A stretch of DNA of 64,000 nucleotides from an uncultured Candidatus Micrarchaeota archaeon (GTDB taxonomy: Archaea > Micrarchaeota > Micrarchaeia > Burarchaeales > Fermentimicrarchaeaceae), in NCBI GenBank assembly GCA_903884505.1, contig CAISET010000027.1:1211-65210 (forward strand). Direction: 5' to 3'. Positions 1 through 64,000 of this stretch are shown here, in pieces (the first letter of the stretch is position 1; each line of letters opens with the position of its first letter). The notes under the pieces were generated by a model. The model was not told where the DNA came from, made no database searches, and was given only the letters and a program-made list of their open reading frames with translations. The translations under genes were made by a program, and so were the position numbers.

Positions 1-1000
1 TGCCGATTGCCTCGCAGAAGCTGCCCTTGCTGTACATTACCTTGTCGGCCAGCGCCGCATTGAGCGTTTCCGCCAGCCTTTGGAGCATCGCATCGTCATG
101 GCTGCGGCCTTCATGCCAGCCAGTCCACACAAGCGCGACAGCCGAGATGTAGCGGAGCTCTGCCTCACTTCTCTCCGCGCCCCTGGTCAGCAGCATCTTC
201 TCAAGGGCTGGCCAGGCATCCTTTGCCTTCGGGCCTATCACCCCGATTGCATGGGCCGCCTCGACACGGACGTCCGGCGCCGGGTCGTTGTCCAGCACTC
301 TAATCAGCGCAGGAAGCGCAGGGAGCGCCTTCTCCCCCAAGCGCCCGATTGTCTCAATAGCGCGGTAGCGTATTCCATTATCAGTATCGGCAAGCGCCCT
401 CACAAGCGAAGGGATGGCCTTTGCGCCATTCTTGCTTTCAATTATCTTCTCCATCGCCCTGCGCGCATCGCAGGACACCGCCTCATCGCCGTGGACGATG
501 TGCCCGAGCAGTTCCCTCACAGTCTTGTACTCGAGCCCGAGGGGCCGTGCGAGCCTGTAGCGCATCAGGTGGGTGCTGAAATGCCATTTGCGGGACATGT
601 TCCAGGCGTTCATGGCGGGGTTTGTCACCCAGGAACGGATGCTGTCTGCGCCCCTTTTCACCCTCTCCTTGACGGTCGGCACGTAAGGCTTGTCATCGCG
701 CCTGCTCTCTATTATCCGCTTCAACCTGTCCTGCCTCTCGCTGAGCTCCTTTATGTCCTTCTTCCACTCGAAATGCAATGCTATCCTATTCAGCATTATG
801 CGGAATGTCGACTTGCCCTCTATGTCGTGCTCCACACGATACTTGTACTGATTCACATTCTTCTCCAATTTCCTGATGCCCTTCTTCCAGGGCGTTGGCC
901 TGAACTTGCTTTTCACCCGCTCAACGCGGTCAACCACAGCGGCTGCCGTAACGATTAGGTCTAGCAGGTCCTCCTCATTTTCAGGCTTTTTGTTCCTCAT
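1..1000 (-). CDS. HEAT-repeat protein with a unique basic N-terminal region (partial, runs off the window's left end)
   Basis: Not in the ORF track. Manual translation from the ATG at 1000 (ATGA overlap with the upstream stop) is open to position 1: MRNKKPENEE...AIPSLVRALADTDNGIRYRAIETIGRLG...ALPALIRVLDNDPAPDVRVEAAHAIGVIG. Confidence 0.85.
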   Translation of the reverse strand, partial: MRNKKPENEEDLLDLIVTAAAVVDRVERVKSKFRPTPWKKGIRKLEKNVNQYKYRVEHDIEGKSTFRIMLNRIALHFEWKKDIKELSERQDRLKRIIESRRDDKPYVPTVKERVKRGADSIRSWVTNPAMNAWNMSRKWHFSTHLMRYRLARPLGLEYKTVRELLGHIVHGDEAVSCDARRAMEKIIESKNGAKAIPSLVRALADTDNGIRYRAIETIGRLGEKALPALPALIRVLDNDPAPDVRVEAAHAIGVIGPKAKDAWPALEKMLLTRGAERSEAELRYISAVALVWTGWHEGRSHDDAMLQRLAETLNAALADKVMYSKGSFCEAIG

Positions 1001-1791
1001 GCCCTCACCATCTTCGGCTGCCTCACATCCGAGGCCATTCCCCTGAGCATCCTCTCAATCGTGACGTCTTTCGGCCTCTCTGAAACCTCGCGCACGCCGG
1101 AGGGCCTGTACGTTTTGTCAGCGATCTTCTCGATTACTTTCCTCACTTCCTCCTGGTCTCCGGGATGCTTGAGCGCATATTCATGGAGATGGGGCAGGAT
1201 TTGCGCTCCCATCCTTTCGAACGCACTTGACGCCCAGTAACGAATATCCTTGTCCTCATCTCCCAATGCCTTGATAAGCGGCGCGATAGCCGGCTTGCCC
1301 ATCTTTGCGAGCGCTTCTACCGCACTGAAAAAAAGCCTCGAATCCCTGCGTTTCTTAGCTCTAATTAGCCCGTCTTTCATGGCTTTAATCAGCGGCTCGA
1401 CCGCCCTCGTATCACCTATCTTTCCGAGCGCAGATGCCGCACCGGAAGCGACATAATCATTCTCGTCTCCCAGGGCCTTAATCAGCGGCCCGACCGCTCT
1501 TGCATCGCCTATCTCTCCGAGCGCCTCTGCCGCCTGTTGACGGACATACAGATCCTTGTCTCCCAGGGCATTAATCAGCGGCTCAACTGCCCTTTCATCA
1601 CCTATCTTTTCGAGTGCAATTGCCGCCCACTGGCGAAGACCATTATTCCTGTGTCCCAGGAGCTTAATCAGCACCCCAAATGACCTTTCGTCGCCCAGCT
1701 CCCCGAGCGACTCCATTGCCTCTTTCCTTTGAGGGCCAAGGGTTTCGCTCACTCTCCATATCTTCCACCTGACGCGGATTGAGTCGAACAT
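997..1791 (-). CDS. HEAT/PBS-lyase-like repeat protein
   Basis: Repeated AVEPLIxALxDxDxxVRxxAAxALGxIG units. Start placed at the ATG after GAGGTTTTGATT rather than at the upstream TTG. Confidence 0.92.
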   Translation of the reverse strand: MFDSIRVRWKIWRVSETLGPQRKEAMESLGELGDERSFGVLIKLLGHRNNGLRQWAAIALEKIGDERAVEPLINALGDKDLYVRQQAAEALGEIGDARAVGPLIKALGDENDYVASGAASALGKIGDTRAVEPLIKAMKDGLIRAKKRRDSRLFFSAVEALAKMGKPAIAPLIKALGDEDKDIRYWASSAFERMGAQILPHLHEYALKHPGDQEEVRKVIEKIADKTYRPSGVREVSERPKDVTIERMLRGMASDVRQPKMVRA

Positions 1792-1793
1792 AA

Positions 1794-2579
1794 TCAAAAC
1801 CTCACAGCCGCCCTCTGCTGCCTCACATCTGACGCCATCCGCCTGAACATCCTCTCCATCCCGAGATCCTCAGGCTTCTTTGACACCTTGCGCACCCCGC
1901 TCGGCCTCTTCACATCAGACGCAATCTCCCTGACCGCGTCTTTCACATCCGCCCTCAGCTCAGGATTCTTGAATGCGGCTTCGTGGAGGGCCGGCAAAGC
2001 ATCAACAGCCTTTCCCTTCATCTGGCCCAGCAGATAGACAATCTTGAAGCGTGTATTCGCGTCCGCATGCCCGAGCGCCTCAATCAGCGGCCGCACCGCC
2101 CTCTCATCGCCAATCTCCCCCAATACCAGCGCCGCCTTTGCGCGGACATTCGCGTTCTCATCCCCGAGGAGCCTAATCGCTGGTTCAATCGCAGGCGCGC
2201 CAGTGCCTTTCCCGATATTTACCAGCACATCTAGTGCCTTCATGCGGACATCCGGGTTTTTATTTCCGAGAGCCTCAGCCAGCTTTCCAGCCGCGGGCCT
2301 GCCAATCTCCTCCAGCGCCTGCCCTGCATGGTAGGAGATGGCGAAATTCTCATCGCCAAGCGCCTTGACAAGCGGCCCGACCGCCTTTGCCCCAATCTTC
2401 ACCAAAGCCAAAATGGCATTTCCGCGGACAGCCGCGTCATGATCCCCGAGCGCCCTGATGAGCGACCCGATAGTAGAGGGGTCCTTCAGGTCCACGAGCC
2501 TCCTGGCAGCCTGCACCCGCTCGTCGCGACTGCCAGTATGCAGCTGCGCAATCCAGTACGCAATGCCTGGGTCGTTCAT
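1794..2579 (-). CDS. HEAT/PBS-lyase-like repeat protein
   Basis: HEAT repeats plus the shared C-terminal KRPSGVRKVS...MASDVRQ module. Confidence 0.92.
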   Translation of the reverse strand: MNDPGIAYWIAQLHTGSRDERVQAARRLVDLKDPSTIGSLIRALGDHDAAVRGNAILALVKIGAKAVGPLVKALGDENFAISYHAGQALEEIGRPAAGKLAEALGNKNPDVRMKALDVLVNIGKGTGAPAIEPAIRLLGDENANVRAKAALVLGEIGDERAVRPLIEALGHADANTRFKIVYLLGQMKGKAVDALPALHEAAFKNPELRADVKDAVREIASDVKRPSGVRKVSKKPEDLGMERMFRRMASDVRQQRAAVRF

Positions 2580-2581
2580 AA

Positions 2582-3745
2582 TCAAAACCTCGCAATCTTC
2601 GGCTGCCTCACATCTGACGCCATTCCCCTGAACATCCTCTCGATTCCCACTTCCTTCGGCCTCTCTGAGACCTCACGGACTCCGCTCGGCCTCTTCGCGT
2701 TCTTCGATATGTTCGCAATCGCATCCTGCAGCTCTTTCCTGAGCTCCGGGCGCTCGAACGCCTTCTTGTGGAGCGCAGGCAGGACTTCCGCGGGAACGTT
2801 TTTTATGTCGCCAAGCGCCCCTGCTGCTTCCTTGCGGGCTTCCTCATCAGGGTCGTCAAGGTTCCTTATGAGCAGGGAAACGGCGTTCCCAGCGCACGCC
2901 TTCCCCATCCTGCCCATGTACGCAAAGGCATTTGCCGCGCCTGCGCGGACCGGCGCATCCTCATGGCTCAGCGCATCGGTCAGCGAAGGGACCGCCTTTT
3001 CCGCAAGCTTGGCAAGCGAATCGGCCGCATGAATCCAGGTGTTCCTGCTCGGGCCCTTGAGCGCCTCAATCAGGGCAGGTATGGCGGAATCCGCCAGCCT
3101 GTCCGCGTTCCCCAGCGCATCGGCAGCCCAGGTGCGGATTGCCCCGTCGCGGTCGTGCTTCAGAAGCCTAATCATCATCGGCACCAGAGCCTGCTCGTCG
3201 TATTTCACGAGCGGCGCCAGAATCCCGGCCATCTCATAGCGCATGGGGTTGCTCTCGTCCTCCAGCGCCTTGATGAGCGGCTTGACCGCAGGCTTGCCAG
3301 TCTTCCCCAATGCTTTCGCTGCGCCTTTGCGGACATTTTCGTTCTCATCATTAAGTGCCTTGATGAGCGGCTCAACCGCGGGCTCGCCAATCTTCCCCAA
3401 TGCCTCCTCTGCACGTGAGCGGACAGTCTCGTCTTTATCCCCGAGCAGCTTCATCAGCGGCTCAACCGCCCTCGCATACCTGGTGTCCCCCAATGCCTCT
3501 GTTACATACATGCGGACGCCCGCGTCTTCATCCCCTACCATCTTAGCCAGCTGCTCAACCGCGCCCTTACCCCCGATTTCCCCCAATGCATATGCCATCT
3601 TTGCGCGGACTAGCGTTTCTTCATCAAATTTAGGCACAATTATGAGGACCGGGTGCATCTCCCCAAGCTTTCTGGCCGCCTGCTCCCGCTCTTCAGGGCT
3701 GCCGTTCTGCAGCTTCCTTATCCACCACCACTTGTGAATGCCCAT
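2582..3745 (-). CDS. HEAT/PBS-lyase-like repeat protein
   Basis: About ten HEAT repeats plus the shared C-terminal module. Confidence 0.92.
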   Translation of the reverse strand: MGIHKWWWIRKLQNGSPEEREQAARKLGEMHPVLIIVPKFDEETLVRAKMAYALGEIGGKGAVEQLAKMVGDEDAGVRMYVTEALGDTRYARAVEPLMKLLGDKDETVRSRAEEALGKIGEPAVEPLIKALNDENENVRKGAAKALGKTGKPAVKPLIKALEDESNPMRYEMAGILAPLVKYDEQALVPMMIRLLKHDRDGAIRTWAADALGNADRLADSAIPALIEALKGPSRNTWIHAADSLAKLAEKAVPSLTDALSHEDAPVRAGAANAFAYMGRMGKACAGNAVSLLIRNLDDPDEEARKEAAGALGDIKNVPAEVLPALHKKAFERPELRKELQDAIANISKNAKRPSGVREVSERPKEVGIERMFRGMASDVRQPKIARF

Positions 3746-3747
3746 GA

Positions 3748-4425
3748 TCAAAACCCCGTAACCCTCTCTTTCTGCGGTTTGGCATCCAGCGCCCTTGACC
3801 TAATCATCCCTGAAATGTCTTCAGGCCTCTCAGAGACCTGGCGCGTCCCGCTCGGCCTCTTGGCATCCGAGGCAATCTCGCTGATTATCCTCTTCAGGTC
3901 CTCACGGCATTCGGGGTGCTTGAATGCGAGCTCGTGGAGCTGCGGCAGGATTCGCGCCCCCATCTCCACGAGCGCACATACCACGTAACCGTAAGCCTGC
4001 GATTCCGTGTCTTTCAGGGCCTCAACCAGCGGCTCGACTGCAGGCTTGCCTATCTTTTTGAGCGCCCATGCGGCATTGGAACGGACATCCTTATCCTCGT
4101 CTTCCAGAAGCTTGATAAGAGGCTCGACTGCCCTTGCGTCGCCCATCTCTCCGAGCGCCTGGGTCGCAGAATGGCGAACATTCTCATCCTTGCCTCCGAG
4201 GGCCTTGATCAGCGGCTCGATAGCCGGCCCGCCTATCTCTGCGAGTGCGTCTGCCGCATGAAAACGGAGATGCGCATCCTTGTCCCCCAGGGCTTTGACC
4301 AGGGGCTTGACCGCCCTTTCGTCTCCCATGTGCCCGAGCTCATCTGCCGCTGCCGCGCGCTCATCAAAGTTGCCCTTCCGGCGGCCCGTCCGAAGCTTTT
4401 TTATGAGCCTTTCGACCTCGTCCAT
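3748..4425 (-). CDS. HEAT/PBS-lyase-like repeat protein
   Basis: HEAT repeats plus the C-terminal KRPSGTRQVSERP module. Confidence 0.92.
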   Translation of the reverse strand: MDEVERLIKKLRTGRRKGNFDERAAAADELGHMGDERAVKPLVKALGDKDAHLRFHAADALAEIGGPAIEPLIKALGGKDENVRHSATQALGEMGDARAVEPLIKLLEDEDKDVRSNAAWALKKIGKPAVEPLVEALKDTESQAYGYVVCALVEMGARILPQLHELAFKHPECREDLKRIISEIASDAKRPSGTRQVSERPEDISGMIRSRALDAKPQKERVTGF

Positions 4426-4427
4426 AA

Positions 4428-7052
4428 TCACAGCCTCGTGACCTGCCTGTAGAACTTCGGAAGTATCTCAGGGAGCTCGGAGACATCGGAGATGGCAACT
4501 ACCCTGCCCTCCCCGTAAATCTTTGAGAGCTCGTAGGCCTCGTGCTCCCTCATCCTGACTGCTATGCAGAAGACAACCACGCCCTTCGCGATGGCCTCCT
4601 CAACCGCGTGCCTCGTGTCCTCCATGGCGTAGGTGCCGCCGTAGTGCGTCCCGTCATCGGAAGGGAGCCCGTCCGCGAGGAGGATGAGGATTTTCTTCTT
4701 CTCGCTCCTCTCAAGGAGCTTCTCGGTGGCGTGCCTTATCGCAGCCCCGTCGCGATTCGCGTGGTTGCTCTCAACCGTCCTGTCGCCCATGGGCTCCTGC
4801 CAGTCCTTTATGACGTAGAAGTGCGTGTTGTCCTTCCCGTCGCTGTTGAACGCCCAGACCGCGAACGGGTCCCCCACGGTCTCGACTGCAGAAGAAAGCA
4901 CGCGCATTGACTGCAGCTCGGTCTTAAGCACCTGGCCGGAGGTGCTCCCTGAGCAGTCAACGAGCATTGCGGTTGCGACGCTGCGCTTGTTGCGCTTCAG
5001 CTTCACGTAGAACAGGGGCTCGGGGTTCAGGCCTGCCTTCTTCTTCACAAGGTAATCGACGTAAAGCCGCGGGTCTATCTCCTCCCCCTCGTCCGCCCCG
5101 CGCACCTTTGTCTTCGCATCTGGCTTCAGCCTCTGGAACATGGCGATTACTTCGTGCATTACCGGGTGGGACGGCTGGGGCGTGCCCTTCGTCGCACCTT
5201 CCTCTATGACCGTCGTGTATCCGTAGGTCGGGGCGTTTTCAGGGTCGTAGATGAACGCCTGCTTCTTGCAGTCCCATTCAGGGTAGTAGTATTTCATCTT
5301 CTCCTCAGGCGGCTTCTCCCCTTTCGAGCCCCCTGGGTCGCCATCATCGCCGGCAGGCTTCTTTTCCTTCCCTTCCCCGAACTTCGCCTTCACTTCTATG
5401 GCCGGCTCGCCGGGCCTCGCCTTCTTCAGCTTCTTCTTGAACAGGGCCGAGATATCCTCCTCTATGAGGGGGGTCGGGAAGGTCTTCACGTAGCGCTTGT
5501 AGTCCGGGTACTTCTGCTTGAACTTCAGGACAACGTCGATGGTCGCGTTGAAGGCGTTGGTGCCGTCAGCCCCGGTGTTCCCCCGTTCCGCAATCTTCAC
5601 GAGCTCGAGCGCCTCCGGAATCTGGATGAGCGTGGCGTGCCTCTCGAGCAGTTTCTGCAACTCACGCTCCTGGCGCTCGAGCTTTGCAAGCGCACCTGTG
5701 TCGTAGGGCTGCCCGGCCTCCTTCTGGCCGCGGAGCGGGGAAAGCCTCTTCTGGGCGTCGGCGAGCCTTTCCTTCAGCCTCTCCGGGTCAAGCGGGACGA
5801 TTGCGAGCTGGAGGAATGCCTCCAGGATGTCACCGGCGTCTCCAGGGACGCGAGGCACCTCCCTGAACTGGAGGTGCTTCTCCTTGTTTTCCGAGTATTC
5901 CACCCGCACTCCCGGGTTCTTCCCAATCGTGATGTCGTCAATCCTGCGGTCCTCTATGATGTTGTGGATTTTGTGCGCAAGCTCTTTGTCCTCGCCGAAA
6001 AGGCCGAAGAGGTCGTCCGCGGTCTCGAACCTCCTGGGCCTCCCTGTCCTGAATGCCTTTGCCTCGCCCTCCTCATCTGTGAGCGGCTCCCCCTTGAGCG
6101 TCTCAATCTCCACATAGGCGTCGGTCTGCTTCACCATCGCAGGGTTCCTCAGCCTGTACCCGAGCTTCTCAAGCTCGGCCTGGAAAACGCTGATTTCGAA
6201 GCTTCCCTCGATGATGTGCGCAGCCTCGTGGTAGGAGCCCAGGGTGTAGTCGCGCCTGTTCTCCTCCTTGGACGGGAACCTGTTGACTATTGTCGGAACT
6301 TCGACGCTCCTCCCGTCCGTGGCGAACTTGCTGCCGGCCTTTATGCCGACCGAGCCGTCATGCGAGAGGATCATGACCAGGGCGTCGAGGAAGCCTGTGA
6401 TTTCGGCTGCGGTCTGCACCTGGCTCTTCTTCGCCCTTGCGAACCACTCCTTTGCCTCGGGCGTCTTGCCCTCGAAGATGAGCTTTGCGCTTTCCGGGAC
6501 GGTCCGGGCGAGAAGGAGGAGCTCGGTGAAGTCCACGGGGTTGTTCCCGAGCTTGAAATAGACCATGTCCATGAACATGAAGAAGGTCATGCTGTCCCCC
6601 TGGCACAGGGTGGCGTAATCCCCGAGCTTCCAGGCTTCGTACCTCGCGAGCTTGAGCAGCTCAGGGCCGTAATAGCTGTCATGCACCAGGCAGCGGTTGG
6701 CCGTGTCGTTTATGAGGTGCACGGCGTTGTTCACCGCCTTGGTCATGTCAATTAGCTTGTCACGGGTATACCCGGCGTCAATCCAGGCGTCCGCCTTCTC
6801 AATCGCCCTGTTCCTAAGAATCCAGTTTATGGAGTCGAGGTCGAGCGCATCCTTGAGGAAGGCGCGCGCCTTCTCCTCCCCGTACTTCGTGGTGAGCTCC
6901 CCGAGCTTTTTCTCAACAAGGGGCGCGCAGGCCCAGCCCGAGTAGCCGTCAATCTTCTCGCTGGCCGCATCAATCTTCTTCGCCTTCTCAAGCAGCTCCT
7001 GGCCCCAGGTAGGCTTGGTGACAACAGGGCTCGGGGTCAGGTGCTTGGCCAT
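4428..7052 (-). CDS. VWA-domain protein of the NorD/CbbO/CobT type with a HExxH-containing middle domain
   Basis: YHEAAH...NIIEDRRID; YPEWD; MIDAS DCSGST; NRDGAAIRHA...ILLADGLPSD, as in NorD/CbbO C-termini. Confidence 0.88.
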   Translation of the reverse strand: MAKHLTPSPVVTKPTWGQELLEKAKKIDAASEKIDGYSGWACAPLVEKKLGELTTKYGEEKARAFLKDALDLDSINWILRNRAIEKADAWIDAGYTRDKLIDMTKAVNNAVHLINDTANRCLVHDSYYGPELLKLARYEAWKLGDYATLCQGDSMTFFMFMDMVYFKLGNNPVDFTELLLLARTVPESAKLIFEGKTPEAKEWFARAKKSQVQTAAEITGFLDALVMILSHDGSVGIKAGSKFATDGRSVEVPTIVNRFPSKEENRRDYTLGSYHEAAHIIEGSFEISVFQAELEKLGYRLRNPAMVKQTDAYVEIETLKGEPLTDEEGEAKAFRTGRPRRFETADDLFGLFGEDKELAHKIHNIIEDRRIDDITIGKNPGVRVEYSENKEKHLQFREVPRVPGDAGDILEAFLQLAIVPLDPERLKERLADAQKRLSPLRGQKEAGQPYDTGALAKLERQERELQKLLERHATLIQIPEALELVKIAERGNTGADGTNAFNATIDVVLKFKQKYPDYKRYVKTFPTPLIEEDISALFKKKLKKARPGEPAIEVKAKFGEGKEKKPAGDDGDPGGSKGEKPPEEKMKYYYPEWDCKKQAFIYDPENAPTYGYTTVIEEGATKGTPQPSHPVMHEVIAMFQRLKPDAKTKVRGADEGEEIDPRLYVDYLVKKKAGLNPEPLFYVKLKRNKRSVATAMLVDCSGSTSGQVLKTELQSMRVLSSAVETVGDPFAVWAFNSDGKDNTHFYVIKDWQEPMGDRTVESNHANRDGAAIRHATEKLLERSEKKKILILLADGLPSDDGTHYGGTYAMEDTRHAVEEAIAKGVVVFCIAVRMREHEAYELSKIYGEGRVVAISDVSELPEILPKFYRQVTRL

Positions 7053-7070
7053 GGGCTCACCGCCGGAAGC

Positions 7071-8054
7071 CTAAGGCATCGGAATCTTGTTGTAGACCAC
7101 TTCTGCGGCTGCCCTTGCCTTCTGGATGGCATCCTTTGCGAAGTCGCTCATGACCTGGTAGACCATCCCCGTCATGACAGCGACCTTGGCGTCTATGCCT
7201 GCGACTATCTGCTGCATGACGTTGAGTATGAGGCCGTCGCCGGGCACCTCCTTGAAGGGCAGGTTGACGTTGCGGGCGGCCCCGGTGTCCGCGTCCTTCT
7301 CCTTCACCATGCCGCCCATGTTGTAGGCCTTCCTCAGCTCGTCTGTCCCGTCCCAGAGGCCTTCGGCTATCTTCCTCTTCTGAAGCTCCACCTTCGGCTC
7401 CTTCGCCTTCTCCAGCCTCTCGAGAATCATCTCCACGCAGCGCTCCTTTGGCAAGTGGTCGAACTCCATCTCAACGCCCATGCGCCTTGTGAGCGCGGGC
7501 GAGGTCTCGACAGTGGTATAAAGGCTGCCCGTGTTCATGGCGAACATCAGCATTACGTCCTTCGGAATCTCGAATGTCATCCCGGAAACCTCATCCTTCA
7601 GCACGCGGTAGTCCAGCGCGGAATACAGGGATGCAGTCACCCTCTTGTCGGCAAGGTTCACGTCGTCGATAAGCACGACCGCCTTTCCTGCGGCAGCGGC
7701 CTCGCAGACTGGTCCCCAGTCAACCCTGAACTCGTCGCCCGCAGGCACTAGCTTTCCGAAGAAGGAGGCAGTGGTGGTATCCTCGTTGCAGACCACCCTA
7801 TAGAAGCCTGCGCCCTTCTCCTTCGCGAACCACATGGCAAAGGTGGTCTTCCCGCAGCCCGGAGGGCCGCGCATGAGCATTGCCTTCTGGTTCCCCCAGC
7901 AGAACTCCGCGAGCTTCAGCTCGCTCTCCCCGTTGATGCTGTGCGGATGGTACTTCCCCGGGTTAGGGGCTATCCGGTTTGCAAGAATTGTCTCCTTCTC
8001 GGGAACTACTACGCCACTTGGCGCGCGCTTGTATCCATCAATGGTTTTCGCCAC
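7071..8054 (-). CDS. MoxR-clade AAA+ ATPase (CbbQ/NorQ/CobS-like)
   Basis: Walker A GPPGCGKTT, Walker B VVLIDD, sensor-1 AMN, SPALTRR arginine finger. GTG start at 8054 follows a GGTGGT RBS (ORF track starts at 8102). Confidence 0.88.
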   Translation of the reverse strand: MAKTIDGYKRAPSGVVVPEKETILANRIAPNPGKYHPHSINGESELKLAEFCWGNQKAMLMRGPPGCGKTTFAMWFAKEKGAGFYRVVCNEDTTTASFFGKLVPAGDEFRVDWGPVCEAAAAGKAVVLIDDVNLADKRVTASLYSALDYRVLKDEVSGMTFEIPKDVMLMFAMNTGSLYTTVETSPALTRRMGVEMEFDHLPKERCVEMILERLEKAKEPKVELQKRKIAEGLWDGTDELRKAYNMGGMVKEKDADTGAARNVNLPFKEVPGDGLILNVMQQIVAGIDAKVAVMTGMVYQVMSDFAKDAIQKARAAAEVVYNKIPMP

Positions 8055-8167
8055 TAGACCACCGGCAATATCGCTCGATTCCCCTATATAAGGATTTCGC
8101 ATTTTGGGTAAAAGGCGGAAACGTTTGTCTGGTTTTTCCGTAAAATTAGAACGATTGTTTCAGAGGG

Positions 8168-10732
8168 TTATACCTTTATGAAGTGGAAGTAGGCGAGCTT
8201 GCAGAGCTCCGCGACCGCGAAGTAGCCCAGGAGGATTGCGCCAATCATCCCAAGGAACCCCAGGTCGGGCTGCACGAACTGGAAGATGTATGCGAACGGG
8301 CTATAAACCAGCAAGACAACCGCCGCGATGGTAAGCAGCGAAGAGCCGAGAAGCAGGTTGCTCGGCCGGCTCATGAAGAAGGGCTTCCTGCTTCTTATCG
8401 CGAACGTCACGAGTATCTCGGAGAGCACCGACTCTATGAACCAGCCCGTCCTGAACAGCTCCGGGCCAGCCTTCACGACATAGGCGAGGAACATCATGGT
8501 GATGAAGTCGAAGACCGTGCTGACAAGGCCGAAGAATACCATGAATTTCGTTATGCCGGAGATGCTCCACTTCCCCGGCTTCCTAAGGTCCTCGAGGTCG
8601 ACCCGGTCCGTTGAGATTGTAGTCAGGGGAAAGTCGGAAACGAAGTTGTTCAGCAAAATCTGAGAGGGAAGGAGGGGTATGAACGCCATGAAAGGCGAGA
8701 CGAAGGCGAGCGTGAGCATGTTGCCGAAATTGGCGCTCACCGTGTTGCGCATGTATTTCACGGTGTTGGTGAATGTCTTCCTCCCTTCGACAATGCCATC
8801 CGCAATCACATGGAGCCCGTGCCTGAGCAGGATGATGTCCGCGCTCTCCTTCGCTATGTCCGCCCCACTATCCACCGAGATGCCGGCGTCCGCGGAGTGG
8901 AGCGATGGGGCGTCATTCACCCCGTCGCCTATGAATCCCACCACGTGCCCGTTCTCCTTGAGCGCCGAGATTATGTCGAGTTTTTGCCCGGGAGTCATGC
9001 GTGCGAAAACGTTTGCCTGCTCGACAATCTTCCGCAGGCCCGCCCTGTCGAGCCCTGCGAGCTCCGAGCCCGTCACAACCCTTCCGCCCTTCAGCTCCAT
9101 CCCCACGGCCGTGCAGATTGCGGCAGTCACACGCGGCTCGTCGCCGGACAGTATCTTCATCTCCACGCCGAGCAGCTTTAGGGTGTGGAACGCGGCGGCC
9201 GCGGTTTTCCTCGGCGGGTCCGAGAACATGAGGAAGCCGAGGAATGTCAGGCCTGTTTCATCGGCTTTCGAGTACTCCGCTTTCGGCTTCGGCTTCTTAA
9301 CTGCCACCGCGAGCACGCGAAGCCCCTGCTCGGACATCACTTCATATCGTCTCATCAGCCAGGTGACGTGCTTGTCAACTTTCTCCTCCCTGCCCTCGCT
9401 CATGATTTTGGTGCAGCGCGGTATGACCGATTCGGGAGACCCCTTCGTGACGAAGATGAGCTCCCCGCCCCGCTTCCTGGAGACGACGCTCATCACCCTG
9501 CGCTCGTAGTCGAATGCGACCTCATCCACGATGGAATAGGCCGCGACCTTTCTCGCGAGCTCGGCACGTTTCTTCGTGTGCTCCCATATGGCCGCGTCCA
9601 TGGCCATGCCAGCATACTTATGCTTCTTCCCTATCGCAATCGGGCTGGCGAGCATCGCGTGGAACAGGACGCTGTCGTCCTCTTTGCCGTCGGAGTTCTC
9701 GTGCCCCTTGAGCGTGATGGCATTCTCGGTCAGCGTCCCGGTCTTGTCCGTGCAGAGGACATCCACGTTCCCGAGGTCCTCTATGGCGTCAAGCCGCTTC
9801 ACGATGACCTTCTTGCTGGCGAGCATCAGCGCGCCATTTGAGAGCGATATCGTGATTATGGCCGGCAGAAGCTCGGGGGTTATGCCGACCGCGATTGCGA
9901 GGGCGAAGAGTAGCGAGAGCAGGATGTCCTTCCCCAGCAGGGCATTGGCCGCGAAGATGAAGACGGTCATCACGACAACGACGCCCAGCAGCATTTCGCT
10001 GAACAGCTTCACGTTGCGCTCGAAATCCGTCTGCGGCGGCTTCTCCTTGAGATATGCGGCAGTCCTGCCAAGCTCGGTCGCCTTCCCGGTCGCGATGACA
10101 ACGCCCGTGCCCGCTCCGGATGCAACGCTCGTGCCCATGAACGCCACGCACGCCATCTCCTGCGGGGACGGCGACGCTTTCTTCACGGGCTCCAGGTTCT
10201 TCTCCGCAGGGGCCGATTCGCCGGTCAGGAGCGACTGGTTGATGAAGAGCTCATGCACGCTGATGAGGCGCACGTCCGCAGGCACCAGGTTGCCGGTCTC
10301 GAAGAAGATGATGTCGCCCGGAACGAGCTCGCGCGCATCCACTTCGTCCCGCTCGCCGTCGCGCAGCACCGTGGCCTTGAGCACTATATAGCGCGCCAGC
10401 TTCTCGAGCGCCTTCTCGCTCCTGTACTCCTGCACGAAGCTGAGCAGCGAGTTTATCACAACTATGCCGACTATGACCGCGGCCTCGGTGAATTCGCCGA
10501 TGCTTCCCGCGATTACCGATGCCAGGACAAGGATGAGCACGAGCGGGCTGGAGAACTGCCTCACGAGAATGCCGAGGGCCGTCCTTCTTTTCTTTGTCTC
10601 CACTTCGTTCCTGCCGGATTTCTTGAGCCTCGCCTGCGCCTCGTGGCTGCCCAGGCCCTTCGATTCGGATGAGCCGAGCTCGGCAAGCACTTTCTCCGCG
10701 GGCATTGCCTCGTAGGAAGCCACGGTTAGCAC
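8168..10732 (-). CDS. mgtA: Magnesium-translocating P-type ATPase (MgtA/MgtB type)
   Basis: TGES, VGITPELLP, DKTGTLT, GDGVND, SANFGNM, SQILLNNF, FRTGWFIES. Start trimmed (approximate) to avoid overlap with rbcL. Confidence 0.92.
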   Translation of the reverse strand: MLTVASYEAMPAEKVLAELGSSESKGLGSHEAQARLKKSGRNEVETKKRRTALGILVRQFSSPLVLILVLASVIAGSIGEFTEAAVIVGIVVINSLLSFVQEYRSEKALEKLARYIVLKATVLRDGERDEVDARELVPGDIIFFETGNLVPADVRLISVHELFINQSLLTGESAPAEKNLEPVKKASPSPQEMACVAFMGTSVASGAGTGVVIATGKATELGRTAAYLKEKPPQTDFERNVKLFSEMLLGVVVVMTVFIFAANALLGKDILLSLLFALAIAVGITPELLPAIITISLSNGALMLASKKVIVKRLDAIEDLGNVDVLCTDKTGTLTENAITLKGHENSDGKEDDSVLFHAMLASPIAIGKKHKYAGMAMDAAIWEHTKKRAELARKVAAYSIVDEVAFDYERRVMSVVSRKRGGELIFVTKGSPESVIPRCTKIMSEGREEKVDKHVTWLMRRYEVMSEQGLRVLAVAVKKPKPKAEYSKADETGLTFLGFLMFSDPPRKTAAAAFHTLKLLGVEMKILSGDEPRVTAAICTAVGMELKGGRVVTGSELAGLDRAGLRKIVEQANVFARMTPGQKLDIISALKENGHVVGFIGDGVNDAPSLHSADAGISVDSGADIAKESADIILLRHGLHVIADGIVEGRKTFTNTVKYMRNTVSANFGNMLTLAFVSPFMAFIPLLPSQILLNNFVSDFPLTTISTDRVDLEDLRKPGKWSISGITKFMVFFGLVSTVFDFITMMFLAYVVKAGPELFRTGWFIESVLSEILVTFAIRSRKPFFMSRPSNLLLGSSLLTIAAVVLLVYSPFAYIFQFVQPDLGFLGMIGAILLGYFAVAELCKLAYFHFIKV

Positions 10733-10744
10733 TGGGCGCCGTTG

Positions 10745-10756
10745 TTTTAATAAAGT
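10745..10756. promoter_or_regulatory. AT-rich TATA-like element in the ~50 bp divergent mgtA/rbcL spacer
   Basis: TTTTAATAAAGT lies between two divergent starts. Confidence 0.5.
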
Positions 10757-10782
10757 TTGGGCAAAATCGCTTTGGTGATTGA

Positions 10783-12045
10783 ATGAGCCGCGATGTTTAC
10801 AAGGGCTACCTGGCCCTCGGAAAAGCGCCTGACCCGGACAGCCACGTCCTCGCATCCTTCTACTTCGAGGCAGAGGACGCGGACAATGCCGCGCAGGCGA
10901 TTGCGGCGGAATCCTCCGTGGGGACCTGGACTGAACTGAAGACGATGAAACCGCAAATCCGCAATTCCCTTGCCGCAAAAGTCTATTCACTCGATAAGAA
11001 GAAAGGGCTTGTGAAGATTGCTTACCCCATCGACCTCTTCGAGCCATCGAACATCCCGCAGCTCCTCTCCGACATCGCGGGAAATATTTTCGGGATGAGG
11101 GAATTGGAGAACCTGAGATTGCTCGACTTTGAACTGCCCAAGGCGTATGTCAAGTCCTTCAAGGGCCCTGCCTTCGGGCTTGAGGGCGTCAGGAAGATGA
11201 TTGGCACGCAGAAGAGCAGGCGGCCGCACTGGGGAACGATAGTCAAGCCGAAAGTCGGGCTGAGCCCTTCCGAGAACGCGAAGGTCGCATACGAGGCATG
11301 GGTTGGCGGCGTGGATTTCGTAAAGGATGACGAGAATCTTTCCAACCAGAAATTCTGCCCATTCGAAAAACGGGTCGCGCTTACTCTTGAGGCAAAGGAT
11401 AAGGTGGAATCTGAAACCGGAGAAAAAAAGATTTACGCGCCAAATATCACTGCAGAAACTAATGAGATGCTCAGGCGTGCGGAATTCGTAAAGGCGCACG
11501 GCGGCAACTGCATAATGGTAGATATTATCACGGCAGGCTTTGCCTCCCTGCAGACAATCCGCAACGCAAACTTCGGCATGCCCATCCATGCGCACAGGGC
11601 GATGTACGCCGCATTTGCTAGAAACCCGAAGCACGGCATCGCTTTTGCGCCCCTTGCGAAGCTTGCGAGGCTCGCAGGCGTGGACCAGCTACACACCGGC
11701 GCGATTGTCGGGAAGATGGAGGGCGCGAAAAAGGATGTTCTGGAGATTAACGATTGGCTGAGGGGGGAATGGTTCGGCCTGAAGCCCGTATTCCCGGTCG
11801 CATCGGGGGGAATAGACCCGCTGCGGATTCCGAGGCTGCTTGAAATTGCCGGAACCGAGCTCGTAATCAACGCGGGCGGAGGAATCCACGGCCACCCGCA
11901 GGGCACGAGGGCTGGCGCGAAGGCGCTGAGGCAATCGTATGATGCATGGAAGAAAGGGGCAAGCCTGGAGGAATACGCGAAAACCCATAAGGAGCTTGCC
12001 GCTGCGTTGGGGAAATGGGGCGAACGAAAGCTGGAGAGTATTTAA
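10783..12045 (+). CDS. rbcL: Ribulose-1,5-bisphosphate carboxylase, form III
   Basis: AESSVGTW, AGNIFG, KPKVGL, GVDFVKDDENL, HAHRA, GKMEG, SGG, GGGIHGHP. The catalytic set is intact and there is no small subunit nearby. Confidence 0.95.
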   Translation: MSRDVYKGYLALGKAPDPDSHVLASFYFEAEDADNAAQAIAAESSVGTWTELKTMKPQIRNSLAAKVYSLDKKKGLVKIAYPIDLFEPSNIPQLLSDIAGNIFGMRELENLRLLDFELPKAYVKSFKGPAFGLEGVRKMIGTQKSRRPHWGTIVKPKVGLSPSENAKVAYEAWVGGVDFVKDDENLSNQKFCPFEKRVALTLEAKDKVESETGEKKIYAPNITAETNEMLRRAEFVKAHGGNCIMVDIITAGFASLQTIRNANFGMPIHAHRAMYAAFARNPKHGIAFAPLAKLARLAGVDQLHTGAIVGKMEGAKKDVLEINDWLRGEWFGLKPVFPVASGGIDPLRIPRLLEIAGTELVINAGGGIHGHPQGTRAGAKALRQSYDAWKKGASLEEYAKTHKELAAALGKWGERKLESI

Positions 12046-12080
12046 CCTTTCCGCACCATAACGGTAGGAAGGTGAATCTT

Positions 12081-13193
12081 ATGGATGAGCATCACGAAGA
12101 GCATACTCCTAGCGCCGGGCATAATGAGCACCACGCGGAAGCGCACACCCACGAGGAGCACGAGGCGCATGCATCTCACCACGGTGAGCACACCCATGAA
12201 GAGCATGAGGCGCACGCACTTCACCATGGCGAGCACGAGGCGCACGCATCTCATCCGGAGGGACACCCCCACGGTGCGCCCTCGCACGGCGCGCGAAAGT
12301 CGAACGAGCAGTACTTCTGGTTTGCAATCGCGGCCGCGGTGATAATAATCGCCGTGTCGGCCTTCTTCGCAACAGGAGTGATAAACAAGGCGCTCGCGGA
12401 CCTGGGAAATGCAACGGCAACCGGCTCGCCAACGCCCACCACTATCCCAACAAGCACGCCGGCTCCCCCGACTCCTACCCCGACGCCGCTCGTGAATGTA
12501 ACGATTACCGAGATTCGTGATGCGAACTGCACTAACTGCTTCAACGTCAGCATAGTCACCGCATCCCTGCTGCGCTCGGGCGCGCAACTCGGGATGAATG
12601 TTACCTGGATAAGGAGGGTCGACATTAACTCGACCGAGGGCAGTGCAATGCTCACTGCTTACAACATAACGAAGGTGCCCACAATCCTCATCTCAAAGGA
12701 GGCGCAGGAAACGGCGCTGATGGAAGTATGGAACGAGTCGGGGACCATTGAAAGCGATGGCACGCTCGTGCTGCGCGAGGTCTATCCTCCGTACATAGAC
12801 CTGCAGACCGGGCAGCTCAAGGGGCTGGTGAACGTCACTTTCATCACGGCCCCGAACTGCACGCAATGCTACGACCCCGCAATCCACAAGGCCATAATCC
12901 TCCAGAGGTTCAGCATCGTTGTGGCCAACGAGCAGAACGTCACATACACGTCTCCGGAGGGCATTGCGCTCATGGGGAAGTATAACATAACTGCCGTCCC
13001 GACAGTCCTTATCTCGCCTGAAATGGGCCTTTACCCGGGAATGGAGTCGCTGTGGGTAGATGGCCTGGTCGGCTCGAAGGAGAGCGACGGCTGGTATGTG
13101 TTCAGGAACATGGCGGCCATGGGCAACGTGACCTTCTTCAACGTAACATCGAACAGCACGGTCACGCTGACGATGAACAATACCGGCGGCTAG
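12081..13193 (+). CDS. Membrane-anchored protein: His/Glu-rich N-terminus, one TM helix, PT linker, two CxxC thioredoxin-like domains
   Basis: GGTGA RBS before the ATG at 12081; CTNC and CTQC each followed by YNITxVPT; many N-x-S/T sequons. Confidence 0.85.
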   Translation: MDEHHEEHTPSAGHNEHHAEAHTHEEHEAHASHHGEHTHEEHEAHALHHGEHEAHASHPEGHPHGAPSHGARKSNEQYFWFAIAAAVIIIAVSAFFATGVINKALADLGNATATGSPTPTTIPTSTPAPPTPTPTPLVNVTITEIRDANCTNCFNVSIVTASLLRSGAQLGMNVTWIRRVDINSTEGSAMLTAYNITKVPTILISKEAQETALMEVWNESGTIESDGTLVLREVYPPYIDLQTGQLKGLVNVTFITAPNCTQCYDPAIHKAIILQRFSIVVANEQNVTYTSPEGIALMGKYNITAVPTVLISPEMGLYPGMESLWVDGLVGSKESDGWYVFRNMAAMGNVTFFNVTSNSTVTLTMNNTGG

Positions 13194-13264
13194 GGCAAGG
13201 AGTTTATTGGCGCCGGCGAAGCGGGCGGAACGCGCTTCGGACAGGTGCCTAGGGAAAGGATTCG

Positions 13265-13867
13265 ATGGACGACCGCGTGAAGAACTTAGCCATAGGCGCT
13301 GTGCTCGTTGGTATCGCATTCGCCATCTATTATTTTTTTATCGCCGTTCCCCCAGGCCCGCCCGTGCAGATAAATCTCGATGGCAGGCACTGGAAAGGCG
13401 GGGAGAACGCATCGGTCATAATCGTGGAATTCTCGGACTTCCAGTGCCCTTATTGCAGCAGGGCAGCGGGAATCGCGGATGAGGTTGCTGCCGAATTCGA
13501 TGGCGATGTGAGGCTGTACTACCTGCACTTCCCATTCCATCAGAACTCGGAGAAGGCCGCCGAGGCTGCGGAATGCGCGGGCGACCAGGGGAAGTTCTGG
13601 GAGATGCATGACATAATGTTCAGCAACCAGGGGGCGCTTGACCAGGAGCACCTAAAGAGCTATGCGAGCGGGCTGGGCCTGAACATGACGCAGTTCAACT
13701 CCTGCCTTGGGAGCGGGGAGAAGGGGGCAGTCATTGATGCTGATTTTGACAAGGGACGGGCGGCGGGCGTCACAGGAACTCCGACATTCTTCGTGAACGG
13801 TAGGAAGCTGAGGAGCTATGATGCGGACAGCCTCAGGACCGCGATAAGAAGCGAGCTTGGGCGGTGA
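13265..13867 (+). CDS. DsbA/BdbD-like thioredoxin-fold protein
   Basis: N-terminal TM, EFSDFQCPYC, GVTGTPTFFVNG. Confidence 0.92.
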   Translation: MDDRVKNLAIGAVLVGIAFAIYYFFIAVPPGPPVQINLDGRHWKGGENASVIIVEFSDFQCPYCSRAAGIADEVAAEFDGDVRLYYLHFPFHQNSEKAAEAAECAGDQGKFWEMHDIMFSNQGALDQEHLKSYASGLGLNMTQFNSCLGSGEKGAVIDADFDKGRAAGVTGTPTFFVNGRKLRSYDADSLRTAIRSELGR

Positions 13868-13986
13868 GCCGAGAGGAATGCTGGGAACCTCAGGGCAGCG
13901 ATAAATGGCGGAACTGGGGCGATGATTTCGTGACAAACATATTTAAACGGCGGAAGCGCCAACAATTGCGATAGGGATGGTGAACA

Positions 13987-14190
13987 ACGGGTGTTTACGA
14001 ACCGGGTGTTTCCAAACGTTCCGTCAGTCCAGGCCATGAATCTCTTTCTCAAAGCGGAAGGCCGCGAAAGCTGAATTCAAATGACGTAGCCGAGCTGCGC
14101 GCACTTCGCGCCGAAGGAATTCCGATAAGGCAGCTGGCCGACGGGTTCAACGTTTCAAGGATGTGCGTTTGGAGGTGTTTGAATGACTGA
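13987..14190 (+). CDS. Small Hin/resolvase-type helix-turn-helix protein (non-canonical start or pseudogene)
   Basis: Manual translation gives ...SGRPRKLNSNDVAELRALRAEGIPIRQLADGFNVSRMCVWRCLND*. Only an ACG follows the GGTGA RBS. Confidence 0.6.
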   Translation, partial: TGVYEPGVSKRSVSPGHESLSQSGRPRKLNSNDVAELRALRAEGIPIRQLADGFNVSRMCVWRCLND

Positions 14191-14701
14191 GGTAGTTTTC
14201 GGCCTGATGCCATTGGGCGCGCCAATAAGCCGCGACATGGAGCGGCTTGAGAGAAGGCTCTGGGATGCAGGAGTGTGGCACAGGTTCATCGAAAAGCCGG
14301 AGACAGTGCATACTGCGGATGCAGCGAAAGCCAGCGGCCTTCCCATCGAGGCCTTTACGAAAAACCTCGTCTGGAACAGCGAGCGCGGGCCGGTCCTGCT
14401 AATCGTGCGCGGGGACATGAGCGTTGATTTGGAGGCGGCAGCAAAGGCGGCTGGCGTGAAGAAGCTGCTGAAGGTCCCGTTCAGCGATGCGGTCAGGATA
14501 AGCGGATACCTTCCCGGGGCGACGCCGTCCGTGTTCCATGCGAGCCCGATGATAGTTGTTGTTGATGAAGAAGTGGCGAAGCTGGAAACGCTGATATGTG
14601 GAGGCGGCGACAGGGAGCACCTGCTGGAGCTCCGCAGCGCGGATGTGATTAGACTTAATAATGCGGCGGTAGAGAAGATAGCGAAGAGGGATTTGAAATG
14701 A
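14183..14701 (+). CDS. YbaK/ProX aminoacyl-tRNA deacylase family protein
   Basis: HTADAA...KNLV...GYLPGATPSV...GGG pattern; directly upstream of thrS. Confidence 0.85.
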   Translation: MTEVVFGLMPLGAPISRDMERLERRLWDAGVWHRFIEKPETVHTADAAKASGLPIEAFTKNLVWNSERGPVLLIVRGDMSVDLEAAAKAAGVKKLLKVPFSDAVRISGYLPGATPSVFHASPMIVVVDEEVAKLETLICGGGDREHLLELRSADVIRLNNAAVEKIAKRDLK

Positions 14702-16590
14702 GGATTTTGACGCTGCATTCGGATTTCATAGAGTTCGAGCCGCTCACCAAGGCCATCGGGAGTGCCGAGGAGTGCGATAAGGCCAAGAAAAGGATTGCGG
14801 AATGCCTTGTCGCGTTCGCGACCGTGGAGAAGGCCGATGAGGCGGATGAATTGCAGGTGGCGCAGAATGCAGCGAAGGAGATAATGGACGTCGCGGCGCA
14901 GGTCAAGTCCAACAGCATAGTCCTCTACCCGTTCGTGCACCTCAGCTCCACGCCGTCTTCCCCGTCTTCCGCGCTCAATGTGCTCAAGCTCACTGAATCC
15001 GAGCTGAAGGCGAAGGGCTTCGTGGTCGACAGGGCGCCTTTCGGCTGGTACAAGTCGTTCGACATAAAGGTCAAGGGCCACCCGCTGAGCGAATTGTCAA
15101 GGGAGATAAAGCCGGTAGAATCGAAGAAGGAGAGCGGGGAGAAGATGACCGTCTCCGGGGGGCCCGTTTCCGATTCGCTCAAGAAGGAGGCGGAGATGAA
15201 GTCAAAGTTCTACATCCTCACACCGAAGGGAGAGCTGGTTGAGGCCGAGAAATACAAGTATTCGCCGGATGGGAAGAACCTGAAGAAATTCGCCGATTAT
15301 GAGATTCACAAGAAGCGCGCATACGAGATGGAGCCGCCGCACATAAAGCTGATGAAGGAGCAGAAGATTGCGGACTACGAGCCTGGCAGCGATTCCGGCA
15401 ACTTCCGCTGGTATCCGAAGGGAAGGCTGATGAAGAAGCTGCTTGAGAGGCAGATAACCGAGTACTGCACGGACTACGGCTCCGTGGAAGTCGAGACGCC
15501 GATCATGTATGATTTCGAGCACCCGGCGCTCAAGAAATACCTCAGCAGGTTCCCGGCAAGGCAATACGTTGTGAAGAGCGACGAGAAGGAGTTCTTCCTC
15601 CGCTTCTCGGCCTGCTTCGGCCAGTTCCTCATGGCGCATGACATGGTCATCTCCTACAAGGATTTGCCCTTCAGGATGTTCGAACTGACCCGGTATTCCT
15701 TCAGGAGGGAGCAGAGCGGCGAGCTTGCGGGCCTGAAGAGGGTGCGCGCGCTCACGATGCCGGATATGCACGCCTTCTGCGCGGACCTGCCCCAGGCGAA
15801 GACGGAGTTCGAGGCGCAGTACCAGAAGGCACTCGAGTGGATTTCCATGCTCGGGCTGGAGTATGAAGTCGGCTTCAGGATTCAGAAGGAGTTCTTCGAC
15901 CAGAACAGGGACTGGTACATGGGCATGGTGAAGAAGTTCGGCAGGCCCATACTGGTTGAGATGTTCGACGTCAGGTACGCCTATTTCATCACCAAATTCG
16001 AATTCAACTTCGTTGACGCCCTGGACAAGGCGAGCGCGCTCTCGACCGTGCAGATAGATGTCGAGAACGCGGATACCTATGATATATGGTACACGGCCGC
16101 GGACGGCTCGAAGAAGAGGCCAATCATCACCCACGCATCAATCTCGGGCTCAATCGAGCGCATCGTCTATGCGCTGCTTGAGCAGCAGGCGATGAGAATC
16201 AGGGAGGGAAAGCCGCCAATCTTCCCGCTGTGGCTTTCGCCGACCCAGGTGCGCGTCGTTCCCGTTGCTGACAGGCACAACAAGTTCGCGGAGGAGGTTG
16301 CGGAGCAGCTCGAGCTGAACGCGATTCGCGCGGACGTTGATGACCGCACGGAAACATTGCAGAAGAAAATCCGCGCAGCGGAGCAGGAATGGGTCCCGTT
16401 CATAGTTGTGGTGGGCGACAAGGAAGCCGAGTCGAAGAAGCTGAGCGTGCGCGTCCGCGGCACCAAGGAATCGCCGCAGATGGCAATCGAGGAGCTGACC
16501 GTCCTCATAAGGAAGAAGACGGACAACTTCCCGCACGAGAAGCTCACGCTTCCGAGGCTGCTCAGCAAGAGGCCCATCTTCCGCGGGTGA
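14698..16590 (+). CDS. thrS: Threonine--tRNA ligase, archaeal type with N-terminal editing domain
   Basis: MRILTLHSD, YPFVHLS, APFGWYKSF..KGHPLSELSR, FRREQSGEL, TMPDMH, SGSIER. Confidence 0.96.
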   Translation: MRILTLHSDFIEFEPLTKAIGSAEECDKAKKRIAECLVAFATVEKADEADELQVAQNAAKEIMDVAAQVKSNSIVLYPFVHLSSTPSSPSSALNVLKLTESELKAKGFVVDRAPFGWYKSFDIKVKGHPLSELSREIKPVESKKESGEKMTVSGGPVSDSLKKEAEMKSKFYILTPKGELVEAEKYKYSPDGKNLKKFADYEIHKKRAYEMEPPHIKLMKEQKIADYEPGSDSGNFRWYPKGRLMKKLLERQITEYCTDYGSVEVETPIMYDFEHPALKKYLSRFPARQYVVKSDEKEFFLRFSACFGQFLMAHDMVISYKDLPFRMFELTRYSFRREQSGELAGLKRVRALTMPDMHAFCADLPQAKTEFEAQYQKALEWISMLGLEYEVGFRIQKEFFDQNRDWYMGMVKKFGRPILVEMFDVRYAYFITKFEFNFVDALDKASALSTVQIDVENADTYDIWYTAADGSKKRPIITHASISGSIERIVYALLEQQAMRIREGKPPIFPLWLSPTQVRVVPVADRHNKFAEEVAEQLELNAIRADVDDRTETLQKKIRAAEQEWVPFIVVVGDKEAESKKLSVRVRGTKESPQMAIEELTVLIRKKTDNFPHEKLTLPRLLSKRPIFRG

Positions 16591-16594
16591 GGGC

Positions 16595-16963
16595 CTGCCA
16601 TCCATTGCCATAATCGGAGCATCTCCGGACAGGGCGAAGTTCGGCAACAAGGCCGTGAGGGCCTACATTGCGAAAGGGTGGAAGGTCTACCCGGTGAATC
16701 CGAAATACGGGGAGATTGAGGGCCTGGAATGCTTTCCCACGCTTCTCGATTTGCCCGAAACCCCAGACTTCGCATCGCTTTATGTTGCGCCAGCGGTCGG
16801 GATTATCGTGCTCAACGAAATCGCTACGAAGGGAATAAAGAAGGTTTATGTAAATCCCGGGGCCGAAAGCGACGCGCTTATCGCCAAGGCGAAGAGGCTC
16901 GGGCTGCAGCCGCTGATGGTGTGCAGCATACGGACGATTGGGGAGGACCCGGACAAGCTGTGA
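16595..16963 (+). CDS. CoA-binding domain protein (YccU-like)
   Basis: IAIIGASPDRAKFG...VYPVNP...VYVNPGAES...VCS. The conserved N-terminus requires a start upstream of 16655 (CTG at 16595). Confidence 0.85.
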   Translation: MPSIAIIGASPDRAKFGNKAVRAYIAKGWKVYPVNPKYGEIEGLECFPTLLDLPETPDFASLYVAPAVGIIVLNEIATKGIKKVYVNPGAESDALIAKAKRLGLQPLMVCSIRTIGEDPDKL

Positions 16964-17034
16964 TATGATGTACGACGCAATATTCCTTGACTGTGACAGC
17001 GTGATTGCGCACGGCGACCACAGGAGGCTTTGAC

Positions 17035-17805
17035 ATGTACGACGCATTCTTCTTTGACTGTGATGGCGTCATTACGAACAAGAGGGCGCAGGTGGATTCC
17101 CAGGTAATATTTGAGGCCTACCGCCACGCGCATTCCGGGAGAAAAATCGCCTTCGTGACAGGTAGGTCGCTCGACTGGTTCTCCAAAAACCTCATACCTG
17201 CAATTGAGCGATTCAATCCCACTCCCGAGGAGAAGAGGCGCTTTTTCTTCATCGGTGAATATGGGAACAGGTGGCTCTCCTTCTCGGGCGGAACCCTCGC
17301 GCATGGGAGCGATGATTCGCTCGCGGTCCCGGAGAAGGTGAGAACTGCGGTGAGGAATGAAATGCACCGCTTCCCCTACCTCTCCTTCGATGAGACAAAG
17401 GAGTCTTTCATCTCCATTGAGGTAAGGCACGAGCGGCTGGTTTCGCCGCAGGCTGAAAGGGAGGCGCAGCGGCAGATTGATGAAGCGCGTGGAGCTTTTG
17501 CCGCAAAATTCCCGCAGCTTGTTGCCATCCGCACGCTTTATGCGGTTGACGTGATGGGAAAAGGAGTAGGGAAAGCCGCTGCTACGAGAAGGGCGCTGGA
17601 GCTGATGGGCAGCGTTTCGCAGGCGCTGGTCATCGGTGACAGCGAGATTGACCTGGAGATGGGCGAGGAGCTGCGAAGAAAAGGCATAGAGTTTGATTTC
17701 TACTATGTTGGCGAAGGCCAGATTCCGCGCCCCTCATTCCCAGTAAAGAAGGCGCCGGGGCTTTACGCGGAAGGGACGCTGGAAGTCCTGCGCGGCGTTA
17801 GATAA
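17035..17805 (+). CDS. HAD-superfamily hydrolase (IIB-like)
   Basis: FFDCDGVI, VTGRS, GKAAA, IGDSEID; AGGAGG RBS before the ATG at 17035. Confidence 0.88.
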   Translation: MYDAFFFDCDGVITNKRAQVDSQVIFEAYRHAHSGRKIAFVTGRSLDWFSKNLIPAIERFNPTPEEKRRFFFIGEYGNRWLSFSGGTLAHGSDDSLAVPEKVRTAVRNEMHRFPYLSFDETKESFISIEVRHERLVSPQAEREAQRQIDEARGAFAAKFPQLVAIRTLYAVDVMGKGVGKAAATRRALELMGSVSQALVIGDSEIDLEMGEELRRKGIEFDFYYVGEGQIPRPSFPVKKAPGLYAEGTLEVLRGVR

Positions 17806-17849
17806 ACGACGAACGAGCATTTTTAAACCGCGGGGAGTAATCTTCTTCT

Positions 17850-18926
17850 ATGAACGCCACGAGGAGCAGGAAGGGCTCGCACATAGACATCTGCCTGAAG
17901 AAGGGCGTCGAGGCGAAGGTGAAGACAGCGGGCTTCGACGACGTGGATTTCTTCCACAACGCCCTGCCCGAGCTGGATTTCGCCAAGCTTGACACGCGCA
18001 CCCCGTTCCTCGGGAAGAGGCTGAAGGCGCCAATAGTTATCGAGGCGATGACGGGCGGCTACGAAAAGGGAGGGGAGATAAACCTCGCGCTCGCGGAGGC
18101 TGCGCAGGAACACGGCCTGGCTTTCGGCCTTGGTTCGCAGCGCGCCATGCTTGAAGATGTGGCGCTTTCCTCGACCTACAAGGTCCGCAACGTTGCGCCG
18201 GACGTGCCTTTAATCGGAAACATAGGAATGACGCAGCTGAGGAAATACGGCGTGCAGAAGATTGCGTGGGCAGTAAAGTCGGTTGATGCGGACGCGCTTG
18301 CCATACATCTGAACCCGCTCCAGGAGCTAGTGCAGCCCGAGGGGGACAGGAATTTCGAGGGATGCCTTAAGCTCATCAAGAAGGTTTGCGACGAGGTTCC
18401 GGTTTCGATTATAGTGAAGGAGACTGGCGCGGGCATAAGCCCCGAGGTTGCAATCAAGCTTGCGGAGGCAGGCGTTGCTGCGATAGATGTCGCAGGCGCA
18501 GGCGGCACTTCCTGGAGCGCTGTCGAGATGCTTAGGGGCAATGAATCGAGCGATGGCGCGTTCTGGGACTGGGGAATCCCAACAGCAGTTTCAACTACGC
18601 TGGTTTCAAGGGCAGTGAAAATTCCAGTAATAGCTTCCGGAGGGGTGCGTTCAGGGGTCGATGTTGCGAAAGGGATAGCGCTGGGCGCATCGCTGGGCGG
18701 CGCGGCTTTGCCTTTCCTGAGGGCCTGGGGCAATGGAGGGAAAAAAGCCGTCTCAACGCTCGCAGGGGAATGGGTGAACGAGCTGAAGATGGCGATGGCG
18801 CTCACCGGATGCAGGCAGGTCCACGAACTCGGCAGCGTAAGGCTCATTATTACTGGGAAGACTTCGGAAACGCTCTGCGCCTTCGGGTGCTTCCCGTCCA
18901 ACTTCGTCTCGAGGGAGCAGAGATAG
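17850..18926 (+). CDS. fni: Type 2 isopentenyl-diphosphate isomerase
   Basis: RKGSHI, AMTGG, GSQR, HLNPLQELVQPEGD, VKETG, GAGGTSW, WGIPT. Confidence 0.96.
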   Translation: MNATRSRKGSHIDICLKKGVEAKVKTAGFDDVDFFHNALPELDFAKLDTRTPFLGKRLKAPIVIEAMTGGYEKGGEINLALAEAAQEHGLAFGLGSQRAMLEDVALSSTYKVRNVAPDVPLIGNIGMTQLRKYGVQKIAWAVKSVDADALAIHLNPLQELVQPEGDRNFEGCLKLIKKVCDEVPVSIIVKETGAGISPEVAIKLAEAGVAAIDVAGAGGTSWSAVEMLRGNESSDGAFWDWGIPTAVSTTLVSRAVKIPVIASGGVRSGVDVAKGIALGASLGGAALPFLRAWGNGGKKAVSTLAGEWVNELKMAMALTGCRQVHELGSVRLIITGKTSETLCAFGCFPSNFVSREQR

Positions 18927-18927
18927 C

Positions 18928-19950
18928 ATGACGAGCATTGCGCCAGGCAGCGTGAAGCTGTTCGGCGAGCACGCGGTAATATACGACCGGGTAGGCCTAT
19001 CCGCTTCGCTGGACAGGCGCGCCTCGGTGACCATCCTCCCGGAAGAGCATGACCGCGTAGAGATTCTTCTTCCTGATTTCAAGTTCAGCCGCACGCTCAG
19101 CGAGGAGGAGATAGAGAATGAGAGGCGCACGCTCGATTTCCTGTTCCTGAAGAATGAGATGGGAAGGCTGCGCGACCTGAGAAAAGACAATTTCGCGCTC
19201 CCTTTCGCCTACATCCTCGGCAACATTTTCCTGAGGACGGGCTTCGCCCCCATGAAGGTGGAAGTGAGGTCGCAGGTCCCCCGCTTTTCAGGGCTCGGCT
19301 CAAGCTCCTCCATCTTCACCGCATTCGCGAGCGAGCTGAGCGCGCATTTCAAGCTCAGATTCACGCTGCAGGACATCGCGGACCTCGCAAACATCGGCGA
19401 CAAGGTCGTGCACGGCTCGCCGAGCGGGATTGACGTCAACACGTGCGCGCACGGCGGCTTCCTCCGCTTCAGGAAAGGGGAGGGGATGAAGAGGGCGGAT
19501 GTGAAGGGGTTCGTGCATGTGGTTGTGGCAAACACGAACCTGAAGAAGGACACCGGGGAGATGGTCGCAAGGGTTGCCGAGAGGTTCGCGAAGGACCGCA
19601 GCGGAACCGATGGTATTTTCGATGACATGCAGGAGGCCGCTTTCGCAGGCGTTGATGCGCTGAAGGCAGGCGATTTGGTGAAGCTCGGCGCCGAGTTCGA
19701 CAGGGCGCAGGGATGCTTCGAGAGGCTCGGCCTGAGCACGAAGGAGACGGACGAGATTGTGAAGGCCGCGAGGAAGCACGGGGCCTATGGCGCTAAGATA
19801 AGCGGGGCCGGCGGCGGGGGGTGCGTGATTGCGCTTGCCAAGGAGCCGGCGAAACTGGTCCCGATTCTCGGGAAGATGGGCTATCCCTCGTTCATCTCGG
19901 AGCTCGGGGTTGAGGGAGTGAAGCACGGGAAATTCGACCACGTGATGTGA
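18928..19950 (+). CDS. mvk: Mevalonate kinase
   Basis: APGSVKLFGEHAVIY, SGLGSSS, HGSPSGID, AKISGAGGGG; follows fni. Confidence 0.92.
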   Translation: MTSIAPGSVKLFGEHAVIYDRVGLSASLDRRASVTILPEEHDRVEILLPDFKFSRTLSEEEIENERRTLDFLFLKNEMGRLRDLRKDNFALPFAYILGNIFLRTGFAPMKVEVRSQVPRFSGLGSSSSIFTAFASELSAHFKLRFTLQDIADLANIGDKVVHGSPSGIDVNTCAHGGFLRFRKGEGMKRADVKGFVHVVVANTNLKKDTGEMVARVAERFAKDRSGTDGIFDDMQEAAFAGVDALKAGDLVKLGAEFDRAQGCFERLGLSTKETDEIVKAARKHGAYGAKISGAGGGGCVIALAKEPAKLVPILGKMGYPSFISELGVEGVKHGKFDHVM

Positions 19951-21639
19951 ATGGCGCTCGAAGAGACTATCCGCAAGCATGCACTGAAGAACGCATTTGA
20001 TTACGGGAAGGCGGAGCCCGGGGGCGTTGTCGGGAAGGTAGTCGCCGAATTCCCGGATGCGAAGAAGGACATGAAGAAGACGATGCAGCTCGTCGTGAGG
20101 ATAATCGCCGAAGTAAACAAAATGGGCAGGGCGCAGGTTGAGGCGGAACTTTCCAAATTTGAATTTGTAAAAAAAGAGGAAGGGCCGAGGAGATGGGAGC
20201 TTCCGGGCGCAGAGGAAGGCAAAGTAGTCACGCGCTTCCTCCCGGAGCCGAACGGCTACCCGCATATAGGGCACGCTAAGGCGGCGTGGCTCAGCTATGA
20301 GTTCGCAAGGCAGTGGAAGGGGAAATGCCATCTCCGCTTCGACGACACCAACCCCGAAAAGGAGAAGCAGGAGTATGTCGATGCCATACGCCGGGACGTC
20401 GAATGGCTCGGCCTTTCATTCCCAGGCGAGACCTACTCCTCGGACATGATTCCTGAGTTCTACAAATACGCTGAGAAGCTCATCAAGCAGGGCGACGCAT
20501 ACGTCTGTGGATGCAAGCGCGAGGAGATGTCGCGCAACAGGATGGCCGGGAAGGAGTGCACGTGCAGGGGCAGGCCTGGCGAGGAAAGCCTAAGGCTCTG
20601 GAAGGGGATGCTCAAGGGAGAATTCGAGGAGGAGCAGTACATACTGCGCCTAAGGGGCGACATGAAGTCGCTCAATACGGTGATGCGCGACCCGACGCTT
20701 TTCCGCATCAACGTCACGCCCCATTACAGGAAGGGGACGAAATATGCAGTCTGGCCCACTTACGATTTCGAGGTCTCAATCGCGGATTCGCTCGACGGGG
20801 TGACGCATGCGATGCGCTCGAAGGAGTATGAATTGCGCGACGAGCTTTACTACGAGATTCCGAAAAGGTGCGGGTTCAAGCCTCCACAAATCTACGATTT
20901 CTCTCGCCTGAATCTGAAGGGAACGATGCTGAGCAAGAGGTTCCTCAAGCCGCTAATAGATGAAGGGAAGGTCATGGGCTGGGACGACCCGCGGCTGCCC
21001 ACGCTCATCGGCCTGAAGAGGCGCGGGATTCCGCCCGAAGCCATCAAATCGTTCGTGCTGCAGTTCGGCCTGAGCAAGGTCGAGAGCGAGCCCGGCTGGG
21101 ATGCGCTGCTGGTCGAAGCGAAGAGGCTCGTGGAACCCTCGGCCGAGCATTATTACTTCGTTCCCGAACCCGTGAAGGTTTCGGTGAAGAACGCGACAGG
21201 CGAAACGGCAAGGCTGAAGAAGCTGCACACGCCGAACAGCCCTGTACGCGAGATTAAGACCACCTCGACATTCTACATTCCAAAAACCGATGCAGATGCC
21301 GTCACGGTCGGAGAGATAATCCGCCTCAAGGACCTTTGCAACATCAAGATTACGAAGAAGGCGAAAGGGGGCTTGGAAGCAGAATTCGCCGGAAACGAAT
21401 CCGTGGAAGCGAAAAAAGTCCAATGGGTGAGCGAACCTCACATCGAAGTTTCAGTTGCTGTCTTGGGCGACCTCTTCATCGAAGGGAACTTTAACCCTGG
21501 AAGCATGAAATGGGAGAAGGGGCTCGCCGAGCCGGCTGTCGGAGAGATTCAACAGGGTGCGGTCGTGCAGTTCGAAAGGTATGGGTTTTGCAAGCTGGAC
21601 GACAAAAAGGGCGGGAAGTTTATTCTTGCCTTCAGATGA
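19951..21639 (+). CDS. gltX: Glutamate--tRNA ligase, archaeal type
   Basis: RFLPEPNGYPHIGH, RFDDTNP, WPTYDF, LSKR, GWDDPRLPT, QFERYGF. Confidence 0.96.
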   Translation: MALEETIRKHALKNAFDYGKAEPGGVVGKVVAEFPDAKKDMKKTMQLVVRIIAEVNKMGRAQVEAELSKFEFVKKEEGPRRWELPGAEEGKVVTRFLPEPNGYPHIGHAKAAWLSYEFARQWKGKCHLRFDDTNPEKEKQEYVDAIRRDVEWLGLSFPGETYSSDMIPEFYKYAEKLIKQGDAYVCGCKREEMSRNRMAGKECTCRGRPGEESLRLWKGMLKGEFEEEQYILRLRGDMKSLNTVMRDPTLFRINVTPHYRKGTKYAVWPTYDFEVSIADSLDGVTHAMRSKEYELRDELYYEIPKRCGFKPPQIYDFSRLNLKGTMLSKRFLKPLIDEGKVMGWDDPRLPTLIGLKRRGIPPEAIKSFVLQFGLSKVESEPGWDALLVEAKRLVEPSAEHYYFVPEPVKVSVKNATGETARLKKLHTPNSPVREIKTTSTFYIPKTDADAVTVGEIIRLKDLCNIKITKKAKGGLEAEFAGNESVEAKKVQWVSEPHIEVSVAVLGDLFIEGNFNPGSMKWEKGLAEPAVGEIQQGAVVQFERYGFCKLDDKKGGKFILAFR

Positions 21640-21649
21640 GGTGGTGTTG

Positions 21650-22009
21650 GTGGTGAATATAGTAAAAGGAATAGTCGATTTCGCCCTGTTCAAGGAGTTT
21701 GTGACGCCCGTGTTCCTCAAGATACTCTACCTGATATTCTTCATCGTCCTGAACGTGGGCGGGCTGCTCCTAATAGGAGTCTATCTGGTACTTGGCGTGC
21801 TGGCATTCGTGACCGCATTGAACGGAGGGAATGCGACAAACGGAGTATTCGCGCTTGTCGTGATGCTGATAATGGCAGTGATTCTGGTCATCATGCTCAT
21901 CATCTACAACCTGTTAATCAGGATGTATTTCGAGGTTGTGCTCCTGATGTTCAACATCCATGGCTACCTTAAGTCCATCGATGACAAAACATCTGCCGGC
22001 AGGAAGTAG
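21650..22009 (+). CDS. DUF4282-like membrane protein
   Basis: FKEFVTP..LKILY and LIRMYFEVVLLMFNI with 2-3 TM helices; start approximate. Confidence 0.75.
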   Translation: MVNIVKGIVDFALFKEFVTPVFLKILYLIFFIVLNVGGLLLIGVYLVLGVLAFVTALNGGNATNGVFALVVMLIMAVILVIMLIIYNLLIRMYFEVVLLMFNIHGYLKSIDDKTSAGRK

Positions 22010-22042
22010 GCGTTTATATACGGGGAGAGGCATAAATTAGGC

Positions 22043-22369
22043 ATGACGAATGCCTTATCATACCTGCTGGCAGTTCTTTTGCTTTCAGGCATAGCTTATG
22101 CCGCAGCAGGCGACACCTTGGCTGAGCACGCGAATGAGAGGCTGCAACTCCTGGTGACTCTGCTCTATTCGATAGCCGCACCCATTGCGCTCGGGCTCAT
22201 CGTGTTCGCAGGGGTCGTCTATTCCGGCGGGCAGGCTTTCGACAAGGCTACGCGCGAGAAAGCCAAGACCTGGAGCACATCCATAATAATAGGCGCGGCA
22301 ATCGGAATCCTGATAATCGTCCTGGCGCCTTTCGCGGTCTCCTTCATCGTCGCGATGGGCGCGACCTAA
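22043..22369 (+). CDS. TrbC/VirB2-like pilin-type small membrane protein
   Basis: Signal peptide (AYA/A), then two hydrophobic helices separated by the basic loop REKAKTW; TTTATATA box about 30 bp upstream. Confidence 0.65.
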   Translation: MTNALSYLLAVLLLSGIAYAAAGDTLAEHANERLQLLVTLLYSIAAPIALGLIVFAGVVYSGGQAFDKATREKAKTWSTSIIIGAAIGILIIVLAPFAVSFIVAMGAT

Positions 22370-22406
22370 TCGGCCCGGCAGCCTAGTTTCAGAGCTTACG
22401 CCGCAT

Positions 22407-22949
22407 CTAGCCGAGCTGCTTTTCCAGCTCCTTACTCCAGTCAATCCTGCCGGCAAGGAACTTTTTGCCCCTGCCCCTGGCTATTGCCTCTATTTCTCTC
22501 GCGTTCTCGCCCAGCTTCTTCCCGGTGTCTATCTCAAAGACCTTCTTCTTCGGGTAGTTGGCGAGGCTGCAGATTGTGCAGTAGTCGAGCATCTCGGCCA
22601 TCAGGTTCTCCTCTGCCTTCTTCTTCGGGTATTTCCTCTGCGAGAGCCGCTTCTCGAGCAGCTTCGGGCTCGTCCTGCAGACGACAACGAGATCGGCAGG
22701 AAGCGGGAACTCGCAGGCAAGGTGGCCTTCCATAACCAGGTCATTCCCCGCATCCATCAGCCGCTTCAGCTCTCTCTGCAGCGGGCCCATAAGGACTATC
22801 TTCGCGCCGAACCTGTCCTTCCCCTTCCAAAGCCTCTTTTTCACGACCACGTCGTTGATTTTCACGAGCCGCAGCTTCATCTTCCTCGCAATCTTCTGAG
22901 CAAGCACGGTCTTCCCCGTCCCGGGGACGCCGGTGATGACAAGGCGCAT
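22407..22949 (-). CDS. Adenylate kinase, AK6/hCINAP archaeal family
   Basis: ITGVPGTGKT, EGHLA, RLSQRKYPKKKAEENLMAE. Confidence 0.9.
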   Translation of the reverse strand: MRLVITGVPGTGKTVLAQKIARKMKLRLVKINDVVVKKRLWKGKDRFGAKIVLMGPLQRELKRLMDAGNDLVMEGHLACEFPLPADLVVVCRTSPKLLEKRLSQRKYPKKKAEENLMAEMLDYCTICSLANYPKKKVFEIDTGKKLGENAREIEAIARGRGKKFLAGRIDWSKELEKQLG

Positions 22950-22987
22950 GAAAACGGTTTTTAACTCGCCTGTTAAAAGCCTTTGCC

Positions 22988-23827
22988 ATGAGGTATCCCG
23001 CTGTTGCCGGAACGTTCTACCCTGGAAAGAAGGAGGAGCTCGAGAGGCAGATTGAAGAGGCATTCGTGAAGGAGGCGGGAGCGCCGAAGCTTTCCGACAG
23101 GCGCGACATCGCGGCCGCCGTTGTTCCCCACGCGGGCTATTTCTACTCGGGATGGGTTGCGGCGTTCGCGTACAGGAGGATTGCCGCAGCTTATTCGAAG
23201 CCCCCTGTCTTCGTGATTGCGGGGCCGAACCACACAGGCTACGGGACCAGAATGAGCCTTTCGAAGGAGGACTGGCAGACTCCGCTGGGCGTGGCGAAGA
23301 ATGATCTGGATCTTGGGAAAGCCATCAAGAAGAATTCGAAGATAATTGAGTTCGACGAGGCAGCGCATGAGTATGAGCATTCTATAGAGGTGCAGCTTCC
23401 CTTCCTCCAATACATCTACCACGGGGAAGAAATCCGCTTTGTGCCAATCTGCATCATGTCGCAGGGCCCTGAAACCGGGCGCGACCTCGGGGATGCTGTC
23501 TTCAAGGCTGCGGCGGAGCTGAAGCGTGACGTTTTCTTCATCGCAAGCTCGGACTTCACGCATTTCGAGAGCGCGGATAGCGCAAAATCGAGGGATACTG
23601 CGGCGATTGCAAAATTGGAAAAGCTGGATTTGGAAGGCTTCGACAAGGTGCGCGCGGCAAAGAACGCGACGATATGCGGCTATGGCCCGATTCTCGCGGC
23701 GATGCATTACGCAAGGCTGAAGGGCTGCAGGCGTGCCGAAATCCTCAGATATGCGAGCTCGGGAGATATTACCGGCGACTTCGGGCAGGTAGTCGCCTAT
23801 TGCAGCGCGGTTTTCCCGCACAGGTGA
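22988..23827 (+). CDS. amrB: AmmeMemoRadiSam system protein B (MEMO1 family)
   Basis: RYPAVAGTFYP, PHAGYFYSG, GPNHTG, EHSIEVQLPFLQ, SSDFTH, CGYGPI. Confidence 0.93.
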   Translation: MRYPAVAGTFYPGKKEELERQIEEAFVKEAGAPKLSDRRDIAAAVVPHAGYFYSGWVAAFAYRRIAAAYSKPPVFVIAGPNHTGYGTRMSLSKEDWQTPLGVAKNDLDLGKAIKKNSKIIEFDEAAHEYEHSIEVQLPFLQYIYHGEEIRFVPICIMSQGPETGRDLGDAVFKAAAELKRDVFFIASSDFTHFESADSAKSRDTAAIAKLEKLDLEGFDKVRAAKNATICGYGPILAAMHYARLKGCRRAEILRYASSGDITGDFGQVVAYCSAVFPHR

Positions 23828-24030
23828 TGGTTATGGAAATTTCGAAAGAGAAGCTTCTGAAAAAGGGCAACGGGAGCCTGGCTGCATTCGCGCTTTTCTC
23901 AATCTCCAGCATCTCCTGCCCCTGCCCGTTCTGCATCGGAGGGGCGTGCATCAGCTTCCTCAACAGCGTGCGCGAAAAACTCTCAATCGGCCCGAAGTTC
24001 CTGGAAGAGCCAACCCGGGGCCGGGATTAA
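23827..24030 (+). CDS. Small hydrophobic protein with a CPCPFC motif
   Basis: ATG overlaps the amrB stop, with a GGTGA RBS before the second ATG at 23833. Confidence 0.55.
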   Translation: MVMEISKEKLLKKGNGSLAAFALFSISSISCPCPFCIGGACISFLNSVREKLSIGPKFLEEPTRGRD

Positions 24031-24042
24031 GAAAAAGATGGC

Positions 24043-24420
24043 TCAGCCCAGTCTTTTTTTGCGCAGGCAATTCTCGCAAACTCCAGTTATGTCAAGCTGG
24101 AAGTGGCAGACTTTGCCATTGGCCGCATCTTTGATGAAATCTATTTTCGAGAGTTTCAAATGCTCCACATGTCCACATTTTGAGCAGGTAAAATGGCAGT
24201 GGCTGTCCTCCTTCACCGAATACAGCCTGCGCCTGCCGCATAAATATGAGTGAACCTCCCCTGAACGCTCCCTGCTCTTCAGGAAACGGTAGACGGTCGC
24301 GATGCCGATGCGTGACTTCTTCTGCGCCTTTGAGGCCAGTTCTTCGGCCGTGAAGAAGGAATCGGCAGCGTTCAGAGAATCCATAAGCACGCGTTCCTGT
24401 CGTGTGTGGCGTTTCATCAT
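24043..24420 (-). CDS. Fur-family transcriptional repressor (Zur-like)
   Basis: IGIATVYRFL, HCHFTCSKCG, GVCENC; divergent from the ZIP transporter. Confidence 0.92.
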   Translation of the reverse strand: MMKRHTRQERVLMDSLNAADSFFTAEELASKAQKKSRIGIATVYRFLKSRERSGEVHSYLCGRRRLYSVKEDSHCHFTCSKCGHVEHLKLSKIDFIKDAANGKVCHFQLDITGVCENCLRKKRLG

Positions 24421-24424
24421 AGGC

Positions 24425-24447
24425 TTATTGATAATGAACATCAATAA
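24425..24447. promoter_or_regulatory. Candidate Fur/Zur operator
   Basis: Perfect inverted repeat TTATTGAT-N7-ATCAATAA between the fur-family and ZIP genes. Confidence 0.65.
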
Positions 24448-24491
24448 AATACTTATAGTCGCGGCCCGAATTTGATTACAGGTGGATTGTT

Positions 24492-25235
24492 ATGGATACG
24501 CTTTCGTGGATTATTCTCGCAACGCTGGTCGATGGCCTGGTGGCCCTCGTAGGCGTCTTCACGCTCGGGATGAGGAAGAAGCTTTTCGACATGCTCGTCT
24601 TCCTGCTCGTTGCATTCTCCGCGGGCGCTCTGCTCGGCGGCGCGTTCTTCCACCTCCTCGTCGAATCCGTGGACCAGATCGCGCTCAACGCTGCGCTGGT
24701 ATACCTCATCCTTGGCTTCGCGCTCTTTTTCGTGCTCGAGAAGGTGCTTCTGTGGAGGCACTGCCACGAGGGCAAGTGCGATGTCCATCCCTTCACCTAT
24801 TTGATACTGTTCGGCGACGGCGTGCACAACTTCATCGATGGCCTGGTCATAGCTGCCAGCTTCCTTGTGAGCGTGCCGTTCGGCATAGTCAGCACCATGC
24901 TAATCCTCAGCCATGAGATACCGCAGGAGCTGGGCGATTTCGGCGTTCTTGTCTACGGCGGCATAGAAAAGAGGACCGCGCTTCTCTATAACCTTGCTGC
25001 GCAGCTCACCTGCGTGCTCGGCGGCCTTGCGGGCTACTTCGGGCTGCAGGCGGCGGGCGGTGCGATGGCGCCGCTGCTCGCGTTCGCAGCAGGGGGCTTC
25101 ATCTACATCGCAGCGTCCGACCTCATCCCTGAATTGCACAAGGAGGAAGAGATGAGCAAGGCGGCAAATGCCTTTGCCGTGTTCCTTGTGGGCGTCGCCC
25201 TGATGCTCGTGATGAAATACTACATCGGCGGCTGA
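24492..25235 (+). CDS. ZIP-family metal (zinc) transporter
   Basis: WRHCHEGKC loop, GDGVHNFIDG, HEIPQELGDF, FIYIAASDLIPELH. Confidence 0.94.
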   Translation: MDTLSWIILATLVDGLVALVGVFTLGMRKKLFDMLVFLLVAFSAGALLGGAFFHLLVESVDQIALNAALVYLILGFALFFVLEKVLLWRHCHEGKCDVHPFTYLILFGDGVHNFIDGLVIAASFLVSVPFGIVSTMLILSHEIPQELGDFGVLVYGGIEKRTALLYNLAAQLTCVLGGLAGYFGLQAAGGAMAPLLAFAAGGFIYIAASDLIPELHKEEEMSKAANAFAVFLVGVALMLVMKYYIGG

Positions 25236-25306
25236 GTTACGGCGCCTGCCGAACCATCGCGCCCCGCCGAATATAGCTTTAAAACCACCCCCTCCGAATC
25301 ATCATC

Positions 25307-25870
25307 ATGGACATCGCAGTCGCCATAACCGGCGCCTCTGGCACAGCTTATGGCATGCGCCTTGCCGAGGAGCTTGCGAAGGCAGGCAACAAGCTGGAGA
25401 TAGTTGTCAGCGATGGCGCGAAGAAGGTCATGGACTACGAGCTGGAGGGCGGCGCGAAAAAGGCAATCGTGCGGCTGAGGAAGTTCGGGAAGGTTTATGA
25501 TGAAAACGACATGAGCGCGGACTGCGCGTCCGGCTCGAGCGCCCCGGATGCCTTCATTGTCTGCCCTTGCTCCATGAAGACGCTCTCAGATATTGCGAAC
25601 GGGTATTCGAAGAACCTTGTGAGAAGGGGCGCGGAGGTCGCGCTGAAGGAGGGGAAAAAGCTCGTATTGGTTCCACGGGAGATGCCTTTCACCGCAATCC
25701 AGCTTGAGAACATGCTCAAGCTCGCGCGGCTCGGGGTTGTGATAATGCCGCCGCAGCCCGCTTTCTACTCGAAACCGAAGAAAATTGATGATGCGGTTGA
25801 TTTTGTCGTCGGGAAGATAATGGATGTGATTGGAGTGAAAAATTCGCTCTATGCGAGGTGGCAGGAATGA
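25307..25870 (+). CDS. ubiX: Flavin prenyltransferase
   Basis: AITGASG, ASGS, PCSMKTL, PREMP, PAFY. Confidence 0.95.
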   Translation: MDIAVAITGASGTAYGMRLAEELAKAGNKLEIVVSDGAKKVMDYELEGGAKKAIVRLRKFGKVYDENDMSADCASGSSAPDAFIVCPCSMKTLSDIANGYSKNLVRRGAEVALKEGKKLVLVPREMPFTAIQLENMLKLARLGVVIMPPQPAFYSKPKKIDDAVDFVVGKIMDVIGVKNSLYARWQE

Positions 25871-27192
25871 ACTTCCGCGACTTCATCGAGAAGCTGACGA
25901 TTGAGGGGCAGCTGGCGCAGGTGAGGAAGGAGGTTTCGCCGGACCTCGATGCCGCGGGGCTCATCGCGCAACTGCAGGAGAAGCCCGTCCTCTTCCACAA
26001 TATCAAAGGCTCGCAGTTCCAGGTTGCAGCAGGCCTGTGTTCGAGCAGGGAGCTTGTTGCGAAGGCAGTCGGAATTCCAAAGGAAAGGCTCCTCTTCGCG
26101 CTCGCGGAGGCTGCCTCAAAGCCGAAGCCGCCGCAGATGGTTGAGCGCGCGCCGTGCCAGGAGGTCGTGGAAACCTCGGTGGATTTGGACCGCCTTCCGA
26201 TCTTCAGGCATTTCGAGAAGGACGGCGGCCCCTACATCGCGTCCGCGGTCGGGGTTCTCAAGGACCCGAAGACCGGCAGGAACATCTCGTTCCACAGGCT
26301 GATGAAGATTGGGAAGAATCGCTTCGCGGTCCGGCTTGTCGAGGGAAGGCAGACGCACACCACCTACCAGAAGTTCCTGAAGGAAGGGAGGGAGATGCCC
26401 ATCGCATTCTGCATAGGCAATTCCACGGCCCTCATGCTTGGAGGCGCCATCTCGCCCTCCCCGGGGATTGATGAGCTCGGGATTGCGAACGCGCTCGGCG
26501 AAACAAGGCTTGTGAAATGCAGGACTATTGATTTGGAGGTTCCTGCGGACAGCGAGTTCGTGCTTGAGGGCAGGCTGCTCACGGAGCAGGTGAAAGAGGG
26601 GCCCTTCGTGGATTTGACCGAAACCATGGATATCGTGCGGCAGCAGCCCGTTTTCGAGGTGGACTGCATAACGCACAGGCGCGAAGCGATATTCCAGGCG
26701 CTCCTTCCCGGAGGGCTGGAGCACAAGCTTCTGATGGGAATGCCGCGCGAGCCGACAATCTACAACGAGGTGAGCAAGGCCTGCGAATGCAAGAATGTCG
26801 TCCTGACGCCCGGCGGCTGCTCATGGCTGCACGCAGTTGTCCAGATAAGGAAGAAGAGCGAAGCCGATGGGAAGAAGGCGATTGATGCGGCGTTCAAAGG
26901 CCATTCGTCCCTAAAGCACTGTGTGATTGTTGATGATGACATAGACCCGACCGACCCTGCGCAGGTCGAGTGGGCGATTGCCACGAGATTCAGGGCCGAC
27001 AAGAGGCTTTACATCAGGGAGAACCAGCCATCCTCATCCCTGGACCCCATGGCTGACAAGCCGCCGGGGGAAAAAGCAACCTGCGCAAAGATGGGCCTTG
27101 ATGCCACGATTCCGCTGGGCGACAAGGAGAGGCCGAGGCAGAAGTTCGTGAAGACGGGATTCAAGCCCATGCGCTTGGGGGAATATGTATGA
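25867..27192 (+). CDS. ubiD: UbiD-family decarboxylase, probably anhydromevalonate-phosphate decarboxylase
   Basis: DGGPYI, NISFHR, EGPFVD, VDDDIDP, SSLDP, KMGLDAT; context with AcnX, IPK and UbiX. Confidence 0.92.
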   Translation: MNFRDFIEKLTIEGQLAQVRKEVSPDLDAAGLIAQLQEKPVLFHNIKGSQFQVAAGLCSSRELVAKAVGIPKERLLFALAEAASKPKPPQMVERAPCQEVVETSVDLDRLPIFRHFEKDGGPYIASAVGVLKDPKTGRNISFHRLMKIGKNRFAVRLVEGRQTHTTYQKFLKEGREMPIAFCIGNSTALMLGGAISPSPGIDELGIANALGETRLVKCRTIDLEVPADSEFVLEGRLLTEQVKEGPFVDLTETMDIVRQQPVFEVDCITHRREAIFQALLPGGLEHKLLMGMPREPTIYNEVSKACECKNVVLTPGGCSWLHAVVQIRKKSEADGKKAIDAAFKGHSSLKHCVIVDDDIDPTDPAQVEWAIATRFRADKRLYIRENQPSSSLDPMADKPPGEKATCAKMGLDATIPLGDKERPRQKFVKTGFKPMRLGEYV

Positions 27193-27560
27193 GCTGCGAG
27201 GATTCCCGCTGCAACTGCCTTTCATTCGGGAAAGGGAAGTTCGAAATCTCTGCATGCATAGACTCGCTGGGCAGCGACATAATCATCCTGATTGGCGGGG
27301 GGCAGAAGCCGCACGCCGGATGCGTGGTCATCTGCGAGCCGGACAAGGCGAGCGGCGAAGTGACGACTTCGGTGCACACCTTCGCGACGCACCGCGAGGA
27401 GCAGGTCGCGCGGCCCATCGCCGAGGAAGTTTGCAGGAGGACCGGCTCGAAAGTCGTCTGCGTCTGCGGAATCCATGTCGAGAAGGCGAGCAAGAAAGAT
27501 ATAGAATTGCTTGTGAGAAATACGCACGAGCTCGGAAGGATGATACTGAAATGCTTCTGA
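27189..27560 (+). CDS. LpdD-like (prenylated-flavin chaperone-like) protein
   Basis: IGGGQKPHAG...HRE...CVCGIHV...DIE pattern; coupled between ubiD and acnX. Confidence 0.7.
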   Translation: MSCEDSRCNCLSFGKGKFEISACIDSLGSDIIILIGGGQKPHAGCVVICEPDKASGEVTTSVHTFATHREEQVARPIAEEVCRRTGSKVVCVCGIHVEKASKKDIELLVRNTHELGRMILKCF

Positions 27561-28723
27561 CGAAGGATGAGGGGAAGATACTGGATGGTGAGCTGGGAGA
27601 AGGGAAACAAAAGGCCATGCAGATACTCAAGACCATAGGCGAAATCTACGATGCGGACAGGCTCATCCCAGTCACATCTGCGCAGGTCGCGGGGGTTAGC
27701 TACAAGACCATAGGCGATGCAGGCCTTGAATTTTTGGAGGACTTCGCAGCCAAGGGCGCACGGGCGAGCATTCCCGCATTCCTGAACCCCGCTGGCATGG
27801 ACCTCAAGAACTGGGAGGAGATGGGGATCCCCAGGAAGTTCGCGGAGATGCAGCTTAAGGTGATGAAGGCTTACGCTTCAATGGGAATCTCCGCGACCTG
27901 CACCTGCACGCCCTACCTCATCGGGATAAGGCCGAAGCGCGGGGAGCATATTGCCTGGAGCGAATCGTCAGCAATCTCGTTCGCAAACTCGATGCTCGGC
28001 GCGCGGACCAACAGGGAGAGCGCGGTGACGGCACTTGCCTCGGCAGTAATAGGCAAGACGCCCAATTTCGGGCTGCACCTGAACAACAACCGCGTCGCAA
28101 GCGTCGTATTCGAAATAAAGGCGGGCATGAGCAAGCTCACCGATTTCGGCGCGCTCGGGATTTTCGCGGGAAGGCTGGCGAAGGAGAGGATTCCTGCGTT
28201 TGAAGGCATGAACAGGTCATTCGCAAACGAGGACAGGATGAAGTCGCTCGGCGCGGCAATGGCTGCCTCCGGCTCCGTTGCCCTTTACTATGCGAAAGGC
28301 ATAACCCCGGAATGGGTGGTCCCTGCAGGCATTGAGAGGGTGCCGATTGAGCAGAAGCAGCTCGATGAGATGAAGGCGAAAATGCAGAGCGCGGACTCGG
28401 TCGATTTGGTCACGATAGGCTGCCCGCACTGCTCGCTGCAGGAGATTAAGGAAATCGCCTGGCGCCTCAAAGGGAAGAAGCTGAAGATGAAGCTCTGGGT
28501 CTGCACCTCGGGCAAGGTGAAGGAGCAGGCGGACAAGGAGGGCTACTCGGCGGCAATACGCGAGGCGGGCGGGCTTGTCGTCGCCGATACCTGCATGGTG
28601 GTTGCGCCCATCGAGCAGATGGGATTCAAATCAACGGGCGCGAACTCCGGGAAGGCTGCAATCTACCTCCAGAGCCTCTGCAGGCAGAAGGTTTCGTTCA
28701 AGGATGTCGAGGAGTTGCTATGA
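27551..28723 (+). CDS. Aconitase X catalytic subunit, probable phosphomevalonate dehydratase large subunit
   Basis: GVSYKTIGDAG, TCTCTPY, AWSESSA, GARTNRE, GCPHCS, DTCMVV. Confidence 0.92.
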   Translation: MLLTKDEGKILDGELGEGKQKAMQILKTIGEIYDADRLIPVTSAQVAGVSYKTIGDAGLEFLEDFAAKGARASIPAFLNPAGMDLKNWEEMGIPRKFAEMQLKVMKAYASMGISATCTCTPYLIGIRPKRGEHIAWSESSAISFANSMLGARTNRESAVTALASAVIGKTPNFGLHLNNNRVASVVFEIKAGMSKLTDFGALGIFAGRLAKERIPAFEGMNRSFANEDRMKSLGAAMAASGSVALYYAKGITPEWVVPAGIERVPIEQKQLDEMKAKMQSADSVDLVTIGCPHCSLQEIKEIAWRLKGKKLKMKLWVCTSGKVKEQADKEGYSAAIREAGGLVVADTCMVVAPIEQMGFKSTGANSGKAAIYLQSLCRQKVSFKDVEELL

Positions 28724-29118
28724 AAGTCGTTGGCCGGATAATCTCGAAGGGCATTGCAGAAGGCGAGGTGCTAATGAGCAAAGAGCCCATCTCGTTCCTC
28801 GGCGGAGTCGATGCGAAGACGGGGATAGTGGTCGAGAAGGGCCACCCGCTTGAGGACAAGAGCATAGCCGGCAAGGTCCTCGTTTTCCCGCGGGGGAAGG
28901 GCTCGACAGTGGGGAGCTATGTGCTTTATCAGTTGAAGAAAAATGGGAAGGCGCCTGCTGCCATAATCTGCACCTCGGCAGAAATAATCGTTGCCGCGGG
29001 CGCAATCATCGCAGAAATCCCGATGCTGGACAGGATTGAGGGTGACATTAACGCACTCTTCAAGAGCGGCCAGAGGGCATTCGTGAACGCGGATAAGGGG
29101 TATGTGGAGGTGTTCTGA
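28720..29118 (+). CDS. Aconitase X swivel subunit (DUF126), probable phosphomevalonate dehydratase small subunit
   Basis: ISFLGGVD, GKGSTVGSYV, APAAI. Confidence 0.92.
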   Translation: MKVVGRIISKGIAEGEVLMSKEPISFLGGVDAKTGIVVEKGHPLEDKSIAGKVLVFPRGKGSTVGSYVLYQLKKNGKAPAAIICTSAEIIVAAGAIIAEIPMLDRIEGDINALFKSGQRAFVNADKGYVEVF

Positions 29119-29660
29119 TGAAGGTCATTGCTGTCTGTGGAAGCGCGAGGAAAAATGGGAACACGGAAGCTTTGCTTGGGGCGGCGCTTGATGGCGCGAG
29201 GAAAGCAGGCGCCAAGACGGAGCTCATCACGCTGTGCGACAAGAGCATAAAGATGTGCGACGGCTGCTGCTATTGCGACACTGCGAAGAAATGCCACATC
29301 AAGGATGACATGGCGAAGGTCTTCGCAAAGCTTCTTTCCACAGATGCGATCATCTTCGGAACCCCGTGCTACTGGGACAACATGAGCGGGCTCCTGAAAA
29401 ACTTCTTCGACCGGATGAACGCTTTTTGCATCGACAGGCCGCTCAATGGGAAGAAAGCCGGGATAGTAGCGGTTAGCGGGGGAGGGAAGGAGCATGCCGA
29501 TCACGCGATTGGCGCGGTAAGGCGCTTCACCGAGGCGCAGAAGATGCATTTCGCGGCATCGATGGGCGCAAAGGCCTACAAGCCGGGCGAGATTAAAAAC
29601 GATGCGAAGAAGATGGCTGATGCGCGCGCCCTTGGCGAAGCTGTTGCGAGGATGAGATGA
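29118..29660 (+). CDS. Iron-sulfur flavoprotein / flavodoxin-family protein
   Basis: GSARKNGNT, CDGCCYC....CHIKDDM, GTPCYW, KNFFDR. Confidence 0.9.
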   Translation: MKVIAVCGSARKNGNTEALLGAALDGARKAGAKTELITLCDKSIKMCDGCCYCDTAKKCHIKDDMAKVFAKLLSTDAIIFGTPCYWDNMSGLLKNFFDRMNAFCIDRPLNGKKAGIVAVSGGGKEHADHAIGAVRRFTEAQKMHFAASMGAKAYKPGEIKNDAKKMADARALGEAVARMR

Positions 29661-30454
29661 TGCCCTCACCAGTTTTGCTGAAGCTTGGCGGAAGCCTGAT
29701 TACGGATAAGGGAAAGGCCGAGACGCCGAACCATGCCGCAATCTCACGGCTTGTTAAGGAGATTCACGAGGCGAGGAATGCCGACGGCTTCATGCTCATT
29801 GTGGGCCATGGCGGAGGCTCGTTCCCGCACCAGGCCGCGCACAAGTACCAGACGCAGAAAGGAATTGCAGGCAAGGAGAGCTATAAGGGAATCGCGCTCG
29901 TGCAGGACGCAGCCGCGCGGCTGAACCGCCTGGTTGTGAAGGCGCTGCTCGATGCGGGCGAGAACGCCATCTCAATACAGCCGTCCGCGTGCATGGTGAC
30001 CGAGGGCGGCCTAATTACGGGAGGCTACCTCAAGCCAATAGAGCGGGCGCTTGATTTCGACATGGTGCCCGTCCCTTACGGTGACGTCGCATTCGATTTG
30101 AAGCAGGGCTGCAGCATAATTTCCACTGAGAGGATACTGAGCTTCATCGCAAGGAAAGTTGGCGCGTCACGCATCGTAATCGCGGCAAACGAGGAGGGCG
30201 TTTGGGAGGATTTTCCGCAGAGGGAGAAGCTTATTCCTGAGATAAATCCGCGGAACTTCCTTCTGATGAAGAGGCACTTGCAGGGCTCTTCCTCAGTTGA
30301 TGTGACCGGCGGCATGCTCCACAAGGTGGAGAGGATGCTCGATTTGGCGAACCAGACCGGCGCCGAAGTAGTGATAATCAACGGCAGCGTACCCGGAAGA
30401 TTGCGGGACGCGCTGCTCGGGAAGAAAGTCCTTGGCACGACCGTGAAGTGTTGA
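29657..30454 (+). CDS. Isopentenyl phosphate kinase
   Basis: LKLGGSLITDK, HGGGSFPH, PYGDV, DVTGGM..KV. Confidence 0.93.
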   Translation: MMPSPVLLKLGGSLITDKGKAETPNHAAISRLVKEIHEARNADGFMLIVGHGGGSFPHQAAHKYQTQKGIAGKESYKGIALVQDAAARLNRLVVKALLDAGENAISIQPSACMVTEGGLITGGYLKPIERALDFDMVPVPYGDVAFDLKQGCSIISTERILSFIARKVGASRIVIAANEEGVWEDFPQREKLIPEINPRNFLLMKRHLQGSSSVDVTGGMLHKVERMLDLANQTGAEVVIINGSVPGRLRDALLGKKVLGTTVKC

Positions 30455-30456
30455 TT

Positions 30457-30822
30457 TTAGCCGAAGATTGCGCCCATTCCCATTTCCGCTGCGTTCTCCT
30501 CTGCCTCAATAGTTGCAATTACCTTCGCTTCCAGTCCCTTCTCAACCCTTTTCAGGCTTGCGAGCGGCGGCTGCGGCGCCTGTCCTGGCTGCGCGCCGGG
30601 CGCTGGAATCGGCTCCTTCAGCCTTGCCTCGGCCCACTTGAAGAAGTCGGCCTCACCTTTGATGCAGAGGTAGTACTTCCCCCCTTCCCCGCCGACGCCC
30701 CGCCCTTCCTTTAGCTTGTAGCCTTGGGTGGCAAAGCCCGGCTTCTGGTACGGGTCCCTCTCCAGAATCTGCTTGAGTTTCCCCTGCTCCTTCCCTTCCA
30801 CTTCGTAAACTCTACTTTCCAC
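30457..30822 (-). CDS. Conserved archaeal hypothetical protein
   Basis: Charged 121-aa ORF ending GMGAIFG; GGAGGT upstream; coupled to the upstream gene. Confidence 0.75.
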   Translation of the reverse strand: MESRVYEVEGKEQGKLKQILERDPYQKPGFATQGYKLKEGRGVGGEGGKYYLCIKGEADFFKWAEARLKEPIPAPGAQPGQAPQPPLASLKRVEKGLEAKVIATIEAEENAAEMGMGAIFG

Positions 30823-31276
30823 GCTTCCTACCTCCTTTTTTCACTTCAACGGCTTCCTTCCTGCCGCCAAGAAAGTCGAAAACATACGCTACAATTACGC
30901 CTGCCACGAGCGCGTTTATCAGGTTGGTGAAGAGCCACGTAATCACCAGCTCGGGCGAAACTGCCATTGTGAGATGCGTCATCATCAAGCCTGGCAGCGG
31001 ACCGATGAACCATATAAGGGAACCATAAAGCAGGCCCTTCGCGAGCGGCGAGCCTACGAGCGGCCTGCCAACCACGGTGTATACGACCGCATAGATGAGC
31101 CCGACCATGAGGTTCAGCAGGACTATTCCCACGAACCAGAGCATTCCCATTGGCTTCCACATGGCGGGCGAATCAAGGTAAAGGCTCGAAGTAAGGGCGC
31201 CGATGGCAATCGAAATTGCCAGCATAGCTATCCATGCCAGGATGCCTGCAGTGAAAACGGTCTTTCCGCCCATCAT
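30812..31276 (-). CDS. Four-TM membrane protein
   Basis: Hydrophobic helices, KGLLYG..WFIG motif, basic tail. Confidence 0.8.
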   Translation of the reverse strand: MMGGKTVFTAGILAWIAMLAISIAIGALTSSLYLDSPAMWKPMGMLWFVGIVLLNLMVGLIYAVVYTVVGRPLVGSPLAKGLLYGSLIWFIGPLPGLMMTHLTMAVSPELVITWLFTNLINALVAGVIVAYVFDFLGGRKEAVEVKKGGRKRGK

Positions 31277-31327
31277 ACCACCGAAACCTATTTCGGGCGG
31301 CGCATTTAAAAATCAAACCCTATCATA

Positions 31328-31642
31328 TTGGACAAGAGATGGTTAGAGATGGCGTATGATTCTGTGAGCGCAATAAACCTGGTCTTCGCAGCAGCTATAT
31401 GCGCGATTGGCCTTGTGGATTACCTCAAGCTAAGGTCGAAGCCGGCGCTCTTCATCTCAGTGGCATTCTTCTTTTTCTGGGTAACGCACATGATATCGTT
31501 CTTCGGGGTTACGGGCCTTGACCTGCCCGTCCTCGCGCTCAGGATTCTGGGCTACGCATCCGTGATATCCGCGCTCTTTGTAATCTGGAGCAGCGGCGGG
31601 AAGACTGCCCAGGCTGCGGAGAAGAAGGCGAAAAGGCGCTGA
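31328..31642 (+). CDS. Small membrane protein (about 3 TM)
   Basis: Hydrophobic ORF with a basic tail; TTTAAAA upstream. Confidence 0.75.
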   Translation: MDKRWLEMAYDSVSAINLVFAAAICAIGLVDYLKLRSKPALFISVAFFFFWVTHMISFFGVTGLDLPVLALRILGYASVISALFVIWSSGGKTAQAAEKKAKRR

Positions 31643-31668
31643 GCAGGCGAAGCTGCGGCGCAATGCCG

Positions 31669-32598
31669 CTAGTGCCTGAAGGCGAAAAGAAGCCCGGCTG
31701 CGCTTAAGAGCAGGATGAAACCTGTGCAGCAGCTCGATTCCACGCACTTTCCGTTCTGGCAGATTTGCGTTCCTGGGCAGTCGCTTGAACGTGCGCATTT
31801 AGGGGAAGGTATCGGGGTGTGGGACGGCGCCGGGGTTTCGGTTGCCGTCATTTCAGGCGTTGGAGTGAACACTGGGGTTGCGGTCGGCGCAGGCGTCTCC
31901 GTGGGTGCTGGCGTGGATGTAGGTACAGGAGTTGAAACTGGGGTGGGGGTTGGCGTGGGCGGGGCTGAAAGGCACCTGCAGTCAGGTGCAGGCATCTGGT
32001 AAAGCCCTTGCGGGCACGAGTCAAAGCACACACCTTCTAAGAAGCGCGACTTCTTTTGCGCGCACCCGTCGCTGCAGTTCGCGCACGCCTGCCCTGGCCC
32101 GATGCATGCGTCATCGAGCGTGGAATAATCCGTTCTCACCTGCCCGCCGCAAGCGGAGCAGCACGACTGCAGGCATGCAGTGTAAATCGGCTCACCCGCT
32201 GAGGCCAGCGTGATGTCCGCTGTGCCAAGCACGGTCCCGTTGCGGCTCGTGACTGCAATCTGTTGCGCGTTTTCGTTGAACGGCAAGACCACTGTGAACT
32301 CAGCCAGCTCATTCACCACAAGCCCGCCTCCGCTCGTCGAATTCGCGGGGCGGCTGATGGAAGAGAAGAGCGGGATGTTGGCAGTAGTGTTGTAAATCGC
32401 CCCGTCCGGGCCGATGATGGACACCCAGACGCTTCCGTTCGTGTCCCTGTCCGGGGCGCCCGTACCGATTACGCTTATTTCCTTCACGGTTACGTTCCCC
32501 GTGCTTGCGTTGAATTCCAGAACCGCGAAGTAGCTCTTCGCGGCCGCTATTGAGGCTAGGGCGGAAAGCAGCAGTGCAATGATGAGCAGGCGCTTCAT
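31669..32598 (-). CDS. Secreted Cys-rich, PT-linker protein with a C-terminal membrane anchor
   Basis: Signal peptide, beta-rich domain, Cys-rich modules, PT repeats, ends CCTGF-TM-RH. Confidence 0.85.
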   Translation of the reverse strand: MKRLLIIALLLSALASIAAAKSYFAVLEFNASTGNVTVKEISVIGTGAPDRDTNGSVWVSIIGPDGAIYNTTANIPLFSSISRPANSTSGGGLVVNELAEFTVVLPFNENAQQIAVTSRNGTVLGTADITLASAGEPIYTACLQSCCSACGGQVRTDYSTLDDACIGPGQACANCSDGCAQKKSRFLEGVCFDSCPQGLYQMPAPDCRCLSAPPTPTPTPVSTPVPTSTPAPTETPAPTATPVFTPTPEMTATETPAPSHTPIPSPKCARSSDCPGTQICQNGKCVESSCCTGFILLLSAAGLLFAFRH

Positions 32599-32602
32599 CC
32601 GA

Positions 32603-33874
32603 TCACTTCACATAATCTACTAGGTGGTTGTCCACTATCTTGATGCACACTTCGTTGAACATCCCGGCCTTCCCGTCCTCGCCGTCCATTATGCTCTGGT
32701 TCGTGGAGCGGTACCAGCCCGGGGACGTGCAGCCGGCGATGCAGTCGGTGTGCCACGGGTGGCCGACCCATCCGCCAAACCACGTCCTGCAGTCATACTG
32801 CAGGTCGATGTAGGAGAACAAGTCAGGGACATAGCAGTTGGCAGTCTCGTAATAGCCGGAATGCCACCATTCGCCGAGCTGCTGTATGCCGGGAAGCTCG
32901 GAGTAAACGTATTCGTCCCACAGGCCGAACATGTGCCCTGTCTCGTGTATGGCGTAGGTGTGCACGGGGGTGAAAAGGGTGTCGTTGCGCAAAACGTATG
33001 CATTTTTTCCGCCTATCTCGGCGTACGGCTCGTGCCTCCTGAGGCTATAGAAGATGTACTTGTCAGCCTGCGAGCACCTTTGTCTTCCAACGCTTTCGCT
33101 TTGCGACTCGTTTATCAGCGTCACCCAGAAGTTTATCTTGCTCATATTCGAGGCGAAGGGCTCTGCCCGCGCGAAGCCCTGAGTTATCAGCGTGTTCACA
33201 TCGTTATAGAAGGCAGTTTCCCTGCCGGCAGCCGGCACGTCCCAATATTCGCCTATTATCGCGATGTCCAGCTTGTTTCCCGCCTTGCTGCCGTTCTGGT
33301 AGAGCCGGCACCCGCACTCTGGGCTCGTGCTGTTCGGATCGAATTGGTTGAAGCAGTCCAGGTCAGCGCAGTCAACATAGCAGTCCTTGTCGTTGTCAAT
33401 ACCGTCGCCGCAGATGGACTCCACGTTGTTGGGCGGCTGCAGCACGCAAGGCCCGCCGCAGTCAATGCCGAGTTCCCCGGGATCCTTAACTCCGTTGGAA
33501 CACGGGTCCGGAGTCGGCGTCGGAGTAGGTGTAGGGGTAGGAGTGGGGGTTGGCGCCGGAGTCACAACAGGCGTCGGCGTGGGAACCTCGCTTGGGAGCA
33601 TGCAGGAGCAGGAATCGCCCTCGCAATAGCAGATTTGGTTTTCTGCGCAGCCGGGGATGCATCCGCCGAGCGGCTCCATATACTCCGAATAGGGGCAATA
33701 GCAGACGCAGCCACTCTCCGGGCATGCACACGCGGAAGGGGCGGTGCACCTATTACTATGCGAGCATGGGATATCACCGCAAAGGAAACAGTTCATGTAA
33801 CCGACCGGGCACTCGCCTGCCGAGGAGAGCAAGGCGAAACCAACAACAATGACAACCAGAAGAGCCCACCGCAT
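32603..33874 (-). CDS. Secreted zinc metallopeptidase (M64/IgA-peptidase-like) with a Cys-rich N-terminus
   Basis: KLDIAIIG, EPFA...KINFW, HETGHMFGLWDEY, YRS..SIM...FNEVC. Confidence 0.85.
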   Translation of the reverse strand: MRWALLVVIVVGFALLSSAGECPVGYMNCFLCGDIPCSHSNRCTAPSACACPESGCVCYCPYSEYMEPLGGCIPGCAENQICYCEGDSCSCMLPSEVPTPTPVVTPAPTPTPTPTPTPTPTPDPCSNGVKDPGELGIDCGGPCVLQPPNNVESICGDGIDNDKDCYVDCADLDCFNQFDPNSTSPECGCRLYQNGSKAGNKLDIAIIGEYWDVPAAGRETAFYNDVNTLITQGFARAEPFASNMSKINFWVTLINESQSESVGRQRCSQADKYIFYSLRRHEPYAEIGGKNAYVLRNDTLFTPVHTYAIHETGHMFGLWDEYVYSELPGIQQLGEWWHSGYYETANCYVPDLFSYIDLQYDCRTWFGGWVGHPWHTDCIAGCTSPGWYRSTNQSIMDGEDGKAGMFNEVCIKIVDNHLVDYVK

Positions 33875-33970
33875 AATGCAACTTTTGTGGAGCGCATCGG
33901 TTTATAATGATGCTTGGCTGGCGGAAGCAGGTTTTAAATGCGGCGCAAGGCAAAGGGGACAGGAGTCAAA

Positions 33971-35053
33971 ATGATACCGTTCCTTGACCTGAAGGCCCAA
34001 TTCCTGGGATTGAAACCTGAAATTGAGCGGGAGGTTTCGCGCGTCTTTTCGAACGGCAGGTTCATACTCGGGGAGAATGTCGGGCTGTTCGAGAAGGAGT
34101 TCGCCGCCTACTGCGGCGGGAAACACTGCGTGGGCGTTGGAAACGGAACCGATGCGCTCTATCTCTCGCTCGCCTCCTGCGGAGTGGCCTCCGGAAGCGA
34201 AGTGGCGACTGTCTCGCACACCGCAGTGGCGACCGGCACCGCGATTTATGGCGCAGGCGCAACCCCCGTTTTCGTTGACATCGACCCTCTTACCTTTACG
34301 ATGGACGCGAAGAAGCTGGAGCGCGCAATAACGCCAAAAACGAAAGCCATCCTGCCGGTCCATTTATACGGGCACCCGTGCGACCTTTCCCAGATTTACG
34401 AGATTGCTGAACGGCACAGCCTGCCGGTCGTTGAAGATTGCGCGCAGGCCCATGGCTCGGAATTCCGCGGCAAAAAGCTCCCGTGGAGGGGCGGGATAGG
34501 GAGCTACAGATTCTATCCCACGAAGAACCTCGGCGCATACGGGGATGCAGGCGCAATATTGACTGGGGATGAGAAGCTGGCCGGGAAGCTCCGCATGCTG
34601 CGCGACTACGGGCGCAGGGACAGGCACCGCCAGGGGTTCCACGGGCTGAACAGCAGGCTCGACGAGCTCCAGGCAGCCTTCCTGAGGGTGAAGCTCAGGC
34701 ACCTGGATGAATGGAATGGGATGCGGAGGCAACACGCGAATCTCTACGGCGAGTTGCTCCAGGGCGTTGCAACTCCGAAAGAGATGAAATGGGCGAAGCA
34801 CAACTACCATCTTTACGTAATCCGCTCAAAGAAGAGGGACCGGCTGCAGGCATTCCTTGCGAAAAAAGGGATAGGCGCTGAAATCCACTACCCGGTTCCC
34901 CTGCATCTTCAGGACTCCTGGAAATTTTTGCCGAAGAAAAGGCTGCCGGAAACGGAAAAGGCCTGCAATGAGGTGCTTTCGCTTCCAATCTATCCCGAGC
35001 TTTCGCAAAGCCAGATAGAACGAGTTGCGCAAGCGGTGAATGGGTGCCCGTGA
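33971..35053 (+). CDS. DegT/DnrJ/EryC1/StrS sugar aminotransferase
   Basis: MIPFLDL, GNGTDAL, PVHLYG, EDCAQAHG, FYPTKNLGAYGD, NSRLDELQAA. Confidence 0.94.
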   Translation: MIPFLDLKAQFLGLKPEIEREVSRVFSNGRFILGENVGLFEKEFAAYCGGKHCVGVGNGTDALYLSLASCGVASGSEVATVSHTAVATGTAIYGAGATPVFVDIDPLTFTMDAKKLERAITPKTKAILPVHLYGHPCDLSQIYEIAERHSLPVVEDCAQAHGSEFRGKKLPWRGGIGSYRFYPTKNLGAYGDAGAILTGDEKLAGKLRMLRDYGRRDRHRQGFHGLNSRLDELQAAFLRVKLRHLDEWNGMRRQHANLYGELLQGVATPKEMKWAKHNYHLYVIRSKKRDRLQAFLAKKGIGAEIHYPVPLHLQDSWKFLPKKRLPETEKACNEVLSLPIYPELSQSQIERVAQAVNGCP

Positions 35054-35928
35054 TGGACGATTCACGGCTTCTCGCAGAAGCGCGCAAGGGATATGCCTAT
35101 GAGAAGAACCCGCTCGTCTCGGTCTGCATACCAACCTTCAACAGGGGTAAGCTTCTTGCCGAGCGCACAATCCCGTCGGTCCTGCGGCAGACTTATAGGA
35201 ACTTCGAGATAGTCATAGTCGGTGACGGCTGCACGGACGATACCGCGAAAAGGCTGCGCGCGCTCGGCGATTCCCGCATCCGGTTCCACAACTTCAAAAA
35301 GCGGAGCAGCTACCCTGCCGACCCGCTGGAGCGCTGGTGCGTTGCCGGAGTTCCCCCGTTGAATGCCGCGATCGACATGAGCCTGGGCCGCTGGATAGCG
35401 CCAATGGGCGATGACGACGAGTTCCTACCCAACCATATTGAAGCGCTCCTGCGCTTTGCGCAGAAGAATGACCTGGAGCTCGCCTATGGCGCGGCTGATG
35501 CGGAAGGGGAGCCGGAATCCTGGAAGCGCATCGGAGAATATCCCCCCAAGCAAGGCCAGATAACGGACTCTGCGGTGATGTACCGTTCGGAGCTGCGCTG
35601 CTTCAAATATGATGAGGAATGCTGGAGGACCAGGACGCCCTCGGACTGGGCGCTTTTCTCCAGGATGATCCGCGCCGGAGTCCGCGTTGGTTTCTTGGAC
35701 ATGGTCATCACAAGGCATCACTTCTCGAAGAGGCGGCCGCTCAAGCAGATGCGCCGGCACCTTGAGTTGCAGGAAATCGAACGCCTGCGCCGCGAGATTG
35801 AGGAGTACAAGGAGCGCGAAAAGCGTTACCGGCCGGCCAGGAGATTGTACGACGCGCTCACCAATCCGGTGGATGCCGCGCGAAAGATAAAGAAGCGCAT
35901 TATGAAGAGAGCCCCCAGAGGGATTTGA
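35053..35928 (+). CDS. Glycosyltransferase family 2
   Basis: PLVSVCIPTFNR, VGDGCTD, GDDD; C-terminal coiled coil. Confidence 0.92.
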   Translation: MDDSRLLAEARKGYAYEKNPLVSVCIPTFNRGKLLAERTIPSVLRQTYRNFEIVIVGDGCTDDTAKRLRALGDSRIRFHNFKKRSSYPADPLERWCVAGVPPLNAAIDMSLGRWIAPMGDDDEFLPNHIEALLRFAQKNDLELAYGAADAEGEPESWKRIGEYPPKQGQITDSAVMYRSELRCFKYDEECWRTRTPSDWALFSRMIRAGVRVGFLDMVITRHHFSKRRPLKQMRRHLELQEIERLRREIEEYKEREKRYRPARRLYDALTNPVDAARKIKKRIMKRAPRGI

Positions 35929-36082
35929 ACCCTCGACCTATCGCTTACGAGCCCTTTCGCGTCAATTTTCCGTTAACGCTTTTAGGATGTCGAGCGACGA
36001 GCGGAACGCGAGGAGCGTCCGCGCAAGCGGCGACACCGAAAAGGGTTACGAGGCGATCGCTCTACCACTGAGCTATAGGGGC
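35910..36082 (-). tRNA. tRNA-Thr(CGT) with a 101-nt intron at 37/38 (35946-36046)
   Basis: Exons read GCCCCTA TAGCTCAGTGGTAGAGC G ATCGC CTCGTA | A GCGAT AGGTC GAGGG TTCAAAT CCCTC TGGGGGC T, a complete cloverleaf. Confidence 0.9.
35966..36048 (+). repeat. Structured dispersed element, copy E1 (inside the tRNA-Thr intron, antisense to the tRNA)
   Basis: TTTTCCGTTAACGCTTTTAGGAT...CCGAAAAGGGTTA, same ends as E2-E4. Confidence 0.9.
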
Positions 36083-36143
36083 GATTGCGAAGGTAGGTTG
36101 TGCCGATAGATTATTTAAAGCGTAGCGGGGCCAAACCTAAACG

Positions 36144-37130
36144 ATGGTGTTCTCCATCCTTCACTGGCTCCCTTCAGCCATTGCGGCAGTCCTGGTGATA
36201 GCGCTTGCTTTTGCCAGGGGAAGGGAACGCAACCTCGCGCTCGGAAGCCTGATGGCGGTCTTCGCCATCATCGGCCTGGCTGGCTACCTGCAGGCGGGCG
36301 ATTACAATTTAACGCCGCTCGATTTCCACACTCTTCATGCCATGCTCGGGATTGCCACACTCCTGGTTTCCCTCGCAGTCTTCGCATACGCGATGCTCGT
36401 GAGAAGGAAGGATGGGGAGGCGCAGTTCCATTGCTGGCCCGGCTACCTTGCCGCGGCTCTCGCGGCAGTCACCCTACTGATGGGCCTGCTGCTCCTCCTC
36501 GGGCTCGCGCCGGGAGAAACCGGGCCCGTGAATTTGAGCGCGCAGGTGCCTGCCTCCGGCACGCTTCCAGAAATGGAAGCAACTGAATTCCAGGGGATTG
36601 CGCTCACGCCGCTGAGTGCGCAAGGCAATACCGAAATCGCGGGAACGCAACACATAAACAGGAGCAGTTACCGGCTCCAGGTCACGGGCCTCGTGGAGAG
36701 GCCGATGAACTTCACCTACGACGACCTTCTTCAGTTTCCCGCCTACTCGGAAGCCGCATACATGCCATGCGTGGAAGGATGGGGGTTCATGGCGAAATGG
36801 ACGGGCTTGAGGCTGGGCGACTTGCTCGACAGGGCGGGCGCGAAGCCGGAGGCGCGGTACATAATCTTTTACGCGGTCGATAACTATTCGACGAGCCTGC
36901 CAATCGATTACGTGAAGGCCAACAACATCCTTCTCGCTTACGGAATCAACGACGTGACGCTTCCCCCGGAGAGGGGATTCCCGTTCCAGGTCGTGGCCGA
37001 GAGCAAGTACGGCTATAAGTGGGCGAAGTGGGTTGACAGGATAGAAGTTTCCGCGGAGGATAAGCCGGGCTACTGGGAGTCAAATGGCTACAGCAACTCC
37101 GCGAATGTCGGGGAGCTGCCGTACGGGTGA
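36144..37130 (+). CDS. Molybdopterin-dependent oxidoreductase (sulfite oxidase family) with N-terminal TM helices
   Basis: YRLQVTGLV, MPCVEGW..AKWTG, YSTSLP, RGFPFQVV...YGYKWAKWV, GYWE..GY. Confidence 0.9.
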   Translation: MVFSILHWLPSAIAAVLVIALAFARGRERNLALGSLMAVFAIIGLAGYLQAGDYNLTPLDFHTLHAMLGIATLLVSLAVFAYAMLVRRKDGEAQFHCWPGYLAAALAAVTLLMGLLLLLGLAPGETGPVNLSAQVPASGTLPEMEATEFQGIALTPLSAQGNTEIAGTQHINRSSYRLQVTGLVERPMNFTYDDLLQFPAYSEAAYMPCVEGWGFMAKWTGLRLGDLLDRAGAKPEARYIIFYAVDNYSTSLPIDYVKANNILLAYGINDVTLPPERGFPFQVVAESKYGYKWAKWVDRIEVSAEDKPGYWESNGYSNSANVGELPYG

Positions 37131-37160
37131 GTAAGCCGCTTTTTGAAACTGAGTGCTGTG

Positions 37161-37649
37161 CTAGGGGTTCATGATAAGGACGGCGAGGTTGAGGGCTGCC
37201 GCAAAGCTCCCCCAGAGGAAATACGGCACGAGGAGGTAGGCCGCGGTCTTTGAGATGCGGTAGAATAGAATTATTGTTGCCAGGAGCGTAACCCAGAGGA
37301 GCGCAATTACCGCAAAGCCGTAAAGTGGGGAGTGCATGCCGAAGAACGCGATGGACCAGAGGACGTTTAGGAAGAGCTGTGCCGCGAAGAGGCTGAGCGC
37401 CCACCTTACTTCGTGCTTCTTCACTCCTTTAGTCCAGACCAGGTAGGCGGAGATGCCCATGAGCGCATAGAGCGCCACCCACGCGGGGCCGAAGACCCAG
37501 CCGGGAGGGGTGAAGAACGGCTTGTTCAGGGCAGCGTACCAAGTCGGGATTGAAGGTATCGTGAAAATTGAGCCTATGACTCCTGCAATCTCGCAGGCGA
37601 CTATCCCCGCGAGCATGCCCGGGATGTCGCGCGTTCCTATCCTCTCCAC
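37161..37649 (-). CDS. tspO: TspO/MBR family protein
   Basis: WYAALNKPFFTPPGWVFGPAW, QLFLNVLWS, LVPYFLW..FAAALN. Confidence 0.94.
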   Translation of the reverse strand: MERIGTRDIPGMLAGIVACEIAGVIGSIFTIPSIPTWYAALNKPFFTPPGWVFGPAWVALYALMGISAYLVWTKGVKKHEVRWALSLFAAQLFLNVLWSIAFFGMHSPLYGFAVIALLWVTLLATIILFYRISKTAAYLLVPYFLWGSFAAALNLAVLIMNP

Positions 37650-37653
37650 AGGC

Positions 37654-37929
37654 TCACTTCTTTCCAGTCACTTTTATCAGGTGATAGCCGAACTGCGTCT
37701 TCACCGGCGCGGAAACTTCGCCTGGCTTGAGCGAGAACGCCGCATCCTCGAATTCCTTCACCATCTGCCCCTTCGAGAAGAAGCCCAAATCGCCCCCGTC
37801 CTTCTTGCTCGGGCACGATGAATATTTCCTTGCGAGCTCGGCGAAATCCTTCCCTGCCTTCAGTTCATTCACCACGTGGTTCGCCTCTTCCAGGGAAGAA
37901 ACGAGTATGTGGCTTGCTCTTACCATCAT
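37654..37929 (-). CDS. ppiC: Parvulin-type peptidyl-prolyl isomerase
   Basis: [33 protein letters not shown]. Confidence 0.95.
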
Positions 37930-38020
37930 TTTAACACCTCAGCCTATGGCGAACAGATGCAGATATGGCTGGCGCGTATTTTAATACCGAGCAGTTCAAA
38001 TTCGCATGAGGTTGATTTGA

Positions 38021-38380
38021 ATGAAACTTCCATTGTATGTATTCGTTCTTGTCTTGATTGCTGCATTGGTTTTCGCACAGGAGGAGCAGCCCACTGTCGG
38101 GACATTCGGCTGCAGCCCGGGGTTAGTTGAGGATCCACCGTGCGCCGCACAATGCTGCGGGAATAACGGTGGGCAATACTCTTTCGCCGAAAGAACGTGC
38201 ACTGTAAACTCGAGCATCCGATGGAATGCGACAATGTCCTGTGAAAGCGTCATGGGATGCTGCAAGGAATCGGCCGGCAACCCGACCTGCAGCACTGGCC
38301 CAGCCCTGATATTGGCGGGCCTGGCGACTTGCGCAATGCTGGCCGGTTATACCCGTAGGACGAAGCCCAGGCAGCCGTAG
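38021..38380 (+). CDS. Small secreted Cys-rich protein with a C-terminal anchor
   Basis: Signal peptide, CC pairs, CSTGP-TM-basic tail. Confidence 0.75.
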   Translation: MKLPLYVFVLVLIAALVFAQEEQPTVGTFGCSPGLVEDPPCAAQCCGNNGGQYSFAERTCTVNSSIRWNATMSCESVMGCCKESAGNPTCSTGPALILAGLATCAMLAGYTRRTKPRQP

Positions 38381-38393
38381 GGAAGCGGATTGC

Positions 38394-39629
38394 TTACTTC
38401 GCGAACTTCTTCGCGTTTACCTTCAGGATTTCAATACCTGGCAATTTTTCGCCGCTCATGAACGCAAGCACGGCACCGCCCGCGGTTGAGATGTGGTCCA
38501 CCGCAATTCCCAGGTCAAAGGCGACATTTCCCATGTGCCCTCCGCCGATGAGGGTGTAGGCCTTGGAGCGCTCCATGGCGAACAGTATTTTCACCGTTCC
38601 CTTCAGGAAGGTGGGATTCTCATACATGCCCATCGGCCCCTTTGAGAGGACCGCGCGCGACCTCATTATCTCCTCGGTGTAGACTGCGATGGTCTTCGAG
38701 CCTATGTCAACCGGCGGGTATTTCGCGAGCTTCTTGTCGCTCACCAATACCTCCTCGCGTCCCCCGTATGAGATTGCAATGTCTATCGGAAGCTCGATGC
38801 GGTCCTTGAACACCGCCTCTATCTTCTTTATCTTATCGAGCAGCTTGTCGAGCTCCTCGCCTTTCTCCGAGATTGCAGCGCACGCCTCCCTGGGCACGAG
38901 GCCGCGCACGTGCAGGAAAGCCTGCGCGACCGCGCCCCCCACGAGAATCTTGTCAACCGTGTTCTTCTGCAGCGTGGTCTCAACTACTTTCACGACCTCC
39001 TTCAGCTTGGAGCCGCCGATCACATAGACCGACGGCCTCCTCCCTTTCTCCACCGCGCGGTACATGGCATCCATCTCCTTCTCAATCACCATGCCTGCGC
39101 ATGCCGGAAGCACTACCGAGAAGCCGGTGACTGACGGCTGGGAGCGGTGCGAGACGGAGAAGGCGTCGTTTATGAAGATGTCGAACTTCGGCGCGAGAGC
39201 CTTCACGAGCGATGTCTCCGCGCCCTTCTCGGGCTCCATGTTCTCATTGTCCTCGTCCAGGAACCTCGTGTTCTCGAGCACCAGGACCTCGCCGGGCCTC
39301 AGGGCGTCTATGGCTGCCATTGCCTTCGCTCCCGTCAGGTCATCGCAGAAGATTACCTTCTGCGGCTCGAGCGCCTGCCCCAAGATTTCCGCATGCTTCC
39401 TCAGCGTGACGCAGTCGTCCTGCCCCTTCCTCCCCTGGTGGGAGATTGCCACGATTTTCGCAGCGCCTTTGAGCGCGGAGAACGTGGGCTTGTAGACCCG
39501 TATTCTCATGAACTCCAGCGGCTCCCCCTTCTCGCCGAGCGGGGAGTTGAAGTCGCATCGGATTAGGACTTTCTTTCCCGTGAAGTCGAAGTCCCTCATT
39601 GTCTTGAAGCCGCCAACATCGTTCGCCAT
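38394..39629 (-). CDS. pgk: Phosphoglycerate kinase
   Basis: RCDFNSP, SHQGR, LENTRF, NDAFSVSHR, GPMGMYE, HISTAGGA. Confidence 0.96.
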   Translation of the reverse strand: MANDVGGFKTMRDFDFTGKKVLIRCDFNSPLGEKGEPLEFMRIRVYKPTFSALKGAAKIVAISHQGRKGQDDCVTLRKHAEILGQALEPQKVIFCDDLTGAKAMAAIDALRPGEVLVLENTRFLDEDNENMEPEKGAETSLVKALAPKFDIFINDAFSVSHRSQPSVTGFSVVLPACAGMVIEKEMDAMYRAVEKGRRPSVYVIGGSKLKEVVKVVETTLQKNTVDKILVGGAVAQAFLHVRGLVPREACAAISEKGEELDKLLDKIKKIEAVFKDRIELPIDIAISYGGREEVLVSDKKLAKYPPVDIGSKTIAVYTEEIMRSRAVLSKGPMGMYENPTFLKGTVKILFAMERSKAYTLIGGGHMGNVAFDLGIAVDHISTAGGAVLAFMSGEKLPGIEILKVNAKKFAK

Positions 39630-39637
39630 CAAATCAC

Positions 39638-40723
39638 CTAGCAAAGGAAGGGGGTTTCCTTCCCCTTCTCGCCAACGAGGATTGCAGCGGGAACCTCGCC
39701 CGCGCCAATCATCAGCGCCTTGTCTGTCTTCGCCATGGAGGTCTTCACATCGCAGACGTTCATGACCGCGCGTATTGCGTCAACCGTCTCCGGGACCACA
39801 TCCGACTCGTTGTGGATTGCCATGATATAGATGAGCTCATCGCCCTTCACGGAGATGGAGTCCGCCCACACTAGTATCTTCATCAGGTCGTCCCTTCCGC
39901 CGCGGAGGGATGCCGTGTCCCTGCCATAATCCATGATGTGCGAGGTGCTCAGGAACCCGTCAACGCCCGAGATGAGCTTCACCCTCGGCGTGTTCTGGAA
40001 GACCTTTATCACCGCATCCTTTGTCGCTGGCTTCTTGAGCTTCGCCCTGATTATGTGCATGTGCATCAGCGTGGTTGAGCACTTGATTGCAACGGTTGTT
40101 ATCGGCACTTCGGGGATTACGGTCTGCACATCGGGCCCCTGGTGGGAAGGAATAGTCAGTTCCGGGACGAGCGAATTTATCGGCCCGGTCTTTATGTCGT
40201 TCGGGTCAGCGGCCCTCCTCGCGAGCACCACGAATGACTCCGCAATCCCGAACGCCTGGTGGATTGCCCAGAGAGTCCTCGAAAGGCCGGTCGTGTTGCA
40301 CGAAACTACGCGGACGAACTGCTTCCCCTTCGCCTTGTCGTAGTTGCACTGTGCGGTGAAGGATACCTCGGCGACGTCTTTCTTCTCGCCTCCCTGGAAT
40401 ATTGCCTTCTTGCCCAGTTTCTGGTAGAGCGGCTTGTAGGTCACGCCAACCTTCCCCGGCGTGCAGTCGAGAATCACGTCGCAGCTCTTGAACAGGTCCT
40501 CTGCGAGGCCTGCAGCCGGCACGCTGAACTTCTTGAAATTGTCCAATGACGCCTGGTCAGGCACGTAGACTTTGTACCCCTTCATCACCGCGACCTTCGC
40601 GGAATAGTCCGGGTGCTGCTTCACAACGCCGAGCAGCTCCATGTCGTCCTGCTTGGAGACCGCGTCAGCCACCCTTTTCCCAATCACACCGTAGCCGTTG
40701 ACTGCAACCTTCACCTTAGCCAT
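39638..40723 (-). CDS. gap: Glyceraldehyde-3-phosphate dehydrogenase, archaeal type II
   Basis: NGYGVIGKRVADA, FQGGEK, VVSCNTTGL, RRAADP, SHQGPDV, HNESDVVPE. Confidence 0.96.
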   Translation of the reverse strand: MAKVKVAVNGYGVIGKRVADAVSKQDDMELLGVVKQHPDYSAKVAVMKGYKVYVPDQASLDNFKKFSVPAAGLAEDLFKSCDVILDCTPGKVGVTYKPLYQKLGKKAIFQGGEKKDVAEVSFTAQCNYDKAKGKQFVRVVSCNTTGLSRTLWAIHQAFGIAESFVVLARRAADPNDIKTGPINSLVPELTIPSHQGPDVQTVIPEVPITTVAIKCSTTLMHMHIIRAKLKKPATKDAVIKVFQNTPRVKLISGVDGFLSTSHIMDYGRDTASLRGGRDDLMKILVWADSISVKGDELIYIMAIHNESDVVPETVDAIRAVMNVCDVKTSMAKTDKALMIGAGEVPAAILVGEKGKETPFLC

Positions 40724-40826
40724 TCTCGACCACCTCAGCGGATTAACAGAAACAGACCTCTATGTTGTAGGAAGGTATAATTTAAAAGTATTTGCCGCCC
40801 GCCAAGGCGAAGAGATTATCGCCGGC

Positions 40827-41219
40827 TCATAAGTATGCGCGAGCCATGGCGACGAACCGCTCGGTTTCGAAGACGTAGGCCTCGGCCTCGCGGTAGCTGA
40901 ACCTCTTCCGCCCATAATCCGCGCCGCTCTTGTCCGTCATGGCCCTTGCGAGCAGGCGCTTAAATGCGGCTTCCTTGGCCTGAATTTTGTTCTCGCGCAG
41001 AAGGTCTGCAAAAAGCGCTGGCGCATCTTCATGCCGCGTGGACTTGCGGCCGAGAAGCCTCATCGTGAGGGCGTCGTTCGCCCGTATCAGGGCATGGATG
41101 GCCTGCGCGCAGCATACGGCCGCCCGCGACTCCTCCGACTGCGCTTCCGCAAGGCTGTGCTTCGCCGAAGCCAGCCATCCCTCGGCTTCTTTCAGTGCGC
41201 GGAGTGGCTCGTCATTCAT
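40827..41219 (-). CDS. HEPN-domain protein
   Basis: Helical; QAIHA..ANDAL...STRHED...ADYG...EAEAY pattern; coupled to the MNT gene. Confidence 0.82.
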   Translation of the reverse strand: MNDEPLRALKEAEGWLASAKHSLAEAQSEESRAAVCCAQAIHALIRANDALTMRLLGRKSTRHEDAPALFADLLRENKIQAKEAAFKRLLARAMTDKSGADYGRKRFSYREAEAYVFETERFVAMARAYL

Positions 41220-41749
41220 TTCAATCTCACCGCCCCTTTCCCCTTCAGGAAGTCCTTGAGCTCCCTTTCGCTGCCGAATTTCAGGGGCACCAGCTTCGTG
41301 CCGTATGCCTCGTAAACCCTGAAGACGAGCCCCTCGGCGTCGAACCCTTTGCCGGCAAGGACTGCGAGGTCGATGTCGCTCGACAGCTTCTCCTCGCCGC
41401 GCGCGACGCTCCCGAAGAGGTAGGCTTCCCTCACCCCATTCATGCGCCCCAGCATCCCTTTCAGCCTCGCCGCCGTGAATGCCTGCGGCGACGAGCTGGC
41501 GCCAAGGATTCCGGCAAGCGAGCGCGCGTATGGCGAGTCATGGTACCTGACGACGACGCTGCGGCCGAGCTTCCCTGTTTCCACGACGCCTGCGCACTCC
41601 CAGAGCCGGACGATGCGCCATGCCGAGGCGAACGGGACGCCTGCCGTCCTCGCAAGCTCGCTTATGCTGAAGTCGCGCTTCGGGAACCTCTGCAGCGCCG
41701 AGAAAAGCTCGCGCGAGCCGCGGCGTGCCAGAAGCTCAATCGTTTCCAT
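41216..41749 (-). CDS. wHTH plus minimal nucleotidyltransferase (MNT) protein
   Basis: SISELARTAGV HTH; LFGSVARGE...SDIDLAV. Confidence 0.9.
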   Translation of the reverse strand: METIELLARRGSRELFSALQRFPKRDFSISELARTAGVPFASAWRIVRLWECAGVVETGKLGRSVVVRYHDSPYARSLAGILGASSSPQAFTAARLKGMLGRMNGVREAYLFGSVARGEEKLSSDIDLAVLAGKGFDAEGLVFRVYEAYGTKLVPLKFGSERELKDFLKGKGAVRLK

Positions 41750-41859
41750 TATAAAACCTATCCATCTCTGGATAATGTTATCCATTTTTGGATAATAGGT
41801 TAATAAGCATTACGCCCGCCAAAGCAAAGAAATTATCGCCAGTAGAAAAAAGAAAGGCG

Positions 41860-41988
41860 TCACCCCGTATCTTCCATCTCGGAGCAGGGCTCACACGCCT
41901 CTTCCTCGTAGGTTACCTTCTCGCAAAATCCAAAGTCCAGAAGGGTCTTGCAGTACTCGATGCACCCGCAGGTTCCTATATGGCACAT
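41860..41988 (-). CDS. Putative 42-aa Cys-rich acidic microprotein
   Basis: MCHIGTCGCIEYCKTLLDFGFCEKVTYEEEACEPCSEMEDTG*; coupled via GAGTGAGATG; T-tract follows. Confidence 0.5.
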   Translation of the reverse strand: MCHIGTCGCIEYCKTLLDFGFCEKVTYEEEACEPCSEMEDTG

Positions 41989-41989
41989 C

Positions 41990-42067
41990 TCACTCATCCC
42001 CTGGCTCCGGCATTTCCATTTCCGGTTCCGGGCCCTCGGGCCCCATCGGCATCGGTCCTATTCCCAT
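41990..42067 (-). CDS. Putative 25-aa Pro/Glu/Met-rich microprotein
   Basis: MGIGPMPMGPEGPEPEMEMPEPGDE* preceded by GGAGTGG. Confidence 0.4.
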   Translation of the reverse strand: MGIGPMPMGPEGPEPEMEMPEPGDE

Positions 42068-42319
42068 TTTTCCACTCCGCCACCGAGGCGGCTGGCACCT
42101 GTTCTAGGGCCAGTGAAGGACCAGTCAGAAACAGACCATAAAGAACGATCGCAACATCGGCCCTGTCCAGGTTCCCCTACCTGTTAAGCGGGGACTTCCC
42201 GAACAGATACCAGCGTTGCGTCTCTGTCATGGCGCATTTATTTCGCATTTTGGGTATATAAATATGCGCCCACGCCGTAATCGCCCACGCTTTTTAACCA
42301 GAAGCTGCAGAAATTAGGC

Positions 42320-43828
42320 GTGAAAGCGAAGACGGTTGTCCAAACCCCTGCCCAGGCGACTCTTCATGAGGCAAAGCAGGAGAAGACAGTTGCGAAATCT
42401 TCTCCTCAGGAGGCGAAGCAGGAGAAGACAGTTGCGAAAAAATCCTCTCGGGAAACTCTTCAGCAGGCTCAGCAGGAGGTTCAGGCCGAGGTGAGGAAGA
42501 TTCCGAATGCCGGGAACTCCAAATACTCCGGAGAGCAGCTGAAGACGGTGTTAGGCAACCTGGAGAGGCTTGTGGATAATGCCAAAATCGCGGAAGGCGA
42601 TGGCAAGCCGACCCGCAACAAGCTCTGCATCGAGGCGGTCGGGGATTCCGGAGTCTGCGCAGGTACGCTTGTCAAGTATGTCTGGAACAAGAAGGGAACG
42701 CATCTTCCAGACAAATTCAAGAAGTGGGCGGCAAGGATACTCAACAACTACCGGAGGATAGGCAGGCGCATTGATGGTAGCTTCAAGTTTACCGATGCGC
42801 GGTTCGAGAACACTATTTCATACCTGGAGAAGCGCGTCGAGGGGCTGGAGAAGGGGGAAGGCGACAACAAGCCCTCTTTCCTAGATATCTGCAAGGAGGC
42901 CGGCGCGCTGCCGGAAGCCAACATGAACGGGATGACGCTCTGCAGGTATATCACGGTCAAGCGCCTGAAGGCACGCATTCCGAAGGAATTCCGGAAAAGG
43001 GCAGCTGCCGCGCACAAGGCGTATGAGGCGATTGAGAAGAGGTGCGCGATGCCCGACTCGCAGAAATACAGCGAGGAGCAGTTCAGGAAGGCCGTAGATT
43101 ATCTTGAAGGGAGGATTAGCCGGCTTGAAAAGAATATCAGCATGCCGCTGCCGTCGTTCACTAACCTCTGCAAAGGCGCGAAGAAGGTTTCGGGAATCAA
43201 GTGGAGGACAATTTCCGAGTATCTGAAGTCCGAGGAGAGCCAGGAATTCATCCCGGGAAGCCTGCAGCCCAGAGCCATTGTGCTTTATGCGCGCTACCTG
43301 GAGCTGGACAGGAAAAAGAAGGAGATGGCGCTAAACCACGTTGAGGGCCGGCTCACAAAAATAAGGGACGGGCACCTTCCGCTCGAATACATCGGGGTTA
43401 TGTGCGATGAGGCGGCTGCCCTCACCGGGATGGGCGGAGAGACCATACGCGAGCGTTACATACTCAACAACAGGTCCGGCAGGAGAGGCCTTCCGAACAC
43501 GAAACTGCAGCAGCAGGCAGCGAGGATAGATGCGCTTTATGATGAGCTGAAGGATGAGAAGGAGGTCAAGAGTGCTGTTGAAAAGGCCAAGAAGACGATG
43601 GAACGGGGCGAGGGGAGCGCTGACACGATAAGGATAGGAAAGCGCGAAGTGAATGTTTCCGTCATCTTCAGCAAGGTCTGGGTGGACTTCCAGCTTTCGA
43701 GGTTGGAGCAGGTAGAGCTGGTATATACCGTGGAGAACGACCCAAGATATGCGGCGGCGAAGGAAAGGCTGGGCACCGAAGCCTGGTGGGAGCAGCTCAA
43801 GAAAAAGGCGCGGATGGGGGCAGAGTGA
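42320..43828 (+). CDS. Hypothetical protein with four ~90-aa internal helical repeats
   Basis: 502-aa basic ORF; TTTTTAA about 28 bp upstream; visible internal repetition. Confidence 0.8.
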   Translation: MKAKTVVQTPAQATLHEAKQEKTVAKSSPQEAKQEKTVAKKSSRETLQQAQQEVQAEVRKIPNAGNSKYSGEQLKTVLGNLERLVDNAKIAEGDGKPTRNKLCIEAVGDSGVCAGTLVKYVWNKKGTHLPDKFKKWAARILNNYRRIGRRIDGSFKFTDARFENTISYLEKRVEGLEKGEGDNKPSFLDICKEAGALPEANMNGMTLCRYITVKRLKARIPKEFRKRAAAAHKAYEAIEKRCAMPDSQKYSEEQFRKAVDYLEGRISRLEKNISMPLPSFTNLCKGAKKVSGIKWRTISEYLKSEESQEFIPGSLQPRAIVLYARYLELDRKKKEMALNHVEGRLTKIRDGHLPLEYIGVMCDEAAALTGMGGETIRERYILNNRSGRRGLPNTKLQQQAARIDALYDELKDEKEVKSAVEKAKKTMERGEGSADTIRIGKREVNVSVIFSKVWVDFQLSRLEQVELVYTVENDPRYAAAKERLGTEAWWEQLKKKARMGAE

Positions 43829-43835
43829 AAAGGAG

Positions 43836-44075
43836 CGCCGGGGATGGGATTTTCAGCGCACCTGAAAGCGCCTTGCCTTCAGGCGAGCGCGTTTGAACCC
43901 ATACTGCCCTTGCGGGCAACCAGATATCGCAACCCCGGTTGCGCTGGCTCGCTCGTCGTTGCCAAACGACCTCGCTCGCCGCGCATATCCTCGGTTTCGA
44001 TGCTTCCGACAGCACCGCATTCTGCGAGGACGGGATACTCGAGTCTGGCGCGTTACCTGGCTCCGCCACCCCGGC
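43836..44075 (-). tRNA. tRNA-Ser(CGA) with two introns: 37/38 (43926-44037, 112 nt) and 59/60 (43850-43891, 42 nt)
   Basis: Exons read GCCGGGG TGGCGGAGCCAGGTAACGCG CCAGA CTCGAG | A TCTGG, variable arm TGCCC GCAA GGGCA, ATGGG TTCAAA | T CCCAT CCCCGGC G. BHB motifs at both junctions. Confidence 0.9.
43936..43991 (-). repeat. Core-only copy of the structured element (E5) inside tRNA-Ser intron 1
   Basis: AGGATATGCGC GGCGAGCGAG GTCGTT TGGC AACGAC GAGCGAGCC A GCGCAACCG; ends match E4's AGGATATGCGC...GCGCAACCG. Confidence 0.75.
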
Positions 44076-44119
44076 AAAGTGAAAGTAAGATTTGCGGCGA
44101 GAAGTTTTAAAGGCAGCTC

Positions 44120-44212
44120 TTTTCCGTTAACGCTTTTACGATATGAGCGCACGAGCAGAGCGAGAGCGAGCGGGTGAACCTCGTGAGCGGTGCGCTCAAC
44201 GGAAAAGGGTTA
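44120..44212 (+). repeat. Structured dispersed element, copy E2
   Basis: TTTTCCGTTAACGCTTTTACGATAT...ACGGAAAAGGGTTA. Confidence 0.9.
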
Positions 44213-46051
44213 TTATAGTATCGTCTGCCTCGTCACCGCTCTTTCGTATTCCTTGCATGAAACTATGAACGAGGCGAGGGACCAGGCCTGGTAATGGGGG
44301 ACCGGGGCGTCAGTTCCGTCGCCGTTGTAGAGCTCCGGAATTCCTCCGAAGTTCTTTGCAAGAATGTCGCTTATCAGCGGGTAGATATAGATATTGTAGG
44401 CGCGCTCCGTGTGCCCTGCCTTAATCTCCCTCTTCGCTGCCATTGAATTGAATACGGGCCACTGGTTCCCGCGGTGGTAGCTGCCGTCGCCAACGTGCTT
44501 TTCGAAGTAGCCCACCTCGTCCGGGGCAAGGGTGCGTATTCCCTTGCCTGCGAGCTTCTCCTTGGTGAGAATAAGGATGTCAGCCTCCAGCTCCTCATCA
44601 ACCACGCCGCAGTCGAGCGCGATGAGCTGGTTTGGCGTGAGTGCCGAATACTTCGCCATTTCGCCTGTGAGCAGGTCTGCGAAGTATTTGCGCGCGACAC
44701 CGCCGAGCTTTGCGCTGCACTTGAATGACTGGAGCGCGTTGATGGCTATTGCGGATGAGCGGAGAAGCTTGTCAGCGAACCTCTCATCAAATAGCTTTGC
44801 TAGCAGCAGGCAGTCGTAGATGAAGAGCGCCTGAACCTCTATCGGGAAGCCCTCGCGCGGCGTGAACTCCGTGTCCATCCAGGTCTCGTAGGGCTTGCAC
44901 CTGACGAGGCCTTTCGCATTCTGCCTCTTGTCGATTATCTGCTCGAGCGATGCGCGGATGAGGTCCGCCTTTTCCTCGAAGAACTTCTTATCCCCAGTAA
45001 GCAGCGCGTATTCGCCCGCGCGCCTGAAAAGCCATAGAGTCCCGTCAAAGCCGCGCCAGCCCGGTGGGTCCAGGCGGTCTGCGAAAACGCCTTCGCCGTT
45101 CATGTTCTCCTTCCTCAGCCAGAGGCCGAGGATTTGGCGCGCCTTGTCGTAGAGCCCCAATTCGAAATAGGCCTCAAGCGAAATCATGGAGTCGCGGAGC
45201 CATCCCTTGTCGCCTGCGAACCAGCGGTCGCCGGAAGCGGGAAGGCAGCCGTTGAACTGCAAGGAAAGGAACTGCAGGACCGCGAGCTGGAATGCGCGGT
45301 TCAGCTCATCATTGTTAGTCTTGAGCCTGAAACGGCTGGAGAAGGTGCGGATGCGCTCGCTTTTCGCCATCTTCAGCTCCTCGTAGTTGTTCCGCAGCCT
45401 CTCGTAATTGGTGCGCGCCTCCTCAGGCGTGTTTCCGAAGCCGATGAAGAAGCGCTTCCCCTTTATTGTGCACGGGGAGAAGCACCAGCGCTCGGCGATG
45501 TCGTTGCGGTCGTAGTCCTGTGGGTAGAACTTGTAGCGGTATTGGTGCAGCGGGGAGATGTCGCCTCCGCTGTCGCCCAGAGTTGCGAAGACGCCCTGCG
45601 AGCCGATAGTTGCGCGGCCGGACTCGATGCTTGAGGAGTAGTCCGTCCAGTTATGGGAATACCTGTCCCTGATGTCGAACTCGGGCTGGAATGTGATGGA
45701 GGAGAATTCGCCGTAGTAACTTATCGCGATGGCGGGGAAGCCGTCAGGGAGGAAGATTTCCTCCGTAATCTTCTTTCCGTTTGCGTTGTAGGCCTTCTCG
45801 GCAATCACGAAATCGGCCTGGAACGAGGCCTGGTTCTCGGGGGCGAGCGCGTGGCTGTCCGCGATTGCGAACCAGCCTTCCATCAGCTTCCGCGTTCCCC
45901 AGAAGAGCCCCTGATATTTGGAAGGGTTTTCAATCTCCTTTTCCTTGTGCCGCTGGTTGCGGATTTGCTGGTGCGGAAGAAGGAGGAAGAGATTGTCGCC
46001 GTTATTCAGGAGGAAGTCGTTCGCCGGCGAGGGTTTGGCCTGAAGCCTCAT
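44213..46051 (-). CDS. Amylo-alpha-1,6-glucosidase (glycogen debranching enzyme family)
   Basis: WLRDSMISLE, DGTLW, TWMDT..TPREGFPIEVQAL, PNQL, GIRTLAP, YHRG..WP, IPELYNG, QAWSLA. Confidence 0.88.
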   Translation of the reverse strand: MRLQAKPSPANDFLLNNGDNLFLLLPHQQIRNQRHKEKEIENPSKYQGLFWGTRKLMEGWFAIADSHALAPENQASFQADFVIAEKAYNANGKKITEEIFLPDGFPAIAISYYGEFSSITFQPEFDIRDRYSHNWTDYSSSIESGRATIGSQGVFATLGDSGGDISPLHQYRYKFYPQDYDRNDIAERWCFSPCTIKGKRFFIGFGNTPEEARTNYERLRNNYEELKMAKSERIRTFSSRFRLKTNNDELNRAFQLAVLQFLSLQFNGCLPASGDRWFAGDKGWLRDSMISLEAYFELGLYDKARQILGLWLRKENMNGEGVFADRLDPPGWRGFDGTLWLFRRAGEYALLTGDKKFFEEKADLIRASLEQIIDKRQNAKGLVRCKPYETWMDTEFTPREGFPIEVQALFIYDCLLLAKLFDERFADKLLRSSAIAINALQSFKCSAKLGGVARKYFADLLTGEMAKYSALTPNQLIALDCGVVDEELEADILILTKEKLAGKGIRTLAPDEVGYFEKHVGDGSYHRGNQWPVFNSMAAKREIKAGHTERAYNIYIYPLISDILAKNFGGIPELYNGDGTDAPVPHYQAWSLASFIVSCKEYERAVTRQTIL

Positions 46052-46088
46052 GGAAGGAATTTAAACCGCGCTATTTAAATGTTGCCGC

Positions 46089-46760
46089 ATGGCACGCGCT
46101 ACCGGGTATATCGTCCTGAATTTGAAGGCATATGCAGAGTCGACAGGAAAGGGGGCGGTCAGGCTCGCGAAGATAGCTGATGAGGTCTCGCGCGAGATGG
46201 AGGTCAGGGTGATAGTCTGCGCGCAGGCGACAGACCTTTCAAGGGTTGCCAAGGCCGTGAAAATCCCCGTTTTCGCGCAGCACGTTGATGAGAAGAAGCA
46301 GGGGGCTTTTACCGGGAGCATAACTGCTGAGGCTGCGAAGGATGCGGGCGCGGACGGCACTCTTATCAACCACTCCGAGAGGAAGCTGAAGCTCGAGCAG
46401 GTGGGCGCAATAATTGCCAGGTGCAAGGAGGCGGGCCTCCTCGCGATGGCGTGCGCGGCAACGGTTGCCGAGGCCGAGGAGATAGCGAGGTTCGGGCCGG
46501 AGTTCATAGCAATTGAGCCGCCAGAGCTGATAGGGAGCGGAATCTCGGTTTCTACTGCGAATCCTGATATTGTGAAGAATTCGGTGAAGGCAGTCCATGC
46601 CGTGGCGGACATCCCCGTCCTCTGCGGCGCCGGAATCTCAAATGGCGGCGATATCAAGAAGGCGATGGAGCTCGGGGCAGCGGGCGTGCTCCTCGCGAGC
46701 GCTTATGTCAGGGCGAAGGACCCGAAGGCGCTCCTTACTGAAATGGCCAGGAACGTCTAG
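46089..46760 (+). CDS. tpiA: Triosephosphate isomerase, archaeal type
   Basis: NLKAY, AQHVD, NHSER, IEPPELIG, CGAGIS, LLASA. Confidence 0.96.
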   Translation: MARATGYIVLNLKAYAESTGKGAVRLAKIADEVSREMEVRVIVCAQATDLSRVAKAVKIPVFAQHVDEKKQGAFTGSITAEAAKDAGADGTLINHSERKLKLEQVGAIIARCKEAGLLAMACAATVAEAEEIARFGPEFIAIEPPELIGSGISVSTANPDIVKNSVKAVHAVADIPVLCGAGISNGGDIKKAMELGAAGVLLASAYVRAKDPKALLTEMARNV

Positions 46761-46762
46761 CA

Positions 46763-46844
46763 TTTTCCGTTAACGCTTTTAGGATATGGCAGCGAGCGAG
46801 CCGCAGACACGCTGCGAGCGAGCGTCGCCAACCGAAAAGGGTTA
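46763..46844 (+). repeat. Structured dispersed element, copy E3
   Basis: Same conserved termini as E1, E2 and E4. Confidence 0.9.
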
Positions 46845-46894
46845 AGGCGAAGGACCCGAAGGCGCTTCTGACCGAAATGGCGAAGAACGTCTAG
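46841..46894 (+). pseudogene. Displaced duplicate of the tpiA 3' end
   Basis: 47/54 nt identical to 46707-46760; encodes VKAKDPKALLTEMAKNV*. Confidence 0.9.
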
Positions 46895-46898
46895 GCTC

Positions 46899-46989
46899 TT
46901 TTCCGTTAACGCTTTTAGGATATGCGCCTTCGAGCGAAGCGAGAGCGAGTCGCCCTGCTGACGAGCGACGGCGCAACCGAAAAGGGTTA
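46899..46989 (+). repeat. Structured dispersed element, copy E4
   Basis: Same conserved termini. Confidence 0.9.
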
Positions 46990-47067
46990 AGGCAGACGGA
47001 AAGGTTTTTAAACAAACTAAAGTCAATTGCTCATTAGTGGCGTTCAGTAAAACCTAGAGGTGGTGTT

Positions 47068-47556
47068 GTGGGCGGGATAATGGGGAAGAGCTGGAATGAC
47101 TATATCAAAGTGATAACGCTGCCTCTGGCGGTGTGGATACTGTGGGACCTAGCTAGCTTCGTGGTTGGCATCGTGTTCGCCTCGCAGTTTACCGCTGCCG
47201 TGGCCGAGGGCGCAGATGCCACAGGGGCGGCTGTGATAATTATGGTCATGGGCCTCGTAGGGCTGCTGGTCTATGCGATAGCAGGCCTCTGGATTGGCTG
47301 GAATACGGTGAAGATGATAAAGGGCTCGTACATTGAGGCTGCCGTGGCCGCGATAATTGCCGCGGTAATCGCCACCGTCGTGTCGGTCGTCCTCGGAATC
47401 ATCTCATCGGTGATAGCCGGCGGAGTCGCAGGCCTTGCAACCATGCTGGTAGGGCTGCTAATCACGGGTGTTATTGGCCTTATACTCGCTTGCGTGATTG
47501 TGGTAATCTTGGCAGTGATAGGGGTGTTCATCGCCAAGATGATGGGCAAGAGATAG
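47068..47556 (+). CDS. Four-TM membrane protein
   Basis: Highly hydrophobic ORF after a GAGGTGG RBS; T-tract follows. Confidence 0.85.
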   Translation: MGGIMGKSWNDYIKVITLPLAVWILWDLASFVVGIVFASQFTAAVAEGADATGAAVIIMVMGLVGLLVYAIAGLWIGWNTVKMIKGSYIEAAVAAIIAAVIATVVSVVLGIISSVIAGGVAGLATMLVGLLITGVIGLILACVIVVILAVIGVFIAKMMGKR

Positions 47557-47625
47557 GCGGCCTTCGATTTTCATTTTTTTTATTTCCTGAAATAGGCAGT
47601 CGGACTGTCAAAAGAGGTGGATTGA

Positions 47626-48309
47626 ATGGTGGAATTTGATTGGAGCATAGTAATGCAGCGCATGTCTGAGGCTACTGCCGCGATGGCAGTCGGCCTGATG
47701 CAGGCGGTCTGGGCGGCGTTCATCATCGTCGCTTACTACATTCTCGGCTGGTGCATCGCATTCGTCCTGATTGGGCTTCTCAAGAGCGCATTCGCGAGCA
47801 TAAAGCTCGAGCAGAAGATAAAGGAGCTTGGCATCCAGAACGCACTGCTTGGGATCAAGCTGACCGACCTGGTTTACGGGCTGCTTAAATTCTATATTAT
47901 AGTGGTGTTCCTCGGCGCTGCTGCCGCGCGCGTGGAGCTCGGGATTGTGACCGAGAAGCTGATTGACCTTGCGAACTACGTCCCGAACCTCATGCAGGGC
48001 CTTATCATAATCGTCGCGGCCCTGTTTGCGGCTGACTATGTCGCGGGAAGGATCAAGGGCGTGCAGTTCGCGAGGACCCTCGGCATGCTCATAAAGGTCT
48101 TCGTTGGATACACCGCGCTGGTTATCGCGATGCCGTCCATCCTGCCCCAGGCTGACACCTCAATCCTCAAGACCGCATTCACCCTGGTGGTAAGCTCGGT
48201 GGCAATCGCCGTTGGCTTGGGCCTGGGCATTGCGCTCGGCTGGGGCCTGAAGGACACGGTCAGCGAAGTCGCGAAGAAGAAGAGGAAAATGCTCGAGAAC
48301 CTCCTTTAA
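47626..48309 (+). CDS. MscS-like N-terminal TM-helix repeat membrane protein
   Basis: YVPNL..GLIII..ALFAAD and C-terminal GLGLGIALGWGLKD.V pattern. Confidence 0.75.
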   Translation: MVEFDWSIVMQRMSEATAAMAVGLMQAVWAAFIIVAYYILGWCIAFVLIGLLKSAFASIKLEQKIKELGIQNALLGIKLTDLVYGLLKFYIIVVFLGAAAARVELGIVTEKLIDLANYVPNLMQGLIIIVAALFAADYVAGRIKGVQFARTLGMLIKVFVGYTALVIAMPSILPQADTSILKTAFTLVVSSVAIAVGLGLGIALGWGLKDTVSEVAKKKRKMLENLL

Positions 48310-48310
48310 G

Positions 48311-48356
48311 GTTCCTTCTTTTCCTTTTTCTTTCCCTTTTTTCTTCATCTTTTTTG
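48311..48356 (+). terminator. Long pyrimidine/T-tract, probable archaeal terminator
   Basis: TTCCTTCTTTTCCTTTTTCTTTCCCTTTTTTCTTCATCTTTTTT directly after the stop. Confidence 0.6.
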
Positions 48357-48381
48357 TGCCGTCCCCCAGAAGAATCCCTGC

Positions 48382-48567
48382 ATGAAGCCGCACATCCGCA
48401 CCCCGCTCCCGGGCCCGAATGAGAGGAAGACGGCTGCGATGAAAAGGTTCGCGGTGAATTCTACTTTCGAGTACCCTTCTGCGATCAGGGATGGGAAGGG
48501 CTGCTGGCTTGAGGACACGGACGGGAACAGTTTTCATGGCGTCTGCCCGAGCGGAGTCTCAATCTAG
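48382..48567 (+). pseudogene. N-terminal remnant of a class III aminotransferase
   Basis: MKPHIRTPLPGP...YPSAIRDGKGCWLEDTDGNSF, after which homology is lost and a stop follows. Confidence 0.75.
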
Positions 48568-48596
48568 GGTTATGCTTGCTTGTCTTCAATCTAGGA

Positions 48597-49514
48597 TTAG
48601 GTCGACTTCTGGACCGTCTCTACTGCTATGTAAAGAGTTTCAGTTATGCTGCCGTCGTTAACATCCACGACGTAGCCGTAGGGCCACGCACGGGTTATGT
48701 CGTATCTCGCTATATCCTCCATCCTGGAGTTCATGAGGACTATAGCCATGTTGCGCCTGCTGACCGAGCCGCTTATTGTCTGGTAGCGCCAGCTATAGAG
48801 CTCACTCTGCTGCATGTACGGGATGCGCAGGACTATGTTGCGCGGCGTGCCTGTCGGGCCGTTGGAAAGGAAGAGCGCATCTGGGTTCTTGGGGTCGAGC
48901 CTCTCGCCGGGCGCAACCGTTACCCCTACGCGGTCATAGCTGCTTGAGGTCACTATGCCGTCAATCTCAACCCTGAACCCACCATAGCCTGCGCCCAGGT
49001 AGTCGAGCCAGACAACGCCCGTGGGCGCATCACCCTCGCCCCCTCCAACGCCTGCAGGGGTAGGTGTTGGCGTCGGGGTTGGAGTAGGTGTTGCCTCGGG
49101 CGTCGGGGTTGGAGTTGAAACAGGAGTTGGGGTGGGAGTAGGTGTTGCCTCAGGAGTCGGAGTGGGCGTCGGCGCGATTTCGACGCAGGTGCAGTTGATT
49201 GTGCAGAACAGCCCTGATGGGCACGGTATTCCGCGCTCGCACATTTCACCCAGGTCCAGAATTCCATTGCCGCAATAAGGTGAAGGCTGCGGGGTCGGTG
49301 TCACGGTGGGCGTTTCAGTGGGCGCGGGAGTGCCGGTTTGCTCGGGCGTCGCGGTCGGCACAGGTGTGCCGGTTGGCGCTGGAGTCGCCGTGTGCACTGG
49401 CGTAGGGGTAGGAGTAGGGGTGCCGCCCTGCCACGGGAGCGTTATGCAGCCCGCGAGCAGTATGACCGCCGCAGCCGCAATGATGATAAGATTGAAGTGT
49501 TTCATTCCCTTCAC
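48597..49514 (-). CDS. Lipoprotein: PT linkers, Cys-rich module, C-terminal T4 gp19-like tail-tube domain
   Basis: LLAGC lipobox; FRVEIDG...NIVLR...SELYSW...RRNMAIVL...[10 protein letters not shown]...ETLYIAVE. Confidence 0.75.
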
Positions 49515-49999
49515 CCGATGACGCCCAAATCCCTCTCAAACGTCGTATAATTGTAGATGTAAGTCGCATATGTTATCCCATGTATGAGCCCCGTCGTCCG
49601 CGAGGCGGGCGTTGTGCGGTAGAAGAAATACTGGGTCTGCACCACTCCTGAGCCCGTGCGGATTTTCAGTACCATATCCTTCATATGGCCCGGGGTGCCC
49701 GGGTCCTCAGTATACCACGCTTTCAGGCTGCTGTCATTGTAGAACCCTGAAACCGGCGCCGTTATGAAGAGGGCGCTGTAGGTCGTTGCGCCAGGCGATT
49801 TGGTGACCGTTGGTGAACCGCCTACTCTGGTTTCCACTATTTCCGTGAAGGTCGAGAATTCAATCGGGTTGTTTGGGTACGCCTGGTACCTGGCATCATA
49901 CTGTAATATGGTGGAGAACGGGCCGTCCGGCAGTGCCGGGCGCGCATTGATTATGAGCGCGAATGCAAGCAGCGCGAAGAGGATTGCGTAAAGCCTCAT
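49511..49999 (-). CDS. Secreted protein with a divergent gp19-like tail-tube domain
   Basis: Signal peptide; EIVETRVGG...KSPG.TTY...LKAWY...KDMVLKI...QYFFYRTTP. Confidence 0.65.
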   Translation of the reverse strand: MRLYAILFALLAFALIINARPALPDGPFSTILQYDARYQAYPNNPIEFSTFTEIVETRVGGSPTVTKSPGATTYSALFITAPVSGFYNDSSLKAWYTEDPGTPGHMKDMVLKIRTGSGVVQTQYFFYRTTPASRTTGLIHGITYATYIYNYTTFERDLGVIG

Positions 50000-50110
50000 G
50001 AAGGTTTTATTGAAAGAGAGGATTTATTAATCGATTGTTGCCTTCCGCAGCTTCTCCGAGTAGTCTATGCAGGCCGCCTTCTTGTCCGTAAACTCCTCTA
50101 TCGAGTCACC

Positions 50111-50839
50111 TTATGACGGAGTCACGGTCGGCGTGTCTATCAGGTAGAAGTCATCGACCTCGATGTAGCCGTGCTGCCTTGTGGCGGATGCGTCCACAAT
50201 CTTCAGGTAGCCCCTCTTGTTAAGCCATTGGCTCACGTCCCAGGAATAGCGCCTGAAGCTTGTCGTTGGGTTGTCCGGCTCAAGGTGCTTCACGGGCTGC
50301 CCGTCAACCCAGAGCTCAACGTAAATCTGCCCATTCTGCATTCCGGTTGCGAGGAATTCCAGGTAAGGCTTGGAGATTGTAAACGCATCGGAGGTAAGCG
50401 TGCCCCTTGCGCCGGCGTCCCGGATTGGGAGATATGAGGAGGCGGCATACCTTCCCTCGTAGTTATAGTAAGGCTGGTCCAGGTACATGTGGTTCACGTT
50501 CGCGGTGATGATGTCGGACGGCTCGCTTCCGAAGCCAGTATCGGTCACGGTCCAGTGCGAGTAGTCGCCCGTCTCGAAGTTTCCGTTCTGCAGTGGAACC
50601 TTTGCTGGCTGGACAGCCGGAGTCGGGGTCGGCGCGGGAGTCTGGGTGGTAGAGGGCGTATGCGTTGCTATCGGAGTCGGCGCGGGAGTCGCGGCGTGGA
50701 ATGGCGTCGGAGTTGCAGGTGGAGTATATGTGGGCGTGGGGGTCGGGGTTGTCTCGCCGATTGGAATGGAGATTCCGCAAACGGAGAACAGCATAAGAAC
50801 GGCGCCTGCAGCAGCGAGAATTGCGAAATTCCCGGACAT
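50111..50839 (-). CDS. Exported PT-linker protein with a carbohydrate-binding-like beta-sandwich
   Basis: Signal/lipobox-like FSVC; NGNFETGDYSHW..., GTLTSDAFTI..YLEF, WDVS..., GYIEVDDF. Confidence 0.75.
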   Translation of the reverse strand: MSGNFAILAAAGAVLMLFSVCGISIPIGETTPTPTPTYTPPATPTPFHAATPAPTPIATHTPSTTQTPAPTPTPAVQPAKVPLQNGNFETGDYSHWTVTDTGFGSEPSDIITANVNHMYLDQPYYNYEGRYAASSYLPIRDAGARGTLTSDAFTISKPYLEFLATGMQNGQIYVELWVDGQPVKHLEPDNPTTSFRRYSWDVSQWLNKRGYLKIVDASATRQHGYIEVDDFYLIDTPTVTPS

Positions 50840-50900
50840 CCGACCACCTCGGATTAGCTTTCGCGCCACTATTTAAAAATGGCGCGCCAAATGATTTGCC

Positions 50901-53033
50901 ATGAGGTTCCTCGCATCAGCACTTCTTCTTTTCGCGCTTCTCCACCTCGCGCAGGCGATAACCCTCTCGGACCCGCAACTTGTGAAGAGCATGGATATCG
51001 AGGTCACCGAGAGCGGGAATATTTCCGCGACGAGCGGGGAAATGACTAACCTGAGCATGAATACGACGATTCCGCAGGCATCCGCATACCAGACGATAAA
51101 CTACAGCGGGAGGACTGCCGTGGATGCAGATGGCAATATCCTCGCGAGCATCAGCGAGGCCGCGCCGCCCAACCCCTACAATTACGAGATAAGGAGCACG
51201 GGCACCGTGAGGGAGAGGGTTACTGGCGAGCTGCCGCGAAGCTATATCGTTCCCCCGGAATACGCGAGATACACGCTCCCGGGCCCGAAGGTGCAGAGCG
51301 ACGACCCGGAGATAAGGAGTGTGGCGCAGGAGGTGACCGCGAATTCGACGGACGACTGGGAGCGGGTTGCGAAGCTGGCGGTTTTTGTCAATAATTATGT
51401 GCAATATGATGAGAGCTACACCGGGCAGGAGAAGGACGCGAAATGGGTGCTGCAGAACAGGAGGGGCGTGTGCGTGGAATATTCTACGCTGTTCATCGCG
51501 CTCTCGCGCTCGCTCGGCATTCCCTCCAGGTTCGTTTCGGGCTACGCCTTCAGCAGATACGGGACATGGCTCGGGCACTCCTGGGCAGAAGTGTATCTGG
51601 GCGAGTGGGTGCCGGTGGACCCGACCTGGCTCGAGGCGGGCCATCTCGACGCCACGCACGTTGAAACGTTCAAGAGCGCGGACAACGGGGCCGAGGGGAA
51701 CGCTGTCGCTTTCATTGGCCATGGCGCGCAACTCGAATGGAACCGGAGCGAGGCATTTGGCGGGCAGACCGAGGCCGTGCGCGCAAGCAACCTCCAGTCC
51801 AGCGAGCGGATTGCAGGCTATGAGCTTAGCTCCGGGGAGACGGAGCTCGGGTTCGGGGACGAGACGATTGTGGCGGTGAAGATTACGGGAACGGATTACC
51901 GGATTGCCGAGCTCAGCCTCGCGCAGTGCACGGGCGGCGGCAACCCCGTGAGCGTCATTGGCGAGGCGCACAAGACCGTGATACTGAGGCCGGGCGAGGA
52001 GCAGTTCGTCCTCTGGAGGGTCAAGGCGAACGACCTGCTTTCATCCGGATATATCTACACCTGCCCCATGGTGGTCAATTCAGGCTATTTCGAGGAAAAG
52101 ATGTTCGAGCTGAAGGTCACTCCGGAAAAAACCTGGAGGCCGGAGTTCACCGCGTGGCTCGGGAAGAGCTCGCTCGGGCTCGGGGAGGAGCAGGAAGTCT
52201 ATTATACCGTCTCCAGCCCGGATGCGGGGACCATTGAGCTTTCGGCCGAGGACGCGCGGCGCTCGGCAGCCGCAACCGCAGGCACGTGGAACTTCAGCTA
52301 CATCCCATCACATTTGGGGCAGAACACGGTTTATGTGCACTGGGGAGGGGTCGTGCAGGAGCTGTCGTTCAATGTCAGCGAGGAGTCCGCGGTTGGGATA
52401 GCAAACCTCACTGCGCCGGCGTTCGCGGTCGAGGGATATGATGTGCCCATCCAGGTGCGCGTAAGAAGCAATGGGACGGCTGCAAGGAGCGTCGGGATTA
52501 CCGCGAGCATCGGTTCCCAGTCAGCCAGCACGCAAGCCACGTTTGCCGGGGAGCAGACGTTCAACTTCTCATTACTGGCGAACGGGACCGGCATGCAGAA
52601 TGTGAGCGCGGTGCTGGAGAGCTCGGGGATTAGGGAGGAGGCGCATTCGCTCATCGAGATTCAGCCCAGGCCGGCTGTCTCCATTTCAAATGTGAGCTTT
52701 GCCTTTGTCGGAAGCGAAACAACTGTGATACTCTGGCTGAATGCGACCGGGGAGCCGAGGGCGATGAACATCTCGGTGGATGGGACCAGTGTTCCTGCGC
52801 AGCCCGGGGAGGTCAGCGTGAGCAGCCCGCCGGGCAACAAGACGATGGGAATCGAGTGGCTGGATGTCGCGGGGAACTACTATTCGATGAACCAGACGTT
52901 ATACGTGCCCGCAAGGGGCGAGCCGACCCCAACTCCTACCGCGGCAGAAACTCCGGAGGAGAAGCCCTTTTGCGCCGGATTCATTTTCCTGGCCATTCTC
53001 GCGGCGCCGCTTTTCGCGAACAGATACTTTTAA
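50901..53033 (+). CDS. Secreted transglutaminase-like domain protein with a C-terminal anchor
   Basis: GVCVEYSTLFIAL.R..GIPSRFVSG, HSWAEVY, WVPVDPT triad; ends CAGF-TM-RYF. Confidence 0.9.
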   Translation: MRFLASALLLFALLHLAQAITLSDPQLVKSMDIEVTESGNISATSGEMTNLSMNTTIPQASAYQTINYSGRTAVDADGNILASISEAAPPNPYNYEIRSTGTVRERVTGELPRSYIVPPEYARYTLPGPKVQSDDPEIRSVAQEVTANSTDDWERVAKLAVFVNNYVQYDESYTGQEKDAKWVLQNRRGVCVEYSTLFIALSRSLGIPSRFVSGYAFSRYGTWLGHSWAEVYLGEWVPVDPTWLEAGHLDATHVETFKSADNGAEGNAVAFIGHGAQLEWNRSEAFGGQTEAVRASNLQSSERIAGYELSSGETELGFGDETIVAVKITGTDYRIAELSLAQCTGGGNPVSVIGEAHKTVILRPGEEQFVLWRVKANDLLSSGYIYTCPMVVNSGYFEEKMFELKVTPEKTWRPEFTAWLGKSSLGLGEEQEVYYTVSSPDAGTIELSAEDARRSAAATAGTWNFSYIPSHLGQNTVYVHWGGVVQELSFNVSEESAVGIANLTAPAFAVEGYDVPIQVRVRSNGTAARSVGITASIGSQSASTQATFAGEQTFNFSLLANGTGMQNVSAVLESSGIREEAHSLIEIQPRPAVSISNVSFAFVGSETTVILWLNATGEPRAMNISVDGTSVPAQPGEVSVSSPPGNKTMGIEWLDVAGNYYSMNQTLYVPARGEPTPTPTAAETPEEKPFCAGFIFLAILAAPLFANRYF

Positions 53034-53058
53034 AACCAGCCGCGCCGATTTCTACGCC

Positions 53059-53484
53059 ATGAGGACAGCACGCGGCCAGTCAGCAGTTGAATACGCATCC
53101 ATCCTTGTTCTCCTTCTGATAGCCCTGATACCTATAGTCTACATCGGGCTTTCGACGATTGAGGACAGCTACAGGATTTCGCAGGCGTCCGTGGCCGTGG
53201 TCTCCATGTCGGACGCGGCCGACCTGGTGTTCGCGCAGGGGCCAGGCGCATCTACGCTAGTGGACGTCTACCTGCCGAGGTCCGTGAATCCCGCGAAGAC
53301 GAACGTTTCCGGAAAGGAGATAAGAATCAACGTCTTCCTCACCAGCGGCGCGGAGCATGATTTTTTCGCGATAACCAGGGGAAACCTGACCGGTTCGCTC
53401 CCGACGAGCGAGGGCAGGCACAGGCTGCGCATCGAGATGCTGGCGTCAGGCGTCGTCCAGATAATGGAGCCTTCCTATGGGTGA
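53059..53484 (+). CDS. Class III signal peptide (type IV pilin-like) protein
   Basis: RG/QSAVEY followed by a hydrophobic stretch. Confidence 0.88.
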   Translation: MRTARGQSAVEYASILVLLLIALIPIVYIGLSTIEDSYRISQASVAVVSMSDAADLVFAQGPGASTLVDVYLPRSVNPAKTNVSGKEIRINVFLTSGAEHDFFAITRGNLTGSLPTSEGRHRLRIEMLASGVVQIMEPSYG

Positions 53485-53893
53485 GAAAGGCCAGGCGAGC
53501 GTAGAGGCGATGGGCTGCATCGTGGTACTGGTGCTCATCGCCGCCGTGGCGCAGTTCTTCGTCTTCGACAGGATGGTCAGGATGCAGGAGCTGCGGCAAT
53601 ACATGAGCGCCCTGGACATCTGCAACGGAGTGGCAAGCGAGCTGAACCTCGCGGGCTACTCGGAGGGGCTTTCCTCCCAGTTCTACATCCCGGGCGATGT
53701 TGCCGGGACGAATTACACGCTCATGGTCACAAACGAGTATGTCACCGTCGATTATTCCGACAAGAGCTGCGTGAGGAGATTCAACGCGCTGCAGGTGAAT
53801 TATAACGGCACTGCCCCGCCGTTCGCGCTTGCCGGGGGCACGTACAGGATGAACAACACCGGAGGGGTGGTGACGATTGCGAAGGTTTCATAG
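53477..53893 (+). CDS. Class III signal peptide pilin-like protein
   Basis: KG/QASVE followed by a hydrophobic stretch. Confidence 0.88.
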   Translation: MGEKGQASVEAMGCIVVLVLIAAVAQFFVFDRMVRMQELRQYMSALDICNGVASELNLAGYSEGLSSQFYIPGDVAGTNYTLMVTNEYVTVDYSDKSCVRRFNALQVNYNGTAPPFALAGGTYRMNNTGGVVTIAKVS

Positions 53894-54956
53894 GGCCCAG
53901 GTGCACTCGATAGACCTCATCATGGCCATAGTCATATTCCTGGTGCTGCTCTCGCTTTACCAGTTTACGTGGAACTCCGCTACCGCAACCACCCAGGCCA
54001 GCGAGGAGGAGCTTTCCCTCAGGGCGTACCACGTCGCGAACAGCCTTTTCGAGTCCGGAGGCTATCCCGCGGACTGGAGCCCCGAGAACGTGAGCGTGAT
54101 AGGGCTCGTGACCGAGAGGAACGTCGTTGACAGGAACAAGCTTATCAATTTCATAAAGCTGCTCAACACCAACTATTCGAAGGCGAAGGAGCTCCTCGGG
54201 CTCAGCGGGGAAGAGATATACATGAACGTGACGGATCCGCAGAACAACCTAATCTACCTGGACACGATGCCCGCGAGCGGGGGAATGCCCCCGAACATCG
54301 TGGCCCTGCAGGCCGCGCACACGGGCAGCACCGCGAAGGTGTCCGCGATACTCCGCGCGAACAACTCCATCGCCATCCTCTTCGACCAGTCCGGAAGCAT
54401 GGGCGACAATCTCCCCGCCGAGGGGAGGTCGAAGCTCGACGCAGCGAAGCTCGCGTTCAACAACTTCCTGTTCGCAATACTGCCCGACGACGAGATAGGG
54501 CTGACGACCTTCAGGGACTGCAGCGGCCCCGGCCCTTACACTGCGCAGAACTTCACGAGCGACCTCAACCTGGTGCGCCTTGCGGTGAACGGGATGAGCG
54601 CCAATGGCTTGACCCCGCTCGCCGGAGGCACAACCTATGCGGCGAATTTCATCAACGGCTCTGCGCGCAATTCGAACCGCGTCCTCATAGTATTCTCGGA
54701 CGGCGAAGAGACGTGCAACGGGAACCCGAGCGCCGCAGCGACATACGCCATGACGCGGGGCGTCGGCAAGATAGACACGATAGGCTTCGTCCTCGCCGAC
54801 AACAGCACCGGCGCGACGCAGCTCAAGCAGATGGCATCCATAGGCCGGGGCACATATTATTCGGCAAACACCTCCGTGGAGCTGCAGCAGGCGCTGGAGC
54901 AGGCCTATTCGTCCAGCGAGGCCCAGGTCGTGGTAAACGTGGTGATATGGCAGTAA
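53877..54956 (+). CDS. Minor pilin with an inserted VWA domain
   Basis: RA/QVHSIDL; DQSGSM, TPLA, FSDGEETC MIDAS. Confidence 0.88.
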   Translation: MRRFHRAQVHSIDLIMAIVIFLVLLSLYQFTWNSATATTQASEEELSLRAYHVANSLFESGGYPADWSPENVSVIGLVTERNVVDRNKLINFIKLLNTNYSKAKELLGLSGEEIYMNVTDPQNNLIYLDTMPASGGMPPNIVALQAAHTGSTAKVSAILRANNSIAILFDQSGSMGDNLPAEGRSKLDAAKLAFNNFLFAILPDDEIGLTTFRDCSGPGPYTAQNFTSDLNLVRLAVNGMSANGLTPLAGGTTYAANFINGSARNSNRVLIVFSDGEETCNGNPSAAATYAMTRGVGKIDTIGFVLADNSTGATQLKQMASIGRGTYYSANTSVELQQALEQAYSSSEAQVVVNVVIWQ

Positions 54957-55405
54957 AGGGAAAAATCGTGGTGAGGGGGTTCGTCTTCTCGCTCGATGCG
55001 CTCTTCGCGGTCATCCTGGCGGCGACAGCGGTCGCCGCGGTCGCGGGGATGACCATGACCAGCAAGAGCCAGGCGTACGGGAACATGCCGCTGGCGAGGG
55101 CGGCCCAGGACACGCTTACCCTGATGGACAAGCAGGGCTTCCTACCCAGCATGTTCAACATGACGGACCAGCAGGTGCAGGCGAGCATCGACGGCAACTT
55201 CTCGTCCTATCTCCCGGTGCAGATGGGGGGCGAGCTCAACATAACCATATGCCGGTACAACGACCCGGGCTTCAACTGCAGCCGCAACTTTTACACTTCG
55301 GCAAGGAACCCGCCTTCGGGCTATTCGAGCAGTGCCAGGAGGGTCTTTGCGGACCCTCTGCACAACCAGTATGGCATAGCAGTGGTAAGGGTGTGGTACA
55401 CTTGA
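54947..55405 (+). CDS. Minor pilin-like protein
   Basis: RG/FVFSLDALFA; ends VVRVW. Confidence 0.85.
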   Translation: MAVKGKIVVRGFVFSLDALFAVILAATAVAAVAGMTMTSKSQAYGNMPLARAAQDTLTLMDKQGFLPSMFNMTDQQVQASIDGNFSSYLPVQMGGELNITICRYNDPGFNCSRNFYTSARNPPSGYSSSARRVFADPLHNQYGIAVVRVWYT

Positions 55406-56778
55406 GGCGGGGATTCGTGCTCACGCTGGTGGCGTTCATCCTCTTCGTAACGCTCGTCAACATGGTGATGCAGATGAGGACCGATAGGGCGAGGGTCAGC
55501 AGCTGGTCGCAGGACATGCTCGTCGCAAGGAAGCTCCTTTATGTTACGGATGACGTGGGCGAGGACGTTAGGTTCGCATACAGCGTAAGGACCGCCAGGA
55601 GCGGCATCGCACTCACCTTCACCGACACGCTGCCGGCGAATTACAGCATCGACAGGAACCTGAGGGGATACAGAGATTTCCTCCAGCAGAAATACCTGAC
55701 GCCGGAGCTCGCGCTACAGTTCTACAACATGACCGGAAGCGCGATAGCCCTCGACGCGATGCCGACCGACCTCGTGGTCCGTCCCTACAACCTCACCTAC
55801 CACTACCCGGACTACGGCCAGCACCAGCTCAGCATCTACTGCGCGCCCAACGGCTATTGCAACAATACGGATATCCGCTCGGTTTCGTTCGCCTTCACGA
55901 TGCCGAATTCCAACTTCACCTACATTCCGAGCTCCGGCAACAAGAGCCACTATGCGTGGTCACCGAGCGCCCTCAACTGCTCCGGCCAGCCGGCATGCAT
56001 CAACTTCACGCTCGCGATAACCGACTCGCGCGGCTACGTGTTCTCCTGCCCGAGCGCAACCTGCAACTACAGCACTTTCCGCTCGGACCAGGCGAGCCTG
56101 CTCACCGTCCAGATGTCGCCGTGCTGGCTCGACCTCACGCTCGGGAACAGCGGCATAATCCAGCTCAAGCTCCGCCAGCCCAGCGACCCCAATGCCAGCT
56201 GCAACGCGACCCTGAACTCGACCATCTCGCCGACGTTCCCCTCGCAGTCCTACTACCTGGAGCTCCCTGGGCGGGTCAGCGTGGGCGACGTCAATTACAA
56301 CGCGAGCAGGGTATACCAGCTCCCTGGCGAGAACATCAGCGCGCGCGAGCTGACCGAAACCTTGCCGTCAAGAGCCGCCTACCTCGACTCGGAGTGCTTC
56401 AACAGCGACACCACCAACGCTTACGCCGGCGGGTCCGGCTACAAGTATGTCTACGGGGTACTGTTCGCGAACATCTGCACCGAAAAGAACATACACATAA
56501 CGAACATAAAGCCCTCCTGGGTCCCGAACAGCAGCGAGAAGATAGAGATAGTGAGGATAAACAACACGAACGTCTGGAACTATGACGGCAGCATAGGCAG
56601 CCCGCAAGGCAGGCAGCCCTCCGGGACCAAACTCGACATGCTCGACTGGACCATAGGCCCGGTCAAGACAATCCCGCTCACCTACCTGCGGTTCCAGCAG
56701 GGCATGAGGAACAAGAACATCACGCTCAACCTGACATTCTCGGACAATTCCACCGCGGTCGTCATGGTGCGGACCTAG
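55402..56778 (+). CDS. Large minor pilin/adhesin-like protein
   Basis: TTG start, RRG/FVLTL; Cys-, Asn- and Tyr-rich extracellular region. Confidence 0.8.
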   Translation: MRRGFVLTLVAFILFVTLVNMVMQMRTDRARVSSWSQDMLVARKLLYVTDDVGEDVRFAYSVRTARSGIALTFTDTLPANYSIDRNLRGYRDFLQQKYLTPELALQFYNMTGSAIALDAMPTDLVVRPYNLTYHYPDYGQHQLSIYCAPNGYCNNTDIRSVSFAFTMPNSNFTYIPSSGNKSHYAWSPSALNCSGQPACINFTLAITDSRGYVFSCPSATCNYSTFRSDQASLLTVQMSPCWLDLTLGNSGIIQLKLRQPSDPNASCNATLNSTISPTFPSQSYYLELPGRVSVGDVNYNASRVYQLPGENISARELTETLPSRAAYLDSECFNSDTTNAYAGGSGYKYVYGVLFANICTEKNIHITNIKPSWVPNSSEKIEIVRINNTNVWNYDGSIGSPQGRQPSGTKLDMLDWTIGPVKTIPLTYLRFQQGMRNKNITLNLTFSDNSTAVVMVRT

Positions 56779-56785
56779 TGATTCC

Positions 56786-57250
56786 ATGGACCTGAGGCGC
56801 AACACTGCCCAATCCGCTGTCGAATACATGATGACGTATGGCTGGGTAGTCATAGCCATGATCATCACCATCCTTCTGCTTTACGTGCTCGGAATCTTCG
56901 ACCCGGCCACCATACTGGGCGCGGAAAACTCGATAACCGGCACGACGCTTTTCAGCTTCACCGATTTCCTGGTGATGCCGGACGGCAATGTGACGCTCTA
57001 CATGAGGAGCGAGTCGCCCATCAGGCTGAACGTGACCGGGATTGCGCTCGGCAGCTCCAACCTCACCGGCCTCGAGCCGTCCCTCCCGATAGAGCTCGCG
57101 CCGGGCCAGTCCATCAACGTCTCCGGAGGCTCCGGGCTGCGCGGCCAGCAGGGCGGGTCGTTCTTCACGGTAAAGCTCAGGATTTATTACTCGATAGAAG
57201 GCGCGGGCAACCATACGGACTCGGGGACGATGAGCGGCAGGTTCGGCTAG
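56786..57250 (+). CDS. Type IV pilin
   Basis: A/QSAVEYMMTYGW...LYVLGIFDP. Confidence 0.9.
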   Translation: MDLRRNTAQSAVEYMMTYGWVVIAMIITILLLYVLGIFDPATILGAENSITGTTLFSFTDFLVMPDGNVTLYMRSESPIRLNVTGIALGSSNLTGLEPSLPIELAPGQSINVSGGSGLRGQQGGSFFTVKLRIYYSIEGAGNHTDSGTMSGRFG

Positions 57251-57302
57251 CAAAGATACTAATAATAATAGTGGACGGGGAGAATAAGAGGGATTGGTTG
57301 GC

Positions 57303-57917
57303 ATGGCAGAGCAGAGGGAAACGGTTGAGACGGCGTGCGACAGGCTTCTCGAGCTTGTGCAGCAGAAGGGAAAGGTCTCCCTGCGCGACGCCTCAAAGGA
57401 CCTCGGCGTGAGCGAGCCCGTGCTCGAGGAGATAGCGAACGTGCTTGCGGAGCAGAAGATACTGAAGGTGAAATACGGGTTCACGGGCACGTTCTTCGAG
57501 CCGATGAAGGTCACCAAGGAGGAGGCGGAGAAGGGAATCAGCGAGGCGAAGAAGCGGGCGAGCGCCGCGAAAGTGATGGATGACATCGGGCTGGACGTGT
57601 CCGCGTCCGAGCGCGCATACAGGCGCGTGGAGGACGATGTCCTGATGAGGATGAGGAAGGCGGAGGAGCTTCTCGCCTGCATAGAAGAGGAGGAGAGGGA
57701 GGCGACGGATGAGGAGCGGGCCTACCTCCTGAAGGAGGCGAAAAAGCTTGACGAGGTCGTGAAGGCATTCGGCAGCGACATAAAGGATATCAAGGATGAG
57801 GTTGTGAAGCTTACCGAGAAGCTCCGCGAATTCGAGGCGGAGACGTCGAAGGGGAAGAAAGAGAAGAAGCCGGGCCTGCTCGGCGGGCTTTTCGGCAGGC
57901 TCGGGAGGAAGAGGTGA
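57303..57917 (+). CDS. Pilus-locus cytoplasmic wHTH/coiled-coil protein
   Basis: ETACDRLLELVQQKGKVSLRDASKDLGV...L...ILKVKY, then a coiled coil. Confidence 0.8.
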   Translation: MAEQRETVETACDRLLELVQQKGKVSLRDASKDLGVSEPVLEEIANVLAEQKILKVKYGFTGTFFEPMKVTKEEAEKGISEAKKRASAAKVMDDIGLDVSASERAYRRVEDDVLMRMRKAEELLACIEEEEREATDEERAYLLKEAKKLDEVVKAFGSDIKDIKDEVVKLTEKLREFEAETSKGKKEKKPGLLGGLFGRLGRKR

Positions 57918-57921
57918 AGGC

Positions 57922-59460
57922 ATGGCCGCTGAGCAAAAGATAGGGGGCGCCAAGATACTCGACAAGTACACCCTTATGAGCGAGGATGTGCCCGCCGAGA
58001 TAACGATTGCCGAGCGCTCGGACGAATATGTCAACACCTATGAGATGAAGCAGGTCAAGCTATTCAAGGCGACCGAGGCAATGCTGAGCTACCTGAAGGA
58101 GAAGATAATAGGCAGCGTCAATATCAAGATTTCCGAGATACTGGACCCGCGCGAGATAGAGTCAGTGAGGAAGAAGTTCATCGCCAGGGCGGAGGAGCTG
58201 GTGAGCGCGGAGATGGGCGGGCTGAGCGCGGAGGAGAAGAAGCTGCTGGTCGGGAAGCTGGCGCACGACCTCCTCGGGCTCGGGGACGTCGAGATGCTCC
58301 TTGCGGACAACCAGCTCGAGGAGATTGTGATAAACTCCGCGCGCGAACCGGTCTGGGTCTACCACAAGAAGTGGGGCTGGCTCAAGACAGACCTCGTGAT
58401 AAAGAGCGAGGAGCAGGTCCAGAACTACGCCGCGATAATCGGCAGGAAGGTCGGGAGGCAGATTACCAACCTGAACCCCCTGATGGATGCGCACCTGACC
58501 AGCGGCGACCGAGTCAATGCCGTGCTGTTCCCCATCGCCTCGCGCGGCAACTGCATAACAATCCGCAAGTTCGCAAAATCCCCCTGGACCATCGTCCGCA
58601 TGATGGACCCGGCGATAAACACCGTGAACGCGGACATCGCTGCGCTGATATGGCTCGGCGTGCAGTACGAAATGAACATACTCGTCTCCGGAGGCACGGG
58701 CTCCGGGAAGACCTCGTTCCTGAATGCGATACTCGTTTTCACCCCGCCCAACCAGCGCGTCATCTCAATCGAGGACACGCGCGAGCTCTACCTTCCCGAC
58801 TACCTGAACTGGACGCCGCTGGTCACAAGGCAGCCGAACCCCGAGGGCAAGGGCGAGGTCTCGATGCTGGACCTGATGGTCAACTCACTGCGCATGAGGC
58901 CCGACCGCATAATCCTCGGAGAGATGAGGAGGCAGAGCGAAGCCGAGGTGCTGTTCGAGGCGATGCACACCGGGCACGCGGTCTATGCTACCGTTCATGC
59001 CGATGATGCGATGCAGACGAAGAAGAGGCTCATCTCGCCGCCCATCTCGCTCCCGGAGTCCATGCTCGAGGTGCTGCATCTCATAGTCGTGCAGTACAGG
59101 CAGAGGCGCACGGGAATACGGCGCGTGTTCGAGGTCGCGGAGGTCGTGCCTACAATGGAAGGGGTGGGGATAAACAAGATATTCAAGTGGATTCCGCGCG
59201 AGGACGAGATGAAGAAGGTCGGGGACTACGTGAGGCTGCTCGACCAGTTCCAGCTTTACACCGGGATGACGCCCGAGGAGATAAAGGAAGACCTCGAGGA
59301 GAAGAAGAAGGTGCTGAACTACCTGCTCGAGAAGAAGGTCTATGACGTAGATGACGTGGGCAGGGTGGTCGCGTTCTACTACAGGAGGAAGGGCGACCTC
59401 ATGAAGATGGTGGAGAAGAAGGCTGATATTAGGAAGATACTTGAGCTGAAGGGGGAATGA
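57922..59460 (+). CDS. Type IV pilus assembly ATPase (TadA/CpaF/VirB11 family)
   Basis: GDRVNA, ITIRKF, GGTGSGKTS, IEDTREL, LRMRPDRIILGE, MHTGH...TVHA. Confidence 0.95.
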   Translation: MAAEQKIGGAKILDKYTLMSEDVPAEITIAERSDEYVNTYEMKQVKLFKATEAMLSYLKEKIIGSVNIKISEILDPREIESVRKKFIARAEELVSAEMGGLSAEEKKLLVGKLAHDLLGLGDVEMLLADNQLEEIVINSAREPVWVYHKKWGWLKTDLVIKSEEQVQNYAAIIGRKVGRQITNLNPLMDAHLTSGDRVNAVLFPIASRGNCITIRKFAKSPWTIVRMMDPAINTVNADIAALIWLGVQYEMNILVSGGTGSGKTSFLNAILVFTPPNQRVISIEDTRELYLPDYLNWTPLVTRQPNPEGKGEVSMLDLMVNSLRMRPDRIILGEMRRQSEAEVLFEAMHTGHAVYATVHADDAMQTKKRLISPPISLPESMLEVLHLIVVQYRQRRTGIRRVFEVAEVVPTMEGVGINKIFKWIPREDEMKKVGDYVRLLDQFQLYTGMTPEEIKEDLEEKKKVLNYLLEKKVYDVDDVGRVVAFYYRRKGDLMKMVEKKADIRKILELKGE

Positions 59461-60339
59461 ATGGCGCTCAACATACCGTTCTCAATCCTGCCCCCTCCGC
59501 TGGTTATCCGGCTTGCCAAGCCGCTTAAGGGGCTCGGCAACTTCATCGCCACGCTCTTTCCCGGCATGAGGCTTGAGCTCATACAGGCCGGCATGGAAGT
59601 CACCCCGCGCGAATACGCCGGGATGGCCTTGATTGTAGGCATAAGCAATGCCATCGCAATATTCGCGCTTCTCTACGGGATAGGCATCGCGGTGGACAAG
59701 GACCTCCTGGCCCTCGGGATAGCCGGCGCTCTCGTGGTCGGGGCGGCCTCCTTCATCACGGTCATCTCATACCCGCGCGTGATTGCGACCAAGAAGACGC
59801 GCAGCCTCGAGGACCAGCTGATACCCGCGCTGCGCCAGCTGCTCATAGACTTGCGCTCCGGCGTCCCGCTCTTCCAGGCAATGGCAAGCGTCAGCACGGG
59901 CTATGGCGAGGTCTCCGCTGAGTTCAGGAAGATGGTGAAGGAGATGAACGCGGGGATGAGCCAGCCAGATGTCCTCAACGAGGCGAGCAGGCGCGTGGCC
60001 TCCTTCCGGTTCAGGCGCGTGCTCTGGCAGATAAACAACGCGCTCAGGGTCGGCTCGGACGTCGCGGCCGCGCTCGACGCGATGGTGGATGAGCTGACGC
60101 GCGAGAGGGTTGACGATATCCGCAGGTACGGCCAGGAACTCAACCCCTGGGTGATGATTTACATGATAGCCGCGGTCGTCATCCCGTCCCTCGGCATAAC
60201 CATGCTTATAGTCGTCCTCTCGTTCCTCAACATCCCGGTCCCGAAGATAGTGTTCCCAGTCATCTGGTTCTTCCTCGCGGGGTTCCAGATATTCTTCATA
60301 TCATTCGTGAAAAGCAGGAGGCCCGCCGTGGAGGGATAG
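59461..60339 (+). CDS. Type II secretion system F / TadB-like platform protein
   Basis: LRSGVPL...GYGEVSAEF; TM helices; follows the ATPase. Confidence 0.9.
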   Translation: MALNIPFSILPPPLVIRLAKPLKGLGNFIATLFPGMRLELIQAGMEVTPREYAGMALIVGISNAIAIFALLYGIGIAVDKDLLALGIAGALVVGAASFITVISYPRVIATKKTRSLEDQLIPALRQLLIDLRSGVPLFQAMASVSTGYGEVSAEFRKMVKEMNAGMSQPDVLNEASRRVASFRFRRVLWQINNALRVGSDVAAALDAMVDELTRERVDDIRRYGQELNPWVMIYMIAAVVIPSLGITMLIVVLSFLNIPVPKIVFPVIWFFLAGFQIFFISFVKSRRPAVEG

Positions 60340-60397
60340 CATGTTGCTCAGGGGAACTTGCGCGAAGGCGTTCGCGCGGAATGCGGGGGAATAATCC

Positions 60398-61438
60398 ATG
60401 GTGCTCGAGAGGATTTACGTAAGGGCATCGATGCTCCTTCCGGAGAACCTGATAGGCTCGTTCGAGCGCCTGATGGTCCAGGGCGGCTTCTCCGTCTCGG
60501 CGCGCGGATATGCCGGCTACGCGCTCGTCTTCTCCATTATGGTCGCGATTGTCGGATTCGAGGTCTCCACGTTCTTCTTCGAACAGGCGTATGCGATAGG
60601 CATAGGCGCGTTCACCTTCGTCCTGCTGATGGCGCTCTTCTACCTGCTGATAATGATAACGGCTGACAACAGGGCGAGGAGAATCGAGGAGGTCCTCCCG
60701 GACGCGCTTCAGATGATGAGCGCGAACATCCGCGCAGGCATGACTATCGAGAACGCCATCTGGATGGCCGCGAAACCCGAGTTCGGGCCCCTTGAGGAGG
60801 AGATAAGGATGGTCAGCGGGAAGGCGTTCGGAGGCAAGCCCATCGCGGACGCGCTGCTTGACATGTCCGTCCGCGTCCGCTCAACCATGCTCGAGAGGGC
60901 GGTGAAGCTCCTGAACGAGGGGATGCAGCTCGGGGGGGAGCTCGCGCCCCTGCTCGACGAGGTGGCGCGCGACCTGAAGATGAACCACATGCTCGCCAAG
61001 GAGATTGCCAGCGCGACCACGATGTACATGATATTCATAGTCTTCACCGCGGTCATCGCGTCCCCGGTAATGTTCGCGGCGTCAGTCTACTACGCGCAGA
61101 TGTCCTATTTCATATCGAACCAGCAGGGCATGGAGACGGACATGACCACCGGGGGCGTTGCCGGCACCGGCGGAGTCTCGATTGGCGGAGGGCTGACGGG
61201 CATGATAGCCAATGGGAAGAAGGGCGAGGCCATCACCCCGGACGAGGTCTTCCAGTTCGCAATCGCGTGCATAATGCTCACGACTTTCTTCGGCGCGCTC
61301 ACGCTTTCCGAGATACGGTACGGCAAGCTGACGCGAGGCCTCCAATACGTCCCAATCTTCATGATAACGGCGCTGATCATATTCCTCGTCACGAACGGCG
61401 CGCTCAAGAGCACGTTCGGATTCCTGTTTGGTAGTTGA
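60398..61438 (+). CDS. Type II secretion system F / TadC-like platform protein
   Basis: IEEVLPDALQMMSANIRAGMT, EFGPLEEE, GGELAPLL. Confidence 0.9.
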   Translation: MVLERIYVRASMLLPENLIGSFERLMVQGGFSVSARGYAGYALVFSIMVAIVGFEVSTFFFEQAYAIGIGAFTFVLLMALFYLLIMITADNRARRIEEVLPDALQMMSANIRAGMTIENAIWMAAKPEFGPLEEEIRMVSGKAFGGKPIADALLDMSVRVRSTMLERAVKLLNEGMQLGGELAPLLDEVARDLKMNHMLAKEIASATTMYMIFIVFTAVIASPVMFAASVYYAQMSYFISNQQGMETDMTTGGVAGTGGVSIGGGLTGMIANGKKGEAITPDEVFQFAIACIMLTTFFGALTLSEIRYGKLTRGLQYVPIFMITALIIFLVTNGALKSTFGFLFGS

Positions 61439-61905
61439 TGAATATGGATAAAAAAGCTCAAGGCGCGGTCGAATACCTCGTAACCTACAGCTGGATGCTC
61501 ATCGCGCTTGTCGCGATAATCGCAGCGCTCTATTACCTGGGCGTGCTCAACCCTTCCACCTGGTTCGGCACCTCCAACGAGGTGACCGGCCTCTCGACTT
61601 TCACGGTAACCGATTTCACAATCAAAGGCAGCGGCAACCTCACGCTTTATCTTGTGAACAGCGCCAGCGTCCAGGTGAACATAACGGGCATCAGGGTGAA
61701 GGGGGCTTCCCTCACCAACGTCTCCCCGACGCTGCCCCTCAGCATGAATCCCGGGCAGAACAGGACAATCACCTGCAGGTCCGGCCTGCTCAACGGGACC
61801 GTTGGCGATACGTTCTACGGGGTGAAATTCGAGATAGTTTATGATGTGGTGGGCGGCGGCACCAACCACACCGACGCCGGCACAATGCGGGGGAAAATCT
61901 CGTAA
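61438..61905 (+). CDS. Type IV pilin (paralogue of 56786-57250)
   Basis: KKA/QGAVEYLVTYSW...LGVLNP; shares the NHTDxGTMxG end. Confidence 0.9.
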   Translation: MNMDKKAQGAVEYLVTYSWMLIALVAIIAALYYLGVLNPSTWFGTSNEVTGLSTFTVTDFTIKGSGNLTLYLVNSASVQVNITGIRVKGASLTNVSPTLPLSMNPGQNRTITCRSGLLNGTVGDTFYGVKFEIVYDVVGGGTNHTDAGTMRGKIS

Positions 61906-61933
61906 TCGAGGCATAGTGAAGAGGGGGCAGAAG

Positions 61934-63685
61934 ATGAGGTTCCGCGAACTTGCAGAGGCTTACGAGAAGATTGAAGCCACTTCCGGCCGCCTCGACATGA
62001 TGGCCTTGCTCGCCGAGGCATTCAAGAAGGCCTTACCCTCGGAGATAGACAAGATAATCTACCTCTCGCAGGGGGTCGTCGCCGCGCCATTCGAGGGGCT
62101 TGAGGTGGGAATGGGCGAGAAGTTCGTCATCCACGCAATTGCGACCGCCACGGGCTATGACGAAAAAACCGTTGGGAAGCTTTACAAGAAGAGCGGCGAC
62201 CTCGGCGATACTGCGCAGGAGCTTATCAAGGAGAAGAGGCAGCAGTCGCTCCACCGCGAGGAGCTTTCGGTTTCAAAGGTATTTGATTCCTTCAAGAAGA
62301 TAGCTGTCATCTCAGGCGCGGGAACGCAGGAGAAAAAAATAGACGCGCTGGTTGAGCTGCTGAACAGCGCCACGCCGCTCGAGGCGAAGTACATAATCCG
62401 CTTCCCCATCGGCAAATTGAGGCTCGGCGCAGGGGACGCAACCGTTCTTGAGGCGCTCTCAATCGCGAAACAGGGCGACAGGACTGCGAAGGACGATTTG
62501 GAGCACGCGTACAACATGTGCTCGGACCTTGGGCTCGTTGCGAAGACCTATTACGAGAAGGGGCTTGAGGGAATAAAGAAATTCCACATAATGCTGTTCC
62601 ATCCGATAAGGCCCGCTCTCGCCGAGCGCCTTCCCTCTGCGGAAGAGATTATTGAGAAATTGGGGAAGTGCGCAGTAGACCAGAAATTCGACGGCTTCCG
62701 CGTCCAGTGCCACAAGAAAGGCGACGCGGTCGAGCTCTACTCCCGCAGGCTTGAGAAGACGACCGCCATGTTCCCCGAAATAGTTGCGGGAGTGAAGAAG
62801 CAGGTGAAGGCGAAGGAAGCGATTTTTGAGGGGGAGGCGCTCGCAATCAACGAGCTGACCGGCGAGTTCTACCCGTTCCAGGTGACAATCCAGCGTAAGA
62901 GGAAATACGGCATCGGGGAGAAGGCGGAGGAGTTCCCGCTCAAATTATTCGCATTCGATTTGCTTTTTGAGGACGGAAAGGATTACACGAAAATTCCTTA
63001 CGGTGAAAGAAGGAAGCAGCTCGAAAAAGCAATTTCGAAAGGCGACACTATTCTTCCGAGCGGCTCCATCATCACCGATGATGCGAAGGAGCTGCAGAGA
63101 TATTTTGATGAGTGCGTTGAGAAGGGATTGGAAGGGATTATTGCGAAGGACCTGAACGCGGAATATGTCGCGGGCGCGAGAAAATTCGCCTGGATTAAGC
63201 TGAAGCGCAGCTACAAGGGAGAACTGGCTGATACGATTGACGTCGTGATAATCGGCTACTACGCCGGGCGCGGGGCCCGTGCCGAGTTCGGGTTCGGCGG
63301 GTTCCTCGGCGCGGTCTATGATGCGGATGAGGAGAGATTCAAGACAATCACGAAGGTCGGCAGCGGCTTCACGGAACAACAGATGGTTGATATGAAGAAG
63401 ATGCTGGACAAGATTAAGGTGAAGGAGAAGCCGAAAAGGGTTGACGCGCTCATTTCTCCGGACGTTTGGGTGGAACCGAAATATGTTGTGACCCTGACTG
63501 CTGATGAAATCACCAGGTCGCCGACCCACACCTGCGGAAAGGCGAAGGACGAGCCCGGCTATGCCCTCCGCTTCCCGAGGCTTACCGCAGAAATCCGCTC
63601 GGATAAGAAACCCGAGGATGCGACTTCGGTCGCAGAAATAATCGAGATGTTCGGCATGCAGAAGAAGCACACACTGGAGGAGTGA
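61934..63685 (+). CDS. lig: ATP-dependent DNA ligase
   Basis: KFDGFRVQ (motif I), YSRRLE, EGE, FDLL, EGIIAK, WIKLK, ALRFPR...DK. Confidence 0.96.
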   Translation: MRFRELAEAYEKIEATSGRLDMMALLAEAFKKALPSEIDKIIYLSQGVVAAPFEGLEVGMGEKFVIHAIATATGYDEKTVGKLYKKSGDLGDTAQELIKEKRQQSLHREELSVSKVFDSFKKIAVISGAGTQEKKIDALVELLNSATPLEAKYIIRFPIGKLRLGAGDATVLEALSIAKQGDRTAKDDLEHAYNMCSDLGLVAKTYYEKGLEGIKKFHIMLFHPIRPALAERLPSAEEIIEKLGKCAVDQKFDGFRVQCHKKGDAVELYSRRLEKTTAMFPEIVAGVKKQVKAKEAIFEGEALAINELTGEFYPFQVTIQRKRKYGIGEKAEEFPLKLFAFDLLFEDGKDYTKIPYGERRKQLEKAISKGDTILPSGSIITDDAKELQRYFDECVEKGLEGIIAKDLNAEYVAGARKFAWIKLKRSYKGELADTIDVVIIGYYAGRGARAEFGFGGFLGAVYDADEERFKTITKVGSGFTEQQMVDMKKMLDKIKVKEKPKRVDALISPDVWVEPKYVVTLTADEITRSPTHTCGKAKDEPGYALRFPRLTAEIRSDKKPEDATSVAEIIEMFGMQKKHTLEE

Positions 63686-63686
63686 G

Positions 63687-64000
63687 ATGAGGAATATGGA
63701 TAGGGCTGGCATAGGCATTCTCATAATGGTGCTGGGCGTAGTGACATTTCTCGCGCTTCTCTTCAGCGGGCATGCGGGATGGGAAATCCTTTTCACGTAC
63801 ATGCCCATTGGCGCTCTGGTTCTGCTGATAGGCGTTGTTCTTGCGCTTGAGATTGCGGATGCCGTTGATATAGCCACGGTGGCTCTTGCACTGGCCGTGG
63901 CAGTGCTCGTGCCGATTACGGCGGACTGCGCTCCCGGTGGATCTCCAGTTGGATGGCTGCTATTCGAAACGGCTTCGCTGCTTTTCATCTTCGGAACTGC
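63687..64000 (+). CDS. Membrane protein (partial, runs off the window's right end)
   Basis: ATG two bases after the lig stop; open and hydrophobic to the window end. Confidence 0.7.
   Translation, partial: MRNMDRAGIGILIMVLGVVTFLALLFSGHAGWEILFTYMPIGALVLLIGVVLALEIADAVDIATVALALAVAVLVPITADCAPGGSPVGWLLFETASLLFIFGT

Follow-up and report, generated by a model that had tools for sequence, protein, structure and literature searches.

The window, i.e., the whole 64,000-nt stretch of DNA that was analysed, carries two intron-containing tRNA genes, a triose-phosphate isomerase gene, a GDE_C-family open reading frame (ORF), and repeated copies of a short hairpin element (E1 to E4). The repeats are real and far above chance: a 23-mer at the left end matches exactly at 35966, 44120, 46763 and 46899, always on the plus strand, while none is expected by chance and none of 100 shuffles contains a match. 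A 14-mer at the right end likewise matches exactly at 36035, 44199, 46831 and 46976, and hence all four of the same-strand copies with fixed ends that had been predicted are present.

The first copy lies within a tRNA gene. With introns allowed, ARAGORN calls a tRNA-Thr(CGU) gene on the minus strand at window positions 35909..36082 (C27 c[37119,37292], Thr(cgt), i(37,101)). The gene is split at 37/38 by an intron of 101 nt (about 35946-36046) and is missed by default ARAGORN and by Rfam. In-silico removal of 35946-36046 leads ARAGORN to call a 73-nt tRNA-Thr(cgt), and the MFE fold of the gene is a cloverleaf in which the intron extends the anticodon arm. E1 (35966..36048, minus strand) is the core of this intron; on the tRNA strand it starts inside the exon, its first two bases being U36 and A37. 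Its nearest paralog is another intron copy (C2:180018-180101, 75/84 identical). In two relatives, G004 and G003, the orthologous gene has this element at the identical site, making the intron site common to three genera of the family (G000, the present genome, plus G003 and G004); the tRNA-Thr introns of family f8 have the same architecture and a different sequence. Because the site and architecture are shared in this way, the intron is old rather than a recent insertion. The original prediction contained neither the tRNA-intron identity of this copy nor the family's tie to tRNA genes.

The second tRNA gene, tRNA-Ser(CGA) (43836..44075, minus strand), was read by eye against tRNA-Ser(UGA) at C1:36259-36422. 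It has two introns, one at 37/38 (43926-44037) and one in the T-loop (about 43850-43891). With both removed in silico, tRNA-Ser(cga) is recovered by ARAGORN at 33 of 64 T-loop intron boundary pairs that were tried, and all 33 are close to the inferred boundary. Intron 1 contains what had been predicted to be a core-only copy (43936-43991). A copy does exist there, and it is in fact a degenerate element core on the plus strand, inverted relative to the other intron copies, so that its transcribed strand is the GA-rich one; it is homologous to the core of a copy at C15:77709. Both tRNA genes in the window are missed by standard tRNA finders, and only 17 tRNA genes score at E up to 1e-6 in the genome; the tRNAs of such genomes are therefore under-called.

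E2 to E4 are solo copies at gene 3' ends, and the nearest paralog of each is a tRNA-associated copy. E2 (44120..44212, minus strand) sits between a promoter-like TTTAAA box upstream of tRNA-Ser(CGA) and the GDE_C-family ORF (44213-46051, minus strand), the stop codon of which abuts the 5' end of the element. Its nearest paralog is a tRNA intron copy (C36:8741-8833, 84/93 identical), and a single metagenome contig spans E2 and both flanks with 0 differences. The other two copies follow the triose-phosphate isomerase gene (46089-46760, plus strand). E3 (46763..46844, minus strand) begins 2 nt past the isomerase stop, antisense to the gene, and E4 (46899..46989, minus strand) lies just downstream, again with exact 23-mer and 14-mer matches at its ends. 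The 3' end of the isomerase gene, comprising its last 16 codons and the stop, forms direct repeat 1 (46712..46760, plus strand); direct repeat 2 (46846..46894, plus strand) is a diverged, non-coding second copy with six differences, four of them synonymous and two Arg/Lys exchanges. This 49-nt flanking repeat has a score of 34, reached by none of 100 shuffles.

E3 is identical at 79 of 82 positions to the copy within the tRNA-Leu(CAG) intron (C36:105681-105762), while the flanks match at only 2/20 and 4/20 positions, which is the chance level; the identity therefore stops exactly at the element's ends. The nearest paralog of E4 is a copy in the 3' trailer of tRNA-Thr(GGU) (C29:10449-10540, 82/92 identical). 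At the orthologous isomerase locus of the relative G004, ~20 nt separate the stop from the next gene and the element is absent.

Sequence, ends and covariation of the hairpin

The fixed ends of the family form a hairpin of 31-45 nt, N'AACCCTTTT-loop-AAAAGCGTTN-ACGGAAAA. Written on the tRNA strand, the module reads 5'-N1N2N3-CCCTTTTC..-core-..AAAAGCG-N3'N2'N1'-(A/G)CGGAAAA-3', a palindrome followed by an 8-nt tail. Arms and tail together make up a mini-hairpin whose sequence is kept across many archaeal lineages, and the stretch previously taken for a variable core is the loop of this mini-hairpin, grown in the present genome into GC-rich nested hairpins. The proposal that structure rather than sequence is conserved thus holds for the core only; the ends are sequence-conserved across archaeal phyla.

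Covariation was assessed over 45 aligned copies, 22 of them from this genome and 23 from relatives. End-stem partners pair in 86.1% of cells, as opposed to 73.6% in shuffled data (a level reached by 0/500 shuffles); changes on both sides are seen in 8 of the 13 end-stem pairs, and the signal collapses once the partner is shifted by 1-3 columns. The compensatory swap of GG/CC to CG/CG described earlier is real: pair 12-81 is CG in 26 copies, GC in 15, UA in 2 and UG in 1. All four window copies fold as predicted. The next stem also covaries, with one of its pairs being CG in 9, GC in 6 and AU in 2 of the 17 long copies. So do the outermost three stem bases (TAA/TTA, TGA/TCA, TAG/CTA, GAA/TTC, CGA/TCG and others), which overturns the rule that the element ends at TTA: this triplet is simply the outermost stem pairs, covarying with its partner. 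For the same reason TTA was rejected as a target-site duplication, since it is really one half of an inverted pair (GAA/TTC, TAG/CTA and similar).

As for the two mismatches said to be fixed, 45/45 copies are unpaired at the G.G mismatch (C.C in the complement), and the A.G position is unpaired in 31/44. Covarying stems and conserved asymmetric mismatches bear out the original prediction of a dispersed, non-autonomous hairpin family. For the tandem G.A pairs, an RNA substrate is not supported in the tRNA genes: the transcribed strand there is CU-rich, and so G.A pairs cannot form in the pre-tRNA. Rfam covariance models give no match at gathering score across the window, and none at E up to 5 that overlaps any copy between 35800 and 47100. 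We found no published description of the family in the literature.

Copies in this genome and in other archaea

The genome assembly (37 contigs, 100% complete by marker genes, 1.87% estimated contamination) holds about 45 copies of the hairpin. Of 44 listed copies, 13 are inside tRNA genes, 7 are at tRNA ends (within about 30 nt), 20 are solo and 4 are uninspected; hence 20 of the 40 classified copies lie in or at tRNA genes, which occupy well under 1% of the 1.5 Mb genome. The solo unit ends exactly after GGAAAA. Solo copies are found directly 3' of stop codons—sometimes providing the stop—or of tRNA 3' ends, and they are oriented 7 each way relative to the adjacent ORF. Read along the tRNA strand, the 5' end of the element directly adjoins the terminus of a functional RNA, whether the copy lies in an intron, in a tRNA trailer or past a stop codon.

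No conserved target word adjoins either end among the copies' flanks, and 30 of 33 copies have no abutting flanking repeat beyond chance; the repeats at the other three are long and variable (25, 33 and 49 nt). A classical MITE was rejected as a candidate: inverted ends exist, in the form of the end stem, but there is no target-site duplication of fixed length (3/33 copies, 25-49 nt). An autonomous MITE partner, with a transposase gene between two such ends, was likewise sought in vain: there are no widely spaced pairs of ends in this genome, nor any in the 9 archaeal scan hits that have no exact 5' arm nearby.

The copies are strongly biased with respect to strand. The GA-rich strand coincides with the locally G-rich strand in 37/44 copies and 21/24 clusters (p = 1e-4), and in 19-20 of the 20 solo copies; on contig C2, the skew switches near 170 kb and the elements change orientation with it. 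The GC skew of this genome is not accounted for by the coding strand. The strand specificity that had been predicted is thus seen here; it is not reproduced in relatives, where 9 loci agree and 6 disagree on weak skews and short contigs. The asymmetry fits a strand-specific process at the DNA level.

A covariance model finds copies in 18 of 41 related genomes, at 0 to 51 per genome. The distribution is patchy: 23 of the 41 have none, among them 7 of the family's 9 other genomes, and these 7 belong to two sister genera. Sites in relatives include introns of the D-arm, D-loop, 37/38 and T-loop, as well as 23S rRNA. Orthologous tRNAs vary from genus to genus: in G003, the element lies at 37/38 of Thr-GGU and Val-CAC, and at that position it is absent from both here. 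Records of many archaeal phyla contain the hairpin as well: it is found in tRNA introns, the position of which varies, in 23S rRNA, and within protein genes, where it is in frame. Among hits from archaeal-titled records, the 5' arm—which was not part of the search—is present in 54/65, and the closing pair is Watson-Crick in 57/57, with all four pair types represented; the arm is present in 0/18 bacterial-titled hits.

Insertions in frame within ORFs are found in ANME-1 and Bathyarchaeia records only, with none in the window. In ANME-1, homologous IS200-type tnpA (transposase) genes differ at three sites, where some genes carry the insert and others do not; the inserts, of 39, 39 and 36 nt, are in frame. 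The inserts do not have the second arm required for a splicing motif and, being in frame, therefore look like read-through DNA insertions.

Splicing, movement and relation to known systems

In tRNA and rRNA genes, the hairpin would form the core of introns cut out by the tRNA splicing endonuclease. Its 5' arm, CCCUUUU, may pair with a second and better copy of the 3' arm, GAAA(A)GGG, just past the tail. This pairing would constitute the inner helix of a bulge-helix-bulge motif, the central helix of which would be provided by four intron bases complementary to nucleotides 32-35; the stem within the element would then be an alternative to the splicing motif. In the strict register, E1 pairs at 7/7 positions of the inner helix (CCCUUUU/GAAAGGG) and 2/4 of the central helix, with both 3-nt bulges in register (UA|A), and its MFE fold is a symmetric, relaxed variant of the motif. 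Two sister introns come close to the canonical motif: the strict 3-4-3 register gives central and inner helices of 3/4 and 7/7 in the Thr-UGU intron, and of 4/4 and 6/7 in the Arg-GCG intron; it did not fit in 2 of the 5 introns tested.

The host encodes a splicing endonuclease of the epsilon2 type, a 390-aa ORF with two tRNA_int_endo matches that is homologous to PDB 4fz2_A from end to end (E = 3e-141). PDB 4fz2 is the ARMAN-2 epsilon2 enzyme, which is of broad specificity (PMC3488258) and has been shown to cut both strict and relaxed motifs (PMC3488258, PMC3239211). The element's 5' end lies at, or 0-2 nt from, the 5' splice site in most introns, and intronic copies would be spliced at the RNA level. 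Each tRNA intron needs about 11 bases beyond the solo unit (a second arm, a central helix matched to the particular tRNA, and 2 nt); simple insertion of a solo unit alone therefore makes no spliceable intron.

On the evidence that copies are parts of tRNA introns, that the stems covary, that the unit has sharp boundaries and a patchy distribution, that its sites can be filled or empty and that the host has a matching endonuclease, we consider the family to be, probably, a non-autonomous mobile hairpin which either creates endonuclease-spliced introns or resides in them. Insertion into a tRNA loop would be survivable because the element brings half of a splicing motif and the epsilon2 endonuclease accepts relaxed motifs; solo copies would sit where a compact genome tolerates insertions, i.e., past stop codons and past tRNA 3' ends. 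Movement would occur as DNA, in a single-strand process specific to a replication strand and carried out by some enzyme. A bolder version is distinctly more tentative: that this is an archaeal counterpart of introners, a pan-archaeal mobile hairpin of 31-45 nt that, by carrying half of a bulge-helix-bulge motif, makes endonuclease-spliced introns of the tRNA and rRNA gene sites where it lands, and that it passes from phylum to phylum, perhaps carried by viruses, through a single-strand DNA mechanism that is specific to a replication strand and requires no transposase encoded by the element.

Several other explanations share part of this evidence. A REP/REPIN-like or IS200/IS605-type element would fold its GA-rich strand as single-stranded DNA on the lagging-strand template, to be cut and pasted in trans by a Y1 HUH transposase. 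The architecture is indeed REP-like (an imperfect palindrome that has fixed mismatches and carries a conserved unpaired extension), folding of the GA-rich strand is favoured over that of its complement by 1-6 kcal/mol in each of the four window copies, solo copies lie at gene 3' ends, orientation is strongly biased against GC skew, a TnpB gene (C16:75730-76833) is followed by three tandem copies, and the ANME-1 mini-hairpins reside in IS200-type tnpA genes. We nevertheless rate this reading, and with it the HUH mobilisation of the original prediction, as very improbable. As that prediction noted, the window contains no transposase; Y1_Tnp (PF01797) has 0 hits in the 100%-complete genome, although the control was positive in 6/14 reference genomes. 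Only 5/41 related genomes have a Y1 hit, and G021 alone does so among the ten with five or more copies. Furthermore, neither end has a conserved target word, tRNA genes and their ends account for half of the classified copies (20/40), the element consists of one hairpin and has no distinct left and right ends, and its conservation across phyla is unlike that of species-specific REPs. Two specific candidates were rejected: an IS200/IS605-derived miniature element (single hairpin, flanks sharing no 4-5 nt target word), and a REP/REPIN with its RAYT (no PF01797 hit). Against the REP pattern of a short palindrome outside genes the picture is mixed: the palindrome and the 8-nt tail are present, while 13/44 copies are inside tRNA genes and relatives' copies inside ORFs and rRNA.

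Alternatively, the hairpin and its ACGGAAAA tail could be a host-functional motif, a binding or processing signal that is duplicated locally and kept by selection; it would serve, for example, at RNA 3' ends after tRNAs, 5' exons or stop codons, or in intron folding or circularisation. Sequence, and not structure alone, is conserved across many phyla, one 5' arm and two alternative 3' arms are kept in the f8 tRNA-Thr introns despite their differing sequence, the 5' end abuts functional-RNA ends, and the tRNA-Thr(CGU) site is common to three genera. Such a motif is nonetheless hard to reconcile with absence from 23/41 genomes (7/9 others of the family among them), copy numbers from 0 to 51, solo copies facing 7 each way, in-frame copies in protein genes whose homologs have empty alleles, and the inverted tRNA-Ser intron copy, which shows that orientation is not fixed to transcription; we think it unlikely. 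Spread through RNA would begin with an excised and possibly circular intron, which re-enters RNAs through a reversed endonuclease/ligase reaction or anneals at replication forks; copying into DNA would follow. Such a route would fit the closeness of the 5' end to the 5' splice site. The tRNA-sense strand is on the C-rich strand, which is Okazaki-fragment polarity if the G-rich strand is leading, and endonuclease and ligase are universal in archaea, suiting them to cross-phylum spread. However, reverse transcriptase (RVT_1) has 0 hits in the genome (control positive in 3/14), the GGAAAA end of the solo unit is not a 3' splice site, and the ANME-1 inserts look like DNA insertions; this route has, in our view, little chance of being the right one. 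The other partner genes proposed earlier fared no better, with no GIY-YIG and no Y2 gene found in the genome; the Y2 control was also silent, and thus the Y2 negative says little.

The mobile hairpin that we favour is a concrete handle on intron movement, with a short unit, sharp ends and conserved sequence. One unit serves as intron core, as a solo insertion and as an insertion in frame within ORFs; it has both filled and empty alleles, and its copies are biased in strand. Its occurrence across many archaeal groups may help to explain the spread of archaeal introns; if the introner-like version is true, the hairpin would be the means, missing until now, by which archaeal tRNA introns are gained and undergo "intron transposition".

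REP/REPIN sequences are short imperfect palindromes with an unpaired extension, present in tens of copies at gene 3' ends, non-autonomous and served by RAYT transposases in bacteria. The archaeal hairpin shares these traits of form, number and placement, and both sometimes occur in tandem or inverted pairs; it differs in its archaeal host, in the absence of a detected RAYT/Y1 gene, in having half of its classified copies in or at tRNA genes, and in ends conserved across phyla. Rickettsia palindromic elements (RPE) are palindromic selfish DNA found in frame in protein genes, in RNA genes and in intergenic regions. The archaeal hairpin is also palindromic and uses the same kinds of site, but it is shorter (31-45 nt in minimal form) and, in tRNA genes, is part of an endonuclease-spliced intron. 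Introners of algae and fungi are non-autonomous DNA elements that create introns by carrying part of the splice signal. The archaeal hairpin would follow the same idea, an intron arising from an element with a partial splice signal; here, a protein endonuclease and a bulge-helix-bulge motif take the place of the spliceosome, and the copies lack a regular target-site duplication.

Transposed tRNA intron families of Thermoproteales were reportedly described by Fujishima et al. in 2010. A review calls their mechanism unknown (PMC4090602), and a 2026 Asgard preprint (10.64898/2026.10.13.758758) tests several routes of tRNA intron origin and finds no general one. The Thermoproteales introns resemble the present ones in that the host endonuclease is broad in specificity. 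They differ in several respects: the host here is a DPANN archaeon, whose epsilon2 endonuclease is of the ARMAN-2 type; what its introns have in common is a well-delimited hairpin; the sequence of this hairpin is kept across phyla; and the hairpin is also found outside tRNA genes, as 20 solo copies in this genome and within in-frame ORFs elsewhere.

The hairpin family and its tRNA genes

The observation is real: a single hairpin element forms the core of a tRNA and rRNA intron family and also occurs as a dispersed insertion. In the window, its 23-nt left end has four matches without mismatch (0 expected by chance), exactly where the original prediction had placed four same-strand copies (copies 1–4, or E1–E4, beginning at 35966, 44120, 46763 and 46899), and a 14-nt right end follows each of them. 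A covariance model was built on an alignment of 45 copies, 22 of them from the genome under study (G000; 1.51 Mb in 37 contigs). In this assembly the window corresponds to C27:1211–65210. Counted genome-wide with this model, the element has 45 matches in G000 at E ≤ 1e-3, of which 22 are the model-building copies.

The fixed ends, fixed mismatches and covarying stem that had been predicted proved correct. Across the 45 aligned copies, 86.1% of end-stem cells are paired versus 73.6% after shuffling (0/500 shuffles reach 86.1%), and 8/13 pairs have changes on both sides. The outermost pair is UA in 28 copies, CG in 9, GC in 5 and AU in 3, and is never unpaired; one internal position is unpaired in 45/45 copies, and a second in 31/44. 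Covariation is also seen in the next stem of the element, and G.U wobble pairs in the stems are too few to tell which strand selection acts on. In tRNA-strand orientation, the unit can be written N1N2N3-CCCTTTTC..[core]..AAAAGCG-N3'N2'N1'-(A/G)CGGAAAA.

Several other readings of the sequence were tried and set aside. TTA is ruled out as a 3-bp target duplication, as its variants (GAA/TTC, TAG/CTA and CGA/TCG) are inverted rather than direct, and a general target-site duplication is ruled out by the presence of abutting flanking repeats at only 3/33 copies. Identification of the core as a K-turn, C/D-box or H/ACA motif is not supported: no box motifs were seen by eye, and Rfam gave no match. 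No autonomous long version of the element was found. Some copies hold a nested module of ~39 nt, consisting of two small hairpins, inside the core (G000 contigs C2:44829–45015, C15:10325–10446 and C22:43260–43384; window 46946–46948); several of its loops are UUCG on the tRNA strand, and comparable GC-rich tetraloop hairpins are frequent around tRNA genes. A literature search found no description of the hairpin; subscription journals and supplements lay outside its scope, so one is possibly in print there.

The original prediction missed the tie of the element to tRNA genes. Copy 1 sits within the 101-nt intron, at position 37/38, of a tRNA-Thr(CGU) gene (window 35909–36082, minus strand; ARAGORN with introns allowed), and after in-silico excision of 35946–36046 ARAGORN calls a plain 73-nt tRNA. 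The "core-only" copy at 43936–43991 sits within the 112-nt 37/38 intron of a tRNA-Ser(CGA) gene (window 43836–44075, minus strand), which has another intron of ~42 nt in the T-loop. Both genes are invisible to default ARAGORN and to Rfam. Only 17 tRNA matches at E ≤ 1e-6 are found across G000, and therefore many of its tRNA genes are probably unannotated.

Among 44 copies listed in G000, 13 lie in tRNA genes (10 placed by ARAGORN with introns, one by a full-length Rfam match and two by eye), 7 lie near tRNA ends, 20 are solo copies, and 4 were not inspected. The tRNA-end copies are all within ~30 nt of the end, and five of them begin 0–4 nt past the discriminator base. Orientation relative to the tRNA is identical in 13/13 intron copies. 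It is thus the CU-rich strand that is transcribed, and the tandem G.A pairs that had been proposed for the core are impossible in the pre-tRNA. The "core-only" copy of the tRNA-Ser(CGA) intron, a degenerate one, has the opposite orientation, so there is no absolute rule relative to transcription. The identity of the element as an intron core is well supported.

Solo copies and strand bias

Copies 2–4 are solo. Copy 2 lies directly past a GDE_C-family ORF's stop codon, ahead of a promoter-like box of tRNA-Ser(CGA), and copies 3 and 4 lie downstream of the triose-phosphate isomerase gene; at the isomerase locus of a relative (G004), the stop is ~20 nt from the next gene and the element is absent. 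The nearest paralog of each window solo copy is a tRNA-associated copy: E2 is identical at 84/93 positions to a tRNA intron copy, E3 at 79/82 to the intron copy of tRNA-Leu(CAG), and E4 at 82/92 to the copy in the tRNA-Thr(GGU) trailer. The flanks of E3 match at chance level (2/20 and 4/20), so the common unit spans exactly the first stem base to GGAAAA.

Genome-wide, many solo copies lie close to stop codons. In seven, a same-strand ORF stops −11 to +3 nt from the 5' end of the copy, and in at least four of these the stop codon is a TAA or TGA belonging to the element; another seven have an antisense ORF stop at −1 to 11 nt from their 3' end. Selection can explain this closeness: where spacers are very short, as in G000, an insertion is tolerated only if it disturbs neither the ORF nor the promoter that follows. 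Three solo copies, each antisense to the adjacent ORF, lie between direct repeats of that ORF's last 25, 33 or 49 nt, which cover its last 8–16 codons plus the stop (window 46712–46760 and 46846–46894, the 49-nt case; also C28:10012–10105 and C15:10325–10446). Repeat copies differ mostly at synonymous positions; the six differences within the window pair comprise four synonymous changes and two Arg/Lys exchanges. Either the dead copy once encoded protein in a different allele, or the live copy is the one that accumulated the changes. Tandem duplication of flank plus element is also seen in a tRNA intron of G013 and in arrays of G022, both relatives. The suspected cause is slippage, or else unequal exchange between copies, with one copy perhaps lost afterwards.

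Three paralogous giant ORFs with Cys-rich C-termini (C1:49207, C25:52719 and C16:77228–77358; open frames scanned on C1 and C25, 1429 and 1545 aa) each terminate at a TGA that an element copy provides; gene and element were thus probably duplicated as one.

In G000, the element has its GA-rich strand on the locally G-rich strand in 37/44 copies and 21/24 clusters (binomial p = 1e-4), and in 19–20 of the 20 solo copies, depending on the flank size used. Along contig C2 (344 kb), GC skew is positive over 0–170 kb and negative over 170–343 kb, and element orientation switches with it; the switch at ~170 kb resembles an origin or terminus of replication. No clear skew switch is seen at orc1/cdc6 (C16, ~13.5 kb). 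Coding strand is not the explanation for the regional skew in G000. tRNA genes with no element nearby are on the G-rich strand in 8/9 cases, and those with an intronic element are on the C-rich strand in 10/12. The strand-specific process of the original prediction is supported by the bias in G000, but the bias is not reproduced at 20 loci in relatives, of which 9 agree, 6 disagree and the rest are ambiguous. The G000 bias, which is relative to GC skew and not to fork direction, supports a strand-specific process at the DNA level, and we infer that the element moves as DNA.

Gain, loss and occurrence across archaea

The covariance model finds the element in 18/41 genomes, with 51, 21, 17 and 15 copies in four relatives beside the 45 of G000, and 0 copies in seven genomes of two sister genera from the same family. 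tRNA matches at E ≤ 1e-6 number 28–35 in these seven, and 17, 14 and 26 in the family's three element-bearing genomes. In relatives, copies occupy D-arm, D-loop, 37/38 and T-loop introns, 23S rRNA, tRNA trailers and places elsewhere. The Thr(GGU) and Val(CAC) genes of G003, a relative, carry the element at 37/38, and their G000 orthologs do not. That the element behaves as a gained-and-lost unit is well supported. In G013 and G024, copies lie within or directly beside conserved 23S rRNA sequence (stretches L027 and L040), which suggests rRNA introns belonging to the element family.

A recent insertion at copy 1 is ruled out. The tRNA-Thr(CGU) intron is common to G000, G003 and G004 (in the last as a minimal 45-nt form), and one of the same design and different sequence is present in another family; the CTCGTAA 7-nt repeat that flanks it is no more than expected by chance (22/100 shuffles). 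Since the orthologs share it, copy 1 is an old intron with an expanded loop. For copies 2–4, no empty alleles were seen in metagenome contigs from four DNA runs of one study, where most joints and loose ends are paralogous copies of G000. Two of these contigs, X1 and X4, omit exactly the 101-nt intron, but their shorter flank is only 26–29 nt long, and intron-less tRNA-Thr genes of other organisms are the probable source. Among sequencing runs listed for window 37100–47060, none was of RNA. CRISPR-like arrays in G022 (C39:4076–4231, C33:9113–9212 and C32:347–504) and G013 (C14:10895–10993), with a period of 58–66 nt overall and of 58–60 nt at the loci given, proved to repeat the whole 40-nt mini-hairpin formed by the element's ends plus a short flank, some of them within tRNA introns.

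Mobilisation by a HUH enzyme, as originally proposed, would lead one to expect a transposase gene. Profile searches for Y1_Tnp (the RAYT/TnpA domain), RVT_1 and GIY-YIG gave no match in G000 with controls working; Y2_Tnp also gave none, and is uninformative, the control genomes being equally silent. Y1 genes occur in 5/41 related genomes, and their distribution does not follow that of the element. These searches thus give the HUH hypothesis no support. G000 has a single TnpB gene (375-aa open frame; C16:75730–77358 region, stretch L089), with three tandem element copies ~100 nt downstream that are oriented as the gene; a convergent giant ORF has its 3' end formed by these copies. If the right end of the TnpB insertion sequence just precedes these copies, its RNA guide part would match the element left end. 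Of three tyrosine recombinases in G000, one lies beside the tRNA-Leu(CAG) gene whose copy is nearest to E3. The recombinase gene (429-aa frame; C36:106404–106907), ~600 nt downstream of the twice-interrupted tRNA gene, may mark an integrated element at tRNA-Leu(CAG).

An 18-mer from the left end was scanned in one genome per species, giving at least 120 stretches, of which 80 were examined. Among the matches listed, 62 archaeal-titled records hold 65 matches, with titles from Methanophagales/ANME-1, Methanocellales, Methanosarcinales, Thermoplasmata, Bathyarchaeia, and Woese-, Nano-, Aenigmat-, Alti-, Undin-, Iain- and Micrarchaeota. In these archaeal-titled matches, a CCCTTTT arm, itself outside the query, lies just upstream in 54/65, and the closing pair is Watson-Crick in 57/57, with all four pair types; bacterial-titled matches listed have the arm in 0/18, as chance matches should look, and viral contigs have it in 4/22. 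Hairpin lengths among the matches listed range between 31 nt, the commonest length, and ~86 nt; seven matches lie in ARAGORN-called tRNA genes, and further ones were placed by eye at non-canonical positions. Judged from these records, the element ends are conserved across archaeal phyla.

IS200-type tnpA genes of ANME-1 have three insertion sites, and at each of them some genes carry an insert that homologs lack; aligned as DNA, these read as clean filled/empty alleles. The inserts (39, 39 and 36 nt) are in frame and without stops. As they lack the second arm, they resemble insertions that are read through more than introns. In the third, the insert is a sister hairpin, AAAACTTTT.../...AAAAGTTTT-AT-CAAAAA..., which has the design of the main one but another sequence (stretch L182, ANME-1; columns 334–371 of tnpA alignment A3; in frame). 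The sister motif adjoins the main hairpin in stretches L163 and L219.

Intron geometry and the splicing endonuclease

In introns, the element tail continues into GAAA(A)GGG, which complements the 5' arm a second time and does so better; four bases complementary to nucleotides 32–35 come next, and then two more. This is the geometry expected of a bulge-helix-bulge substrate. A tRNA intron thus requires ~11 bases more than the solo unit has. Central and inner helices pair at 3/4 and 7/7 positions in tRNA-Thr(UGU), at 4/4 and 6/7 in tRNA-Arg(GCG), and at 2/4 and 7/7 in tRNA-Thr(CGU), the intron of copy 1. The two 3-nt bulges of copy 1 are in register, and the MFE fold of its pre-tRNA has a symmetric, relaxed variant of the arrangement. 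Two more introns, His and Ser-UGA, do not fit the strict register (the ARAGORN boundary of Ser-UGA is doubtful). The in-element stem and the intron inner helix are alternative ways of pairing one 5' arm; this probably explains the fixed mismatch kept by the in-element stem.

These pairings suggest that the intron copies are spliced at the RNA level. The G000 splicing endonuclease (390 aa) aligns over its full length to PDB 4fz2 (E = 3e-141), the epsilon2 enzyme of ARMAN-2, for which experiments described in PMC3488258 and PMC3239211 include cutting of both strict and relaxed motifs. As the epsilon2 enzyme cuts relaxed motifs, the relaxed kind found in copy 1 would, by analogy, be a plausible substrate for its G000 counterpart.

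Follow-up and report, generated by a model that had tools for sequence, protein, structure and literature searches.

A dispersed repeat element inside the tRNA-Thr(CGU) intron of an uncultured Micrarchaeota archaeon points to turnover of content in an old intron

The origin of archaeal tRNA introns is an open question. In a 2014 review, the way in which introns transpose is described as unknown (PMC4090602), and a 2026 preprint on Asgard archaea reports, in its accessible sections, that several intron routes were tested and that no general one emerged (10.64898/2026.10.13.758758). A 64,000-nucleotide stretch of DNA from an uncultured Candidatus Micrarchaeota archaeon (hereafter, the window) brings this question down to a single locus: a tRNA-Thr(CGU) gene whose intron is made mostly of a repeat element, and whose anticodon loop is repeated at the far end of that intron. 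A sequence-only reading of the locus proposed that it is possibly intron birth caught in the act. Has this tRNA gene gained an intron afresh, or has an older intron changed its content?

The gene lies on the minus strand, and the intron mode of ARAGORN is required to detect it, reporting tRNA-Thr (cgt) i(37,101) at G000:C27 c[37119,37292] (G000 being the genome that carries the window). Default ARAGORN and Rfam at gathering score detected no RNA gene across the whole window, and tRNA-Thr(CGU) is absent, at E 0.01 or better, from the results of the Rfam tRNA model on the whole genome. The locus comprises the following features:

35909..36082, minus strand: tRNA-Thr(CGU) gene with its intron, 174 nt
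36047..36082, minus strand: 5' exon, positions 1-37, 36 nt, with a short D loop (sequence and ARAGORN)
35946..36046, minus strand: intron, 101 nt, in the 37/38 register
35909..35945, minus strand: 3' exon, from position 38 to the 3' end plus 1 nt
36110..36120, minus strand: promoter-like CTTTAAATAAT, ~30 nt 5' of the tRNA start (recognized from sequence only)

With the insert removed, the exons form a complete cloverleaf (ARAGORN -i), consisting of an acceptor stem GCCCCUA/UGGGGGC, a D stem GCUC/GAGC, an anticodon arm AUCGC-CUCGUAA-GCGAU and a T arm GAGGG-UUCAAAU-CCCUC. Every stem of the exons is paired, the conserved letters of the D and T loops are present, and differences from the acceptor stem of the orthologue in the related genome G004 come as paired changes. 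The insert is located between positions 37 and 38; the register is ambiguous inside the repeated loop heptamer, and 37/38 fits. A search of the whole genome (YU-CGU-R loop plus D and T arms; 1.51 Mb, rated 100% complete) yielded this one tRNA-Thr(CGU) candidate, and neither a second exon match nor a second tRNA-Thr(CGT) gene, the possibility of which the sequence-only reading had raised, was found in G000. None of the sequencing runs listed for the locus is an RNA run. In four DNA runs aligned to the locus, the contigs break at the repeat, and neither junction was bridged when 31 letters were required on both sides. Joints in these runs that skip 99-121 nt were considered as alleles and rejected: the contigs differ at 2-6 positions in ~40 nt and have other letters in between, and are read as tRNA genes of other organisms.

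The content of the intron was correctly recognized at the outset as mostly repeat: from CCC to GGAAAA, about 80-81 of the 101 nt belong to one copy of a dispersed element, which occurs at four places in the window and which is accompanied, in the intron, by an additional 3' arm:

35966..36048, minus strand: element copy of the tRNA-Thr(CGU) intron, in tRNA sense UAA-CCCUUUUCGG, a cargo hairpin of subtype X and the core AAAAGCGUUAACGGAAAA; its first two nt coincide with U36 and A37
35952..35965, minus strand: 3' arm UUGACGCGAAAGGG, in which UUGACGC pairs with GCGUUAA of the core and GAAAGGG with CCCUUUU (from the fold)
44120..44212, minus strand: second element copy, ~40 nt 5' of an unannotated tRNA-Ser(CGA)
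46763..46844, minus strand: third element copy, directly past the stop codon of gene 46089-46760
46899..46989, minus strand: fourth element copy, following a 54-nt duplication of this gene's 3' end (46841-46894, 87% identical to 46707-46760)

The family is built of modules, namely a 5' end UAACCCUUUU, a variable cargo hairpin and the core AAAAGCGUUAACGGAAAA. Read in tRNA sense, the 5' end has the form [U/G/C]NNC-CCUUUU and is followed by at least one GC-rich hairpin, which varies among copies, and then by the core. The 3' arm is an extra of intron copies, absent from copies outside introns, and a near-identical arm (UGACGCGAAGAGGG) is found in the tRNA-Ser(GCU) intron of G000; in the intron form the element has inverted ends, with CCCTTTTCGGTGTC opposite GACGCGAAAGGG in an imperfect match. 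The 23-nt core TTTTCCGTTAACGCTTTTAGGAT occurs 4 times in the window and not once in 100 shuffles, and the 18-nt core AAAAGCGTTAACGGAAAA has 29 matches in the genome at no more than 2 mismatches, against 1 for the reversed control.

Copies of the element are concentrated in and around tRNA genes. When the flanks of the 29 core matches were read by eye, 9 were found in tRNA introns, 7 within ~60 nt of a tRNA gene, and 13 elsewhere or at contig ends; diverged copies are present in at least five further tRNA introns of G000. The 23 copies that were read in the related genomes G003 and G004 are distributed similarly (16 in tRNA introns, 3 directly past a tRNA 3' end, 1 upstream of a tRNA, 3 elsewhere). 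The sequence-only reading had suggested that splicing is what makes the element tolerable in tRNA genes, an idea that is plausible and fits this family-wide pattern.

The age of the intron can be judged from orthologous genes. The tRNA-Thr(CGU) gene was read in 12 genomes, of which 10 have an intron at 37/38 and two, G013 and G037, do not:

G000 (own genome): 37/38 intron of 101 nt, element of subtype X
G004 (same family): 37/38 intron of 46 nt, a mini form with CCCUUUUU, a small hairpin, the core and GGG
G003 (same family): 37/38 intron of 110 nt, subtype Y and additional 3' sequence
G002 (same family): 37/38 intron of 14 nt, without element
G007 and G009 (same family): 37/38 intron of 17 nt each, without element
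G016 (same order): 37/38 intron of 46 nt, without core
G017 (same order): 37/38 intron of 55 nt, without core
G026 (same order): 37/38 intron of 107 nt, without core
G053 (same class): 37/38 intron of 122 nt, without core
G013 (same order): no 37/38 intron; D-loop intron with a core-like module
G037 (same class): no intron

All five genera of the family thus carry a 37/38 intron in this gene, and in other families of the order (G016, G017, G026), as in G053 of the same class, the site is occupied by introns of unrelated content. Synteny was confirmed in three of the relatives, with a neighbouring protein at 75% amino acid identity in G004, and another neighbour at 77% in G003 and 65% in G002. 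A metagenome scan with the neighbouring 328-aa protein gave 80 loci at 48-63% identity, and tRNA-Thr(CGU) stood beside the gene in 0 of the 80. The 60 relatives that were searched include no member of the same genus.

Intron birth caught in the act is not supported by this comparison. The syntenic gene of G002, with 14 nt, and the tRNA-Thr(CGU) genes of G007 and G009, with 17 nt, carry an intron with the same 37/38 boundaries and no element, which is the very observation that the sequence-only reading had named as speaking against its own proposal. The tRNA-Thr(CGU) intron is best read as a case of content turnover in an old intron, not of intron birth. In the reading that we favour, and that we consider reasonably probable, an intron already stood at 37/38 before the family divided into its genera, a repeat copy now fills its interior, and the gene is probably functional.

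Element-type introns in tRNA-Thr(CGU) are confined to G000, G003 and G004, the only core-rich members of the family. Core matches number 29 in G000, 12 in G003 and 11 in G004, as well as 10 in G013, 50 in G022, 11 in G024 and 7 each in G019 and G039 (controls 0-4); seven other genomes of the same family have 0-1 each. The cargo differs among the three. Subtype X is found in the Thr(CGU) and Lys(CUU) genes of G000 and in Ser(GCU) of G004, and the copy in Thr(CGU) of G000 is 91% identical over 83 nt to the tRNA-Ser(GCU) intron of G004; subtype Y is found in Thr(CGU) of G003 and, in G000, in tRNA-Ser(GCU) and between two tRNAs. The Lys(CUU) and Leu(CAG) introns of G000 and G004 have the site, the 5' end and the core in common, with different cargo. 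We infer from this distribution that the core of the element-type intron was inherited in the three genera while hairpin cargo was exchanged between copies; repeated independent insertion at one favoured site fits the same three-subtype data.

Insertion at the DNA level is seen outside introns, where direct repeats of 49, 33, 25, 20 and 8 nt flank individual copies (no more than 3 of 200 shuffles reach the score, and none of 200 for the four longest). Among the 26 copies for which both ends were found, these five repeats and the 7 nt at tRNA-Thr(CGU) stand out; the remaining 20 have nothing beyond chance, and most copies do not share a target-site duplication of fixed length. At 46707-46989, two element copies with different cargo are combined with the 54-nt, 87% identical duplicate, and the interval to the next gene is ~310 nt in G000; in G004, the orthologue of gene 46089-46760 (70% amino acid identity) is followed by the same downstream gene after ~25 nt, so that the site is empty at the one locus tested. 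Near 46760, the letters ahead of the duplicated stretch are GTC on the host side and TTA in the element-side copy, which assigns UAA to the element rather than to the target.

Several movers and roles were considered for the element and rejected. Profile searches of the genome for RVT_1 and Y1_Tnp returned no match to either family. Retroposition was set aside, there being no reverse transcriptase match in the genome, and guide-target pairing of the IS200/IS605 type, as a source of the 4-bp covariation described below, was dismissed given the absence of a Y1 transposase and the assignment of TTA to the element at the empty-site locus. A terminator-plus-promoter cassette, with a tRNA split in cis, was abandoned as well: the distance from the TAAAAG box to downstream tRNAs varies, and the T run is only 4 long here.

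Within the element, the first C of CCCUUU and the three nt before it can pair with G plus three letters of the core. This 4-bp pairing between 5' end and core is present in 56 of 60 copies by way of ten complementary pairs (label shuffles: mean 11.7, maximum 23/60), a statistic that ignores the kinship of the copies, which were drawn from G000 and from loci of G003, G004, G013 and G022 (L005, L034, L037, L042-L061), the nearest upstream CCCTTT having been chosen blind to pairing. Moreover, all intron copies that were read have the same orientation as the tRNA, and seven copies in G000, G003 and G004 start 0-1 nt past the discriminator base, which places their T run there; one copy of G000, at C25:39434, abuts a tRNA 3' end in the opposite orientation. 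Retained pairing, uniform orientation within introns, the position behind seven tRNAs and the presence of the core across the order are what a host RNA module would show, such as a signal for the processing or termination of tRNA transcription units or for circular RNA, kept by selection and delivered by way of the intron, rather than selfish DNA. We hold this to be very unlikely, as the element is patchy among close relatives (0-1 vs 11-50 copies) and the same tRNA has element-free introns of 14-17 nt in G002, G007 and G009. Against it also stand the copies that follow protein genes and have target duplications, one of these sites being empty in G004, and the variation among orthologous genes in copy number and cargo.

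Content turnover in an old intron has also to accommodate the repeated anticodon loop, CTCGTAA, which is indeed present on both sides (35945-35951 and 36046-36052, each reading TTACGAG on the plus strand):

36046..36052, minus strand: heptamer copy 1, CUCGUAA, comprising anticodon loop positions 32-37 and the first intron nt
35945..35951, minus strand: heptamer copy 2, CUCGUAA, comprising the last 6 intron nt and A38; CUCG is the 3' strand of the central helix, and UA with A38 the 3' bulge

The 94 nt between the heptamers start with CCCUUUU, end with GAAAGGG and are unique as a whole (1 match at no more than 3 mismatches). Such an arrangement could arise by a fresh gain or re-gain, in which an element with CCCTTT...AAAGGG ends inserted into an intron-less anticodon loop and duplicated the 7-bp CTCGTAA; the inverted ends and the duplicated loop would at once form a 7x7 loop between two helices, cleavable by a relaxed endonuclease. 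Several observations are in keeping with it. The last 6 intron nt equal exon positions 32-37 at 6/6, compared to 0-4/6 in 20 other introns (4/6 in the element-free G002, 2-3 in the other Thr(CGU) orthologues, 0-3 in the remaining introns); the middle of the central helix is identical, not complementary, to the exon, as duplication predicts; and the cargo is unlike that of both orthologous element-type introns. The direct repeats of 49, 33, 25, 20 and 8 nt at other copies, and the site that is empty in G004, likewise agree with a gain by insertion.

However, five genera and other families of the order have the 37/38 intron, and a fresh gain would require that it had first been lost. UAA is the element's own 5' end, as seen from the GTC near 46760, and is also U36-A37-A38 of any such Thr tRNA, which leaves only CUCG as a possible duplication; the outer C and G of CUCG are required for pairing with G35 and C32, and only its two inner letters are unexpected. 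G002 already reaches 4/6 identity without an element, and a flank shuffle test of the heptamer repeat gives p of about 0.055. In the copies with long repeats, the duplication is found directly at TAA-CCC and 2-4 nt past GGAAAA, whereas a 14-nt arm lies between element and repeat in tRNA-Thr(CGU). Finally, a comparable loop repeat was sought in 18 other element-type introns and found in 0/18.

The heptamer repeat is real, and weak as evidence for target duplication; that it is a true insertion footprint appears rather unlikely, and we regard a fresh gain as unlikely. Were the heptamer such a footprint, a tRNA-specialized non-coding element and a duplicated half-loop would together rebuild a 3-4-3-spaced motif that an epsilon2 endonuclease accepts. 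Insertion into a tRNA gene would then be harmless from the first generation, and tRNA-Thr(CGU) would be the preserved intermediate of a mechanism by which archaea gain protein-spliced introns, the first concrete one; this combination, too, is improbable.

Whether the turnover has left the intron removable depends on its splicing motif. The minimum-energy fold of the 174-nt precursor retains the acceptor, D, anticodon and T arms and pairs CCCUUUU with GAAAGGG in a 7-bp helix (h'), so that the element end does pair with the other intron end, as had been predicted; UAA is unpaired on both strands, between h' and the anticodon stem. The flanking helices, namely the 5-bp anticodon stem (h) and the 7-bp h', have pair probabilities of 0.46-0.9. 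In the canonical register, the central helix is as imperfect as described earlier (C-G, U.C, C.U, G-C), with 2/4 positions paired. The strict hBHBh' motif is defined in the available text of PMC3239211 by two 3-nt bulges with 4 bp between them (3-4-3); the intron has the 3-4-3 spacing with two central non-pairs, a relaxed form. The strict register lies 5.6 kcal/mol above the minimum and has a probability of 0.0 in the predicted ensemble, the fold program pairing the inner CG with CG instead, an alternative worth only 0.7 kcal/mol.

A set of 21 canonical introns from G000 and its relatives, restricted to rows in which the intron starts with CCCTTT and tRNA arms are present, and then re-scored, places these values in context. 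Central-helix non-pairs number 0 in 11 introns, one in 9 and two in a single intron, that of tRNA-Thr(CGU) in G000, which has the weakest central helix of those compared; the tRNA-Lys(CUU) precursor, by comparison, has 4 Watson-Crick central pairs. Forcing the strict BHB costs 0-9.6 kcal/mol in the 20 other introns, and at least 5.6 in 5 of them. An imperfect central helix is not exceptional in this set, and by energy the tRNA-Thr(CGU) intron is no outlier. We know of no assay of a BHB centre with two mismatches.

The genome encodes both enzymes that splicing of this kind would need in the scheme set out below. RtcB is recognized at E 2e-178, and residues 3-390 of the 390-aa EndA, encoded at G000:C2 (L001:883-2052), align to PDB 4fz2_A (E 3e-141), which we take to be the epsilon2 splicing endonuclease of ARMAN-2. 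By this full-length match, the host has a splicing endonuclease of the broad-specificity type, and the sequence-only reading had pointed out that some DPANN splicing endonucleases accept relaxed BHB motifs. The endonuclease type also agrees with the assignment of the genome to Micrarchaeota. The paper behind PDB 4fz2 is PMC3488258. In the accessible part of PMC3239211, the ARMAN-2 epsilon2 enzyme cleaved both the strict and a relaxed motif in vitro, the relaxed substrate being an hBH motif at 59/60.

A precursor of tRNA-Thr(CGU) would accordingly have a complete route to maturity within this genome, in which transcription, cleavage and ligation are all inferred steps. Transcribed from its own promoter, the precursor would fold into a cloverleaf, with two UAA bulges and the weak centre enclosed between the anticodon stem (h) and the 7-bp CCCUUUU:GAAAGGG helix (h'). 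The epsilon2-type EndA would cleave after A37 and after intron nt 101, and RtcB would ligate the exons and probably circularize the intron. The repeated heptamer makes the exact register immaterial to the product, since any pair of cuts 101 nt apart inside the heptamer would yield an identical mature tRNA.

An old intron with new content could nevertheless have become a dead end: the element, or mutations that later struck the central helix on its 3' strand, would have destroyed the splicing motif and left a dead gene, with ACG read by tRNA-Thr(UGU). The latter tRNA is present in G000 (ARAGORN) and may read ACG by wobble, in which case tRNA-Thr(CGU) is possibly dispensable; its central helix is the weakest of 21, the strict register is missing from the ensemble, and the Rfam tRNA model is silent on the gene at E 0.01 or better. 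Yet the exons are intact, with paired stems, conserved D- and T-loop letters and acceptor differences from G004 that are themselves paired, a promoter-like box stands at the usual distance, and no replacement copy was found in G000. ACG makes up about a third of the Thr codons (5193/14858 in a crude count over open frames of at least 400 aa), and 5/20 sister introns are thermodynamically no better. Death of the gene thus appears quite unlikely to us. To judge from its sequence, the sole tRNA-Thr(CGU) gene of the genome is probably functional, and its intron is likely to be spliced, because the gene is single-copy, its exons are intact, EndA and RtcB are encoded and equally relaxed motifs are common in related introns.

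MITEs and the REP, BIME and BOX repeats of bacteria and archaea are short, non-coding, hairpin-rich and multi-copy. The element shares all four properties, along with inverted ends (in the intron form) and flanking duplications at some copies; unlike these repeats, its duplications vary in length and are lacking at most copies, and it is strongly linked to tRNA genes, with a uniform orientation inside them. Closer to the present case, Fujishima et al. (2010, Mol Biol Evol 27:2233) reportedly described transposed BHB tRNA introns in Thermoproteales. For these introns, transposition at the DNA level is inferred in the available text of PMC4090602, PMC3239211 and 10.64898/2026.10.13.758758.

As far as these texts go, the Thermoproteales resemble the present family in having near-identical introns in tRNA genes for different amino acids, a broad-specificity endonuclease and an inferred spread at the DNA level. 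The corresponding signs are found here: closely similar introns occur in different isoacceptors (subtypes X and Y), and Thr(CGU) orthologues of five genera have introns of 101, 110, 46, 14 or 17 nt with different content. The two systems differ in phylum and in enzyme (epsilon2 here, an alpha-beta heterotetramer there). By the same accounts, it is also particular to the present family that copies stand behind tRNA 3' ends and protein genes, with long target duplications and one empty site, and that the element has a covarying internal helix and exchangeable hairpin cargo.

Many disrupted tRNA genes are described for Candidatus Micrarchaeum acidiphilum ARMAN-2 in the accessible part of PMC3239211, and it shares with the present genome a three-unit endonuclease of ~390 aa, many intron-bearing tRNA genes that standard tools miss, and relaxed motifs. 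The available ARMAN-2 descriptions give intron positions and motifs, with no shared repeat family inside the introns (PMC3239211), and the relaxed substrate described there is the hBH at 59/60, in contrast to the 3-4-3 frame with two central mismatches seen here. In Caldiarchaeum, a mobile element at a threonine tRNA gene is tied, in the available text of PMC3293823, to intron gain and to a stranded 5' tRNA fragment. The tRNA-Thr(GGU) of G000 is comparable, with a 19-20-nt 5' stump, an element copy and a full gene; the Caldiarchaeum element as described in that text, however, is 1.8 kb long and has a recombinase gene, whereas the present one is 60-140 nt and non-coding. In the literature on tRNA introns of Micrarchaeota and DPANN, supplements aside, we did not find a shared repeat family in such introns described.

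In this family, one short element makes up intron content, follows directly on tRNA genes and, beside protein genes, occurs as a DNA insertion flanked by target duplications; its version differs between the orthologous tRNA genes of neighbouring genera. These settings and the differing versions make the route by which introns arrive testable. The lesson of tRNA-Thr(CGU) itself is more modest, and concerns turnover within an old intron and how far a splicing motif can relax.

A number of further observations were made on the element and its surroundings. In intron copies, the core letters that take part in the 4-bp pairing can pair with the 3' arm instead of the 5' end. The tRNA introns at L042 (G022:C39) and L044 (G013:C14) are built of mini-elements in tandem, two or three to an intron, which recur every ~59 nt, and many of the 50 core matches in G022 lie in such arrays. 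At G000:C29:10541-10880, a 19-20-nt copy of the gene's own 5' end, with an ancestral-looking promoter, is followed by an element, 52 nt and then tRNA-Thr(GGU), and a second element copy begins right after the 3' end of this tRNA. At G000:C29:3375-3685, a tRNA-Ala(UGC), apparently with a T-loop intron, has element copies on both sides, the 3' copy beginning one nt past the discriminator base.

The window also contains the unannotated tRNA-Ser(CGA) mentioned above (43836-44075, minus strand, ~240 nt), which by reading is interrupted twice, by an intron after position 37 and another in the T loop, and which was missed by ARAGORN, in default and intron mode, and by the Rfam model. Many tRNA genes of G000 have long or multiple introns and need manual reading, including Leu(CAA) at C1:7819, Gln(UUG) and Leu(UAA); the Rfam tRNA model marks only 23 places at E 0.01 or better in this genome, which is rated 100% complete. 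At 31874-33586 and 49069-50749 of the window, 19 loosely similar stretches of 47 nt, with spacings that are multiples of 6 and a GGNGTNGG-like periodicity, are probably low-complexity coding repeats.
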